From Eledone cirrhosa (Eukaryota): a stretch of 64,000 bases of DNA. Under the pieces are notes generated by a model that saw only the letters and a program-made list of their open reading frames with translations, had not been told where the DNA came from and searched no databases. Position 1 is the stretch's first letter, and every line of letters starts with the position of its first letter. The translations under genes and the position numbers were made by a program. The stretch covers positions 186,310,001-186,374,000 of the forward strand of contig OZ024742.1 in NCBI GenBank assembly GCA_964016885.1, in the 5' to 3' direction. Positions 1 through 64,000 of this stretch are shown here, in pieces.

Positions 1-3000
1 GCTGGTGTCACAGTACAGTAGTAGTGCTGATGTCACAGTACAGTAGTAGGGTTGGTGTCACTGTACAGTAGTAGTGTTGGTCCCACAGTACAGTAGTAGT
101 GTTGGTCCCACAGTACAGTAGTAGTGTTGGTGTCACAGTACAGTAGTAGTGCTGGTGCCACAGTACAGTAGTAGAGCTGGTGTCACAGTACAGTAGTAGT
201 GGTGGTGTAACAGTACAGTAGTAGTGTTGGTGCCACAGTACAGTAGTAGTGTTGCTGTCACAGTAAGTAGTAGTGTTGGTGTCACAGTACAGTAGTAGTG
301 CTGGTGTCACAGTACAGTAGTAGTGCTGGTGCCACAGTACAGTAGCAGTGCTGGTGCCACAGTACAGTAGTAGTGTTGGTGTCACAGTACAGTAGTAGTG
401 CTCGTGTCACAGTAGAGTAGTAGTGTTGTTGCCACAGTACAGTAGTAGTGTTGGTGTCACAGTACAGTAGTAGTGCTGGTGCCACAGTACAGTAGCAATG
501 CTGGTGTCACAGTACAGTAGTAGTGCTGGTGCCACAGTACAGTAGTAGTGCTGGTGCCACAGTAGAGTAGTAGTGTTGGTGTCACAGTACAGTAGTAGTG
601 CTGGTCCCACAGTACAGTAGCAGTGCTGGTGTCACAGTAGAGTAGTGCTGGTGCCACAGTACAGTAGTAGTGCTGGTGTCACAGTACAGTAGTAGTGCTG
701 GTGCCACAGTACAGTAGTAGTGCTGGTGCCACAGTACAGTAGTAGTGTTGGTGTCACAGTACAGTAGTAGTGTTGTTGCCACAGAACAGTAGTAGTGTTG
801 GTGCCACAGTACAGTAGTAGTGCTGGTGTCACAGTACAGTAGTAGTGCTGGTGCCACAGTACAGTAGTAGTGTTGGTGCCACAGTACAGTAGTAGTGTTG
901 GTGTCACAGTAAGTAGTAGTGTTGGTGTCACAGTACAGTAGTGGTGCTGGTGCCACAGTACAGTAGTAGTGCTGGTGCCACAGTACAGTAGTAGTGTTGG
1001 TATCACAGTACAGTAGTAGTGCTCGTGTCACAGAAGAGTAGTAGTGCTGGTGCCACAGTACAGTAGTAGGGCTGGTGTCACAGTACAGTAGTAGTGCTGG
1101 TGCCACAGTACAGTAGTAGTGCTGGTGTCACAGTACAGTAGTAGTGCTGGTGCCACAGTACAGTAGTAGTGTTGGTGCCACAGTAGAGTAGTGCTGGTGT
1201 CACAGTAGTAGTGCTCGTGTCACAGAAGAGTAGTAGTGCTGGTGCCACAGTACAGTAGTAGTGCTGGTGCCACAGTACAGTAGCAGTGTTGGTGTCACAG
1301 TAGAGTAGTGCTGGTGTCACAGTACAGTAGTAGTGTTGGTGCCACAGTACAGTAGTAGAGCTGGTGCCACAGTACAGTAGTAGTGCTGGTATCACAGTAC
1401 AGTAGTAGTGCTGGTGCCACAGTACAGTAGTAGTGTTGGTGTCACAGTACAGTAGTAGTGCTGGTGTCACAGTACAGTAGTAATGCTGGTCCCACAGTGC
1501 AGTAGTAGTGTTGGTTCCACAGTACAGTAGTAGAGCTGGTGTCACAGTACAGTAGTAGAGCTGGTGTCACAGTACAGTAGTAGTGTTGGTGCCACAGTAC
1601 AGTAGCAGTGCTGGTGTCACAGTACAGTAGTAGTGCTGGTGCCACAGTACAGTAGTAGTGCTGGTGTCACAGTAGAGTAGTAGTGTTGGTGCCACAGTAC
1701 AGTAGTAGTGTTGGTGCCACAGTACAGTAGTGTTGGTCCCACAGTACAGTAGTAGTGTTGATCCCACAGTACAGTAGTAGTGCTTGTCCCACAGTACAGT
1801 TGTAGTGTTGGTGCCACAGTACAGTAGTAGTGTTGGTGCCACAGTACAGTAGTAGTGCTGTTCCACAGTACAGTAGTAGTGCTGGTGTCACAGTACAGTA
1901 GTAGTGCTGGTGTCACATACAGTAGTAGTGTTGGTGCCACAGTATAGTAGTAGTGTTGGTGTCACAGTACAGTAGTAGTGCTGGTGCCACAGTACAGTAG
2001 TAGTACTGGTGCCACAGTACATTATTAGTGCTGGTGCCACAGTACAGTAGTAGTGTTGGTGCCACAGTACATTAGTAGTGCTGGTGCCACAGTACAGTAG
2101 TAGTGCTGGTGTCACAGTAAAGTAAGTAGTAGTGCTGGTGTCACAGTACAGTAGTAGTGCTGGTGCCACAGTTAAGTAGCAGTGCTGGTGTCACAGTACA
2201 GTAGTGCTGGTGTCACAGCACAGTAGTAGTGTTGGTGTCACAGTACAGTAGTAGTGCTGGTGTCACAGTACAGTAGTAGTGCTGGTGCCACGGTACAGTA
2301 GCAGTGTTGGTGCCACAGTACAGTAGTAGTGCTGGTGTCACAGTACAGTAGTAGTGTTGGTGCCACAGTACAGTAGTAGTGCTGGTGCCACAGTACAGTA
2401 GTAGTGTTGTTACCATAGTACAGTAGTAGTGCTGGTGTCACAGTACAGTAGTAGTGTTGTTACCATAGTACAGTAGTAGTGCTGGTGTCACAGTACAGTA
2501 GTAGTGTTGTTACCATAGTACAGTAGTAGTGCTGGTGTCACAGTACAGTAGTAGTGCTGGTGTCACAGTACAGTAGTTGTGCTGGTGTCACAGTACAGTA
2601 GTAGTGCTGGTGCCACAGTACAGTAGGAGTGCTGGTGCCACAGTACAGTAGTAGTGCTGGTGTCACAGTACAGTAGTAGTGTTGGTGTCACGGTACAGTA
2701 GTAGTGTTGGTGCAACAGCACAGTACAGTAGTAGTGTTGTTGCCACAGTACAGTAGTAGTGTTGGTGTCACAGTACAGTAGTAGTGCTGGTGCCACAGTA
2801 CAGTAGCAGTGCTGGTGTCAGAGTACAGTAGTAGTGCTGGTGCCACAGTACAGTAGTAGTGCTGGTGCCACAGTAGAGGAGTAGTGTTGGTGTCACAGTA
2901 CAGTAGTAGTGCTGGTGCCACAGTACAGTAGCAGTGCTGGTGTCACAGTAGAGTAGTGCTGGTACCACAGTACAGTAGTAGTGCTGCTGCCACAGTACAG

Positions 3001-6000
3001 TAGTAGTGCTGGTGCCACAGTACAGCAGTAGTGTTGTTGCCACAGTACACTAGTAGTGTTGGTGCCACAGTACAGTAGTAGTGTTGGTTCCACGGTACAG
3101 TAGTAGAGCTGGTGTCACAGTTCAGTAGTAGTGCTGGCCCCACAGTACAGTAGTAGTGTTGGTGCCACAGTACAGTAGCAGTGCTGGTGTCACAGTACAG
3201 TAGTAGTGCTGGTGTCACAGTACAGTAGTAGTGCTGGTGTCACAGTACAGTAGTAGTTTTGGTGTCACGGTACAGTAGTAGTGTTGGTGCAACAGGACAG
3301 TACAGTAGTAGTGTTGTTGCCAGAGTACAGTAGTAGTGTTGGTCCCACAGTACAGTAGTGTTGGTGTCACAGTACAGTAGTAGTGCTGGTGCCACAGTAC
3401 AGTAGTAGAGCTGGTGTCACAGTACAGTAGTAGTGGTGGTGTCACAGTACAGTAGTAGTGTTGGTGCCACAGTACAGTAGTAGTGTTGGTGTCACAGTAA
3501 GTAGTAGTGTTGGTGTCACAGTACAGTAGTAGTGCTGGTGCCACAGTACAGTAGTAGTGCTGGTGCCACAGTACAGTAGTAGTGTTGGTGACACAGTACA
3601 GTAGTAGTGCTCGTGTCACAGTAGAGTAGTAGTGCTGGTGCCACAGTACAGTAGTAGTGCTGGTGTCACAGTACAGTAGTAGTGCTGGTGCCACAGTACA
3701 GTAGAACTGCTGGTGTCCCAGGACAGTAGTAGTGCTGGTGCCACAGTACAGTAGTAGTGCTGGTGCCACAGTACAGTAGTAGTGTTGGTGTCACAGTACA
3801 GTAGCAGTGCTGGTGCCACAGTACAGTAGCAGTGCTGGTGTCACAGTAGAGTAGTGCTGGTGTCACAGTAGAGTAGTGCTGGTGCCACAGTACAGTAGTA
3901 GTGCTGGTGTCACAGTAGAGTAGTGCTGGTGCCAAAGTACAGTAGTAGTGCTGGTTCCACAGTACAGTAGTAGTGTTGGTGTCACAGTACAGTAGTAGTG
4001 CCGGTGCCACAGTACAGTAGTAGTGTTGGTTCCACAGTACATTAGTAGTGCTGGTGCCACAGTACAGTAGTAGTGCTGGTGTCACAGTAAAGTAAGTAGT
4101 AGTGCTGGTGTCACAGTACAGTAGTAGTGCTGGTGACACAGTTAAGTAGCAGTGCTGGTGTCAAAGCACAGTAGTAGTGTTGGTGTCACAGTACAGTAGT
4201 AGTGTTGGTGTCACCGTACAGTAGTAGTGCTGCTGTCACAGTACAGTAGTAGTGCTGGTCTCACAGTACAGTAGTAGTGCTGATGTCACAGTACAGTAGT
4301 AGTGTTGGTGTCACAGTACAGTAGTAGTGCTGGTGCCACAGTACAGTAGCAGCGTTGGTGCCACAGTACAGTAGTAGTGCTGGTGCCACAGTACAGTAGT
4401 AGTGTTGGTTCCACAGTACAGTAGTAGTGCTGGTGCCACAGTACAGTAGTAGTGCTGGTGTCACATTACAGTAGTAGTGCTGGTGCCACAGTACAATAGT
4501 AGTGCTGGTTCCACAGTACAGTAGTAGTGCTGGTGCCACAGTACAGTAGTAGTGATGGTGTCACAGTACAGTAGTAGTGCAGGTGTCACAGTACAGTAGT
4601 AGTGCTGGTGTCACAGTACAGTAGTAGTGTTGGTGCCACAGTACAGTAGTAGTGTTGGTGTCACAGTACAGTAGTAGTGTTGGTGCCACAGTACAGTAGT
4701 AGTGCTGGTGTCACAGTACAGTAGTAGTGCTGGTGTCACAGTACAGTAGTAGTGCTGGTGCCACAGTACAGTAGCAGTGTTGGTGCCACAGTACAGTAGT
4801 AGTGCTGGTGTCACAGTACAGTAGTAGTGTTGGTGCCACAGTACAGTAGTAGTGCTGGTGCCACAGTACACTAGTAGTGTTGTTACCATAGTACAGTAGT
4901 AGTGCTGGTGTCACAGTACAGTAGTAGCGTTGTTACCATAGTACAGTAGTAGTGCTGGTGCAACAGTACAGTAGTAATGCTGGTGTCACAGTACAGTAGT
5001 AGTGCTGTTCCACAGTACAATAGTAGTGCTGGTGTCACAGTACAGTAGTAGTGCTGGTGCCACAGTACAGTAGCAGTGCTGGTGTCACAGTAGTGCTGGT
5101 GCCACAGTACAGTAGTAGTGCTGGTGCCACAGTACAGTAGTGCTGGTGCCACAGTACAGTAGTAGTGTTGGTGTCACTGTACAGTAGTAGTGTTGTTGCC
5201 ACAGTACAGAAGTAGTGTTGGTGCCACAGTACAGTAGTAGTGTTGGTGTCACAGTACAGTAGCAGTGTTGGTGCCACAGTACAGTAGTAGTGCTGGTGCC
5301 ACAGTACAGTAGTAGTGTTGGTTCCACAGTACAGTAGTAGTGCTGGTGCCACAGTACAGTAGTAGTGTTGGTGTCACATTACAGTAGTAGTGCTGGTGCC
5401 ACAGTTCAGTAGTAGTGCTCGTGCCACAGTACAGTAGTAGTGCTGGTGCCACAGTACAGTAGTAGTTATAGTGTCAAAGTACAGTAGTAGTGCAGGTGTC
5501 ACAGTACAGTAGTAGTGCAGGTGTCACAGTACAGTAGTAGTGCTGGTGTCACAGTATAGTAGTAGTGTTGGTGCCACAGTACAGTAGTAGTGTTGGTGTC
5601 ACAGTACAGTAGTAGTGCTGGTGCCACAGTACAGTAGCAGTGTTGGTGCCACAGTACAGTAGTAGTGTTGGTGCCACAGTACAGTAGTAGTGCTGGTGTC
5701 ACAGTACAGTAGTAGTGCTGGTCCCACAGTACAGTAGCAGTGCTGGTGTCACAGTAGAGTAGTGCTGGTGCCACAGTACAGTAGTAGTGTTGGTGTCACA
5801 GTAGAGTAGTGCTGGTTCCACAGTACAGTAGTAGTGCTGCTGCCACAGTACAGTAGTAGTGCTGGTGCCACAGTACAGCAGTAGTGTTGTTGCCACAGTA
5901 CACTAGTAGTGTTGGTGCCACAGTACAGTAGTAGTGTCGGTGCCACAGCACAGTAGTAGTGTTGGTTCCACGGTACAGTAGTAGAGCTGGTGTCACAGTT

Positions 6001-9000
6001 CAGTAGTAGTGCTGGTCCCACAGTACAGTAGTAGTGTTGGTGCCACAGTACAGTAGCAGTGCTGGTGTCACAGTACAGTAGTAGTGCTGGTGTCACAGTA
6101 CAGTAGTAGTGCTGGTGCCACAGTACAGTAGTAGTGCTGGTGTCACAGTACAGTAGTAGTTTTGGTGTCACGGTACAGTAGTAGTGTTGGTGCAACAGCA
6201 CAGTACAGTAGTAGTGTTGTTGCCACAGTACAGTAGTAGTGTTGGTCCCACAGTACAGTAGTAGTGTTGGTGTCACAGTACAGTAGTAGTGCTGGTGCCA
6301 CAGTACAGTAGTAGAGCTGGTGTCACAGTACAGTAGTAGTGGTGGTGTCACAGTACAGTAGTAGTGTTGGTGCCACAGTACAGTAGTAGTGTTGCTGTCA
6401 CAGTAAGTAGTAGTGTTGGTGTCACAGTACAGTAGTAGTGCTGGTGTCACAGTACAGTAGTAGTGCTGGTGCCACAGTACAGTAGTAGTGCTGGAGCCAC
6501 AGTACAGTAGTAGTGTTGGTGTCACAGTACAGTAGTAGTGCTCGTGTCACAGTAGAGTAGTAGTGTTGTTGCCACAGTACAGTAGTAGTGTTGGTGTCAC
6601 AGTACAGTAGTAGTGCTGGTGCCACAGTACAGTAGCAATGCTGGTGTCACAGTACAGTAGTAGTGCTGGTGCCACAGTACAGTAGTAGTGCTGGTGCCAC
6701 AGTAGAGTAGTAGTGTTGGTGTCACAGTACAGTAGTAGTGCTGGTCCCACAGTAGAGTAGCAGTGCTTGTGTCACAGTAGAGTAGTGCTGGTGCCACAGT
6801 ACAGTAGTAGTGCTGGTGTCACAGTACAGTAGTAGTGCTGGTGCCACAGTACAGTAGTAGTGCTGGTGCAAACAGTACAGTAGTAGTGTTGGTGTCACAG
6901 TACAGTAGTAGTGTTGTTGCCACAGTACAGTAGTAGTGTTGGTGCCACAGTACAGTAGTAGTGTTGGTGCCACAGTACAGTAGTAGTGTTGGTTCCACGG
7001 TACAGTAGTAGAGCTGGTGTCACAGTTCAGTAGTAGTGCTGGTCCCACAGTACAGTAGTAGTGTTGGTGCCACAGTACAGTAGCAGTGCTGGTGTCACAG
7101 TACAGTAGTAGTGCTGGTGCCACAGTACAGTAGTAGTGTTGGTGCCACAGTGCAGTAGTAGTGTTGGTCCCACAGTACAGTAGTAGAGCTGGTGTCACAG
7201 TACAGTAGTAGTGCTGGTGTCACAGTACAGTAGTAGTGCTGATGTCACAGTACAGTAGTAGGGTTGGTGTCACTGTACAGTAGTAGTGTTGGTCCCACAG
7301 TACAGTAGTAGTGTTGGTCCCACAGTACAGTAGTAGTGTTGGTGTCACAGTACAGTAGTAGTGCTGGTGCCACAGTACAGTAGTAGAGCTGGTGTCACAG
7401 TACAGTAGTAGTGGTGGTGTAACAGTACAGTAGTAGTGTTGGTGCCACAGTACAGTAGTAGTGTTGCTGTCACAGTAAGTAGTAGTGTTGGTGTCACAGT
7501 ACAGTAGTAGTGCTGGTGTCACAGTACAGTAGTAGTGCTGGTGCCACAGTACAGTAGTAGTGCTGGTGCCACAGTACAGTAGTAGTGTTGGTGTCACAGT
7601 ACAGTAGTAGTGCTCGTGTCACAGTAGAGTAGTAGTGTTGTTGCCACAGTACAGTAGTAGTGTTGGTGTCACAGTACAGTAGTAGTGCTGGTGCCACAGT
7701 ACAGTAGCAATGCTGGTGTCACAGTACAGTAGTAGTGCTGGTGCCACAGTACAGTAGTAGTGCTGGTGCCACAGTAGAGTAGTAGTGTTGGTGTCACAGT
7801 ACAGTAGTAGTGCTGGTCCCACAGTACAGTAGCAGTGCTGGTGTCACAGTAGAGTAGTGCTGGTGCCACAGTACAGTAGTAGTGCTGGTGTCACAGTACA
7901 GTAGTAGTGCTGGTGCCACAGTACAGTAGTAGTGCTGGTGCCACAGTACAGTAGTAGTGTTGGTGTCACAGTACAGTAGTAGTGTTGTTGCCACAGAACA
8001 GTAGTAGTGTTGGTGCCACAGTACAGTAGTAGTGCTGGTGTCACAGTACAGTAGTAGTGCTGGTGCCACAGTACAGTAGTAGTGTTGGTGCCACAGTACA
8101 GTAGTAGTGTTGGTGTCACAGTAAGTAGTAGTGTTGGTGTCACAGTACAGTAGTGGTGCTGGTGTCACAGTACAGTAGTAGTGCTGGTGCCACAGTACAG
8201 TAGTAGTGCTGGTGCCACAGTACAGTAGTAGTGTTGGTATCACAGTACAGTAGTAGTGCTCGTGTCACAGAAGAGTAGTAGTGCTGGTGCCACAGTACAG
8301 TAGTAGGGCTGGTGTCACAGTACAGTAGTAGTGCTGGTGCCACAGTACAGTAGTAGTGCTGGTGTCACAGTACAGTAGTAGTGCTGGTGCCACAGTACAG
8401 TAGTAGTGTTGGTGCCACAGTAGAGTAGTGCTGGTGTCACAGTAGTAGTGCTCGTGTCACAGAAGAGTAGTAGTGCTGGTGCCACAGTACAGTAGTAGTG
8501 CTGGTGCCACAGTACAGTAGCAGTGTTGGTGTCACAGTAGAGTAGTGCTGGTGTCACAGTACAGTAGTAGTGTTGGTGCCACAGTACAGTAGTAGAGCTG
8601 GTGCCACAGTACAGTAGTAGTGCTGGTATCACAGTACAGTAGTAGTGCTGGTGCCACAGTACAGTAGTAGTGTTGGTGTCACAGTACAGTAGTAGTGCTG
8701 GTGTCACAGTACAGTAGTAATGCTGGTCCCACAGTGCAGTAGTAGTGTTGGTTCCACAGTACAGTAGTAGAGCTGGTGTCACAGTACAGTAGTAGAGCTG
8801 GTGTCACAGTACAGTAGTAGTGTTGGTGCCACAGTACAGTAGCAGTGCTGGTGTCACAGTACAGTAGTAGTGCTGGTGCCACAGTACAGTAGTAGTGCTG
8901 GTGTCACAGTAGAGTAGTAGTGTTGGTGCCACAGTACAGTAGTAGTGTTGGTGCCACAGTACAGTAGTGTTGGTCCCACAGTACAGTAGTAGTGTTGATC

Positions 9001-12000
9001 CCACAGTACAGTAGTAGTGCTTGTCCCACAGTACAGTTGTAGTGTTGGTGCCACAGTACAGTAGTAGTGTTGGTGCCACAGTACAGTAGTAGTGCTGTTC
9101 CACAGTACAGTAGTAGTGCTGGTGTCACAGTACAGTAGTAGTGCTGGTGTCACATACAGTAGTAGTGTTGGTGCCACAGTATAGTAGTAGTGTTGGTGTC
9201 ACAGTACAGTAGTAGTGCTGGTGCCACAGTACATTATTAGTGCTGGTGCCACAGTACAGTAGTAGTGTTGGTGCCACAGTACATTAGTAGTGCTGGTGCC
9301 ACAGTACAGTAGTAGTGCTGGTGTCACAGTAAAGTAAGTAGTAGTGCTGGTGTCACAGTACAGTAGTAGTGCTGGTGCCACAGTTAAGTAGCAGTGCTGG
9401 TGTCACAGTACAGTAGTGCTGGTGTCACAGCACAGTAGTAGTGTTGGTGCCACAGTACAGTAGTAGTGCTGGTGTCACAGTACAGTAGTAGTGCTGGTGC
9501 CACGGTACAGTAGCAGTGTTGGTGCCACAGTACAGTAGTAGTGCTGGTGTCACAGTACAGTAGTAGTGTTGGTGCCACAGTACAGTAGTAGTGCTGGTGC
9601 CACAGTACAGTAGTAGTGTTGTTACCATAGTACAGTAGTAGTGCTGGTGTCACAGTACAGTAGTAGTGTTGTTACCATAGTACAGTAGTAGTGCTGGTGT
9701 CACAGTACAGTAGTAGTGTTGTTACCATAGTACAGTAGTAGTGCTGGTGTCACAGTACAGTAGTTGTGCTGGTGTCACAGTACAGTAGTAGTGCTGGTGC
9801 CACAGTACAGTAGGAGTGCTGGTGCCACAGTACAGTAGTAGTGCTGGTGTCACAGTACAGTAGTAGTGTTGGTGTCACGGTACAGTAGTAGTGTTGGTGC
9901 AACAGCACAGTACAGTAGTAGTGTTGTTGCCACAGTACAGTAGTAGTGTTGGTGTCACAGTACAGTAGTAGTGCTGGTGCCACAGTACAGTAGCAGTGCT
10001 GGTGTCAGAGTACAGTAGTAGTGCTGGTGCCACAGTACAGTAGTAGTGCTGGTGCCACAGTAGAGGAGTAGTGTTGGTGTCACAGTACAGTAGTAGTGCT
10101 GGTGCCACAGTACAGTAGCAGTGCTGGTGTCACAGTAGAGTAGTGCTGGTGCCACAGTACAGTAGTAGTGCTGCTGCCACAGTACAGTAGTAGTGCTGGT
10201 GCCACAGTACAGCAGTAGTGTTGTTGCCACAGTACACTAGTAGTGTTGGTGCCACAGTACAGTAGTAGTGTTGGTTCCACGGTACAGTAGTAGAGCTGGT
10301 GTCACAGTTCAGTAGTAGTGCTGGCCCCACAGTACAGTAGTAGTGTTGGTGCCACAGTACAGTAGCAGTGCTGGTGTCACAGTACAGTAGTAGTGCTGGT
10401 GTCACAGTACAGTAGTAGTGCTGGTGCCACAGTACAGTAGTAGTGCTGGTGTCACAGTACAGTAGTAGTTTTGGTGTCACGGTACAGTAGTAGTGTTGGT
10501 GCAACAGCACAGTACAGTAGTAGTGTTGTTGCCAGAGTACAGTAGTAGTGTTGGTCCCACAGTACAGTAGTGTTGGTGTCACAGTACAGTAGTAGTGCTG
10601 GTGCCACAGTACAGTAGTAGAGCTGGTGTCACAGTACAGTAGTAGTGGTGGTGTCACAGTACAGTAGTAGTGTTGGTGCCACAGTACAGTAGTAGTGTTG
10701 GTGTCACAGTAAGTAGTAGTGTTGGTGTCACAGTACAGTAGTAGTGCTGGTGCCACAGTACAGTAGTAGTGCTGGTGCCACAGTACAGTAGTAGTGTTGG
10801 TGACACAGTACAGTAGTAGTGCTCGTGTCACAGTAGAGTAGTAGTGCTGGTGCCACAGTACAGTAGTAGTGCTGGTGTCACAGTACAGTAGTAGTGCTGG
10901 TGCCACAGTACAGTAGTACTGCTGGTGTCCCAGGACAGTAGTAGTGCTGGTGCCACAGTACAGTAGTAGTGCTGGTGCCACAGTACAGTAGTAGTGTTGG
11001 TGTCACAGTACAGTATCAGTGCTGGTGCCACAGTACAGTAGCAGTGCTGGTGTCACAGTAGAGTAGTGCTGGTGCCACAGTACAGTAGTAGTGCTGGTGT
11101 CACAGTAGAGTAGTGCTGGTGCCACAGTACAGTAGTAGTGCTGGTGCCACAGTACAGTAGTAGTGTTGGCGTCACAGTACAGTAGTAGTGCCGGTGCCAC
11201 AGTACAGTAGTAGTGTTGGTTCCACAGTACATTAGTAATGCTGGTGCCACAGTACAGTAGTAGTGCTGGTGTCACAGTAAAGTAAGTAGTAGTGCTGGTG
11301 TCACAGTACAGTAGTAGTGCTGGTGACACAGTTAAGTAGCAGTGCTGGTGTCAAAGCACAGTAGTAGTGTTGGTGTCACAGTACAGTAGTAGTGTTGGTG
11401 TCACCGTACAGTAGTAGTGCTGCTGTCACAGTACAGTAGTAGTGCTGGTCTCACAGTACAGTAGTAGTGCTGATGTCACAGTACAGTAGTAGTGTTGGTG
11501 TCACAGTACAGTAGTAGTGCTGGTGCCACAGTACAATAGCAGCGTTGGTGCCACAGTACAGTAGTAGTGCTGGTGCCACAGTACAGTAGTAGTGTTGGTT
11601 CCACAGTACAGTAGTAGTGCTGGTGCCACAGTACAGTAGTAGTGCTGGTGTCACATTACAGTAGTAGTGCTGGTGCCACAGTACAATAGTAGTGCTGGTT
11701 CCACAGTACAGTAGTAGTGCTGGTGCCACAGTACAGTAGTAGTGATGGTGTCACAGTACAGTAGTAGTGCAGGTGTCACAGTACAGTAGTATTGCTGGTG
11801 TCACAGTACAGTAGTAGTGTTGGTGCCACAGTACAGTAGTAGTGTTGGTGTCACAGTACAGTAGTAGTGTTGGTGCCACAGTACAGTAGTAGTGCTGATG
11901 TCACAGTACAGTAGTAGTGCTGGTGTCACAGTACAGTAGTAGTGCTGGTGCCACAGTACAGTAGCAGTGTTGGTGCCACAGTACAGTAGTAGTGCTGGTG

Positions 12001-15000
12001 TCACAGTACAGTAGTAGTGTTGGTGCCACAGTACAGTAGTAGTGCTGGTGCCACAGTACACTAGTAGTGTTGTTACCATAGTACAGTAGTAGTGCTGGTG
12101 TCACAGTACAGTAGTAGCGTTGTTACCATAGTACAGTAGTAGTGCTGGTGCAACAGTACAGTAGTAATGCTGGTGTCACAGTACAGTAGTAGTGCTGGTG
12201 TCACAGTACAGTAGTAGTGCTGGTGCCACAGTACAGTAGTAGTGCTGGTGCCACAGTACAGTAGTTGTGCTGGTGGCACAGTACAGTAGTAGTGCTGGTG
12301 CCACAGTACAGTAGGAGTGCTGGTGCCACAGAACAGTAGTAGTGTTGTTACCATAGTACAGTAGTAGTGCTGGTGTCTCAGTACAGTAGTAGTGTTGTTA
12401 CCATAGTACAGTAGTAGTGCTGGTGCAACAGTACAGTAGTAGTGCTGGTGTCACAGTACAGTAGTAGTGCTGGTGTCACAGTACAGTAGTAGTGCTGGTG
12501 CCACAGTACAGTAGTAGTGCTGGTGCCACAGTACAGTAGTTGTGCTGGTGTCACAGTACAGTAGTAGTGCTGGTGCCACAGTACAGTAGGAGTGCTGGTG
12601 CCACAGTACATTAGTAGTGCTGGTGTCACAGTACAGTAGTAGTGTTGGTGTCACGGTACAGTAGTAGTGTTGGTGCCACAGCACAGTACAGTAGTAGTGT
12701 TGTTGCCACAGTACAGTAGTAGTGTCGGTGTCACAGTACAGTAGTAGTGCTGGTGCCACAGTACAGTAGTAGTGTTGGTGTCACAGTACAGTAGTAGTGC
12801 TGGTGTCACAGTACAGTAGTAGTGCTGGTGCCACAGTACAGTAGTAGTGCTGGTGTCACAGTACAGTAGTAGTGTTGATGCCACAGTACAGTAGTAGTGT
12901 TGGTTCCACGGTACAGTAGTAGAGCTGGTGTCACAGTACACTAGTAGTGCTGGTCCCACAGTACAGTAGTAGTGTTGGTGCAACAGTACAGTAGCAGTGC
13001 TGGTGTCACAGTACAGTAGTAGTGCCGATGCCACAGTACATTAGTAGTGCTGGTGTCACAGTACAGTAGTAGTGCTGGTGCCACAGTACAGTAGTAGTGT
13101 TGGTGCCACAGTACAGTAGTAGTGTTGGTGCTACAGTACAGTAGTAGTGCTGTTCCACAGTACAATAGTAGTGCTGGTGTCACAGTACAGTAGTAGTGCT
13201 GGTGCCACAGTACAGTAGCAGTGCTGGTGTCACAGTAGTGCTGGTGCCACAGTACAGTAGTGCTGGTGCCACAGTACAGTAGTGCTGGTGCCACAGTACA
13301 GTAGTAGTGTTGGTGTCACTGTACAGTAGTAGTGTTGTTGCCACAGTACAGTAGTAGTGTTGGTGCCACAGTACAGTAGTAGTGTTGGTGTCACAGTACA
13401 GTAGCAGTGTTGGTGCCACAGTACAGTAGTAGTGCTGGTGCCACAGTACAGTAGTAGTGTTGGTTCCACAGTACAGTAGTAGTGCTGGTGCCACAGTACA
13501 GTAGTAGTGCTGGTGTCACATTACAGTAGTAGTGCTGGTGCCACAGTACAGTAGTAGTGCTCGTGCCACAGTACAGTAGTAGTGCTGGTGCCAGAGTACA
13601 GTAGTAGTTATAGTGTCACAGTACAGTAGTAGTGCAGGTGTCACAGTACAGTAGTAGTGCAGGTGTCACAGTACAGTAGTAGTGCTGGTGTCACAGTACA
13701 GTAGTAGTGTTGGTGCCACAGTACAGTAGTAGTGTTGGTGTCACAGTAGAGTAGTGCTGGTGCCACAGTACAGTAGTAGTGCTGGTGTCACACTACAGTA
13801 GTAGTGCTGGTGTCACAGTACAGTAGTAGTGCTGGTGTCACAGTACAGTAGTAGTGCTGGTGCCACAGTACAGTAGCAGTGTTGGTGCCACAGTACAGTA
13901 GTAGTGTTGGTGCCACAGTACAGTAGTAGTGCTGGTGTCACAGTACAGTAGTAGTGCTGGTCCCACAGTAGAGTAGCGGTGCTGGTGTCACAGTAGAGTA
14001 GTGCTGGTGCCACAGTACAGTAGTAGTGCTGGTGCCACAGTACAGTAGTGCTGGTGCCACAGTACAGTAGTAGTGTTGGTGTCACAGTACACTAGTAGTG
14101 TTGTTGCCACAGTACAGTAGTAGTGTTGGTGCCACAGTACAGTAGTAGTGTTGGTGCCACAGTACAGTAGTAGTGTTGGTTCCACGGTACAGTAGTAGAG
14201 CTGGTGTCACAGTACACTAGTAGTGCTGGTCCCACAGTACAGTAGTAGTGTTGGTGCCACAGTACAGTTGTAGTGTTGGTGCCACAGTACAGTAGTAGTG
14301 CTGGTGCCACAGTACAGTAGTAGTGCTGGTGTCACAGTACAGTAGTAGTGCTGGTGCCACAGTATAGTAGTAGTGTTGGTGCCACAGTACAGCAGTAGTG
14401 TTGGTGCTACAGTACAGTAGTAGTGCTGTTCCACAGTACAGTAGTAGTGCTGGTGTCACAGTACAGTAGTAGTGCTGGTGTCACAGTACAGTAGTAGTGT
14501 TGGTGTCACAGTAGTAGTGTTGTTGTCACGGTACAGTAGTAGTGTTGGTGCAACAGCACAGTACAGTAGTAGTGTTGTTGCCACAGTACAGTAGTAGTGT
14601 TGGTGTCACAGTACAGGAGTAGTGCTGGTGCCACAGTACAGTAGTAGTGCTTGTGTCACAGTACAGTAGTAGTGCTCGTGTCACAGTAGAGTAGTAGTGC
14701 TGGTGCCACAGTACAGTAGTAGTGCTGGTGTCACAGTACAGTAGTAGTGCTGGTGCCACAGTACAGTAGTAGTGCTGGTGTCACAGTACAGTAGTAGTGC
14801 TGGTGCCACAGTACAGTAGCAGTGCTGGTGTCACAGTACAGTAGTAGTGCTGGTGCCACAGTACAGTAGTAGTGCTGGTGTCACAGTACAGTAGTAGTGT
14901 TGGTGTCACAGTACAGTAGTAGTGCTGGTGCCACAGTACAGTAGCAGTGCTGGTGTCACAGTAGAGTAGTGCTGGTGCCACAGTACAGTAGTAGTGTTGG

Positions 15001-18000
15001 TCCCACAGTACAGTAGTAGTGTTGATCCCACAGTACAGTAGTAGTGCTTGTCCCACAGTACAGTAGTAGTGTTGGTGACACAGTACAGTAGTAGTGCTGG
15101 TGCCACAGTACAGTAGTAGTGCTGTTCCACAGTACAGTAGTAATGCTGGTGGCACAGTACAGTAGTAGTGCTGGTGTCACAGTACAGTAGTAGTGTTGGT
15201 GCCACAGTATAGTAGTAGTGTTGGTGTCACAGTACAGTAGCAGTGCTGGTGCCACAGTACAGTAGTAGTACTGTTGCAGCAGTACATTATTAGTGCTGGT
15301 GCCACAGTACAGTAGTAGTGTTGGTGCCACAGTACATTAGTAGTGCTGGTGCCACAGTACAGTAGTAGTGCTGGTGTCACAGTACAGTAGTAGTGCTGGT
15401 GCCACAGTACAGTAGTACTGCTGGTGTCACAGTACAGTAGTAGTGCTGGTGCCACAGTACAGTAGCAGTGCTGGTGTCACAGTACAGTAGTAGTGTTGGT
15501 GCCACAGTACAGTAGTAGTGTTGGTCCCACAGTACAGTAGTAGTGTTGGTGCCACAGTACAGTAGTAGTGTTGGTCCCACAGTACAGTAGTAGTGTTGAT
15601 CCCACAGTACAGTAGTGGTGCTTGTCCCACAGTACAGTAGTAGTGTTGGTGCCACAGTACAGTAGTAGTGTTGGTGCCACAGTACAGTAGTAGTGCTGTT
15701 CCACAGTACAGTAGTAGTGCTGGTGTCACAGTACAGTAGTAGTGCTGGTGTCACAGTACAGTAGTAGTGTTGGTGCCACAGTATAGTAGTAGTGTTGGTG
15801 CCACAGTACATTATTAGTGCTGGTGCCACAGTACAGTAGTAGTACTGGTGCCACAGTACATTATTAGTGCTGGTGCCACAGTACAGTAGTAGTACTGGTG
15901 CCACAGTACAATATTAGTGCTGGTGCCACAGTACAGTAGTAGTGTTGGTGCCACAGTACATTAGTGGTGCTGGTGCCACAGTACAGTAGTAGTGCTGGTG
16001 TCACAGTAAAGTAAGTAGTAGTGCTGGTGTCACAGTACAGTAGTAGTGCTGGTGTCACAGTACAGTAGTGCTGGTGTCACAGCACAGTAGTAGTGTTGGT
16101 GTCACAGTACAGTAGTAGTGCTGGTTCCACAATAAAGTAGTAGTGTTGGTGCCACAGTACAGTAGTAGTGCTGGTGCCACAGTACAGTAGTAGTGCTGGT
16201 GTCACAGTACAGTAGTAGTGCTGGTGCCACAGTACAGTAGCAGTGTTGGTGCCACAGTACAGTAGTAGTGCTGGTGTCACAGTACAGTAGTAGTGTTGAT
16301 GCCACAGTACAGTAGTAGTGCTGGTGCCACAGTACAGTAGTAGTGTTGTTACCATAGTACAGTAGTATTGCTGGTGTCACAGTACAGTAGTAGTGTTGTT
16401 ACCATAGTACAGTAGTAGTGCTGGTGCAACAGTACAGTAGTAGTGCTGGTGTCACAGTACAGTAGTAGTGCTGGTGTCACAGTACAGTAGTAGTGCTGGT
16501 GCCACAGTACAGTAGTTGTGCTGGTGCCACAGTACAGTAGTAGTGCTGGTGCCACAGTACAGTAGTAGTGCTGGTGCCACAGTACAGTAGTAGTGTTGGT
16601 GCCACAGTACAGTAGTAGTGCTGTTCCACTGTACAGTAGTAGTGCTGGTGTCACAGTACAGCAGTAGTGCTGGTGCCACAGTACAGTAGTAGTGCTGGTG
16701 TCACAGTACAGTAGTAGTGTTGGTGTCACGGTACAGTAGTAGTGTTGGTGCAACAGCACAGTACAGTAGTAGTGTTGTTGCCACAGTACAGTAGTAGTGT
16801 TGGTGTCACAGTACAGTAGTAGTGCTGGTGCCACAGTACAACAGCAGTGCTGGTGTCACAGTAGAGTAGTGCTGGTGTCACAGTACAGTAGTAGTGCTAG
16901 TGCCACAGTACAGTAGTAGTGCTGGTGCCACAGTACAGTAGTAGTGTTGGTGTCACGGTACAGTAGTAGTGTTGGTGCAACAGCACAGTACAGTAGTAGT
17001 GTTGTTGCCACAGTACAGTAGTAGTGTTGGTGTCACAGTACAGTAGTAGTGTTGGTGTCACAGTACAGGAGTAGTGCTGGTGCCACAGTACAGTAGTAGT
17101 GCTGGTGTCACAGTACAGTAGTGCTGGTCCCACAGTACAGTAGTAGTGTTGGTGCCACAGTGCAGTAGTAGTGTTGGTCCCACAGTAGAGTAGTAGAGCT
17201 GGTGTCACAGTACAGTAGTAGTGCTGGTGTCACAGTACAGTAGTAGTGTTGGTTCCACAGTGCAGTAGTAGTGTTGGTCCCACAGTACAGTAGTAGAGCT
17301 GGTGTCACAGTACAGTAGTAGTGCTGGTGCCACAGTACAGTAGTAGTGTTGGTGCCAAAGTAGAGTAGTAGAGCTGGTGTCACAGTACAGTAGTAGTGCT
17401 GGTGTCACAGTACAGTAGTAGTGTTGGTTCCACAGTGCAGTAGTAGTGTTGGTCCCACAGTACAGTAGTAGAGCTGGTGTCACAGTACAGTAGTAGTGTT
17501 GGTGTCACAGTACAGTAGTAGTGCTGGTGTCACAGTACAGTAGTAGTGCTGGTGTCACAGTACAGTAGTAGTGCTGGTGTCACAGTACAGTAGTAGTGCT
17601 GATATCACAGTACAGTAGTAGGGTTGGTGTCACAGTACAGTAGTAGTGTTGGTCCCACAGTACAGTAGTAGTGTTGGTGTCACAGTGCAGTAGTAGTGTT
17701 GGTGCCACAGTACAGTAGTAGTGTTGGTGCCACAGTACAGTAGTAGTGCTGTTCCACAGTACAGTAGTAGTGCTGGTGTCACAGTACAGTAGTAGTGCTG
17801 GTGTCACAGTACAGTAGTAGTGTTGGTGCCACAGTATAGTAGTAGTGTTGGTGTCACAGTCCAGTAGTAGTACTGGCGCCACAGTACAATAGTAGTACTG
17901 GTGCCACAGTACATTATTAGTGCCGGTGCCACAGTACAGTAGTAGTGTTGGTGCCACAGTACATTAGTAGTGCTGGTGCCACAGTACAGTAGTAGTGCTG

Positions 18001-21000
18001 GTGTCACAGTAAAGTAAGTAGTAGTGCTGGTGTCACAGTACAGTAGTAGTGCTGGTGTCACAGCACAGTAGTAGTGTTGGTGTCACAGTACAGTAGTAGT
18101 GCTGGTGCCACAATAAAGTAGTAGTGTTGGTGCCACAGTAAGTAGTAGTGCTGGTGTCACAGTACAGTAGTAGTGCTGGTGCCACAGTACAGTAGCAGTG
18201 TTGGTGCCACAGTACAGTAGTAGTGCTGGTGTCACAGTAGTAGTGTTGGTGCCACAGTACAGTAGTAGTGCTGGTACCACAGTACAGTAGTAGTGTTGTT
18301 ACCATAGTACAGTAGTATTGCTGGTGTCACAGTGCAGTAGTAGTGTTGTTACCATAGTACAGTAGTAGTGCTGGTGCCACAGTACAGTAGTTGTGCTGGT
18401 GTCACAGTACAGTAGTAGTGCTGGTGCCACAGTACAGTAGTAGTGCTGGTGCCACAGTACAGTAGCAGTGCTGGTGCCACAGTACAGTAGTTGTGCTGGT
18501 GTCACAGTACAGTAGTAGTGCTGGTGCCACAGTACAGTAGGAGTGCTGGTGCCACAGTACAGTAGTAGTGCTGGTGTCAGTACAGTAGTAGTGTTGGTGT
18601 CACGGTACAGTAGTAGTGTTGGTGCCACAGTACAGTAGTAGTGTATGTGCCACAGTACAGTAGTAGTGTTGGTACCAGAGTACAGTAGTAATGCTGGTCC
18701 CACAGTACAGTAGTAGTGTTGGTGCCACAGTACAGTAGTAGTGTTCGTCCCACAGTACAGTAGTATTGCTGGTGTCACAGTACAGTAGTAGTGCTGGTGT
18801 CACAGTACAGTAGTAGTGTTGGTGCCACAGTATAGTAGTAGTGTTGGTGTCACAGTACAGTAGTAGTGCTGGTGCCACAGTACAGCAGTAGTACTGGTGC
18901 CACAGTACATTATTAGTGCTGGTGCCACAGTACAGTAGTAGTGCTGGTGTCACAGTAAAGTAAGTAGTAGTGCTGGTGTCACAGTACAGTAGTAGTGCTG
19001 GTGCCACAGTTAAGTAGCAGTGTTGGTGTCACAGTACAGTAGTGCTGGTGTCACAGCACAGTAGTAGTGTTGGTGTCACAGTACAGTAGTAGTGCTGGTG
19101 CCACAATAAAGTAGTAGTGTTGGTGCCACAGTACAGTAGTAGTGTTGGTGCCACAGTACAGTAGTAGTGTTGGTGCCACAGTGCAGTAGTAGTGTTGGTG
19201 TCACAGTGCAGTAGTAGTGCTGGTGCCACAGTACAGTAGCAGTGTTGGTGCCACAGTATAGTAGTAGTGCTGGTGCTACAGTACAGTAGTTGTGCTGGTG
19301 CCACAGTACAGTAGTAGTGCTGGTGTCACAGTACAGTAGTAGTGCTGGTGCCACAGTACAGTAGCAGTGTTGGTGTCACAGTACAGTAGTAGTGATGGTG
19401 TCACAGTACAGTAGTAGTGCTGGTGTCACAGTACAGTAGTAGTGTTGGTGTCAGTACAGTAGTAGTGTTGGTGCCACAGTACAATAGTAGTGTATGTGCC
19501 ACATTACAGTAGTAGTGTTGGTGTCACAGTACAGTAGTAGTGTTGGTGCCACAGTACAGTAGTAGTGCTGGTGTCACAGTACAGTAGTAGTGCTGGTGTC
19601 ACAGTACAGTAGTAGTGCTGGTGCCACAGTACAGTAGCAGTGTTGGTGCCACAGTAGAGTAGTAGTGCTGGTGTCACAGTACAGTAGTAGTGTTGGTGCC
19701 ACAGTGCAGTAGTAGTGTTGGTGTCACAGTGCAGTAGTAGTGCTGGTGCCACAGTACAGTAACAGTGTTGGTGCCACAGTATAGTAGTAGTGCTGGTGCC
19801 ACAGTACAGTAGTAGTGCTGGTACCACAGTACAGTAGTAGTGTTGTTACCATAGTACAGTAGTAGTGCTGGTGTCACAGTACAGTAGTAGTGTTGTTACC
19901 ATAGTACAGTAGTAGTGCTGGTGCAACAGTACAGTAGTAGTGCTGGTGTCACAGTACAGTAGTAGTGCTGGTGTCACAGTACAGTAGTAGTGCTGGTGCC
20001 ACAGTACAGTAGTAGTGCTGGTGCCACAGTACAGTAGTAGTGCTGGTGTCACAGTACAGTAGTAGTGTTGGTGCCACAGTACGGTAATAGTGTTGGTGCC
20101 ATAGTACGGTAGTTGTGTTGGTTCCACAGTACAGTAGCGTTGGTGCCACAGTACAGTAGTAGTGCTGGTGTCACAGTACAGTAGTAGTGCTGGTGTCACA
20201 GTACAGTAGTAGTGTTGGTGTCAGTACAGTAGTAGTGTTGGTGCCACAGTACAGTAGTAGTGTATGTGCCACAGTACAGTAGTGTTGGTAGTACAGTAGT
20301 AGTGCTGGTGCCACAGTACATTAGTAGTGTTGGTCCCACAGTACAGTAGTAGTGTTGGTGTCACAGTACAGTAGTAGTGCTGGTGCCACAGTACAGTAGT
20401 AGTGTTGGTGCCAAAGTACAGTAGTAGTGTTGGTGTCACAGTACAGTAGTAGTGTTGGTGCCACAGTACAGTAGTAGTGTTGGTGTCACAGTACAGTAAT
20501 AGTGTTGGTGTCACAGTACAGTAGTGGTGTTGATGCCACAGTACAGTAGTAGTTCTGGTGTCACAGTACAGTAGTAGTGCTGGTGTCACAGTACAGTAGT
20601 AGTGTTGGTGCCACAGTACAGTAGTAGTGTTTGTGCCACAGTAAAGTAGTAGTGCTGGTGTCACAGTACAGTAGTAGTGCAGGTGTCACAGTACAATAGT
20701 AGTGTTGGTGCCACAGTACAGTAGTAGTGCTGGTGCCACAGTAAAGTAGTAGTGATGGTGTCACAGTACAGCAGTTGTGTTGGTGCCACAGTACAGTAGT
20801 AGTGCTGGTGCCACAGTAAAGTAGTAGTGATGGTGTCACAGTACAGTAGTAGTGTTGGTGCCACAGTACAGCAGTAGTGCTGGTGCCACAGTACAGTAGT
20901 AGTGTTGGTGCCACAGTACAGTAGTAGTGTTGGTGTCACAGTACAGTAGTAGTGTTTGTGCCACAGTACAGTAATAGTGTTGGTGTCACAGTACAGTAGT

Positions 21001-21147
21001 AGTGTTGGTGCCACAGTACAGTAGTAGTGCTGGTGCCAGAGTAAAGTAGTATTGATGGTGTCACAGTACAGTAGTAGTGTTGTTGCCACAATCCAGCAGT
21101 AGTGTTGGTGCCACAGTACAGTAGTAGTGATGGTGCCACAGTAAAGT
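1..21147. repeat. 25-bp tandem satellite array, consensus GYTGGTGYCACAGTACAGTAGTAGT, with higher-order structure; continues past the left window edge
   Basis: Continuous head-to-tail 25-mers with point variants and 1-5 nt deletions. All the minus-strand TPALLLYC.../WHQHYYCTV ORFs are translations of this unit. Confidence 0.99.
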
Positions 21148-21250
21148 GCCAACACTGCAAAGTGGTAGTGCTAGTGTCAAGGTAAAAACACCCAGTCCAC
21201 TCTGTAAAGTGGTGTTGCTGATGCCATGATAAAATCACCCAGCCCACTGA
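21148..21250 (+). mobile_element. SINE internal segment (CACTGTAAAGTGGT...GGTGYCA...CACCCAG) at the satellite edge
   Basis: Matches the segment upstream of TGTGGTTGGCATTAGGAAGGGCATCC in the dispersed copies at 22575, 25557 and 26690. Confidence 0.75.
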
Positions 21251-21600
21251 GTGGTTAAGAATTTCACTTCACAATCATGAGGTCCCAGGATGTGATCCCA
21301 CTGTGTGGAAGCTTGGGCAATTTTCTTTACCACAGCTTCAGGTTTACTCAAGTTTCATGAGTTGAAAATCTGTAGACAGGAACTACTTGGAAGCTCTTTC
21401 AGATTGACCGTACCATTAGTTCAAAGATCCAACCCTGTCACACTCTGTGTCTTGCAGATTCAACTTGGGGAATTATATTAAGTGTATATATATGTTTGTG
21501 GAATACTCAACTACTTAGATGTTAATTTATGAGTTGGATTTTCACTTGATTTAACAAGTGGATACACATCAATGAAACTGGCAGAGCATCCATTACTGTT
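21249..21600 (+). mobile_element. Degenerate tRNA-headed SINE
   Basis: GAGTGGTTAAGAA A-box-like start and a degenerate B box. Related heads occur at 33895 and 59821. Confidence 0.55.
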
Positions 21601-22274
21601 ATCAGGTGAGGAAGATAGAAGATAATCCAGTACATTGTGGTTAGTAACATGAGACAGTGACTACTACTACAAATGCTTTAAAGCCATGTTTCCTACAAAA
21701 GCAGGGGTTAGCCTTGAAGGCACCATGACAAGCTTCTCAATTTTGCCCCAACTCTGTATCATCCCAACATCAGGCTTTCCTTTCCTTCTCCATTATCTTT
21801 AGCCCTGTCTTTCATTATCTCCTCTTCCTCTAACTCTTTCCACATTCCTTTCCATCACTCCTCTCATCCAGTCGTTTTCATCCCTCCTCAACACATGACC
21901 CAGCCATCTTATTCTAATTCTCTTAACATCATCTTCTGCACTTCATTTTTTTGTCTTTTTCTCTCCTCTCTCAGTGATACTTCCCATCTCCATTCTCTCC
22001 AACCTTCTCCACTGCTCCACAATCACCATGTCTCACTCCCATAAAATATTGCCACTTCAAGCACAATTTGAACCAAAGACCATTCAAACCACTCAGTCAA
22101 CACTTTAGCCAATCAACAATTGTGATATCAATTATTCTTTACTGGTTTCAGTAATTGGATCGTGGTCATGCTGGGGCATTGCTTTAAAGTAGATCATATG
22201 AAACCCAGTTTTTACTATTTGAAAATTTTGTAATTAGTGATTAATTTTCTTGAACTGCTAAGTTACAGCACATA

Positions 22275-22362
<88 letters not shown>

Positions 22363-22523
22363 AATAATTAGCCAGCTGTATCAATGAACTTGAGTAGCTG
22401 CCAACCAAAATGTATATAATAAATACAACTCTACAACATGTATGAGGTCACTTCATTAGTAAATGTTTGTTGTCATTTATACACTTATAAATTTACAATC
22501 CAGTATCAATATATAAATATGTT

Positions 22524-22571
22524 CTTGTCTGATGACCCTGTGATAAGCAGGCCAAACTCCAGAGTAACATG
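22524..22571 (+). ncRNA. Degenerate type I hammerhead ribozyme
   Basis: TGT-CTGATGA-C-CCTG(tgataag)CAGG-C-CAAAC-TCCAGA-GTA-ACA. The GAAA is mutated to CAAA and stem III is near-palindromic. Confidence 0.6.
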
Positions 22572-22574
22572 ACT

Positions 22575-22791
22575 CACTGTAAAGTGGGTGTGTATGTGTC
22601 ACAACAATAAGCACCCAGCACACACTGTAAATGTGGTTGGCATTAGGAAGGGCATCCAACTGTAGAAAACAAGCCAAAATCAGTTCCATGTGTGTGAATC
22701 AAGGGCCTCTGGCCTGATCACTCACAAAGGTACTGCCCATCCTACCCATGCTAGCATGGGAAATGGATTTTAAATGATGATGATGATGATA
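22575..22791 (+). mobile_element. SINE 3' part with RTE-like tail ending in (GAT)n
   Basis: GGTTGGCATTAGGAAGGGCATCC core followed by CCCATGCTAGCATGG...TAAATGATGATGAT. Confidence 0.8.
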
Positions 22792-22842
22792 TATATATAT
22801 TTGTCTTGCAAGGTTTTGATATGAAATCGTGTATTGAAACAA

Positions 22843-23205
22843 ATATTGCTATACTTGAGGAGGGTCATATTGTTATAATATTGCCAGAAATAATAACAGA
22901 ACACACTCAGTGTTTGGTTGGTTTTCACTTCTGTATCTTTTATATCTCCATAGTTAACTTATTTGGCAATCAATGTTTATCATTGACTGACCAGCAGTTA
23001 AAAATACAGATATAAATATATATATATATAGTCTATCAAAGTTATTTCGTTGCACAACTGCAACATCATCAGTGGTACTATTATGTTTCCTCCTATTGTG
23101 CGACGAAAGAACTTTGATAGACTATATATATATATTTATATCTGTAATTTTAACTGCTGGTCAATCAATATTATAACAATATGACCCTTGCCAAGTATAA
23201 CAATA
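22843..23205. repeat. Nested inverted repeat (outer arms ~22843-22883/23165-23205, inner arms ~22988-23058/23096-23163)
   Basis: Arms are reverse complements. The inner left arm has a hammerhead-like core on the minus strand (CTGATGA-T-GTTGCA-gttg-TGCAAC-GAAA, 23044-23072). Confidence 0.8.
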
Positions 23206-24218
23206 TATATATATATATATATGGAAAAAAAAAGGAAAGGAGCTGATCAGATCAGACCAAGGAAAGTAGGTTTTCATTGCTGATAGCATCTGCAAGTTGC
23301 AACTCCTTGCAGAAGGAGTAACATGAAATAAAGTATTTTGCTCAAGAACATAACACATCACCCAGTTCAGTAATCAAACCTACAACCCTATGGTTATGTA
23401 TCCAACATGCTAACTACTAGGCTATTTCTCTTTTTCTCTCTACTATATATATATATATATAGAGAGAGAGAAATTACATGAATCAAAGTTCTGTTCAAAC
23501 CATTTATTAGCTTACAATTGTTTTGTCCAAACCGAGGTTTGGAGTCTTCGGAGCAATTTTTCAATGATTGTTTACATACATGACCTCCTTTCCAACACAA
23601 GAGACATACAGAAACATATGTATATATCAATGCACAGTGGGGTGACATCAATTATAATATTTTAGCATGGCAATTTACATTCAAAAATTAAAATCATATT
23701 AAAAGAAAATTAAAACAAAATTAAAGTTAAAATACAACATCGCCAGTTTACGAAGATAATGCAAGAGGATAGTTTGAAGTAGTTAGTGTATGCAATAGTT
23801 ACACGTGGGACATGCACGTGTGTCTTATTTATATAAGATTATTGTGTGGTAAGGTGTTATATGCAATACAAGTACTTTAAGCGGGCAATCAAGAGTATTA
23901 TGGGGGTTGTATTGGTAAAGTATTTTTTATGTATGATAAAGAAGCTTGTGTGCAGCGAAATATTAAAAATGAGAAGCAAAATAATGTTATGGTTTTCGTA
24001 TACACCACCATTTTCACAATCCAGGAAATGTATCCTTAATACTATATATATATATATATATATAAATGAAAGGTATAGAAAGTATTGTAGCAAGAAGCCA
24101 ACAGTATTCCATAATATATAAGTGACTATAGCGTCAAAACGGGAAAATAGTTAACGTAAGATGTGGGAAAAATAATTCAAACTCAATTCAAAAAGAATCA
24201 GAATATATATATATATTT

Positions 24219-25540
24219 CCATCAGGGAAATGGCCATGTTTGATATGTAGAAAAGCAAGGAGCTGGCATAAATTCTATAAAATGTACACAATGCAGATCT
24301 TGGGTACACAAGAGATGTAGTGGGTAAACTAACATGTAGGGAAAACTACATATACAGTAGATGTACAGGGAAATTTGACAGTAGAAGTCGCAGATGTAGT
24401 GACCTACATTCCGCGGGCTCACATACATTCTCTGTGCGTGATTTGGCTCAGTTCAGCCAATCAGCGCCAGTAGAAGAGGATGTATCCCTACGCACCCTGA
24501 GGAAGAAATTCACCGCGAAGATTTGAAGAATCTCTCTCTTGTACCGGAAACTTCAAGCCAGCAACACGCATAATGTAACAGTGAGATATTGCACCACTAG
24601 CCTCGCCGGCTTAAAGGCGCAATGGCACATTCCCTAATGTAACCTCTTTTTATCTGTAACTTCAACCATATAAATAAACAAACATTTCATCTCTAATTAC
24701 TGCGGTTGAAGTCGTTATTATGTTACTCTTGTCTCAATGACATCTTTAATCCATGCTGCTGGAATTGGCGACCTGACGAAAGGAATATTGTAAATAGATG
24801 GTAAATAGATCGAGGGACCTTCCCTCACGTCTATGTCAACAAGATAATCCAACGAGGATACTATCACTTACCACACTGGCAACTAACGACCACTGATTCT
24901 ACCACCCTACTAAAGTGGCGATAACATCTATAACTAATACTGCTAAACAGTGATAGACACATTTTTGAAATGCAGGTAGGTTCTATAGAAATGGTTGATA
25001 GCTTCCGGTACCTAGGTGATCAGAGGCCATAGTATCTAGAATAAGGACAAGTTGGAAGAAGTTTAGGGAGCTGCTTCCTCTGTTGACAAAGGGATTCTCC
25101 CTGTGTATGAAAGGCCGGTTATATGATGCCTGTGTGAGATGCGCGATGTTGCATGGTAGTGAGACATGGGCAGCAACTGCAGAGGATATGCGACGGCTGG
25201 AGAGAAATGAGGCAAGCATGGTCCGTTGGATGTGCAATGTCAATGTGCATGAACGACCGAGCATAGATGAGTTGAGAGAGAAACTGTGTATAAGAGGGAT
25301 AAGTTGTAGCGTGCGGGAGAGAAGACTATGATGGTATAGTCATGTGATGCACAGTAGAAGGAAGACGCAGTAGAGGAAGACCACGAAAAACATGGGCGGA
25401 GGTGGTGAGAGCAGACCTCAGATCACTGAAGCTCACGGTGGAGATGACAAAGGACCATGACAAGTGGAGAGATGTTGTGCTGAATAGGACTCGTCCCACC
25501 CTTGCAAGCAGGGAAAAGCGGACGTAAAATGATGATGATG
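24219..25540 (+). mobile_element. RTE-clade LINE 3' fragment (PHD-like Cys/His finger, post-RT region, 3' tail), interrupted by an LTR-like insertion
   Basis: Reads PSGKWPCLICRK/GAGINSIKCTQCRSWVHKRCSG, then EMVDSFRYLG, KGRLYDACVRCAMLHGSETW and RGRPRKTW, and ends GGACGTAAAATGATGATG. Contains frameshifts and stops. Confidence 0.88.
24395..24949 (+). mobile_element. 555-bp solo-LTR-like element, copy 1
   Basis: TGT...ACA termini and an internal AATAAA. Near-identical copy at 41871-42425. Splits the RTE fragment. Confidence 0.75.
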
Positions 25541-25556
25541 ATATATATATATATAT

Positions 25557-25738
25557 TGTAAAGTGGTCATTTTGGTGTCACAACAAAAAGCACCCAGCCC
25601 ACACTGTAAATGTGGTTGGCATTAGGAAGGGCATCCAAACATAGAAACCAAGCCAGAAACACTCTGACCCAACTTACCTCAAACCTGTCTAACCGATGCT
25701 AGCATGGAAAATAGACATTAAATGATGATAATGATGAT
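25557..25738 (+). mobile_element. SINE 3' part with RTE-like tail
   Basis: Same core and tail as 22575-22791. Confidence 0.8.
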
Positions 25739-25904
25739 ATATATCTTACAAAAAGTCTAACAGATATCACAATTGATGATTGACTATTTGGTTTCAAGAG
25801 TCATTGTATTTATGATAAGATAGAAGTAGCCATCCAGTAGTGTATCCAGAATGCAAATAGTTAACAGTTTAACCAATCAGCAGTTGGTGTGTGGTCTCTA
25901 TTAA

Positions 25905-26101
25905 CCCTTTAGCATTTATATTACTCTCTATATACTATTGTATTTTTGTGATAAGGGCTTTATCTCCCATAATTATTAACATAATATTGACTCTATGAGA
26001 TTTTGATGTTATTTATTTTGAGAACAATACAGTAACATCAATATGAACAGAAAGAAGTGAGAACATTCTGGCCGGATACAACTGCTTTAAATGCTAAAGG
26101 A
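25905..26101. mobile_element. TTAA-flanked MITE (piggyBac/Kolobok-like)
   Basis: TIRs CCCTTTAGCATTTA / TAAATGCTAAAGGA, with TTAA on both sides. Confidence 0.7.
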
Positions 26102-26689
26102 TTAACCAATCAGCAATAGAGGTGTGGTATCTATTAAAGACCTCATTTGACATAGGGAAATGGTTGGCCCTCTAACCAGATATTCTGGCTGTCTGTTACT
26201 TAGTTTCACATTAAAAGATTAACTTTTGCTTTTTATTTTTTGTTAGATTTAAGCTGATAGAAAATATAAATTTTTAATAGCTGCTAATATTGCCTAATAT
26301 GTAAAGTTGTTGATTTATGACAATAGTTTTAACATAGGTTTGACATTCTGCTTTTACTACGAACACACATTTCATTATCATCATCATTGCTATCTCAATT
26401 GACATTGTCAAAAGCATCATTGTTATCGTCATAATCATTGTCACCTATATAACCATCACCACTGCCATCAACATCATTGTTATAATCATTATTGCCACCA
26501 TCATCATATTCATTTCTATGCCTGATATCCAAGTTGGCATGGTATGAACATTTTTCAAGGCAGATTTTTACAGTAAGATGTCCTTCCTGACACAAATATT
26601 TTTACATATGGTAGTAATCTTCACACATTGAAATGCCAAACATTATATCATTTGTGTGTGTGTCTGATACACATTGACTGCCCAGTCTG

Positions 26690-26915
26690 CATTGTAGAGT
26701 TGTTGTGTTGGTGTCATGACAAAAAGTGTCATTATGGTGCCATGATAAAAAGCACACTGTAAATGTGGTTGACATTAGGAAGGGCATCCAGCCATAGACA
26801 CCAAGTCAGAAACAGTTCTGTATGAGCAAGACATGGTCACCTGATCTGACTTGTCTCAGAACAGGACAACCCATTTAACCCATGCTACAAAGAAAATAGA
26901 CATTAAACGAGGATG
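26690..26915 (+). mobile_element. SINE 3' part with RTE-like tail
   Basis: GGTTGACATTAGGAAGGGCATCCAGCC core and an ACCCATGC...GACATTAAACGA tail. Confidence 0.75.
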
Positions 26916-27104
26916 TGGATGATCCTGACCCCCTGTGGGTATCCAGTTTAAAATAAGAACACTGTATGTCAGTAGATTACAAGAGGCACATCAAGAAGAT
27001 CATCTTGTAAAAGATTTCCACCAAAGACTCCATGATCAGTATGAAGCCACAAGATTATCTCTTGCTTTACGCAGGAAAATATACTTAAAATGCTTGTTAT
27101 TCTG

Positions 27105-27300
27105 TCATCATCATCATCATCATCAACGTTTAACGTCCGTGTTCCACGCTTGCATGGGTTTGGACGGGGGTAGTCCCACTTGAGGCAAGAGTGATTGTCT
27201 TGCTCGCATAGGACTGTCTGGCAGGTTTTCTACAGTTGGATGCCCTTCCTAACACCAACCACATTTACAGTGTGGGTCTGGGAGGTTTTTACCGTGTTGC
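27105..27300 (-). mobile_element. SINE 3' part with RTE-like tail
   Basis: Reverse complement of the same core (GGATGCCCTTCCTAACACCAACCAC) and a (CAT)n tail. Confidence 0.75.
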
Positions 27301-27502
27301 CTACACGGCCACATTACAGCGTGGACTGTGTGTTTTTTTGTCGTGACACCTACACGATCTCATTTGTTTCGGCCTCGATGGCGCGGCACCAACATAACTT
27401 TACATAGAACGGGGTGGTGTGGATGGGGTGGGGGTGGTGGTGGTGGGACGGGGTGTATTTTGTTAGAGATGCCTACTGGCTGGAGTAGGTTTTACTATAT
27501 AT

Positions 27503-27975
27503 TTAGGTAAGGCGGGTCTTCTCTGTTACTGAGTACCGCCAAAGGTCTCGGTCCAGTGACATTGTCTTGGAGAGGTGTAAGTGTGTGATGTCGGAGTTTA
27601 TCAGCTCGTCCCAGGTTTTTCTAGGTCTGCCTATTCCTTGACTACCGTCTATCTTTATTGCCCTGCACTTTGTTATACAGCTATCGACTTTCATGCGCAT
27701 CACGTGTCCATACCAACGTAGCCTTCTCTCGAGTAAACAACATCTGATCCCTCTTATCTCTAATTTTTTCCTTAGTTCGTTTATGCTTTGCCGTTCACGT
27801 ATATTACTGTTACACATCCAGCGGAGCATGCAAGCTTCGTTCCTCTCTAGTCTGCGTATATCCTCTGCACACAATGCCCAGGTCTCACTGCCATGTAGCA
27901 TTGCTGTTCGTATGCAGGCATCGTACAACCTGCCTTTCATTTTTAGGGAGAACCCTTTAGCAGCTAATAGTGGTA
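27503..27975 (-). pseudogene. RTE LINE ORF C-terminal fragment (145 aa open)
   Basis: KGRLYDACIRTAMLHGSETW...RRLRWYGHVMRM...GRPRKTW...DRDLWR. Homologous to the ORF at 25083-25331. Confidence 0.9.
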
Positions 27976-28382
27976 TAAGCTGTGTGTATATATATCATTA
28001 TCATCATCACCATTTAACCTGTTGACTGCTGCATATATTTTACACAGCTACAGTTGCTGTGCTGTTTTTTTCTTTTTCAGTAAAATGACTATTTTTTAAA
28101 ACGAACGTTTATTAACAACACATATCTGAATGATTGACAAACGTTACATCAATAAACTAGTAACCCCATCTAGCTTTGAAGTTATGAGTTCAAACATGTT
28201 AGGATGAGTTATCTCGTCTACGGCATTGTAGAGGTTAATGTCTATTTTTGGACCACATGCATAAATATTAGAGAATCTATCATATATGTGTATGTGTGTG
28301 TCTGTGTGAATAGTCGAAATAAGAAATTAAAGAAGATTAAAATTGAAATAATTTATGAAAGAACATTATATGATATGTATAG

Positions 28383-28620
28383 ATCATCATCATCATGGTC
28401 TATAATGTCTGCTTTTCCATGTTGGCATGGGTTGGATGGGTGTCACAAATCAAGTCAGTTCTTAATCCGAGTTACTGTACTTCCAGACATACTGGGTGTC
28501 CTATCTGGCTTATATATGCTTGGGTTTTGTCAAGGTTTCTATATCTAGATGCCTTGCCTAACATAAATCACTTTACAGAGTGTACTGGGTGCATTTTATC
28601 ATGGCTTTAACACTAGGGAG
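28383..28620 (-). mobile_element. Degenerate SINE 3' part with RTE-like tail
   Basis: (CAT)n, TTTTCCATGTTGGCATGGGTTGG, CACTTTACAGAGTGTACTGGGTGC. Confidence 0.65.
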
Positions 28621-29324
28621 GTTGTTGATTATGATCATTAATTTGGCTGAAGAGCCTTCTCTAACATATGGGAGAGGGATGGGGATTTAGGATACCTTGT
28701 TTAGTCTTAGTTACCAGCCTGGCCAAAACCAGCTCTGATTCTATGAAATAAAACCACTTATTTCAAAGGTTTCTAATTTAAATTAAAACCTTCCAACATG
28801 ATTTTATATAAGAACCTTATATTGAGTTACTATCTTAGTAATGAAATAATTAATAATTTTAGTAAATTCATCAAAATTCGTAATTAATTAATTAAAATAG
28901 TGTATTTCATTTGAAATATGGTCATGAAGGGGTTAGAGGGTAAAGATAGAAGGGAGATAAGACGGATGTCAAGTTATATTATGGATGCATGACATGTGGT
29001 GGGATTTAACAGGGTAATATAAGGGAGAAAGGAGGAGGATTGAGTGGAGGAGTATAGTGATGATTTGAGGTAGGGTCGTGTATAGACAAGCCAAAGGTCA
29101 CATTTGTTACATGTTTGTGGCTTGTTATATAGGATGGAGGGGGGGGGGATAGCTATGATGAGAATAGTTATTAAATAGTGAAGGTGGGGTGTTGGGTACA
29201 GACAGGCCATGTCCCATCTGCTAAATGGTTGTGACACAGGGGCTATGTCAGATGAGGAGAAGAGAGGTCTAGCAGATAGTATAGCAGAAATGGAGGGGTT
29301 AATAGGGGCATTTGTGTCTTGGTT

Positions 29325-29965
29325 TATCTTGGCAGGCAGGTCTTCTCTGGTACTGTGTAGCACCAATCATTGTAGTCTTTTGTCATCTCTGTTGTGAGGT
29401 TCAGCTTCTTAAGATCAGTCTTCCCTACTTCATCCCAAGTCTTCCTTGGTCTACCTTTTCCACAGGTGCCAGCCCCTGAGATTTCTCTGTAATTCTTTAT
29501 ATCTCTATCATCTTCCAGGTGTATCACATACCTATACCATTATAGTCTCTTTCACACTACATCAGGTTCCTCTTATGTAAAATTTTACTCTCAGTTCACT
29601 TTTGCTGTCATCCATGCAGACTAACATTATGTATCCTTTTGAGCATACTCACTACATTTCTTTCATGTCTTCACCTGTTTTCTGCAGTCAAGGTCCATGC
29701 CTCACTGTCGTAGCTTAATGGTTTACACACAGGCATCAGTGTACCCTTCGCACTGAGAGAAGCACTTTGTTGTTAGCAGAGGTAGTAACTTCTTAAACTT
29801 CTTCCAGCTCATTCTTAATCTAGCTAGTATACTCTCTGAGCACTGTCCCCCATTAGGTCACTTGGGTAACAAAAGCTATAAACAACTTCAAGGAAGCTGA
29901 CTGTGCTTATTTCACCTGTACATTTAATGTATACTAAGTCTACCTTCTCTGTTATATGTGTGTAT
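29325..29965 (-). pseudogene. Degenerate RTE LINE fragment
   Basis: LEVVYSFCY and GTCGKGRPRKTWDEV..DLKKLNLTTEMTKD motifs, with many disruptions. Confidence 0.8.
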
Positions 29966-30795
29966 ATAATAGGAAAGGAAGCTGTCACTCTAAATGAATA
30001 TAACTGAGCAGAGAAGACATGGGCTCCATAAGTGACTGCAAAGGCAAACAATCTGTCTAAGAGAGCAGTCATTTTGAATAAGAACTGATACAAGGTGGAG
30101 AAAAACCCTAAGTCCTGTTAGACAACCTCTCTAATGTTGATGGCATGAGAAAATACACCCAGTCCATGCTGTAATGTAGTTAATGATAGAAAGAGCCTCT
30201 AGCTAGAAAAAAAAACCTGCCAAAAATTGTCATCATCATCATCATCATCCAACCAATGCAAGCATGGAAAAGCGGACATAAAACGATGATACACACACAC
30301 ACATATATATATAACATCAGCTGAAAATGCACAGTTACATAAGATGGACAGCTGAATCTGTACCTCGTCAGCCATAGAAAACCTGTCATATAAAGGATCT
30401 GAAGGAATGTTCAACTCCATAGTGCTGGTGTCATGATAAAATGCACACAGTAGTGTGTGGGATCCTATGTGAGTGAGTTTTGTGTTGTTAGGGCGCCTGA
30501 GCACTCAACAGAGTGTGGGAATGCATGTAAGAGAGATGCAGGCTCCTGGGCCATTCATGGGGTTAGTACCTACACTTGAGTACCAGGTCTGCTGATGACC
30601 CATCCAAGTCATGCAACCTGGGAAAGTAGATGTTAAACGATGATGATGATAATGATATAACATCATCACTATCTAACGTCTTTTTTATATATTTGAATCG
30701 GTTAGACGGCTGTCGCATGTTCAGGTCTGACTGGTCAGGTGACTAGGTCCTGCTCATAAGCTTTGTTTTGGCTTGGTTATATATATATATAGTCT

Positions 30796-30840
<45 letters not shown>

Positions 30841-31067
30841 TGAGATGGATGGGCTCCACCAGGTTTAAAATGCCCAAGAAACGACTTATGCCACTACGGC
30901 ACCCCTACGACTCCATCAGGAGTTACGAGACCATACTCTTGTTCTATGTGTGACGGTATTTTAACGATAGTTATAGCTCTGATTCATCTGAATTATTGAG
31001 CCCTCTGCCGCTCATTTCGAATTTTGTTTATCGTGAACTCGTGCGCCGATTTTTCGATACTCGATCA

Positions 31068-31124
<57 letters not shown>

Positions 31125-31472
31125 GCACACACATAGACATCATTCTGAGTGCAAACTAAATTACTAAATAACACAAGGAATCAAACTGGCAGATGTATTC
31201 CGAAGTATAGTAGAGTGGTTTGTTTTGTTTTGTTTCCGATATGAAATATATTAATATATGGAGGAGGAAACAGCTGATATGACACGCCTCCTTTGTAAAG
31301 AAAACGTCTCGGCTTTATTAATATGTCTGAAAAATACATAACTTATATCTATATATCTATGAATTCATTATTTTTATTTAGTTACTATACTTTCTCGTCG
31401 TCTGTATTTAATTATCGTCGACCAATAATAATGGAATTAAATGAAGTAACTAGTTATAATAATTATTATCCT

Positions 31473-31607
31473 GTTGAGGTTAGGTTTGCCTTTCATCCTT
31501 AAGGTGTCGAAAAAATAAAGCACCAGCCATGCACAGGGATCAATTTAATCGACTTTTCCCCTCCCCCAAAATTGCTGGCCTTGTGCCTATATAAGAAACC
31601 ATTATTA
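31473..31607 (+). mobile_element. tRNA-derived SINE (family B), 5' truncated
   Basis: TTTGCCTTTCATCC...TTGCTGGCCTTGTGCC core shared with more than 10 copies in the window. Confidence 0.75.
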
Positions 31608-32970
31608 TCATCATCATCATCATCATGCCAGTTACTCTGATTAGCAGTATATGTAAACATTGAACATCGTCACCAATGTTTCGAGAGAAAATAACAACAA
31701 TGAGTGTACAGAACCTATAGTAGTAATTAACATTTAAATTGTGACAAAAAACTACAAACTTGTCAGTATTTTGAGTGAGTGATTGAGGAATGTTTGAGAT
31801 GTAATTTAGTTGAAGAAAGAGAAAGCGGACGGACGGACACACACACACACACACATCTATAGATAAAGCAGGCGTGTGGTTCGGTTGTTGAGGACGGTAT
31901 CATCACATTTTCTATCATGTTTATCTTGAATGGGAGCAAGAATGAGTACTCTCTACCGTAGGAGAGTTTAATATTTTCATTAAGGTCGAGTTAGTGTACT
32001 GTTTGCTACCCTGGAGTTTCACCTGAGTTCACAGGGTCACCAGAATCTCAATGGAAGGCCCTTTCCGTTGCAACTAGCCACCAAGCTCGTTCGGTTCGAA
32101 ACTAATTGAGATTATACCATATTTATTATGTACCTAAACATGCATCGAGTACTAACAACCTTGATTTGTGGGCTACAAGCAACCACCCCGAGAAAACGAA
32201 ACTTATTCGTTTCAATAATTCAAAAAAATCAAGTTATTAAAAAAAACATTACTCTATTATTATTTGTTTCATTTCAAAATAGGCACTCAATCGGCATGAT
32301 CATCTAGATACATATATGTGTGTGTGCAGCGATTATGCAAAACAAATAGGTGTTGTCGGACACGTTTGTTGTCATTTATATAGCTCTAAATCTACCACTC
32401 AACATCAATACACACACACACACATACATATATATATATAATGTGCGTGAATGCTTAACGATAATGCTGGACAAATAGGTAGGTGTTGTACATAAGACAC
32501 AGTAGAGATTCACAGGTTGTTGTTTTAACAGAAAAACAACAGTGGCTACAGGGGTATGTTTATTTAGTGGTTGATAAATTATATAAAGTGACACATACTG
32601 AAAATACCAAATATGTTATGGGTTAGGTGGGAGTTAGAATAAGAAAAAAGAAATAGCTAACCGTTTGTAGATTCTTAAATACATAGAAGGAAATATATTT
32701 GATGTGGTCTGAAGTAATAGCTATCGGCCCACTTGCATTTTGGACGTCATGTGATTCACTTCGGTGAGCATATTTTAAAGTCCCCATTGAAAAATTATTC
32801 CGTTTTTTTTTTATTTGTCATTAGTTTGATCAACCGAAAGGAATGAAATGGTGTTTCGTTTTTCATTAATTTGTATTAAAATGGAAGGGCAAGAGAAGAA
32901 AAAAAAGACCGAATGAGTAATCCAGTTTGTTTTACAGGATACGATCGTGTTTTATTCAAATATATTCATA

Positions 32971-33157
32971 TAATAATTGTTTCTACTTTAGGCACAAGGC
33001 CAGCAATTACCCAGTGCATTACTGGTACTTTATTTTATCGACCCCGTAAGGATGAAAGGCAAAGTCAACCTCGGCGGGATTTGAACTCAGATCGTAAAGG
33101 GACGTAACTATGCTGGAAAGCATGGTGTCCGACCCTCTACCGATACTGCCAATCCAC
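32971..33157 (-). mobile_element. tRNA-derived SINE (family B), full length
   Basis: On the minus strand: A-box-like TGGCAGTATCGG, B box GAGTTCAAATCCC, core GACTTTGCCTTTCATCC, and an ATT tail. Confidence 0.88.
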
Positions 33158-33184
33158 ATCAACCATAATAATATACCATGTGCT

Positions 33185-33497
33185 TGGCCCCCGGTATTCG
33201 CGGGGGGTTACGGTCCTAGAGCACCCGCAAAGAGTGAAAAACCGCGAATATCGGACGTCGTCCATAAAAATGCCTATAAAAGTCAAAACATAGACCGGCA
33301 AATATGGTATATTGTTATTAATAATTTAGCGTTAAAAAGCATGAACAAATATGTTGCCACAAAAATATCCAGAAAAAAAATCGAGGAAGATATTTACAAT
33401 TCCGCGAATATGAGGTGGTTTCCACGAACAATTATTAGTTAGGTTCTAAGGAAAATTCCGCGAATAACCGGGACCGCGAATGCTGGGTGTATACAGT
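33185..33497. mobile_element. Tc1/mariner-pogo-like MITE
   Basis: Imperfect TIRs CCCGGTATTCGCGG / CCGCGAATGCTGGG, with repeated internal CCGCGAATA motifs. Confidence 0.6.
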
Positions 33498-33517
33498 GTG
33501 TATGTATATATATATCT

Positions 33518-33658
33518 ATCAATATTTAATATAGAAGTAACTTATACAGGACTAGAACTGATTCATTCGTATGAAATCATCAAGCATTCCTCATAATTTC
33601 ATAAGAATGAAACAGTTCTAGTCCTGTAGAAGCCATTTATATATATTAAATATTGATG
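33518..33658. repeat. Imperfect ~60-bp-arm hairpin
   Basis: TACAGGACTAGAACTG / CAGTTCTAGTCCTGTA and ATCAATATTTAATATA / TATATTAAATATTGAT. Confidence 0.8.
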
Positions 33659-33702
33659 TATTGAGTACCTTATTTACTGTGAATACCCCCCGATTGAAGT
33701 CG

Positions 33703-33804
<102 letters not shown>

Positions 33805-34356
33805 GTTCGTTTGTGTATGTGTGTCTGTGTGTTTGTAACTTTAAAATTTACTCATACAAATGCACCCACACTGCATTTTCTACCTCAGTCATGTTACTAC
33901 AAGAAGTTCGCTTTCCAATCACAAGGTCTTGGGTTTTAACTCTACATTTGTTCTTCTAAATTGTTATTCATATATTTAACTCAGTATGTTATCTGTATGT
34001 TATTTATGTAATAAATGAAACCAAATTTTAAACATTTGACTTATTTATTTTATTTTATTTTATTTTACATTACTCCGGAGTAATCAAACCAACCTGCGCA
34101 CTTCGTCGAGTGCTCCAATCTGCATACTGAGGTATTGGTATACAACCAACATATACTCAAAATTTATATATATATAAATATACTAGACCACCCATGACCC
34201 GTTGGGTCACGTTCACTTGAAAATATTTTAAAAAAATCATGTTGACTTGAAAATATTTTTAAATAATTAAAATATAGACATGTGAAATGAAACTGGAAGG
34301 CCCATATATATACATGTGTGTATGTATATATACAAATATGTGTGCTTGTATATATG

Positions 34357-34443
<87 letters not shown>

Positions 34444-34506
34444 GTATATATATATATGTATAAGTATATATATATGTGTGTATGTGTGTGTATATATATA
34501 TATATA

Positions 34507-34896
34507 TATTGTTATGCTTTGGGAGGGTCATGTTGCTAATAAGAAACACACGCACCAGTTTGTGCCTCTCCTTTGTTCTGTCCTACGCCATCTTGTTTTT
34601 GTGTGTTGTCACCCCCCCCCCCCCCCCCCAAAAAAAAAAACAAGATGGCGTAGGACAGAACAAAGGAGAGGCACAAAAACAAAGAAAAGAATCCCCAGTC
34701 ACTGAAGAGGTCACAGAATGTGTGACGAAAGAACTTTGACAATATATGAACAATCGTCTGGTTGTGGAACCAACCAACCAACCGGAAATTTATAAATTCA
34801 TAAATTTATAAATTTAATTTATAATAAATTGAAGTGAAAGCAACTGGTGCGTGTGTTTCTTATTGGCAATATGACCCTGCCAAAGCATAACAATAT
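34507..34896. repeat. Nested inverted repeats (outer ~34507-34560/34842-34896, inner ~34559-34600/34637-34678 around a C/A run)
   Basis: GTGCCTCTCCTTTGTTCTGTCCTACGCCATCTTG is the reverse complement of CAAGATGGCGTAGGACAGAACAAAGGAGAGGCAC. The outer arm is related to 22843-22883. Confidence 0.88.
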
Positions 34897-34973
34897 CGGT
34901 TTCAACACACGTTTTCAGATAAAGAATCTTGCTAAACAAATTCAGAAACGATATATATATATATATATATATA

Positions 34974-36252
34974 TAAAGAATTAGTATATCTACCAACATA
35001 TATATACAGATGTATACCTATGCAAGCAAATATATAGGTTTTGTCTTAGTAAATTTGTGGTTCAATGCAAGGGGATGCAGAACAATTATATGAAAAACGT
35101 AAAATAAGAAAATTATAGTAATTAGCTTACTTACTTAAATTTCACTCCAACTAATTAGTTTCTGAAAGAGAATATACATAGTCTCCAAATGGAGATCATG
35201 GAGAAACCTTTTCGTCATCAGGGAGTCATTCTCAGCTAAGATACCTGGCGACGCGCGGACACAGGGAACTTATACAAAATATTCAGTGGATGGAAAAGAG
35301 CAAGCGGGGACACTGAAAAAAATCACTGCCTTCTTGTTCGGTAGCAAATTCAAAAGAATCAATCACGTCACATCGAGGTTAATCAGTGAGGAGTGGGGTG
35401 TTAAAAAGACAGTAGCCAAGCTGTTTCCTCACTGATTAGCCTCGATGTCACGTGATTGATTCTTTTGAATTTGCTATCGAACAAGAAGGCAGTGATTTTT
35501 TCAGTGTCCCCGCTTGCTCTTTTCGATCCACTGAATATTTTTGTATAAGTTCCCTGTGTCCGCGCATCGCCAAGTATCTTAGCTGAGAATGACTCCCTGA
35601 TGACGAAAAGGTTTCTCCATGATCTCCATTTGGTGACTATGTATATTCCCTTTCAGAAACTAATTAGTTGGAGTGAAATTTAAGTAAGCTAATTACTATA
35701 ATTTTCTTATTTTACGTTTTTCATATAATTGTTCTGCATCCCCTTGCATTGAATCACAAAGTTACTAAGACAAAACCTATATATTTGCTTGCATATGTAT
35801 ACATCTGTATATATATGTTGGTAGATATACTAATTCTTTATAATTATCTCCAAATTATTTTGTTGAGCAAAAATTTGCCAAAATTACTACTATAGTTCAT
35901 AGTAACAGCTTGGCTACTGTCTTTTTAACACCCCACTCCTCACTGATTAACCTCGATGTCACGTGATTGATTCTTTTGAATTTGCCACCGAACAAGAAGG
36001 CAGTGATTTTTTCAGTGTCTTGGAATTTAGTCCCCGCTTGCTCTTTTCCATCCACTGAATATTTTTGTAGAAATTCCCTGTATCCACGCATCGCCAGATA
36101 TCTTAGCTGAGAATGACTCCCTGATGACGAAAAGGTTTCTCCATGATCTCCATTTGGAGACTATGTATATTCCCTTTCAGAAACTAATTAGTTGGAGTGA
36201 AATTTAAGTAAGTAAGCTAATTACTGTAATTTTCTTATTTTACGTTTTTCAT
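34974..36252. repeat. ~420-bp-arm palindrome (34974-35393/35425-35842) plus a third inverted copy (35903-36252)
   Basis: Arms are near-perfect reverse complements. The third copy also includes the spacer. Confidence 0.92.
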
Positions 36253-36639
36253 ATATATATATACGGGTGTCTGTGATCTATATGCACTGGTCCTAGACAC
36301 ACACACATATATATATATACACAACAACACCACCAGCTCTCTTCCATTCTCCTTCTCTGTCTCCTCTCACTCTCTCTATATCTCTATTTCAATCAACTCT
36401 CTCACAACCACTATCTCTTTCTCTCCATCCTTCTCTCTCTCATTTTGTGAAGGCACCTAGAAAACCCCCTATCTCGGGAACCCGTGGACCGATTTACGCT
36501 AAAGTTGATTTATTCCATTTGTATTCCCATTTCAAGGGCAACTTCTTTTCAAAGTATTTTCTCATTATGCACCCTTTTGGCGGTATTACACTACAGACAA
36601 GCAAGCAATCACAGACTTTTAGTAATATATATGTGTGTA

Positions 36640-36697
<58 letters not shown>

Positions 36698-36846
36698 GTA
36701 TAGGATTATCCTAGATGTAGTAATGGTTAATTACTACACTGGATATGGTTGACGTACGGTGAAAGGTTACTCAACGAGTTATGGAAGAATTGTTGAAGAA
36801 ACTTAGTTCCTGATCCTTCTGTATTCCGGAGTGTAGATAAAGAATG

Positions 36847-37032
36847 AATAATTGTTTCTACTTTAGGCACAAGGCCAGCAATTACCCAGTGCATTATTGG
36901 TACTTTATTTTATCGACCTCGTAAGGATGAAAGGCAAAGTCAACCTCGACGGGATTTGAACTCAGATCGTAAAGGGACATAACTATGCTGGAAAGCATGG
37001 CGTCCGACCCTCTACCGATACTGCCAATCCAC
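36847..37032 (-). mobile_element. tRNA-derived SINE (family B)
   Basis: Near-identical to 32971-33157. Confidence 0.88.
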
Positions 37033-37075
37033 CTAATAACAGGTAGACATCATAAAAAAGGTAATTTATTCCGTG

Positions 37076-37187
37076 TGCTTACAAATGTTTCCACGGTGGT
37101 AGTACAGCCTAGTTATGCTATGTGCAAATTATCAACTATTTGCAGAACTCAAATATCAAATGCTGTGACCACTGTATCATCAGAGCA
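37076..37187 (-). ncRNA. Type I hammerhead ribozyme with extended stem II, in the 3' end of the Naiad element
   Basis: Minus strand: TGCT-CTGATGA-TACAGTGGT...ACCACCGTG-GAAAC-ATTT-GTA-AGCA. Confidence 0.8.
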
Positions 37188-37381
37188 GAATGGTTAAAAT
37201 GTACAATGTAAATACCCTTAAGTGAGGTTATTGGAGAAGATAGAGTAGAAAAGGAAGAGAGAAAAGTAGGGGAGAGGGAGAGAGAGAGAAAGATATGCAG
37301 GGGTTGGAGAAATAGGAGAGAGTGGTTTGTAGATATCCTAATCAAAATGTTGTTGTAGGGGTTTTATTATACTGGTTACTT

Positions 37382-39580
37382 TTAGAGAGATGCGTTGATA
37401 GTCAAGGTTGGAATTAGGGGGGGGGGGGCAGCCGCTATTATATCCCATTTTAGGTGAAATTGTTGGTTATTTTCACGCAGCTGCCAAGCCTTGTCTGCGA
37501 GTGTTGTTACATAACGTTGGTTTTCATGTTTTATCGAGTAACGATGTCTATAAAGGCGTGATTTGAAGGAGGTGGCTGTAGATCCCACATAGTACCATTT
37601 CTGTCTATCCGATTCGATAGTACATTTGTATATGATGTTGCGTTCAAGACACTGATTGTCCAACGGACACATTCCTGGTTGGACACAGTTACAATTATAA
37701 TTTTGCGTTGTTGTATTGTCATGGATGGGTTGATGAGGTTGCTTAGGTAGGACAGGATGTTGTTTGTTGTTTTGTGATGTTATAGCTAATGTTTTACGTG
37801 TATTGTTATGTGTTGGAAGGCATTTATACAACCGTTTTGCGTTAAGCTTTTTTATATGTTGTTCAATATTAGGGGCGGTTGAATATGAGAGTCGAATAGT
37901 GTTAGGGTTTAAGATTTTATTATATTTATGTGATGTTGGAAAGTGTTTTTTAACTAATCGAAAGAATTGTGAGGGTAGATTAGTTTTAATAGAGTTGTTA
38001 TAGACCGGGTTGTACCAAATATACTCTTTACATCGCCTTCTGTTTGGTGGTGTGCGACAATTATTGTGTCTATTGCGGTAGTGTATGTATGGTGGTGATT
38101 CTGTGCTATTTCTACTCCTATGGGATTTATTTTGGGTGTTTTGGTGATCTTCGACTATATACTCTATATTATCTAGGTGTCCGGCTTTCCTAAGTGCATC
38201 ATCATAATATTCGGCATGTTCTTTGAAGGTTTGTTGGTTGGACGACAAGCGGGAGATTCTAAGAGAAACATTTCTAGGGATGGATTTAATTATAGAGAGT
38301 GGATGGTTAGAACTCGTATTTACATATTTAAGGTTCTCATTTAGTTTATGGAACGGTTTAATCGTATCTGTATTGAGATTCAAAGTAACATCAAGGAAAT
38401 TGACCTCTTTGAGGTTATATTCAAATGTAATATTTAATCCTAGTTCCTTAAAAAGCTTTCTGATATTTTTACGCATCCTTTCTAAATTCTGGTTATTCAT
38501 ATGCTTAACTAATAGGAGCGCATCATCACGGTAGATTCCACCGTGGAGATCCTTGAATTTTCCTTGTAGTCTGTGGGTGATATAAATTCCCACAAGATCT
38601 GTTACTTCCGCCGAATCATTAGAACCCATAGTAATATCAAAATTAGAAGGTCTATCTTTGCGAACCCAGTAGCTATCATCGAATTTAACTATAGTTTTCC
38701 TCGCTTCCATAATAATTTTAATTTCAGCATCCGTAAGGTCGGAATTAGCCTTAGCGAACGAAAGAGCTTCATGTAGAGTATCAGGTGAAATTGAGGAATA
38801 ATATTCATCAATATCAAACTGAATAAATTTTGAATTTTTCTTATCAGTAATGTTATTAAACCATCTTATTGCTTCATGAGTGTTACCCCATAGTTTAATT
38901 TCTACTTTAACCTTAACTTCGGGGATAATTCTGTCTAGTATATATTTGCTAATTTTGCCTATATCAGATTTAGAGGGGCATATAAGTCTAATCTTAGGGT
39001 TAGTATCGAAGTTTACCTTGTGGTCCTTCAGGTTGAAGGATGGTATAGCTGGTGTTAAGGGTTGCGTTCTATCGTCAATACAAAGTTCTTTAACAATTTC
39101 ACATGCCGAGTTGTTGATGTTTTTAAGTGTAGCTTCATTAGTTTTCTTGTATTTTTTATGTAATTCCTTACGGATGAAGTTATTGTAAGTGTCCACATCC
39201 ATGGTATATACGTTTGATGTTTTGTCTGCTCTAACAATAATTCCATTGGCGTTTTTTAGATTATTGAGCAGTGCCGTGATGTCATTCTGTAGTTTATTGT
39301 TCTTCCGTTTTGTAAATTTGATCTCCATGATCATATCCATTAGGTCTTGTTCAAATGCATCCAAAAGTGGGTTTGAGGGTGGGTTTTTGTAAGATTTAAA
39401 TCCAAATTTATCCTTGTTAAGATCCGATGTTTGGTTTATACGGCTTTTGTCAAAATGGAATGTTTTCCATCTGATTCGTCGAATAAAATCATTGGTCCTT
39501 CGTATCATACCTAGAATATATTCCTTTTTTGCCTGAATAGGTATGTTTTTGAACGACATATCCAATTGGTGCTTTTCCAT
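37382..39580 (-). CDS. Penelope-like (Naiad-type) reverse transcriptase + GIY-YIG endonuclease, 732 aa; C-terminus appears truncated
   Basis: RT motifs [50 protein letters not shown] region CNC..CPL..CL, IIYKC...YYVGST..FKSR. The final CxxC seen in the sister copy (CRLC at ~44310) is absent. Confidence 0.93.
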   Translation of the reverse strand: MEKHQLDMSFKNIPIQAKKEYILGMIRRTNDFIRRIRWKTFHFDKSRINQTSDLNKDKFGFKSYKNPPSNPLLDAFEQDLMDMIMEIKFTKRKNNKLQNDITALLNNLKNANGIIVRADKTSNVYTMDVDTYNNFIRKELHKKYKKTNEATLKNINNSACEIVKELCIDDRTQPLTPAIPSFNLKDHKVNFDTNPKIRLICPSKSDIGKISKYILDRIIPEVKVKVEIKLWGNTHEAIRWFNNITDKKNSKFIQFDIDEYYSSISPDTLHEALSFAKANSDLTDAEIKIIMEARKTIVKFDDSYWVRKDRPSNFDITMGSNDSAEVTDLVGIYITHRLQGKFKDLHGGIYRDDALLLVKHMNNQNLERMRKNIRKLFKELGLNITFEYNLKEVNFLDVTLNLNTDTIKPFHKLNENLKYVNTSSNHPLSIIKSIPRNVSLRISRLSSNQQTFKEHAEYYDDALRKAGHLDNIEYIVEDHQNTQNKSHRSRNSTESPPYIHYRNRHNNCRTPPNRRRCKEYIWYNPVYNNSIKTNLPSQFFRLVKKHFPTSHKYNKILNPNTIRLSYSTAPNIEQHIKKLNAKRLYKCLPTHNNTRKTLAITSQNNKQHPVLPKQPHQPIHDNTTTQNYNCNCVQPGMCPLDNQCLERNIIYKCTIESDRQKWYYVGSTATSFKSRLYRHRYSIKHENQRYVTTLADKAWQLRENNQQFHLKWDIIAAAPPPLIPTLTINASL

Positions 39581-39903
39581 TTTAGAGGCGTATGCTGAAT
39601 TAGTTGCTCAACTGTATAGGAGATTATTAAAATTTCAGGTTATCAATAATGTAGTGATAATATATCGTTACGTTAGAGATGAACAGCGTACGTGTAGGTT
39701 TGCTCAACGAGTATAAATTATATTCCGGAGAAAATGTAGAAAAGATGAATATAAAATGAAAGTGCTTTTTTTAAAAAGGAATTTATTAGGTATTGACATA
39801 TGTTTCTGTAACAGACGGAATACCTATGTATCGCTGCTTGCGTAATCATATAATGTTAGCAAGTATTCGATAGCAAATGTATAATCAGTTGTCACTTCTT
39901 CAC

Positions 39904-40014
<111 letters not shown>

Positions 40015-40289
40015 GTATATATATATATATATAAACCATGCAGAAACCAATACTGGATTTTACCATCAGTCCAGGGTGTGGGAAAGTATCAACACATATA
40101 TTTTTATTGTTTGACCCGAATTACTTGGTCGTTTGTTTTGGCTGTGCGGATGATATGTTTAACCATCATCTCAGTGTGTTTGGCCCTTAACGTATGTTGT
40201 AGCTCTGATTTACATGAATCATCGAAGCTTGCCACACATATCGGATGTTGATTTTCGTTAATTCCTGTGCTGAAATAAGATTCTCGCTA

Positions 40290-40329
<40 letters not shown>

Positions 40330-40332
<3 letters not shown>

Positions 40333-40940
40333 AGGTCACCAGTTGGTGCTACTGGTAACATGTATCCCAGTACAACCTGTCTCATGGTCGGGTCGTTGGC
40401 GACTAAACTAGCAACCCCACCAAGGTTTCTTGGTGAGGAGGGTGACTTTGGACATCCTGCAGGACTAAAAACGAAACCTGTCAAAGGGCAAAGGAGCTCT
40501 TAAGACTCAATGACCATCCAAAATCACCGGGAGAGATGACCCCTTAGCCTTTGTCAAGGCAGAATTCTAGGAGAAGGAAAACTCTGATATAACACCTGCA
40601 ACCCTGATGGTATCCAATGATGTTGACTTGTTCTTCTTTTTGGTAAATATCATCTTGGTTAAGAGAGTGGGACTGGCTTTGTGCAGTGCCTTTGCTCACT
40701 ATAAATGCTTCACGGCACAGGCCTTGCTTTATATCTTGAGATCTCTCTGCACTTGTCGTCACATGGTACCGTGGGCCCAGCACTGTGTGTCAATAATTGT
40801 CACAAGTGTAGTGTTTGTACCAGAGTTTTCAAGTCGCTGGCTGGAGTAAAATGTCACACTTGTTCAGCGCATCGGTAGGGGTTCTCCTACATGGATATAA
40901 TGTAGTGGCCGTACTCGAAAACGAGTTGGCAGCCACCATA
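40330..40940 (+). mobile_element. Internally deleted LINE-like (RTE?) element
   Basis: GC-richer structured 5' part and a C2H2-like HKCSVCTRVFKSLAGVKCH remnant at ~40801-40858, followed by a short tail. Flanked by TA repeats. Confidence 0.4.
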
Positions 40941-40954
40941 TGTATATATATGAG

Positions 40955-41121
<167 letters not shown>

Positions 41122-41273
41122 ACCTGCGTCTCCAAGAGACCAGTGTCTGTCCTTAGGGCATCAACATATGTCAACCTCGGTCTCCCTCTTCCAGTGTTTG
41201 TTGGGGCTCCCACAGAAGCACTGAGTGCAGTGTGAACTCTGGATGTCGGTGAGCATGTCCAGCTAACCTCAGT
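41122..41273 (-). pseudogene. RTE-type LINE C-terminal fragment
   Basis: LRLAGHAHRHPE..VLLWEP / GRGRPRLTYVDALRTDTGL. Confidence 0.7.
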
Positions 41274-41870
41274 ATATATATATATACAGACATAATTGAC
41301 ATACTGGGTTAAATATATGAATATCTATTTAGAAGTACAAATGTAGAGCTATTGTGCACTTTTAACGTATGTTTATTACTCTGAGATTTAATTCATCGAT
41401 TTATCAATATCATCTTATTGAGTGCTTCGTGCAAAGCTTCCGAATATTATTCTTTCGCAAGATGCTAGCCGATGCTGCAACTTTGATTTTACTCACATTA
41501 TACATACATGATGGCTGCCCCCTTGTTATCGAGTATGGCCATTGCACGATATAACATTATTAATAATTATCAATTAATGCTATCGTGCAATGCCTGTGCG
41601 GAAGGACTGTGAGGAAGGACTGTGCACTGAGCCAATCCCACTCTCTGAGCGACAGTAGCTATAACCCGAAAAAAGAAAAGACGTACATCATCGGTAACTA
41701 CTGAGCTGCAGGTTTTATGTTGGAGTTATCCCAGTCTCATGAGTTGTCTTCTAGAAGAATGCCCTGACAAAGGCTAGAGGTCCTTCACTCCTAGTGGTTT
41801 AACCACGAGATCAGGTATCCATCCCGATTATTTCTATGTCCCTGCGCACATACATACACATGCATACATG

Positions 41871-42425
41871 TGTAGTGACCTACATTCTGCGGGCTCACAT
41901 ACATTCTCTGTGCGTGATTTGGCTCAGTTCAGCCAATCAGCGCCAGTAGAAGAGGATGTATCCCTACGCACCCTGAGGAAGAAATTCCCCGCGAAGATTT
42001 GAAGAATCTCTAGCTTGTACCAGAAACTTCGAGCCAGCAACACGCATAATGTAACAGTGAGATATTGCACCACTAGCCTTGCCGGCTTAACGGCGCAATG
42101 GCACATTCCATTTGGTAACCTCTTTGTATCTGTAACTTCAACCATATAAATAAACAAACATTTCATCTCTAATTACTGCGGTTGAAGTCGTTGTTATGTT
42201 ACTCGTGTCTCCATGACATCTTTAATCCATGCTGCTGGAATTGGCGACCTGACGAAAGGAATATTGTGAATAGATGGTAAATAGATCGAGGGACCTTCCC
42301 TCACGTCTATGTCAACAAGATAATCCAACGAGGATACTATCACTTACCACACTGGCAACTAACGACCACTGATTCTACCACCCTGCTAAAGTGGCGATAA
42401 CATCTATAACCAATACTGCTAAACA
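41871..42425 (+). mobile_element. 555-bp solo-LTR-like element, copy 2
   Basis: Same length and termini as 24395-24949, with only scattered substitutions. Confidence 0.75.
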
Positions 42426-42436
42426 TGTATATATAT

Positions 42437-42535
<99 letters not shown>

Positions 42536-42629
42536 AAGGGTGAAGAATAACATAGTCAACAGTACAAAAAGGGTTTTATTTACTGTATTAACAATTGTTT
42601 CATTGGTTAAGTTGTCTTAAAATTGCTAA

Positions 42630-44414
42630 TCAGTTGAAAGATCATAAATGCGACTTCGAAACTGACCCTACTATTAGATTAATATGCCCATCAAAGTCGG
42701 ATATAGGTAGAATTAGCAAGTATATACTAGATAGAATAATACCACACATTAAAGACAAACTAATAATTAAGCTAATGAAGCAATAGATTGGTTTAGCAAA
42801 TTAGACAATAGGGAAACTTCTGACTTCATACAATTTGACATCAATGACTACTACTCCTGTATTTCCCCAACTACCCTAAATAAAGCACTAACCTTTGCAC
42901 AAAAAACTCGGACCTATCATCCGATGAAATTAAAATAATACTAGCTGCTAGAAGAACAATCATTACGTTCGATAATAGTTACTGGGAAAGAAAAAATAGA
43001 CAATATAACTTTGATATCACTATGGGATCTAACGATTCAGCTCAAATAACGGACATGGTCGGAATTTATATAGCACTTATCTTACATAAGGAATTTGGTA
43101 GCCTCCAGGGAGGAATTTATAGAGACGATACATTACTTTTAGCTAAAAACTTAAATAATCAAAACTTGGAAACATTACGTAAAAAGATTAGGCCTAAACA
43201 TCACTTTCGAACTCAACTCTAAAAAAGCTAACTTCTTAGATGTATCACTCAACCTAAACACAGGACTAATAGAGCCCTTCCATAAAAATAACGAAAATCT
43301 AGCTTACATTAGGAATAACTCAAACCACCCTCGCTCCATAATTAACTCCATAGCACATAGTATATCCCTTAGAATTTCACGCTTATCTTGTAACCTAAAT
43401 ATTTTTAATGAACACGTTAACTACTACAACATAGCTTTACTTAAGACAGGCCACGAAGAGAGGCTCAAATACATACCAGATACAAACAACAACACACTTT
43501 ACAGCAATAACACCACCCACACCTATAGAAATAACAAATATAGGACTAAACATAGAAATAGGCAACGAGCACCAGAAATAATTGAATACTAATATAAGGA
43601 CCCCTAGGAACTATAGAAGATCCAGAGATAGAAAATACTTATGGTTCAATCCAATATTTAACTCCTCTTTAAAAACCAAACTACCTTCTATATTCTTTAA
43701 ATTAATTGACTAGCACTTCCCTAAACTTCACAAATACCATAACATTTTAATAGAAATACTATCAAACTATCTTACTCTACTGCAACCAACATAGAATCAC
43801 ACATACAGAAAATTAACTATAAAAGAATCTCTAATACAAATAACCTCCAAACAAGCACCATGACACCAAATACAAAACACATACACATAACAACATCACA
43901 ACCACACACACTTCAGAACACATCACAACAATACATCAACAAACCCAAATCTCAGCCTATACAAAACAACATACAAAACCGCATCGCTGAACCGGCACAT
44001 AGGAAGGCCTCGAAATGTAACTGTTACTTACCGGATAAGTGCAAACTACAAAATAGATGCATTGAATCTAATACAGTGTACCTATGTACTATAAATTCAG
44101 GCAACTTAGCATGGCACTACATAGGTTCTACGGCGGGGGTGTTAAAAAAACGTTGGTACGTCCACAGACATTCTATAAAAAACCGTAAACTAATGAATAC
44201 AACAACGCTCGCCAATAAAATCTGGCAGCTCAAAGATAAAAACCAAGAATACAGGATTAACTGGTCTAAATTGTCAGGGGCAATGGTCTACAAAATTGGT
44301 ATGTTCCACTGTAGACTTTGTAATATGGAATTATTCCATATTTTAAAATATGACAAAATGCTGCTTAACAGCAAAATTGAACGGTCAATTTTCTGTAGAC
44401 AAAGCATCAAATAA
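42630..44414 (+). pseudogene. Naiad-type Penelope RT + GIY-YIG pseudogene, 5' truncated
   Basis: [62 protein letters not shown]. Has frameshifts and stops. Clearly related to 37382-39580. Confidence 0.92.
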
Positions 44415-44838
44415 ATTCGATAATTTCAAACCAACTTGATTCGACCCAACAATTTCATAATTCAAATTATACCATCTGAGTCTATTATAATAACCCATTA
44501 TCATCATTGTTATTAACTGTCAATGAATCAACATCATAACCTATTATATTTTCTCTCTTTCATTTTCTATCTTTCAATTTCTTTCCCTTAATATATTTCA
44601 TCTCTTACATTATAACTTATTGTATTATCTTCACTTCTAAAATAACTTCCAATTTATTAATTTATTAATTTAAATAATACATATATGAATATATTTAATA
44701 CTTTCATGTTTATACCATCATATCTTTATATTTTAACCACCAACACCACAACTATTTTCAACAATCAACAATCATATTATGTTCATTTTCTTCGCACACA
44801 TACATTTTTTTAATTTATTTTTTATCATAACTTATGAT

Positions 44839-44962
44839 GATACCGAAAACGATAAATGGAAAAGAATGAAACGAAATTTCATTTCTCACTCTTAGTACGG
44901 CTGATACCTAAATATAAGTACTTATATTTAGGTATCAGCCGTACATTTATCGTTTTCGGTAT
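44839..44962. repeat. Perfect 50-bp palindrome with offset outer arms
   Basis: GTACGGCTGATACCTAAATATAAGT|ACTTATATTTAGGTATCAGCCGTAC, plus ATACCGAAAACGATAAATG / CATTTATCGTTTTCGGTAT. Confidence 0.9.
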
Positions 44963-45053
44963 GCCCGGCCGACTAACTCACTCGATATGCAAATTAGGCT
45001 GCTCAACCGTTAATATGCATAAGGAAAGTATATACTTTCAGACGTTCAATCAT

Positions 45054-45122
45054 CTGACAGAAAGGTATACGATGCTGACGATAGCTAATAAGCTTGAAAC
45101 TAGTACATCGTTCCTGTGTCAG
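45054..45122 (+). ncRNA. Type I hammerhead ribozyme in the 3' end of the second Naiad element
   Basis: ACGATG-CTGACGA-T-AGCT(aata)AGCT-T-GAAAC-TA-GTA-CATCGT. Stem III is the palindrome ACTAGT and stem I extends via CTGACA/TGTCAG. Confidence 0.8.
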
Positions 45123-45309
45123 TGTTGAACAAAAGGGCGACGATCGTTGCCGAGCACTGTACGACGTAATTCGGGCTGTTTGTTTACAAACAAATCGAAC
45201 ATTATAATAAATGTTCGGTAAACCCATACGTACATATATATATGTGTGCATGTATGTATATATATATACATACTGCATCTGTACACATATATGTATGTAC
45301 GTATACATA

Positions 45310-45395
<86 letters not shown>

Positions 45396-45540
45396 AAGAT
45401 CGGAATTAAGAGTATTCCGCAGTTCACAGTAATAATAATAATAATATTAGCTCAAAGAAGAATAGAGGATTTTCTTCTGAGCTCAAATGCAAATATATTA
45501 CACAAAGAGAAGTGTGTTACACAGTGGGATGTGTGTAAAG

Positions 45541-45580
<40 letters not shown>

Positions 45581-45619
45581 GCATATATTTATATATATAT
45601 ATATGTATATCTATATATC

Positions 45620-47012
45620 CCTTCCCCCTACTATTACCACTAACTTCTACCCACATACACACTTACCTCGCCACCCTACTAACACGACTAAAAAGACCCA
45701 CCACCACCCTTTCCTTCCCTCTTACCACCTTCACAAAAACACACACGCACTTACACCCTAAACACACCAGTATATACACTCACACACACCGACTTTACCA
45801 CCTCACATGTCACTACGCTTTCTACTCCCACATACACATAACTCCATACACACATACATACACACATGCCACTCTCACCCCTACACATCTGCCTGTCTAC
45901 ACAGCTACTACCCTCAGGTACACATGGTAGTACTACTATCACTCACTCCCACCAAGTTCTGTGCTGCCGGTACCACCTCCTCTCCTCCCTTTCACACATT
46001 GCCCTGCCATCATCACCCTCTCCATCCTTTCCTCCCACTCCTTCGACTTGACCATTTCCGGTTGCGCACGCCGCACTACCATTTCACTTCCTCATCGCAA
46101 TTCTCTTCTACTTGAACTCGCAATTTACCTCACTTGGAATCCACCCATTATACCTCCGGATTTTTACCATCCACACACACACACACACACACACTAACAT
46201 CCATTCAGAATCTTAGACATACACAGACACTTTCTCCATTTCCGCACACACACACACACACACACAACTACGATCTTCACACGAACCCACACCACCTACA
46301 GACACACCACGCATCATCTTCTCTTAAACACACAAACACACAAAAACACACACACTTGCACATTTACACATACACACACACCGCTTCCGGATTTGACACG
46401 ATCTCATCTCACCCCATCTGTCCCCTTCCATCCACACACACACGTACACACCTACTCCCATACAGGGACTATACACACACAGACATGCACTCTACCCCAA
46501 CACACATACAATGGCTTTTCAAAACCCACATTCACATACACTCGCTTCCTCCCAGACTCTCACACTTACATCCACGCATACACATATATTTATATCTAAA
46601 CATACACACCCCCCATATCTTCCGCCATCCACCCTCGGACTCTAATTTTCTTGCTTTCCCTCCCCACTCTCTCCCCCTCCAACCACCCCTTACGCCCTAC
46701 TACACCCTTGCATCCCAGACCCATACACCCCACCTCCTTCACTTGCACTTTTTTTAAAATTCTGTTTGTTATATATTTCTTTTAATTCTGTTTTTATTTA
46801 TTTTATTTTCATGTTTATTTTTATTTCTATTTTTCCCGCCCTTTCATGTTTTTCCTATTAACTCCCCTCCTCCTCGGTGTTCCTCTCTACTTTCCTGATG
46901 AAGGACTTGTGTCCGAAACATCGTAACCTCCCCCACTCTCACCAAGCTTGAAGCTAATAACACTATGTACTATTAACTCGTGCGTTTGTTTATTTGTTTG
47001 TCCTTTTGAACT
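45620..47012 (+). mobile_element. Highly decayed Neptune-like PLE 3' region, CA-rich
   Basis: Patchy similarity to 57000-58180, and ends with the same hammerhead-like motif and T-rich tail. Confidence 0.5.
46891..46926 (+). ncRNA. Degenerate minimal hammerhead ribozyme
   Basis: CTGATGA-A-GGAC(ttgt)GTCC-GAAAC-ATC. Stem II is identical to 58059-58083 but stems I and III are imperfect. Confidence 0.6.
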
Positions 47013-47133
47013 ATATATATATATAATCATTATAAATGTAAGCTATCGCCGTATTTTGACTAAGGAAATTAAAGAAATTATTTAGCCTGATAGTGGGGTT
47101 AAGAACCCTCGGAGAAATGGAAAAAGATGAGTA

Positions 47134-47210
47134 TTGACGTACATGGGAGTCGAACCCACATCTTTGGTTATGCAGATCACTGTGCTACCATTTACACCAA
47201 CACATCACCC
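47134..47210 (-). pseudogene. tRNA-like sequence (tRNA pseudogene or SINE head)
   Basis: TGGTGTAAATGGTAGCAC D arm and GTGGGTTCGACTCCCAT T arm. Acceptor and anticodon stems are imperfect. A deleted inverted copy lies at 47633-47690. Confidence 0.6.
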
Positions 47211-47262
47211 GTCTTTTTCCATTCAAATTAGCAGCTATAATCTTAGCAACTGTAATGTCAAG

Positions 47263-47449
47263 TAATAATTGTTTCTACTTTAGGCACAAGGCCAGCAATT
47301 ACCCAGTACATTACTGGTACTTTATTTTATGGACCCCGTAAGGATGAAAGGCAAAGTTAACCTCGGCGGGATTTGAACTCAGACTGTAAAGGGACGTAAC
47401 TATGCTAGAAAGCATGGCGTCCAACCCTCTACCGATACTGCCAATTCAC
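47263..47449 (-). mobile_element. tRNA-derived SINE (family B)
   Basis: Same consensus as 32971-33157. Confidence 0.88.
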
Positions 47450-47828
47450 AATATTTTCGAATCAGCAAGCGAGTTTGAAATCATTATAAATGTAAGCTAT
47501 CGCCGTATTTTGACTAAAGAAATTAAAAAATTATTTAGCCTGATAGTGGGGTTAAGAACCCTCGGAGAAATGGAAAAAGATGAGTATTGAGTCGAAGATT
47601 ATAGCTTCTAATTTGAATGGAAAAAGACGGGTGGTGTGTTGGTGTAAATAGTAGCACAGTGGTCTGGATAACCAAAGATGTGTACGTCAATACTCATCTT
47701 TTTCCATTTTTCCGAGGGTTCTTAACCCCACTATCAGGCTAAATAATTTCATTAATTTCTTTAGTCAAAATACGGCGATAGCTTTCATTTATAATGATTT
47801 CAAACTCGCTCGCTGATTCGAAACAATT

Positions 47829-48014
47829 GTGGATTGGCAGTATCATGAGAGGGTCGGACACCATGCTTTCTAGCATAGTTACGTCCCTTTATGATCTGAG
47901 TTCAAATCCCGCCGAGGTTGACTTTGCCTTTCATCCTTACGGGGTCGATAAAATAAAGTACCAGTAATGCACTGGGTAATTGCTGGCCTTGTGCCTAAAG
48001 TAGAAACAATTATT
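47829..48014 (+). mobile_element. tRNA-derived SINE (family B)
   Basis: B box GAGTTCAAATCCC followed by the core. Inverted partner of 47263-47449. Confidence 0.88.
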
Positions 48015-48038
48015 ACTATATATATATATATATATAGT

Positions 48039-48564
48039 AATAATTTATTTAAAGGATTGTTTAATGTTTGTTTGTTCTGCTCATCAATTTTTATAGTTCT
48101 GGTATCTCGAATTAGTACCATAGAACAACAATTATATTATAGACACCCTATATATCTCTATAGGTACTTAGTACTCAGAGAGATATTTACCTCATTTTTA
48201 TATATTCTCCAATCTATGTAGAGAAAAAATTCGTTGTTGCTTACTGCTATTTTTTTAGCAGCAAAGCCATCAACACGTCTATAATATTCCCGCTTTCACT
48301 AGCGGCCGGTTCACGTGAGGGTCACTTTAACGGCCATAACTCATACGAGCTGGTAGTTAGCATTATATTTGCAGACCGTAGGGACTTAGTCCTATAGAAT
48401 GGAAATAGCTATCTGATGAAATTTACTTTCCGTTGGAGATTCTCTGAATTTCTAATCTTTTGTAAATGGAAACCGCCGGTAATAGCATTATGAACAGGTA
48501 GATATTTAAATCATTTTTTAATTTATTTAAAGGATTGTTTAATGTTTGTTTGTTCTGCTCATCA

Positions 48565-48568
<4 letters not shown>
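48039..48568 (+). mobile_element. ~480-bp non-coding hammerhead-containing unit with a ~50-bp terminal direct repeat (retrozyme/pLTR-like)
   Basis: TAATTTATTTAAAGGATTGTTTAATGTTTGTTTGTTCTGCTCATCAATTT occurs at ~48040 and ~48519. (TA)n on both sides. Confidence 0.7.
48408..48486 (+). ncRNA. Type I hammerhead ribozyme
   Basis: GCTAT-CTGATGA-A-ATTTAC...GTAAAT-G-GAAACC-GCC-GGTA-ATAGC. Confidence 0.8.
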
Positions 48569-48645
<77 letters not shown>

Positions 48646-48661
48646 TATGTATATATCTATA

Positions 48662-48723
<62 letters not shown>

Positions 48724-48744
48724 TATATACATATATATAAATAC

Positions 48745-49991
48745 ATAAACGGAGAAAGCTATTAGCGATACCCCGACCAATTTCAACGAAGGAGTTATGG
48801 TAAAGAGCCAGATGGACCATAACGCACCAGATTACTCAATACTTAGGGTAGTGGGTAATAGGAGAAAGTATGACCCCGACGGCAGAGCTCAAGCCGTTTC
48901 GACGGCTATTTCTGGACTAAGGTAAAAGTTTTTAGTCTGGTAAATAAAAATCCCAACTTATATGGGAAGATTGTAGTTGCCAAGAGGATTGGTCAAAATT
49001 TGTAGCAGACACAGAAAACTTTATCATGGCAGTGGGTACGGGGTTGGGGTGGCTGAACTTGCCTGTAGAACGATAGGGGAGTGGTAGAGCCGGTCAAGCG
49101 TTGAAGGTGAAATCTATACGGCAAATTCTAAGGAATGTGCATGAAAGTAGGCGAAAAAAGGTTTCTTTAGAAAATGGAGGAGGGACGTTATAGAATTGGT
49201 AAATCAAATGAGATTAGGAGACAATGAAAAAATATAATAAAAAAGAATATAATAAAAAAATGAGAGAAAGATGTATCAGAATGTAAGATTGGAAAGTGAG
49301 AAGTGAAATAAAACAAAAACTAAGGAGTCTAACACAGCTGTTATAATTAGTTGGTGCTGCTTTTTCGGCCAATGCTATAGAATGAGTTGCTAGATGAGAA
49401 TTATTGAAATTTTAGAATTGGGTATTAAAAATTAATACATCTCTGGGGTCTAACACAGCTGCTATGAATAGTTAGTATAGCGTAATCGGCCAATGCTATC
49501 TATAAGTTACTGGGGTGGGGGTACTGAGGCTAAAGAGGCTCGATGGGCTGCCTCGGGGTAGGCGAAAGGGAAAACAAAACAAAAAAAACGAACGAAGAAG
49601 AAGATCCGTGGTGGAAAGAAGTGATAGGAGGAGACAAAGGGAAGAAGAAAACATAGAGGAAAAGAAAAGAGGTACATCTACCTATATAAGTTGGGGTTTC
49701 CCCTATCTTATTCGGCAAGTGGGGTGTTTCAGCCCTTGTCTACCCACCCGGATCGTTAGGGGGTTTGAGGGCGAGGTAAGTCTTCCGCAATCTGTGTTTG
49801 CATGCAGTTACCAGTTCGTTTTATTTGTTTAGGAGTTGATCCTTCGTAAACAGCATTTGTAATGTTTCCTCCGAGCATAAGTTACACGAACGGCGTCCTC
49901 CCGAGTAAGAGTTAGCTCTGGACAGTAAGCTCCAAGTAAGATGGTAAGTTATATTATTATCTTGGAGGTCCCAGATATGGCCCGAAAGTGT
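48745..49991 (-). mobile_element. Naiad-type PLE 3' fragment (GIY-YIG C-terminus + 3' UTR)
   Basis: TLSGHIWDLQDNNITYHLTWSLL..YSGGRRSCNLCSEE..LLNK aligns with the end of the 43860-44414 ORF. Confidence 0.85.
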
Positions 49992-52900
49992 TATATATAG
50001 CGTCTGAAAAGCCGACATCTAAGTTTGGAGATTGTAATTGAGCGAGGCGCCTATATTCGTCTGCGAAATCATCTTTAAACTTTTGCCATAAAGAGTAAGG
50101 ATTGCTCAATTCACAGACGTGCAAGAGAATAACAAAAAAGTGCCCTTAGACTACGGGTTGATTGTGAGATGGCAGCTTCCATCAAGGTTGCATCCCATCG
50201 TGCGTCATCTTCTAAAAATCCACGCATCAAGCAGGCTTCCCTGTACGTTCCGCAGGCGTATCCGTCGACGGTTCTCAGATGAGTGAAGCTGGTAGGCTCT
50301 CTTACCTCATGAAGCAGAAGTCGCAGGTAGAAGCATTCGTGTTGGGTAGGGTGGACCGTATAAACTCGCCCAAGGCAATTGTCGAATTTGATGCCTGGAT
50401 TTCAAACTACCTCTTGCCGCACCTTCCTTCGTAGCCATTTTGTTCGGTTCCATGTATAGTAAGACGGTATCTCAGAATACAGCAGAATTCGACGAAGTCG
50501 TCGTGTTGACAAAGTTTGAAAAAAGCGGTGAGTGTAGTTTCCTTTGGTGAGATCGCTAGCTAAGCAGCTGTTGCATCGTTGAAATACACCCGTGGACCGT
50601 TTTCAAGGTGAACGGCAAGTTGTTTAATGACGGGGTGTCGTTGGTGCAGCGGAAAGCCAACAATGCGCCAAAAGGCTTCATTGCTGCTAATGTATCGGCC
50701 TGCCTGGTAGTCAGATACCTCGTCTCTACTGTTTTCATGACGAAGACCAAAGACGGCAGCATCCGATCCCTTGTTTACGTATTTAATTGATTTTACTGAG
50801 TTGCAAAATTCGACGTTTATATAGGCGTTGAACGCTTTCAAGAGGAAGGGGAAATATGGCACTATCCAGCTGTTGTCAATTTCGCGTTCGCCAACTTTTG
50901 CTGTGAACCCACCGTCTTCAGGTCTCCTGCGCCTATACAACGGATATCCGTCACCGCCAGTCTGTAAAAACGGCCTGGGATATCGTTTTGAACACTTTCC
51001 GTCGTGTATGCACGGGGACTTCATATTGAGTTCATGTCCGCAAGGACCATGGACCATGTTTGATGTGACTATAGAGAAGAGGTCCTTGTCAATCGACGGA
51101 TCAGGTAGTTCGGCAGAAATGAATTTGTCGATGTAGTTTGAACTGATTTTTGTAACCAACCAAATCAAGATATGGGCATGCGGCAGCCCTCGTTTCTGCC
51201 ATTCAACCGTGTACATGTCACACCTGACAGGCCCCAAAACCTGTCCTTTCTTTAATAAATCCATTAATTTGGATAATTTCAGGCGAAACACTCTTGCTAT
51301 GAGATCGTGCCTGTGTCTTGGCGCTTGACCGTGGAACAGTTCGTTTGTAATCTCCTTCCATTTGGGATTGCATGTAAACGTTATGAAAAGGTCGGGGCGC
51401 CCAAAATGTCGTACGTAAGTCATGGCGTCCTGAGTCCCCTCGTGCATGTATCGGGGTCCCCCTGTGAACGTTGAAGGCAAAATACACACTTGCCCTAAAT
51501 TGTCTGGGGATACGTCGTTGTTAATTCAATCGCGTAGATGACTGTAGCATTCAGATCGAAGTTTCTTTTGATTTAATTTAATGAACCATAATCTCTCGGA
51601 CTCCATTTTAACGGCCATATCAACCGCAAATTGTTGAAAAAGGGCCCGAGAACGGTGTAGATGGTTGAATGAATTGTCCCTTACCATAAATCGGAAAGCG
51701 TAAAAATCCATGCATGTGACAGTTTTGCTAAGATGTGCCTCACCATTGCCTGCTGAATGTTGAGGAATGCCAAAATGGTATCCGTCCTCGCCGTTGACAA
51801 ATAGCAATGAATACTAGAGTGCATCGTAGGACCTGTGTGTCTCATTGATACGCTGTAATGTGCTGTCTCGGTGCTTTAGAATGACATCTCTCTTGTGCTG
51901 TTCACCACAAATAATCACAGCAATCTCATTACATGCTGGTGCGTGTTCTCCAGATGGCCTTCGGTCAGCATGTATGACCACACTAAAGTTTGGGTCGGTG
52001 GCTGTTTCCAAAGCGTACTTGAAACTGCGGACATAGCAGTTTTTGTCATGAAGCATTTCTTGAAGTTTTATTATGGTTTCAATGTTAGTTTCGGACGAAA
52101 TAGAGTTTCGCATCTCTGCCTGCTACTGATAGTTTCCAACGAAGTATAACTGAAGAAATTGAGGATCCTTTTCTGCCAGAGGCTGAATAAACTCAATCAA
52201 GTGGTAGATCTACCCCTGGACCTTGAAAGTTAGCATGAACCCACGTTCCGAGGCAAGCTTTGCTCCGAAGGATGTCATCTGAAACACGGAATTGTAGCGG
52301 CAGATATTACGCAGAAACTTCGATGATTCCTCCATCGTGTCTGTTAAAAGGAGTTGCAATGTCTCTGGAGGGTCGTGAATAGGAGGTAGTCTAACTTTAC
52401 CGTTTGAATAACACATTCCATCTCTCTCCCCTGGGCACTTTTTCATATGACAAAACTGGCAAGTAGAGGTCATTTCCCCAATTTGAATATCTGCATGGAC
52501 GGCGTAGTCGGAGGAGGGTCGTAGTTAAAGGCCTTCAACAACCATCGTGAATTGCAAGTCCTACAAATGACACGTAATGATTATCGCCGCTGTTCACTTT
52601 GCAGAAGTCGGCCACGTCGTTGCTCTATGGTTTGAGTATTTCGTGCAGCAGCAGTGGCAGTGGCGTCTCTGCTTCGTCAAACGGCGCCTCGGCCTTCATC
52701 CTCTCGAGCGCGAGCATCGGATGTTGCAGCGGCGACCCTGTTTCGTCGAACGGCGCGTCGTCCTTCATCCTCTTGAGCGCGAGCAGCGGATGTTGCAGCA
52801 GCGTCCCTGCTTCGTCGAACGGCACGTGATCCTTCATCTTCTCAAGCGCGAGCAGCGGAGGTTGCAGCGGCTTCCCTGCTTCGTCGAACGGCACGTCGTC

Positions 52901-53193
52901 TTTCATCCGCTCGAGCGCGAGCAGCGAATGCTGCAGTGGCGTCCCTGCTTCGTCGAACGGCACGTCGTCCTTCATCCTCTCGAGCGCGAGCAGCAGCAGT
53001 CGCGGCAGCATCTTTGTTCCGTCGAGGTTCACGCGGACTGTCATCCTCCTCCACTCTTGCAGCTGCCGCCTGCAAAAGCATTCTGTGAGAACATGATTGC
53101 AGTCGCATTTACATCTTCGGTGAGACGCCTTCGCTTAGACCTACTTGTATCATTAGATAATCGACCAATGAAAGTTATTTTCTTGGGGGGCAT
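49991..53193 (-). pseudogene. Helitron RepHel pseudogene (N-terminal repeats, Zn finger, HUH Rep domain); Pif1 helicase part missing
   Basis: CQFC...GMC.SNGKVRLP, FQMTSFGA, ILPSTFTGGPRYM, PDLFITFTCNPKW, VEWQKRGLPHAHIL (HUH), MVHGPCG, KYVNKG, LAVHLENG, FYLRLLL. Multiple frameshifts and stops. Confidence 0.95.
52645..53005. repeat. 60-bp GC-rich tandem repeat (~6 copies) in the RepHel N-terminus
   Basis: CCCTGCTTCGTCGAACGGCACGTCGTCCTTCATCCTCTCGAGCGCGAGCAGCGGATGTTGCAG recurs every 60 bp and encodes ARAREDEGRRAVRRSRDAAA-like units. Confidence 0.93.
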
Positions 53194-55111
53194 TGTTTTT
53201 AGAAAATTAACCAGGGAGAACGATAAATAGTGGACAAATATTGTTTGTTAAGTTCGAATATAGCAATAAGTAAGTACTAACCATTGAAAGGATACAGGCA
53301 AAAATGGCCGAAAAATCACAGCATGATAAACAGGAACCTTATGACCATAAACACATTAACTAAACCTCCTTTAAGGTGACAAATGTTGAAGAAGCATGCG
53401 TTTCAGAAAGATGGGGTAGCTTATGAGAGTACGCATGTAAAAAAAACCTACCACTTGTCAAAAGCCAAAAAAGAAGTGTGATCCAAGGTCGAACTTGACC
53501 GATATAAATAGGAGTGATTTCGCTCAATGAACAACACTCGAGTTGTTTGATTGGTTAGATAATACAAATAAGTGTGAAGAAATCTACTGAACACAACTCA
53601 CTGATGTGTGGTTGGCCAGAGTTCGCCATTTCGCACTTAATTGACGTGCGATTAAACGGGGGCGACAACCGGGTGCAAAAACTAATCAATCATTCGCACA
53701 GTTTAGGCATGAGTGTGAAATAGCACAATCCACATACAGTAGGCGTTAAAATTTTCACCTGGTTAAATCGCGCTTTCTTGGTTAGGAGTGTGAAATGACG
53801 CCAAAGTTCAATGAAAAAAATTTAACTCCCCATTCCGCACTTAATTGTGGTGCAATTACACGGGGGAGACAACCGGGTACAAAATTAAATTCAATCATCC
53901 TAAAGTTAACTAAAAAAGCTAAAGTTAAGTCAGGGGGATTTAAAAATTCGCTACTCCATTTGTAGGACATGAGTAACCGATGCGTCAACTTTCGTTTAAA
54001 TTGAGTTTTATTTCCAGCAGTTGAAATGCTTTGCTGCAACCATAATAAGAACTTTAAAAGTGGTCCAAAGGGGCTCACTGGCCTCCCTAGGGGGTTCCGT
54101 TGCAACATTCAAGTGATAACGAATGTGTGGTGCTTTATCTTATGGCATGCAATAACCATTTCGTTTAGTTTTTGTAAGAATCAAGTATAAACTCCCGAGG
54201 TTATAGTGCTTTTTTATTGTGGCAGTTTGAACTTTTATAGGTTAATTAATTGGGCTCATTGTCACCGAGGGGGTCCTCTTGCTGAATGGAAATGAAAGTA
54301 AATGTGCCTCACTGTATCTTCATCTGTAGTACATGAATAACAACTAAGTCTAAATTCATTTCATTGGACTACCAATTATCGAAGCTATGACGTTTTGCTG
54401 CATTACAATAGCCAAATTCAATAAATAACTCGCCGGGGCTTACTGCCACCTGGGGTCCCCTTGCTTGTTCCGCGTATAGACAGTGTCTTCAACATCATCT
54501 TTAGGCAATGGGTAACCAATGTGTCCGGTAAAGTTAAAATCGAACGTAAATTTCAACAGTTATCAGGTACTAATATAGTGTTAATGTGAACTTCAATAGA
54601 TAAGTCGAAGGGGCTTACTGCCGCCAGGGGTCCCCTTGATAAGTTCAAGTAAAAGTTCATGTGTTCACCTCCCTTTATAACCCATGGGTAACCAATACGT
54701 CTCGCTTCGTGAAAACCAAACACCAACTCAAGCAGTTATGATGTTTTGTTGCATTGATGATATCAACTTCAGCATTCATCAAGTCGGTTTACTGCCACAT
54801 TACCTGAACTTCTGCGCAAGTGCATACCTGAAAATTTGTTTGTAAGCCATAAGCAAACAAAATATTAATTTTGGTGAAGATGGGAGGCAGATTGCAGTAG
54901 TACTGCTGACTCCAATCGAGATGCTTAAGGGGGTTACCTGCCCCTGGGGGACCCCCACAACCGATGTACGGAAAAATAAAATAGCCTACGACGCGTAATA
55001 GGACTATGTATGAAATTTGGTGCAAATCAGTAGTAAAATGTAGAAATGCATGCGGTTACACAGACAGACAGACATCTTCTGTTTTATATATATATATATA
55101 TTTATATATAT

Positions 55112-57591
55112 GCGGGCGACAATTCGATCAACTCTCGCCCAAATCCGTTCTCTCGGCCGATATCTCCCCAAGGCCTACCCTATCTCTCCTCCACTTGCCA
55201 CCCTTTCCTCGCCCAATCCTTTATCCAATTCATCCTTTACCTCAATCGTCTCCTTTTCAATTTCCTCACTTCCGCAAAAAAACATAAACTCAACTCTCTT
55301 CACTCCCCGCCTGCCGTCACCACCCATACTCATATCACCTCCAGCCCTAACCCCTCTATCTCATCACCTACCACTGTATCTGCACACGCTTTACTCAACC
55401 ACCTTGACCCCTCCGCTTCCGGCTCTTTCACTCCCTCACGTCCCTGCACTGTAGTCACCATACGCCAGGACCTACCACTCTCCGAAGCTAAGCGCTCCCT
55501 CCTCGCTCGTGGTTTGCGTTTTATACCAACCACATCTACCTGCGACGAGTTCCGCACACGTGCCGAGATTGAAGGGTTCTTCCGTCGTTTAAAGCTGAAA
55601 GCTTTTTTTCACGACACACCATCATCAACACAGACGGATAACTTCACTCGTCTCAGTCGCCGTCAATCACATTGGACGCCGAGCTCTAGCCAGTTCAGCA
55701 CCCTCGACTCCTTTGTCGATACTTGCCGGCGTACTGTGAATCGGTTCCATTTCCACCAGCATTCTCGTCGCTCTAACATCACGCGAACTGATCTCTCCGC
55801 TATTCGCAACCTTCGGTGTCGCGATGACATTGTCATCAAACCCGCTGACAAAGGTGGCGCTGTGGTGGTTTGGAGCGCTGACCTCTATAGGGCTGAGGCT
55901 CTCCGCCAGCTTCACAATAACCTTTTTTACCGCCCTTTATCCTCCGACCCCACTCCTGGCTACCAACAACTCGTATCCTCGACCATCCACAAGCTCCTCT
56001 CCTCCTCTCACCTACCCCCACAGCCACCAACCTTATTGTACTCACCCCTCGCACACCCACCATCTACTTCCTCCCCAAAATACACAAACAAAATAATCCT
56101 GGCCGTCCTATCGTTTCTGCGTGCAACGAGATAATTTCTGAATATTTAGACACCATCTTCGCCCCGTTGGTTGGCAATCTCCCCTCCCACATCCACGATA
56201 CAAATCATGCCCTTAGACTCTTCAACTCCTTCTCCTACCCTCCTGGCCCCTCTCGCCTTCTCTTTAGCCTTGATATCACCTCTCCCTATACCGTCATCCC
56301 TCACGATGACGGCCTCCGCGTTCTCCAGCATTTTTTAGATTTACGCCCTACCCCTTACCCCAGCACTACCACTCTTCTCCGTCTAGCTGAGCTTGTTCGC
56401 ACTCTCAATGGATTTTCTTTTTCGGGTGAATTTTATCAACAGGTCTCTGGGTAGCGATGTGAACCAGAATGGATCCAAACTATGCCAACTGTTGGCTACG
56501 TCGAAGCCCAGATCTTCTCCCAGTACGCTGGACCGACTCCTGAGTTATACGGTCGTTATATCGACGACTGTATCGGCGCCACCTCTCTATCACGAGAACA
56601 GCTCGACTGTTTTCTTTCTTTTGTCCTATCTTTCCATCCTGCTCTCAATTTCACCGCCTCTGTCTCCGATTCTTCTGTCGCTTTTCTAGATATCTCTCTA
56701 TCTATTAATCACTCTCACCACACCCTCTCTACTTCCATCTTCATTAAACTAACAGACTCTCAATCTTATCTCGACTTCACTTCATCCCATCCAACCCACA
56801 CCAAACACTCCATACCCTATTCCCAATTCCTCCGTCTTCGTCGGCTCTGTGGCCAGGACGACGATTTCGAAACCCATTCACTTCGCATGGCTTCCTGCTT
56901 CATCCAGCGTGGATATTCCCCCACCTTGATCCAAGCTGCTCTCACCCGCGCCCGTGAAACAGACTGCACCACAGCCCTCTCACCTCACCCCCGCCCTCCC
57001 AACACCCGTGTTCCTTTCCTTCTCACCTACCACCCCAGCACCCTACCACTCCGGTGACATATCCTCCGTTCCTTCCGTATCCACTCTTCTGACCCCGTCA
57101 TTTCTCGCTTTTTTCCAAACCCACCCATTACTGCTTTTAAGCTCCGCGACCTCCTGGTTGGCAGTTCTTTTTACGTCCTCTCCCACGACTCCACTCGGCT
57201 CTCATCCTTCTTCCCGTTCCGGCTGCAACACTTGTCCCTTTATTTCCACCCTCACCACTCTTACAGGCCCTAACGGGGGTTCCGTATCCGCCATTCCTTC
57301 ACCTGCACATCCACCCACGTTATCTATGCCCTCCGGTGTTCCCTTTGCGGGTCTTTATATATTGGACAAACGGGACGCCGTATGGCGGACCGTTTCGCCG
57401 AACATATGAGAGACATACGACTCGGTTTGGATACTCCTGTCGCCCGTCATTTCTGTTCTCCTGGTCAGTCTTCCCTACATGTTTCAGTCCTGGGTATCCT
57501 TTTACATCATGGATCACAGGCCTCGCGCACCAGAACTGAACAAAGTCTGATTCACCGTCTTGGGTCCTATTCCCCTCTTGGACTCAACTAA
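55112..57591 (+). pseudogene. Neptune-type PLE RT + GIY-YIG pseudogene
   Basis: LLARGLRFIPT, IKPADKGGAVVV, PKIHK..PGRPIVS, SLDITSPYTVIPH, GRYIDD, FLDI, HSIPYSQFLRLRRLC, CNTCPF, VIYALRCSLCGSLYIGQTGR..DRFAEH, PLGLN. Several frameshifts. Confidence 0.93.
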
Positions 57592-57739
57592 CCTCCCCAA
57601 TTTCTCTAATACCCCGTCCATTATCACACCTCTAGATTCCTATCGCTTTCTCTTTGCTCATAGCTTCGTACTTACATGCACACACACTCTTTTACTCACA
57701 TATACACACATATCTCTTCTGAGCTTCGTACGGACCTAT

Positions 57740-57825
<86 letters not shown>

Positions 57826-58054
57826 ATGCTTACGCACGTGCTCAAGTATAGCTCTTTTTACAAAACGATTTTGTCTCCATTTAGACGCGCGCCATCATCC
57901 ACTTTTCTAAAAAACAAATCATACACAAAACGCCAGCACCAACAGTTTTGCAAGAGATGTCAACATGAATGGACCTGCTATTTTTATCTAATGACATTTT
58001 TTCCAATTCCATCCCGCCCGCCCGTCCCCTTAATCTATTTTATTTCTCATTCTT

Positions 58055-58090
58055 TCTTCTGATGAAGGACTAGCGTCCGAAACGTTAAGA
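58055..58090 (+). ncRNA. Minimal (dimer-type) type I hammerhead ribozyme
   Basis: TCTT-CTGATGA-A-GGAC(tagc)GTCC-GAAAC-GTT-AAGA. Stem III is the loopless palindrome AACGTT. Confidence 0.85.
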
Positions 58091-58171
58091 CCCTCTTCCT
58101 GCTATATCAAGCGTTAATCTAATATATACCTTCCATATACTGTACCTATTGTGTTGTTATTTATGTTTACC

Positions 58172-58230
<59 letters not shown>

Positions 58231-58334
58231 AATATCCAGGGAGCGTAATGTGCAGTTACTGTAGGTTCACCCAGGTGACCACTCGATGTTTAGATTCACG
58301 TCTGTAACGAGGTGTAGAGCTAAACAGAGTGTAA

Positions 58335-58601
58335 ATATGATAATACAAGGACGATTTGTTGTGCCTTCATTACGTTTATTCATTGGTGACGCGCATTTCG
58401 CTATTGATCATCTCAAGGTTTGTTCTCAAGGTTGATTCTGGAATCAAAAGCTTGTCAGACCCCAGCAGAGATCCGACGAGCTTTTGATTCCAGAGCCGGG
58501 CCAGATCGATACAAATCGAACCTTGAGCTGATCAATAGTGAAACGCTCGTCACAAATCAATAAACGCAATGAAGACATAACAATTCGTCCTTTTATTATA
58601 T
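58335..58601. repeat. Diverged fold-back element with a degenerate hammerhead in each arm
   Basis: Minus 58385-58461: GGT-CTGACAA-GCTTTTGAT..ATCAATAGC-GAAAT-GCGC-GTC-ACC. Plus 58470-58554: CCGACGA-GCTTTTGAT..ATCAATAGT-GAAAC-GCTC-GTC. Confidence 0.8.
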
Positions 58602-58704
58602 AATCCCGCCGAGGTTAACTTTGCCTTTCATCCTTACGGGGTCGATAAAATAAAGTACCAGTAATGCACTGGGTAATTGCTGGCCTTGTGCCAAATGTAG
58701 AACC

Positions 58705-58710
<6 letters not shown>
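58602..58710 (+). mobile_element. tRNA-derived SINE (family B), 5' truncated
   Basis: Starts within the B box; core and tail are intact. Confidence 0.85.
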
Positions 58711-58750
<40 letters not shown>

Positions 58751-58780
58751 AGATCAAAAGATGGTTAAATGAGTTCCATG

Positions 58781-58851
58781 TATTTTATTATGCGCATTTC
58801 AAAAACAAATATCATCATGCAATAACATTTGTGTTTTCATCAGATAAAATA
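58781..58851 (-). ncRNA. Type I hammerhead ribozyme, mirror copy
   Basis: Exact reverse complement of 58936-59006. Confidence 0.85.
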
Positions 58852-58935
58852 GGAGGACATGATATGAAGGTTAAATATGTTGATTTAAAACTGAACTATC
58901 CACAAGTGTTTTTTAACCTTCATATCATGTCCTCC

Positions 58936-59006
58936 TATTTTATCTGATGAAAACACAAATGTTATTGCATGATGATATTTGTTTTTGAAATGCGCATAAT
59001 AAAATA
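58936..59006 (+). ncRNA. Type I hammerhead ribozyme, intact core
   Basis: TATTTTAT-CTGATGA-(~15-bp stem II)-GAAAT-GCGC-ATA-ATAAAATA. 8-bp stem I and palindromic stem III ATGCGCAT. Confidence 0.85.
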
Positions 59007-59129
59007 CATGGAACTCATTTAACCATCTTTTGATCTTATATATTATGTATACTCCAGTCCTACAAACTGTAGAGTGCTTCTTATCCGATATCTGCATTGC
59101 TTTATTGTACTACAATAAAACTCACCTCC

Positions 59130-59218
<89 letters not shown>

Positions 59219-59364
59219 CGTGCGTGTGAGTCTGTGTGTATATCATGACTCATACACTGTTCACTTTGCTGACATTTGTACATTATTCTATGTACTATAC
59301 ATGCACCTTTGATGAGTTGTAGTGTACCTGAGCACTGTACATAATAATTTCCATTATCAACACT

Positions 59365-59445
59365 AACCCCAATTCTTACGAACCCTAATTCTTACGAACC
59401 CTAATTCTGACGAACCCTAATTCTGACAAACTCTACTTCTAACCA
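59365..59445. repeat. 16-bp minisatellite (ACCCTAATTCTKACGA), about 4 copies
   Basis: Direct reading. Confidence 0.8.
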
Positions 59446-59899
59446 TAACATGTAATGAATCCGTTGAATTGGCTGAAATATTTTTTATAGATTTCCACTC
59501 ATCTTACCGAAGTATCAGGTGATGCTCATGAATATACTTGGCTATTTCAGTACCTTTACCTCGCTATCATCCGTATAAATGTCATTCAATTTTTTTTGTA
59601 TCTTGCCTTACAGAAGTATTAGATGTTGCTGGTGAGGGTGCTTGACTATTCCAGCTCCGTAACCTATCTAGTAGTCGCATTGTTGCTGGAAGTGCCAACC
59701 CTTACCCATGGTCATGAATCTTGAGTAATGAATGAAAGAATACGATCGCGAATACTCCGGGCATGTGGTTAGAATGTCTCAGGAAAGAATCGTCGGACAG
59801 ACCTTACGGGCAAAATCAAAGGCGTAGGTATAGCTGAGTGGTTAAGAAGTTCGCTTTGCAATCATGAGGATGCGGGTTTTGACCTGACACAGTTTACAT

Positions 59900-60432
59900 G
59901 GAATTTACATGTACTGGAAGTTATGCTAGGATTATGAAATACCAACAGAAAAGATATGGCGTAGGTATAGACTAGAAAAGATGTCAGAGAATGACAAAGG
60001 AACAATATTCCGAGATATGCCAATATATACCAACGACCAGACGTCGTTGTAGTCAAAGACATACAAGAAAAGAAACAACTTCTAATTAACACACCAGTCT
60101 CCACAGACGACAATGTATCTCTGAATGAAATGGAGAATTTATCCAAATATAAAGATCTAGAAATAAATATAATTCAAACGTGGAGGGTGAAAACAAAAAC
60201 AATCCCTATAATAATAAGTGCTCTGAGAATGATGACGATAGACACACAGACAGATGCATAACCCAAACCCCAGGACTTACAAATATATAGAATATATAGA
60301 AAATAACACTACTAGGTACTGTATACATGTTATATAGAGTAGTTTTAATATTATACAATAAACAAACCCTACCAAAATAAAACAGTGCACATATTTAAGG
60401 CACACAGAGCTGTGCTCGGTGATGCAGTGACA
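59900..60432 (+). pseudogene. R4/Dong-like non-LTR element 3' fragment (restriction-like endonuclease)
   Basis: RPDVVVVKD.QEKKQLLIN..VSTDDNVSLNEMENLSKYKDLEI.I.QTW.VKTKTIPIIISAL, then KITLLGT. Ends at an (ACT)n/(GCT)n microsatellite. Confidence 0.8.
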
Positions 60433-60433
60433 T

Positions 60434-60434
60434 G

Positions 60435-60486
<52 letters not shown>

Positions 60487-60553
60487 GCTGTTACTATTAC
60501 TACTACTACTACTACTACTACTGCTACTGCTGCTACTGCTACTGCTGCTGCTG

Positions 60554-60609
<56 letters not shown>

Positions 60610-60640
60610 ACTACTGCTACTACCATCACCAGCAGCAGTA
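60434..60640. repeat. Compound (TAC)n/(TGC)n microsatellite
   Basis: Direct reading. Confidence 0.97.
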
Positions 60641-60673
60641 GTCAATTTGCGGAGAGCGGAATGTCGATTAAAT

Positions 60674-61884
60674 CTACCCCAGTACGTTACTGGTACTTTA
60701 TTTTATCGACCCGTTAAGGATGAAAGGAAAAGCTTAACCTCGGAGGATTTGAACTCAGAACGCAAAGGGACGTAACTATATGCCACAGAGCATTTTACCC
60801 AACGCGCTAATGATTCTGCCAACCCACCGCCCTAACCAACCTTAATTATAATAATGATTTCTAGTATAAGCATAAGGCCAGTAAATCGACCGCAGTACGT
60901 TACTGGTGCTTTATTTTATCAACCCCGTAAGGATGAAAGGCAAAGTTAACCTCGGTGGGATTTGAACTCAGACCGTAAAGGGACGTAACTCTGTGCTGTA
61001 AAACATGGCGTCCGACTCTCTACCGATACTGCCAATCCACCTTCTGAAATGTCAACACTTCCGGTTGGCCATGGCTTAAATAAACATACTAATTTTCTGT
61101 CACTAATTTTCTCCTAATGCAGTTAATATATAATTGTTTCTACTTTAGGCACAAGACCAGCAATTACCCAGTACATTACTGGTACTTTATTTTATCGACC
61201 CCGTAAGGATGAAAGGCAAAGTTAACCTTGGCGGGATTTGAACTATTGCAGTTAATATATAATATCGTCTTTTTTAATGTATCATGGATTACGTTACTGA
61301 TTAAATAAGACAGTGTAACGCAGTCTTCGTTCAATTTCTATGTATTATATATTGTCAATTACGATTTTATTTAATGTATCATATCTACATGTATATATAC
61401 TTGCGTATAATATCAATATACACACTACACATGCTAGCAGAAAACCACCCGAAGGGTTGTTTTTCTGCTAGTAATAATAATGATTTCTACTATAGGCACA
61501 AGGCCAGCAATTCGGGGGTGGGGGGTGGGGGGTGATAGTTGATTATATCTAAACCAGTGTATTACTGGTACTTTATTTTATCGATCTCGTAAAGATGAAA
61601 GGCAAAGCGAGATTTGAACTCAGAATGTAAAAGCACGTAACTCTATGCCTCAAAGCATGGCGTCCGACCCTCTACCGATACTGCCAATCCACAACAATAA
61701 TAATTGTTTCTACTTTTGGCACAAGGCCAGCAATTATCCCAGTGCATTACTGGTACTTTATTTTATCGACCCCGTAAGGATGAAAGGCAAAGTTAACCTC
61801 GGCGGGATTTGAACTCAGAATGGCAAGGGACGTAACTATGCTGGAAAGCATGGCGTCCGACCCTCTACCGATACTGACAATCCA
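60674..61884 (-). mobile_element. Cluster of five co-oriented family-B SINEs (~60674-60832, 60850-61042, 61128-61243, 61472-61692, 61696-61884)
   Basis: Each copy has ACTGGTRCTTTATTTTATC...GATGAAAGG...ATTTGAACT. Confidence 0.88.
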
Positions 61885-62822
61885 AACAATAATAATAATG
61901 TGTTTGAACATAGGTTATGCCTTACAAAATCTGGGAGAGGGGTGTCTTGTCGATATAATCAATCCCAATTCTTGACCGGTATCTTACTTGTTTTTGTGAA
62001 ATCCGTAACTAAATACATTACATCGATAACATTACTCTTCCAATATCTCCAGTTTAGCTTTATCACAGAAGTAAACCATATTGGAATTTCAGTTTTCAAT
62101 ATATTTATTCTTCATTTTCTTTCAGAAGGTAAAACACTTTCACCACTAGAAAACGTTTGTTAAGTAGTATACAGAGAGTTGTTTCTGATCCATATGTAAA
62201 ATCTCACTTTCTTTTTCCAATTCATCACCAAAGAATTATGTCGTCCATGAAACATACCAAATGCCACTAAGATACAAATGATTTATATATTATTATCTTT
62301 AACTTCCCCAAGAATGAACACATTTACAACTTGGTAAATCTCATTTTCCACTTCTCAAGTAATCCAACAACTACGTAGTTTATGTAATTATCGTGCCAAT
62401 AATCAGATTTGAAAATCCTATCTTCCACTCAAGATAAACTTTGTTTCCCCGAGAAAATTCTCTTCACACACAATCTCTTTTTCACCCGCTCATATAGTAA
62501 TACACAGAATAGGGTGGCAGTTTCTCTTGTTGTCGTCGTTGTTGTTGTAGTCACCGTTACTTATAATAGAATTATACATAGATTCCAATGGAAATAGCAA
62601 TTTGTTATTACTACTACTACCAGGTTTTCACCATGTTTAGAAACGACAGAACTGATTTACAATAAATATATTTTAGAATCTTTACTTAGAATTAGACTTA
62701 TCATTTTACGTTCGTTTTCTCGTGCTTTTTACCGGATGGAATGAAGTCAGCAGCTTATTTCGGTTTTAAGGGTGTAAGTAAAGACTTCTTTTCTGGATGG
62801 GACGCCAGTCTGGAACAGAGTC

Positions 62823-63109
62823 CAGGGCTGGATTTAGACCTTGGGGGGCTCTGGGGGACTTCAGGTTTGGGGGGAGCCTCAAATAGAAAAAATTAGAATA
62901 CACAGCAAACCTCCCTATTTTACATATCAAAGTTAGCTTGGCGCAAGTAATTAGATTGAGAAGTTATACAGGTATTACATAAAAAAAACATTCTAATCAT
63001 CCTGAATCTAAGAAGGCCCAGCTGGGGGCACAAATAAAATGCTACGACCGTCGCTGGTGCAGGGGCCCCGGGGCAACTTCCCCTTTGACTCCTATTAAAT
63101 CCGGCCCTG
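62823..63109. mobile_element. hAT-like MITE inserted into a SINE
   Basis: TIRs CAGGGCTGGATTTA / TAAATCCGGCCCTG and an 8-bp imperfect TSD ACAGAGTC/ACAGGGTT. Confidence 0.8.
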
Positions 63110-64000
63110 ACAGGGTTAACCCTACCAGCTGCTTCAGGAACATATTTCCAACTGAGTGAGCTAGAGCAAGGTAAATTGAAGTGACTTGCTTAAGGATACG
63201 TTGCAAGGGCACATCAACTAGTATTAGATAAGATTCTGTGGCCGAGTGGTATTTAGGGATGCTGGTAGAAAGTGAATAAATAGGAGGTACAGAAGAAGTG
63301 TATTAGAGCCAGTTATTATTCCACGTCTGTTTTTTCATGCTTTACATGGGTCGGATGCAGTGCAGAGCTTACTCCGGTTTCATGGGGGTTAAGTGACCGA
63401 GAGGACAAGGACCGTTGTAGGGTTAATCCACAGTTAGCAACTATATTCATTAATTTTAACTGATGGAACTGGAACAATGTGTAAATGAAGTTCATTGTGC
63501 TCAAGGACAACCTGACACCATGTTTAGGATTTGAAATCACGATCTTACAATCGAGGGCTCAACACCCTAGCAACTAGGGTGTTGAGGTACTTTCAAACTA
63601 CTGAGTCGATAAAGTGTCTGAAAATAGGAACTACACGTTTGGGGTTTCGGAGATCAGAGAACCACTCAAGGCAGAGCCGCTACTTCTCCGAATTGAGAGA
63701 TCACAGCTCTGATACTATGAGCATGTGGTTAGAATATCTCAGGAAAGAATCACTAGATAGAGTTTACGGGCAAAACCAACCGACAGGAGATCCAGGGGTA
63801 GACCGAGAGCAAGATGGTTGAATAACGTCCATGAGCTTGGTTTGTCTCCCTTGGGGATTCAGCCAGATCAGTTGGAGATGGTTGCTTCTTTTGATAGGAT
63901 CTGCTGGAAAGAATGTTTGGGAACTCTGCCCCCCCCCCCCCCCACACACGACCATTTCAGGAATAAGTGAGTGAAGAAAAAGAAGAAGAAGAAAAAGAAG

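Follow-up and report, generated by a model that had tools for sequence, protein, structure and literature searches.

A perfect fold-back of 306 bp with a hammerhead ribozyme motif on each strand raises the question of whether it represents a minimal, recent insertion mobilized by a Penelope-like element (PLE) or a distinct, nonautonomous ribozyme element, both of which had been put forward in the original prediction. The fold-back is located in a 64,000-nucleotide stretch of the Eledone cirrhosa genome, here termed the window, and positions within its arms are numbered such that q1 corresponds to 58876, the first base of the right-hand pLTR copy, and q0 to 58875.

Anatomy of the fold-back insertion

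Sequence comparison and pattern scanning confirmed that two 135-bp arms of perfect complementarity, each harboring a type I hammerhead, flank a 36-nt spacer (Table 1). Comparison of 30 genomic loci established that this spacer is not a separate loop but native pLTR sequence, with which the right-hand copy begins, and that many copies extend into an 86-nt tail. Of the bounds originally assigned to the element (58741 to 59046), the left edge was retained and the right edge was not, as the insertion runs to 59132 by virtue of an 86-nt tail on the right arm. The reported contact with a (TA)n tract was similarly borne out, with the correction that both ends of the insertion sit in (TA)n, a second tract being located beyond the tail; any target-site duplication is unreadable within (TA)n. 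The flanks of the inverted repeat lack mirror symmetry and the tail is present on a single arm, which excludes a fold-back assembly artefact. As a single locus, the window insertion is ordinary PLE debris, and it was likely dead on arrival. Two further repeats occur nearby, namely, a SINE-like repeat family at 58602 to 58714 (−) and 60669 to 61888 (+), one inverted copy of which adjoins the left (TA)n tract, and a MITE-like inverted repeat of 81 nt (58340 to 58420 and 58519 to 58599), whose arms are 86% complementary and 98 nt apart.

Table 1. Features of the fold-back insertion in window coordinates
Feature	Position	Strand
Left (TA)n tract, part of the insertion target	58708..58740	
Tail-less arm, inverted pLTR q37-171	58741..58875	-
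Type I hammerhead motif, minus copy, mirror of the plus copy; predicted cut between 58789 and 58788	58781..58851	-
q0 adenine, common to both arms (1-nt microhomology); family-wide stop, inferred transcription start	58875	+
36-nt "spacer," right-arm pLTR q1-36	58876..58911	+
Right arm, pLTR q37-171	58912..59046	+
Type I hammerhead motif, plus copy; predicted cut after 58998 (q123)	58936..59006	+
86-nt tail, q172-257; full-length copies run on into the 5' leader and ORF	59047..59132	+
Right (TA)n tract, part of the insertion target	59133..59218	

The parent element and its assignment to the Hydra clade

Longer loci (L031, L032, and L041) carry an open reading frame (ORF) upstream of the same end repeat, and the window arm differs from these coding copies at 1 to 2 positions over q0 to q165, a finding which supports a minimal and recent PLE insertion. 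Locus L075 represents a full tandem copy, comprising the pLTR, tail, leader, an ATG at q343, an ORF of 798 amino acids (aa), the 3' UTR, and the next q0 at 3,710 (PLE unit length, 3,710 bp), and a pattern search found the tail reading on into the leader at 210 genomic places. In the 3' UTR of L076 (2823 to 3440), a short unit is tandemly expanded, the number of units differing between copies.

The 798-aa ORF specifies YRDD, indicative of a reverse transcriptase (RT), at residue 355, followed by a C-terminal IYE..YFG at 676 to 692, and harbors DKT in place of DKG at 122 and a CxCX5C linker (CNCPVKNKC) at 656. The endonuclease core contains one Cys and no CCHH, with CNLCLNEK at 756 and N..CLH at 775. 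Because sequence searches of Pfam and the PDB with this ORF returned no match, the assignment of a GIY-YIG-type endonuclease rests on these motifs and on ESM look-alikes, some members of which carry GIY-YIG, RVT_1, and HTH_animal. On the basis of the same motifs and look-alikes, we propose that the L075-type element belongs to a new family of the Hydra clade, whose motif definition it matches (PMC8557442, section 11). Features in common with the clade, as set out in that paper (Craig et al. 2021, PMC8557442), are a C-terminal GIY-YIG, DKT, CxCX5C, CxxC and CxH around E and N, the absence of CCHH, (TA)n targets, and a hammerhead in the 3' end, and the clade member Penelope-13_HM is likewise listed as possessing a 5'-truncated inverted copy with a hammerhead on each strand. 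In the present family, a (TA)n tract adjoins all 38 tailed ends and 32 of the 38 tail-less ends. The family differs from the same published account in its unit length (3,710 bp versus generally <3 kb), its tail (86 nt versus 30 to 40 bp), and the presence of RWI at the position of RWK. Hydra-1_Obim from Octopus bimaculoides is included among the Hydra clade members in File S1 of PMC8557442, and the hammerhead described here is AU-rich, has a 15-bp stem II, and differs in sequence from the motif listed for it.

A Neptune/Nematis PLE, our first guess, was dropped, as the ORF has neither a CX2-5CxxC linker nor CCHH, and a Naiad PLE was ruled out by the C-terminal endonuclease motifs and the presence of hammerheads. 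Other PLEs were encountered alongside the family. An open 741-aa frame at 37385 to 39607 (−) of the window represents a second Hydra-type family; its product shares 42% identity with the L075 protein and contains RWK, DKT, and CxCX5C. At 42631 to 44282 (+) lies a fragmented third Hydra-like ORF with a downstream hammerhead-like motif at 45075 (stem III palindrome ACTAGT), which recurs in L024, L053, L100, and L117. A broken PLE ORF, of Neptune type judging by its CX2-5CxxC linker and the two Cys of its endonuclease core, adjoins a copy of the L075-type family in L035 (5241 to 7054, −).

Family size and insertion architecture

A search of the 3.0-Gb genome with the spacer and arm yielded 771 candidates, 40 of which were scored, with near-identical full-length matches among them, and a 28-mer of the tail had 11,047 exact genomic matches. 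Chance is excluded by the reversed-pattern controls, with which none of the eight pattern searches returned a match. As loci L001 to L044, L075 to L115, and L116 to L145 were picked by similarity or pattern, proportions derived from them are biased. Loci L045 to L074 are the first 30 tail matches on contig C1, unselected for their 5' ends; 27 of these 30 terminate in (TA)n, whereas the other 3 continue into the ORF. Ten are short fold-backs of two arms, of which 9 have at least one arm at q0 and 6 have both there, corresponding to 6 of 27 tail ends.

Among 85 distinct two-ended insertions (element cover of at least 85%; three low-coverage rows dropped), 79 consist of one tailed and one tail-less arm placed head to head, 1 has two tails, and 5 have other ends. 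The sole insertion with tails on both arms is L084 (1117 to 3414). The 3' ends of the arms are fixed, at about q171 to q176 when tail-less and at q257 when tailed, and the same two sites mark the transition to (TA)n at loose ends in public-run contigs, which originate from one study and probably the same sample and give no starts, strand, or copy number. A loose end at 5772 in these contigs was considered as a joint and rejected, since it reflects divergence of L075. Within the 79 insertions, the longer arm can be either the tailed or the tail-less one; by hand tally, the tail-less arm outreaches its tailed partner in the 5' direction by 5 nt or more in 29, the arms do not overlap in 7, and they are clearly nested in 8.

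A fixed 5' stop at q0

Over half of the arms that reach q0 stop there: a nonnative base precedes q0 in 4,746 arms, a lower bound in that the commonest overlap junction escapes this pattern, and 4,493 arms read through. Fold-backs in which both arms end at q0, within 14 nt of each other, account for 1,756 junctions, or approximately 16% of tail matches. Arms also end at q0 where the other arm ends elsewhere, as in the window copy, L046, L049, and L068. The palindrome CATATG is native at q−1 to q4, and 21 of the 50 listed junctions with both arms at q0 are 4-nt overlaps centred on it; deletion between two such palindromes may account for part of these.

A further property of the stop is the base that precedes it. 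Among the matches listed (of 4,746), G was found before q0 in 44 of 100, versus 12 of 49 at control position q133 (P = 0.03, hand tally), a comparison that is not like for like (3 mismatches versus 1). Among the 50 listed junctions, 9 contain at least two extra bases, with G at 10 of their 18 arm ends (P = 0.0009, hand tally), and 9 have single-base spacers, every one of which is C or G. The G excess is modest and may be inflated by microhomology with GATA sites of the partner. In L1, an untemplated G is the accepted mark of cap copying (PMC9341517); the extra G at q0 is suggestive of a capped sense template. The promoter of Drosophila Penelope has been located in the pLTR (PMC2377424). From the arm sequences, we infer that q0 is the transcription start. 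Its context, TTCA|T, resembles the initiator consensus. The fixed stop, the G excess, and the nonnested arms were not found in the openly accessible literature searched.

The hammerhead motifs and the ribozyme cut site

The hammerhead of each arm comprises an 8-bp stem I, a bulged stem II of 15 bp, and an AUA triplet, with CUGAUGA at 58944, GAAA at 58987, and the palindromic stem III AUGCGCAU in the plus-strand copy. Scanning of the whole window under strict settings identified these two hammerheads only, and an Rfam search gave no hammerhead match to either motif, returning weak snoRNA matches only. The core is complete in the window copy and intact in 133 of 144 arms; a single core change, at free position 7, exceeds 4% among the arms, and all six shared stem variants preserve pairing (rough P = 0.03). 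Two-sided covariation in the stems was not seen among the arms. Judged by these sequences, source copies seem to have preserved the fold. A further minimal type I hammerhead at 58055 to 58090 (+) of the window, with a 4-bp stem I and a palindromic ACGT, precedes a (CA)n tract by approximately 85 nt and probably marks the terminus of another PLE.

The active fold is predicted at −5.8 kcal/mol for a monomer (minimum free energy [MFE], −10.0 kcal/mol) and at −31.5 kcal/mol for a dimer (MFE, −32.1 kcal/mol), and folding thus predicts that dimerization via the palindromic stem III is needed, in line with the dimer action reported for metazoan pLTR hammerheads (PMC4209133). Transcripts of the fold-back had been envisaged as self-cleaving or as folding into a long double-stranded rod. 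The rod is upheld by modeling, with read-through RNA folding at a predicted −213.8 kcal/mol, and self-cleavage is judged unlikely because each strand offers one sense ribozyme, which would be buried in the hairpin, and a dimer is predicted to be necessary.

The cut site is not a truncation hot spot, a candidate which was rejected on the basis of 57 arm ends at q124, 18 of which look like 3-nt deletion variants, versus 49 at control position q133 and approximately 1,400 at q0 (like for like, estimated from 9 of 30 loci); the count at the cut site could miss ends masked by microhomology with (TA)n. The template RNA was probably uncut by its ribozyme when it was copied, in which case the hammerheads would be copied passengers. 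An active role for the motifs may be imagined, whereby fold-backs anchored at q0 keep the internal promoter and fire outwards, and the resulting short capped hammerhead RNAs pair via stem III with full-length mRNA and cut it in trans. This appears improbable; if true, the retrotransposon's own strong-stop debris would act as a copy-number brake.

Origin of the head-to-head arms

The fixed stop with its G excess, the nonnested arms, and the lack of a stop at the ribozyme cut favor twin priming on uncleaved, capped sense RNA. The window hairpin, in which the end repeat of a Hydra-type PLE entered (TA)n head to head with both arms short, probably arose in this manner. Transcription would start at q0, following which the RT-endonuclease, probably as a dimer, would cut (TA)n, both ends of one DNA break acting as primers on the same sense RNA, and would prime cDNAs inside the RNA, at about q171 to q176 and at q257. 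With start sites in the cap-proximal pLTR, the cDNAs would run off at q0 after about 170 to 260 nt, often copying the cap and so acquiring an extra base, and microhomology would join the two cDNA ends. In the window copy, the tailed cDNA would have reached q0 and the other would have stopped, or been trimmed, at q37. Arms that overlap fully would need two RNAs or strand displacement.

A precedent is provided by Anolis Poseidon (PAc; Frangieh et al. 2024, PMC11167929), which in vitro cuts and extends both strands from two internal start sites bounding the tail, has no need of the ribozyme cut, and is modeled as a dimer. It is this precedent, coupled with the nonnested arms, that leads to twin priming on capped sense RNA as the proposed mechanism, which agrees with the only in vitro system, one derived from another clade. 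An AT-rich target and, as proposed here, an uncleaved template are likewise shared. In the published description of PAc (PMC11167929), the ribozyme and tail overlap the ORF, whereas here they are located in the leader, upstream of the ATG at q343.

Self-priming, in which the second arm is synthesized on a single cDNA (or an antisense template) that has folded on itself at the CATATG palindrome, is the reading favored, on an antisense template, by Arkhipova 2013 and put forward for rotifer PLEs (PMC3846280). It accommodates the native palindrome and the 21 listed junctions centred there, as well as the window geometry, in which the short arm is nested in the tailed arm. We nevertheless regard it as unlikely, because 29 of the 79 tail-less arms are not contained in their tailed partner and 7 show no overlap with it, versus 8 clearly nested pairs, an outcome that two primers can yield and a single self-primed cDNA cannot; the capped sense template suggested by the extra G also speaks against it. 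A later deletion, by which long inverted insertions such as L031, L032, and L041 lost their middle between the two CATATG sites, would have the commonest junction as its expected product, yet 29 of the 50 listed junctions, many with extra bases, differ from that clean product, and the q0 stop persists where the partner ends elsewhere (the window, L046, L049, and L068), which renders this explanation improbable.

The distinct nonautonomous ribozyme element that was initially entertained would be a self-propagating unit, retrozyme- or SINE-like, with fold-backs or tailed arms as templates. The very high copy number, the stereotyped form with both arms at q0, the presence of both start sites in tailed arms, and the derivation of retrozymes from pLTRs (10.64898/2026.07.22.740005) would be in keeping with it. 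Against it, the exact junction of the window occurs at just two genomic places, the other being L147, where the tail is on the opposite arm and the subfamily variants differ; as the junction arose twice, independently, the 306-bp unit does not constitute a family of elements. Across 38 fold-backs, the two arms share their subfamily, being identical at 17 diagnostic sites in 30 and differing in 8, with a median of 1 haplotype difference between arms within a fold-back versus 7 between fold-backs, a match which could reflect later gene conversion between arms. In the same 38, allele counts were nearly equal in tailed and tail-less arms and separate lineages of the two were not seen, and all 10 haplotypes represented by at least three arms are found among long arms as well as among those stopped at q0, none being confined to short copies. 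Moreover, junctions are variable, copies are inverted rather than tandem, and the Anolis template needs sequence past the start site (PMC11167929), which is absent from short copies. Such an element is thus unsupported and very doubtful. An independent fold-back or MITE-like family was rejected owing to the variable junctions and the lack of arm-specific variants, and a non-LTR retrozyme because short copies are inverted pairs, the direct pairs examined (L075 and L080) flanking an ORF. Neither solitary arms nor a one-off product accounts for the copies; rather, thousands of fold-backs have been made anew. Perfect palindromes can arise during library preparation, which would be the route to an assembly or chance artefact; given the unmirrored flanks, the one-sided tail, the 1,756 similar junctions, and the loose ends at the same two 3' sites in public-run contigs (one study, probably the same sample), the probability of this is negligible.

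Relation to known systems

An inverted pLTR with a one-sided tail is standard for PLEs (PMC8557442 and PMC3846280), and the insertion units of EN+ PLEs (PMC8557442, Fig. 2 legend; PMC3846280) share the head-to-head, 5'-truncated copy, the single tail, and the palindromic junctions. The present insertions differ in that both arms are often minimal and end at one fixed base, in at least 1,756 copies, and neither a fixed stop nor an extra G is described for such units in the pertinent parts of PMC8557442 and PMC3846280. The insertion type is thus already known; the copies of the present family probably preserve two reverse transcriptions that ran up to the start of one capped RNA. L1 twin priming likewise produces an inverted 5' part that is joined by microhomology, but in the present family both cDNAs begin at fixed positions, complete overlap of the arms is frequent, and nearly all two-ended insertions are so built. 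For L1, two primers are reportedly placed on one RNA, giving an inverted 5' part and a microhomology join (the model attributed to Ostertag and Kazazian, 2001). With non-LTR retrozymes and pLTR hammerheads, the motifs share the type I fold, the short palindromic stem III, and the predicted dimer, whereas retrozymes are described as direct repeats in tandem from which a unit can be released and the present copies are inverted, with one sense ribozyme per strand (PMC4209133; 10.64898/2026.07.22.740005). Dual hammerheads on opposite strands, 100 to 700 bp apart, were noted in Schistosoma in 2014 (PMC4209133).

These data touch upon an open question in PLE biology, namely, the origin of inverted ends and one-sided tails and the use of a sense versus an antisense template (raised in PMC3846280 and PMC8557442), and the family yields exact, testable coordinates for the insertion mechanism. 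It may further be speculated that thousands of near-perfect hairpins could feed double-stranded RNA editing or small-RNA pathways. Elsewhere in the window, a 25-bp satellite of approximately 850 copies with strong GC skew occupies positions 1 to 21147, and a tRNA-like match of 40 bits was recorded at 47135 to 47206 (−).
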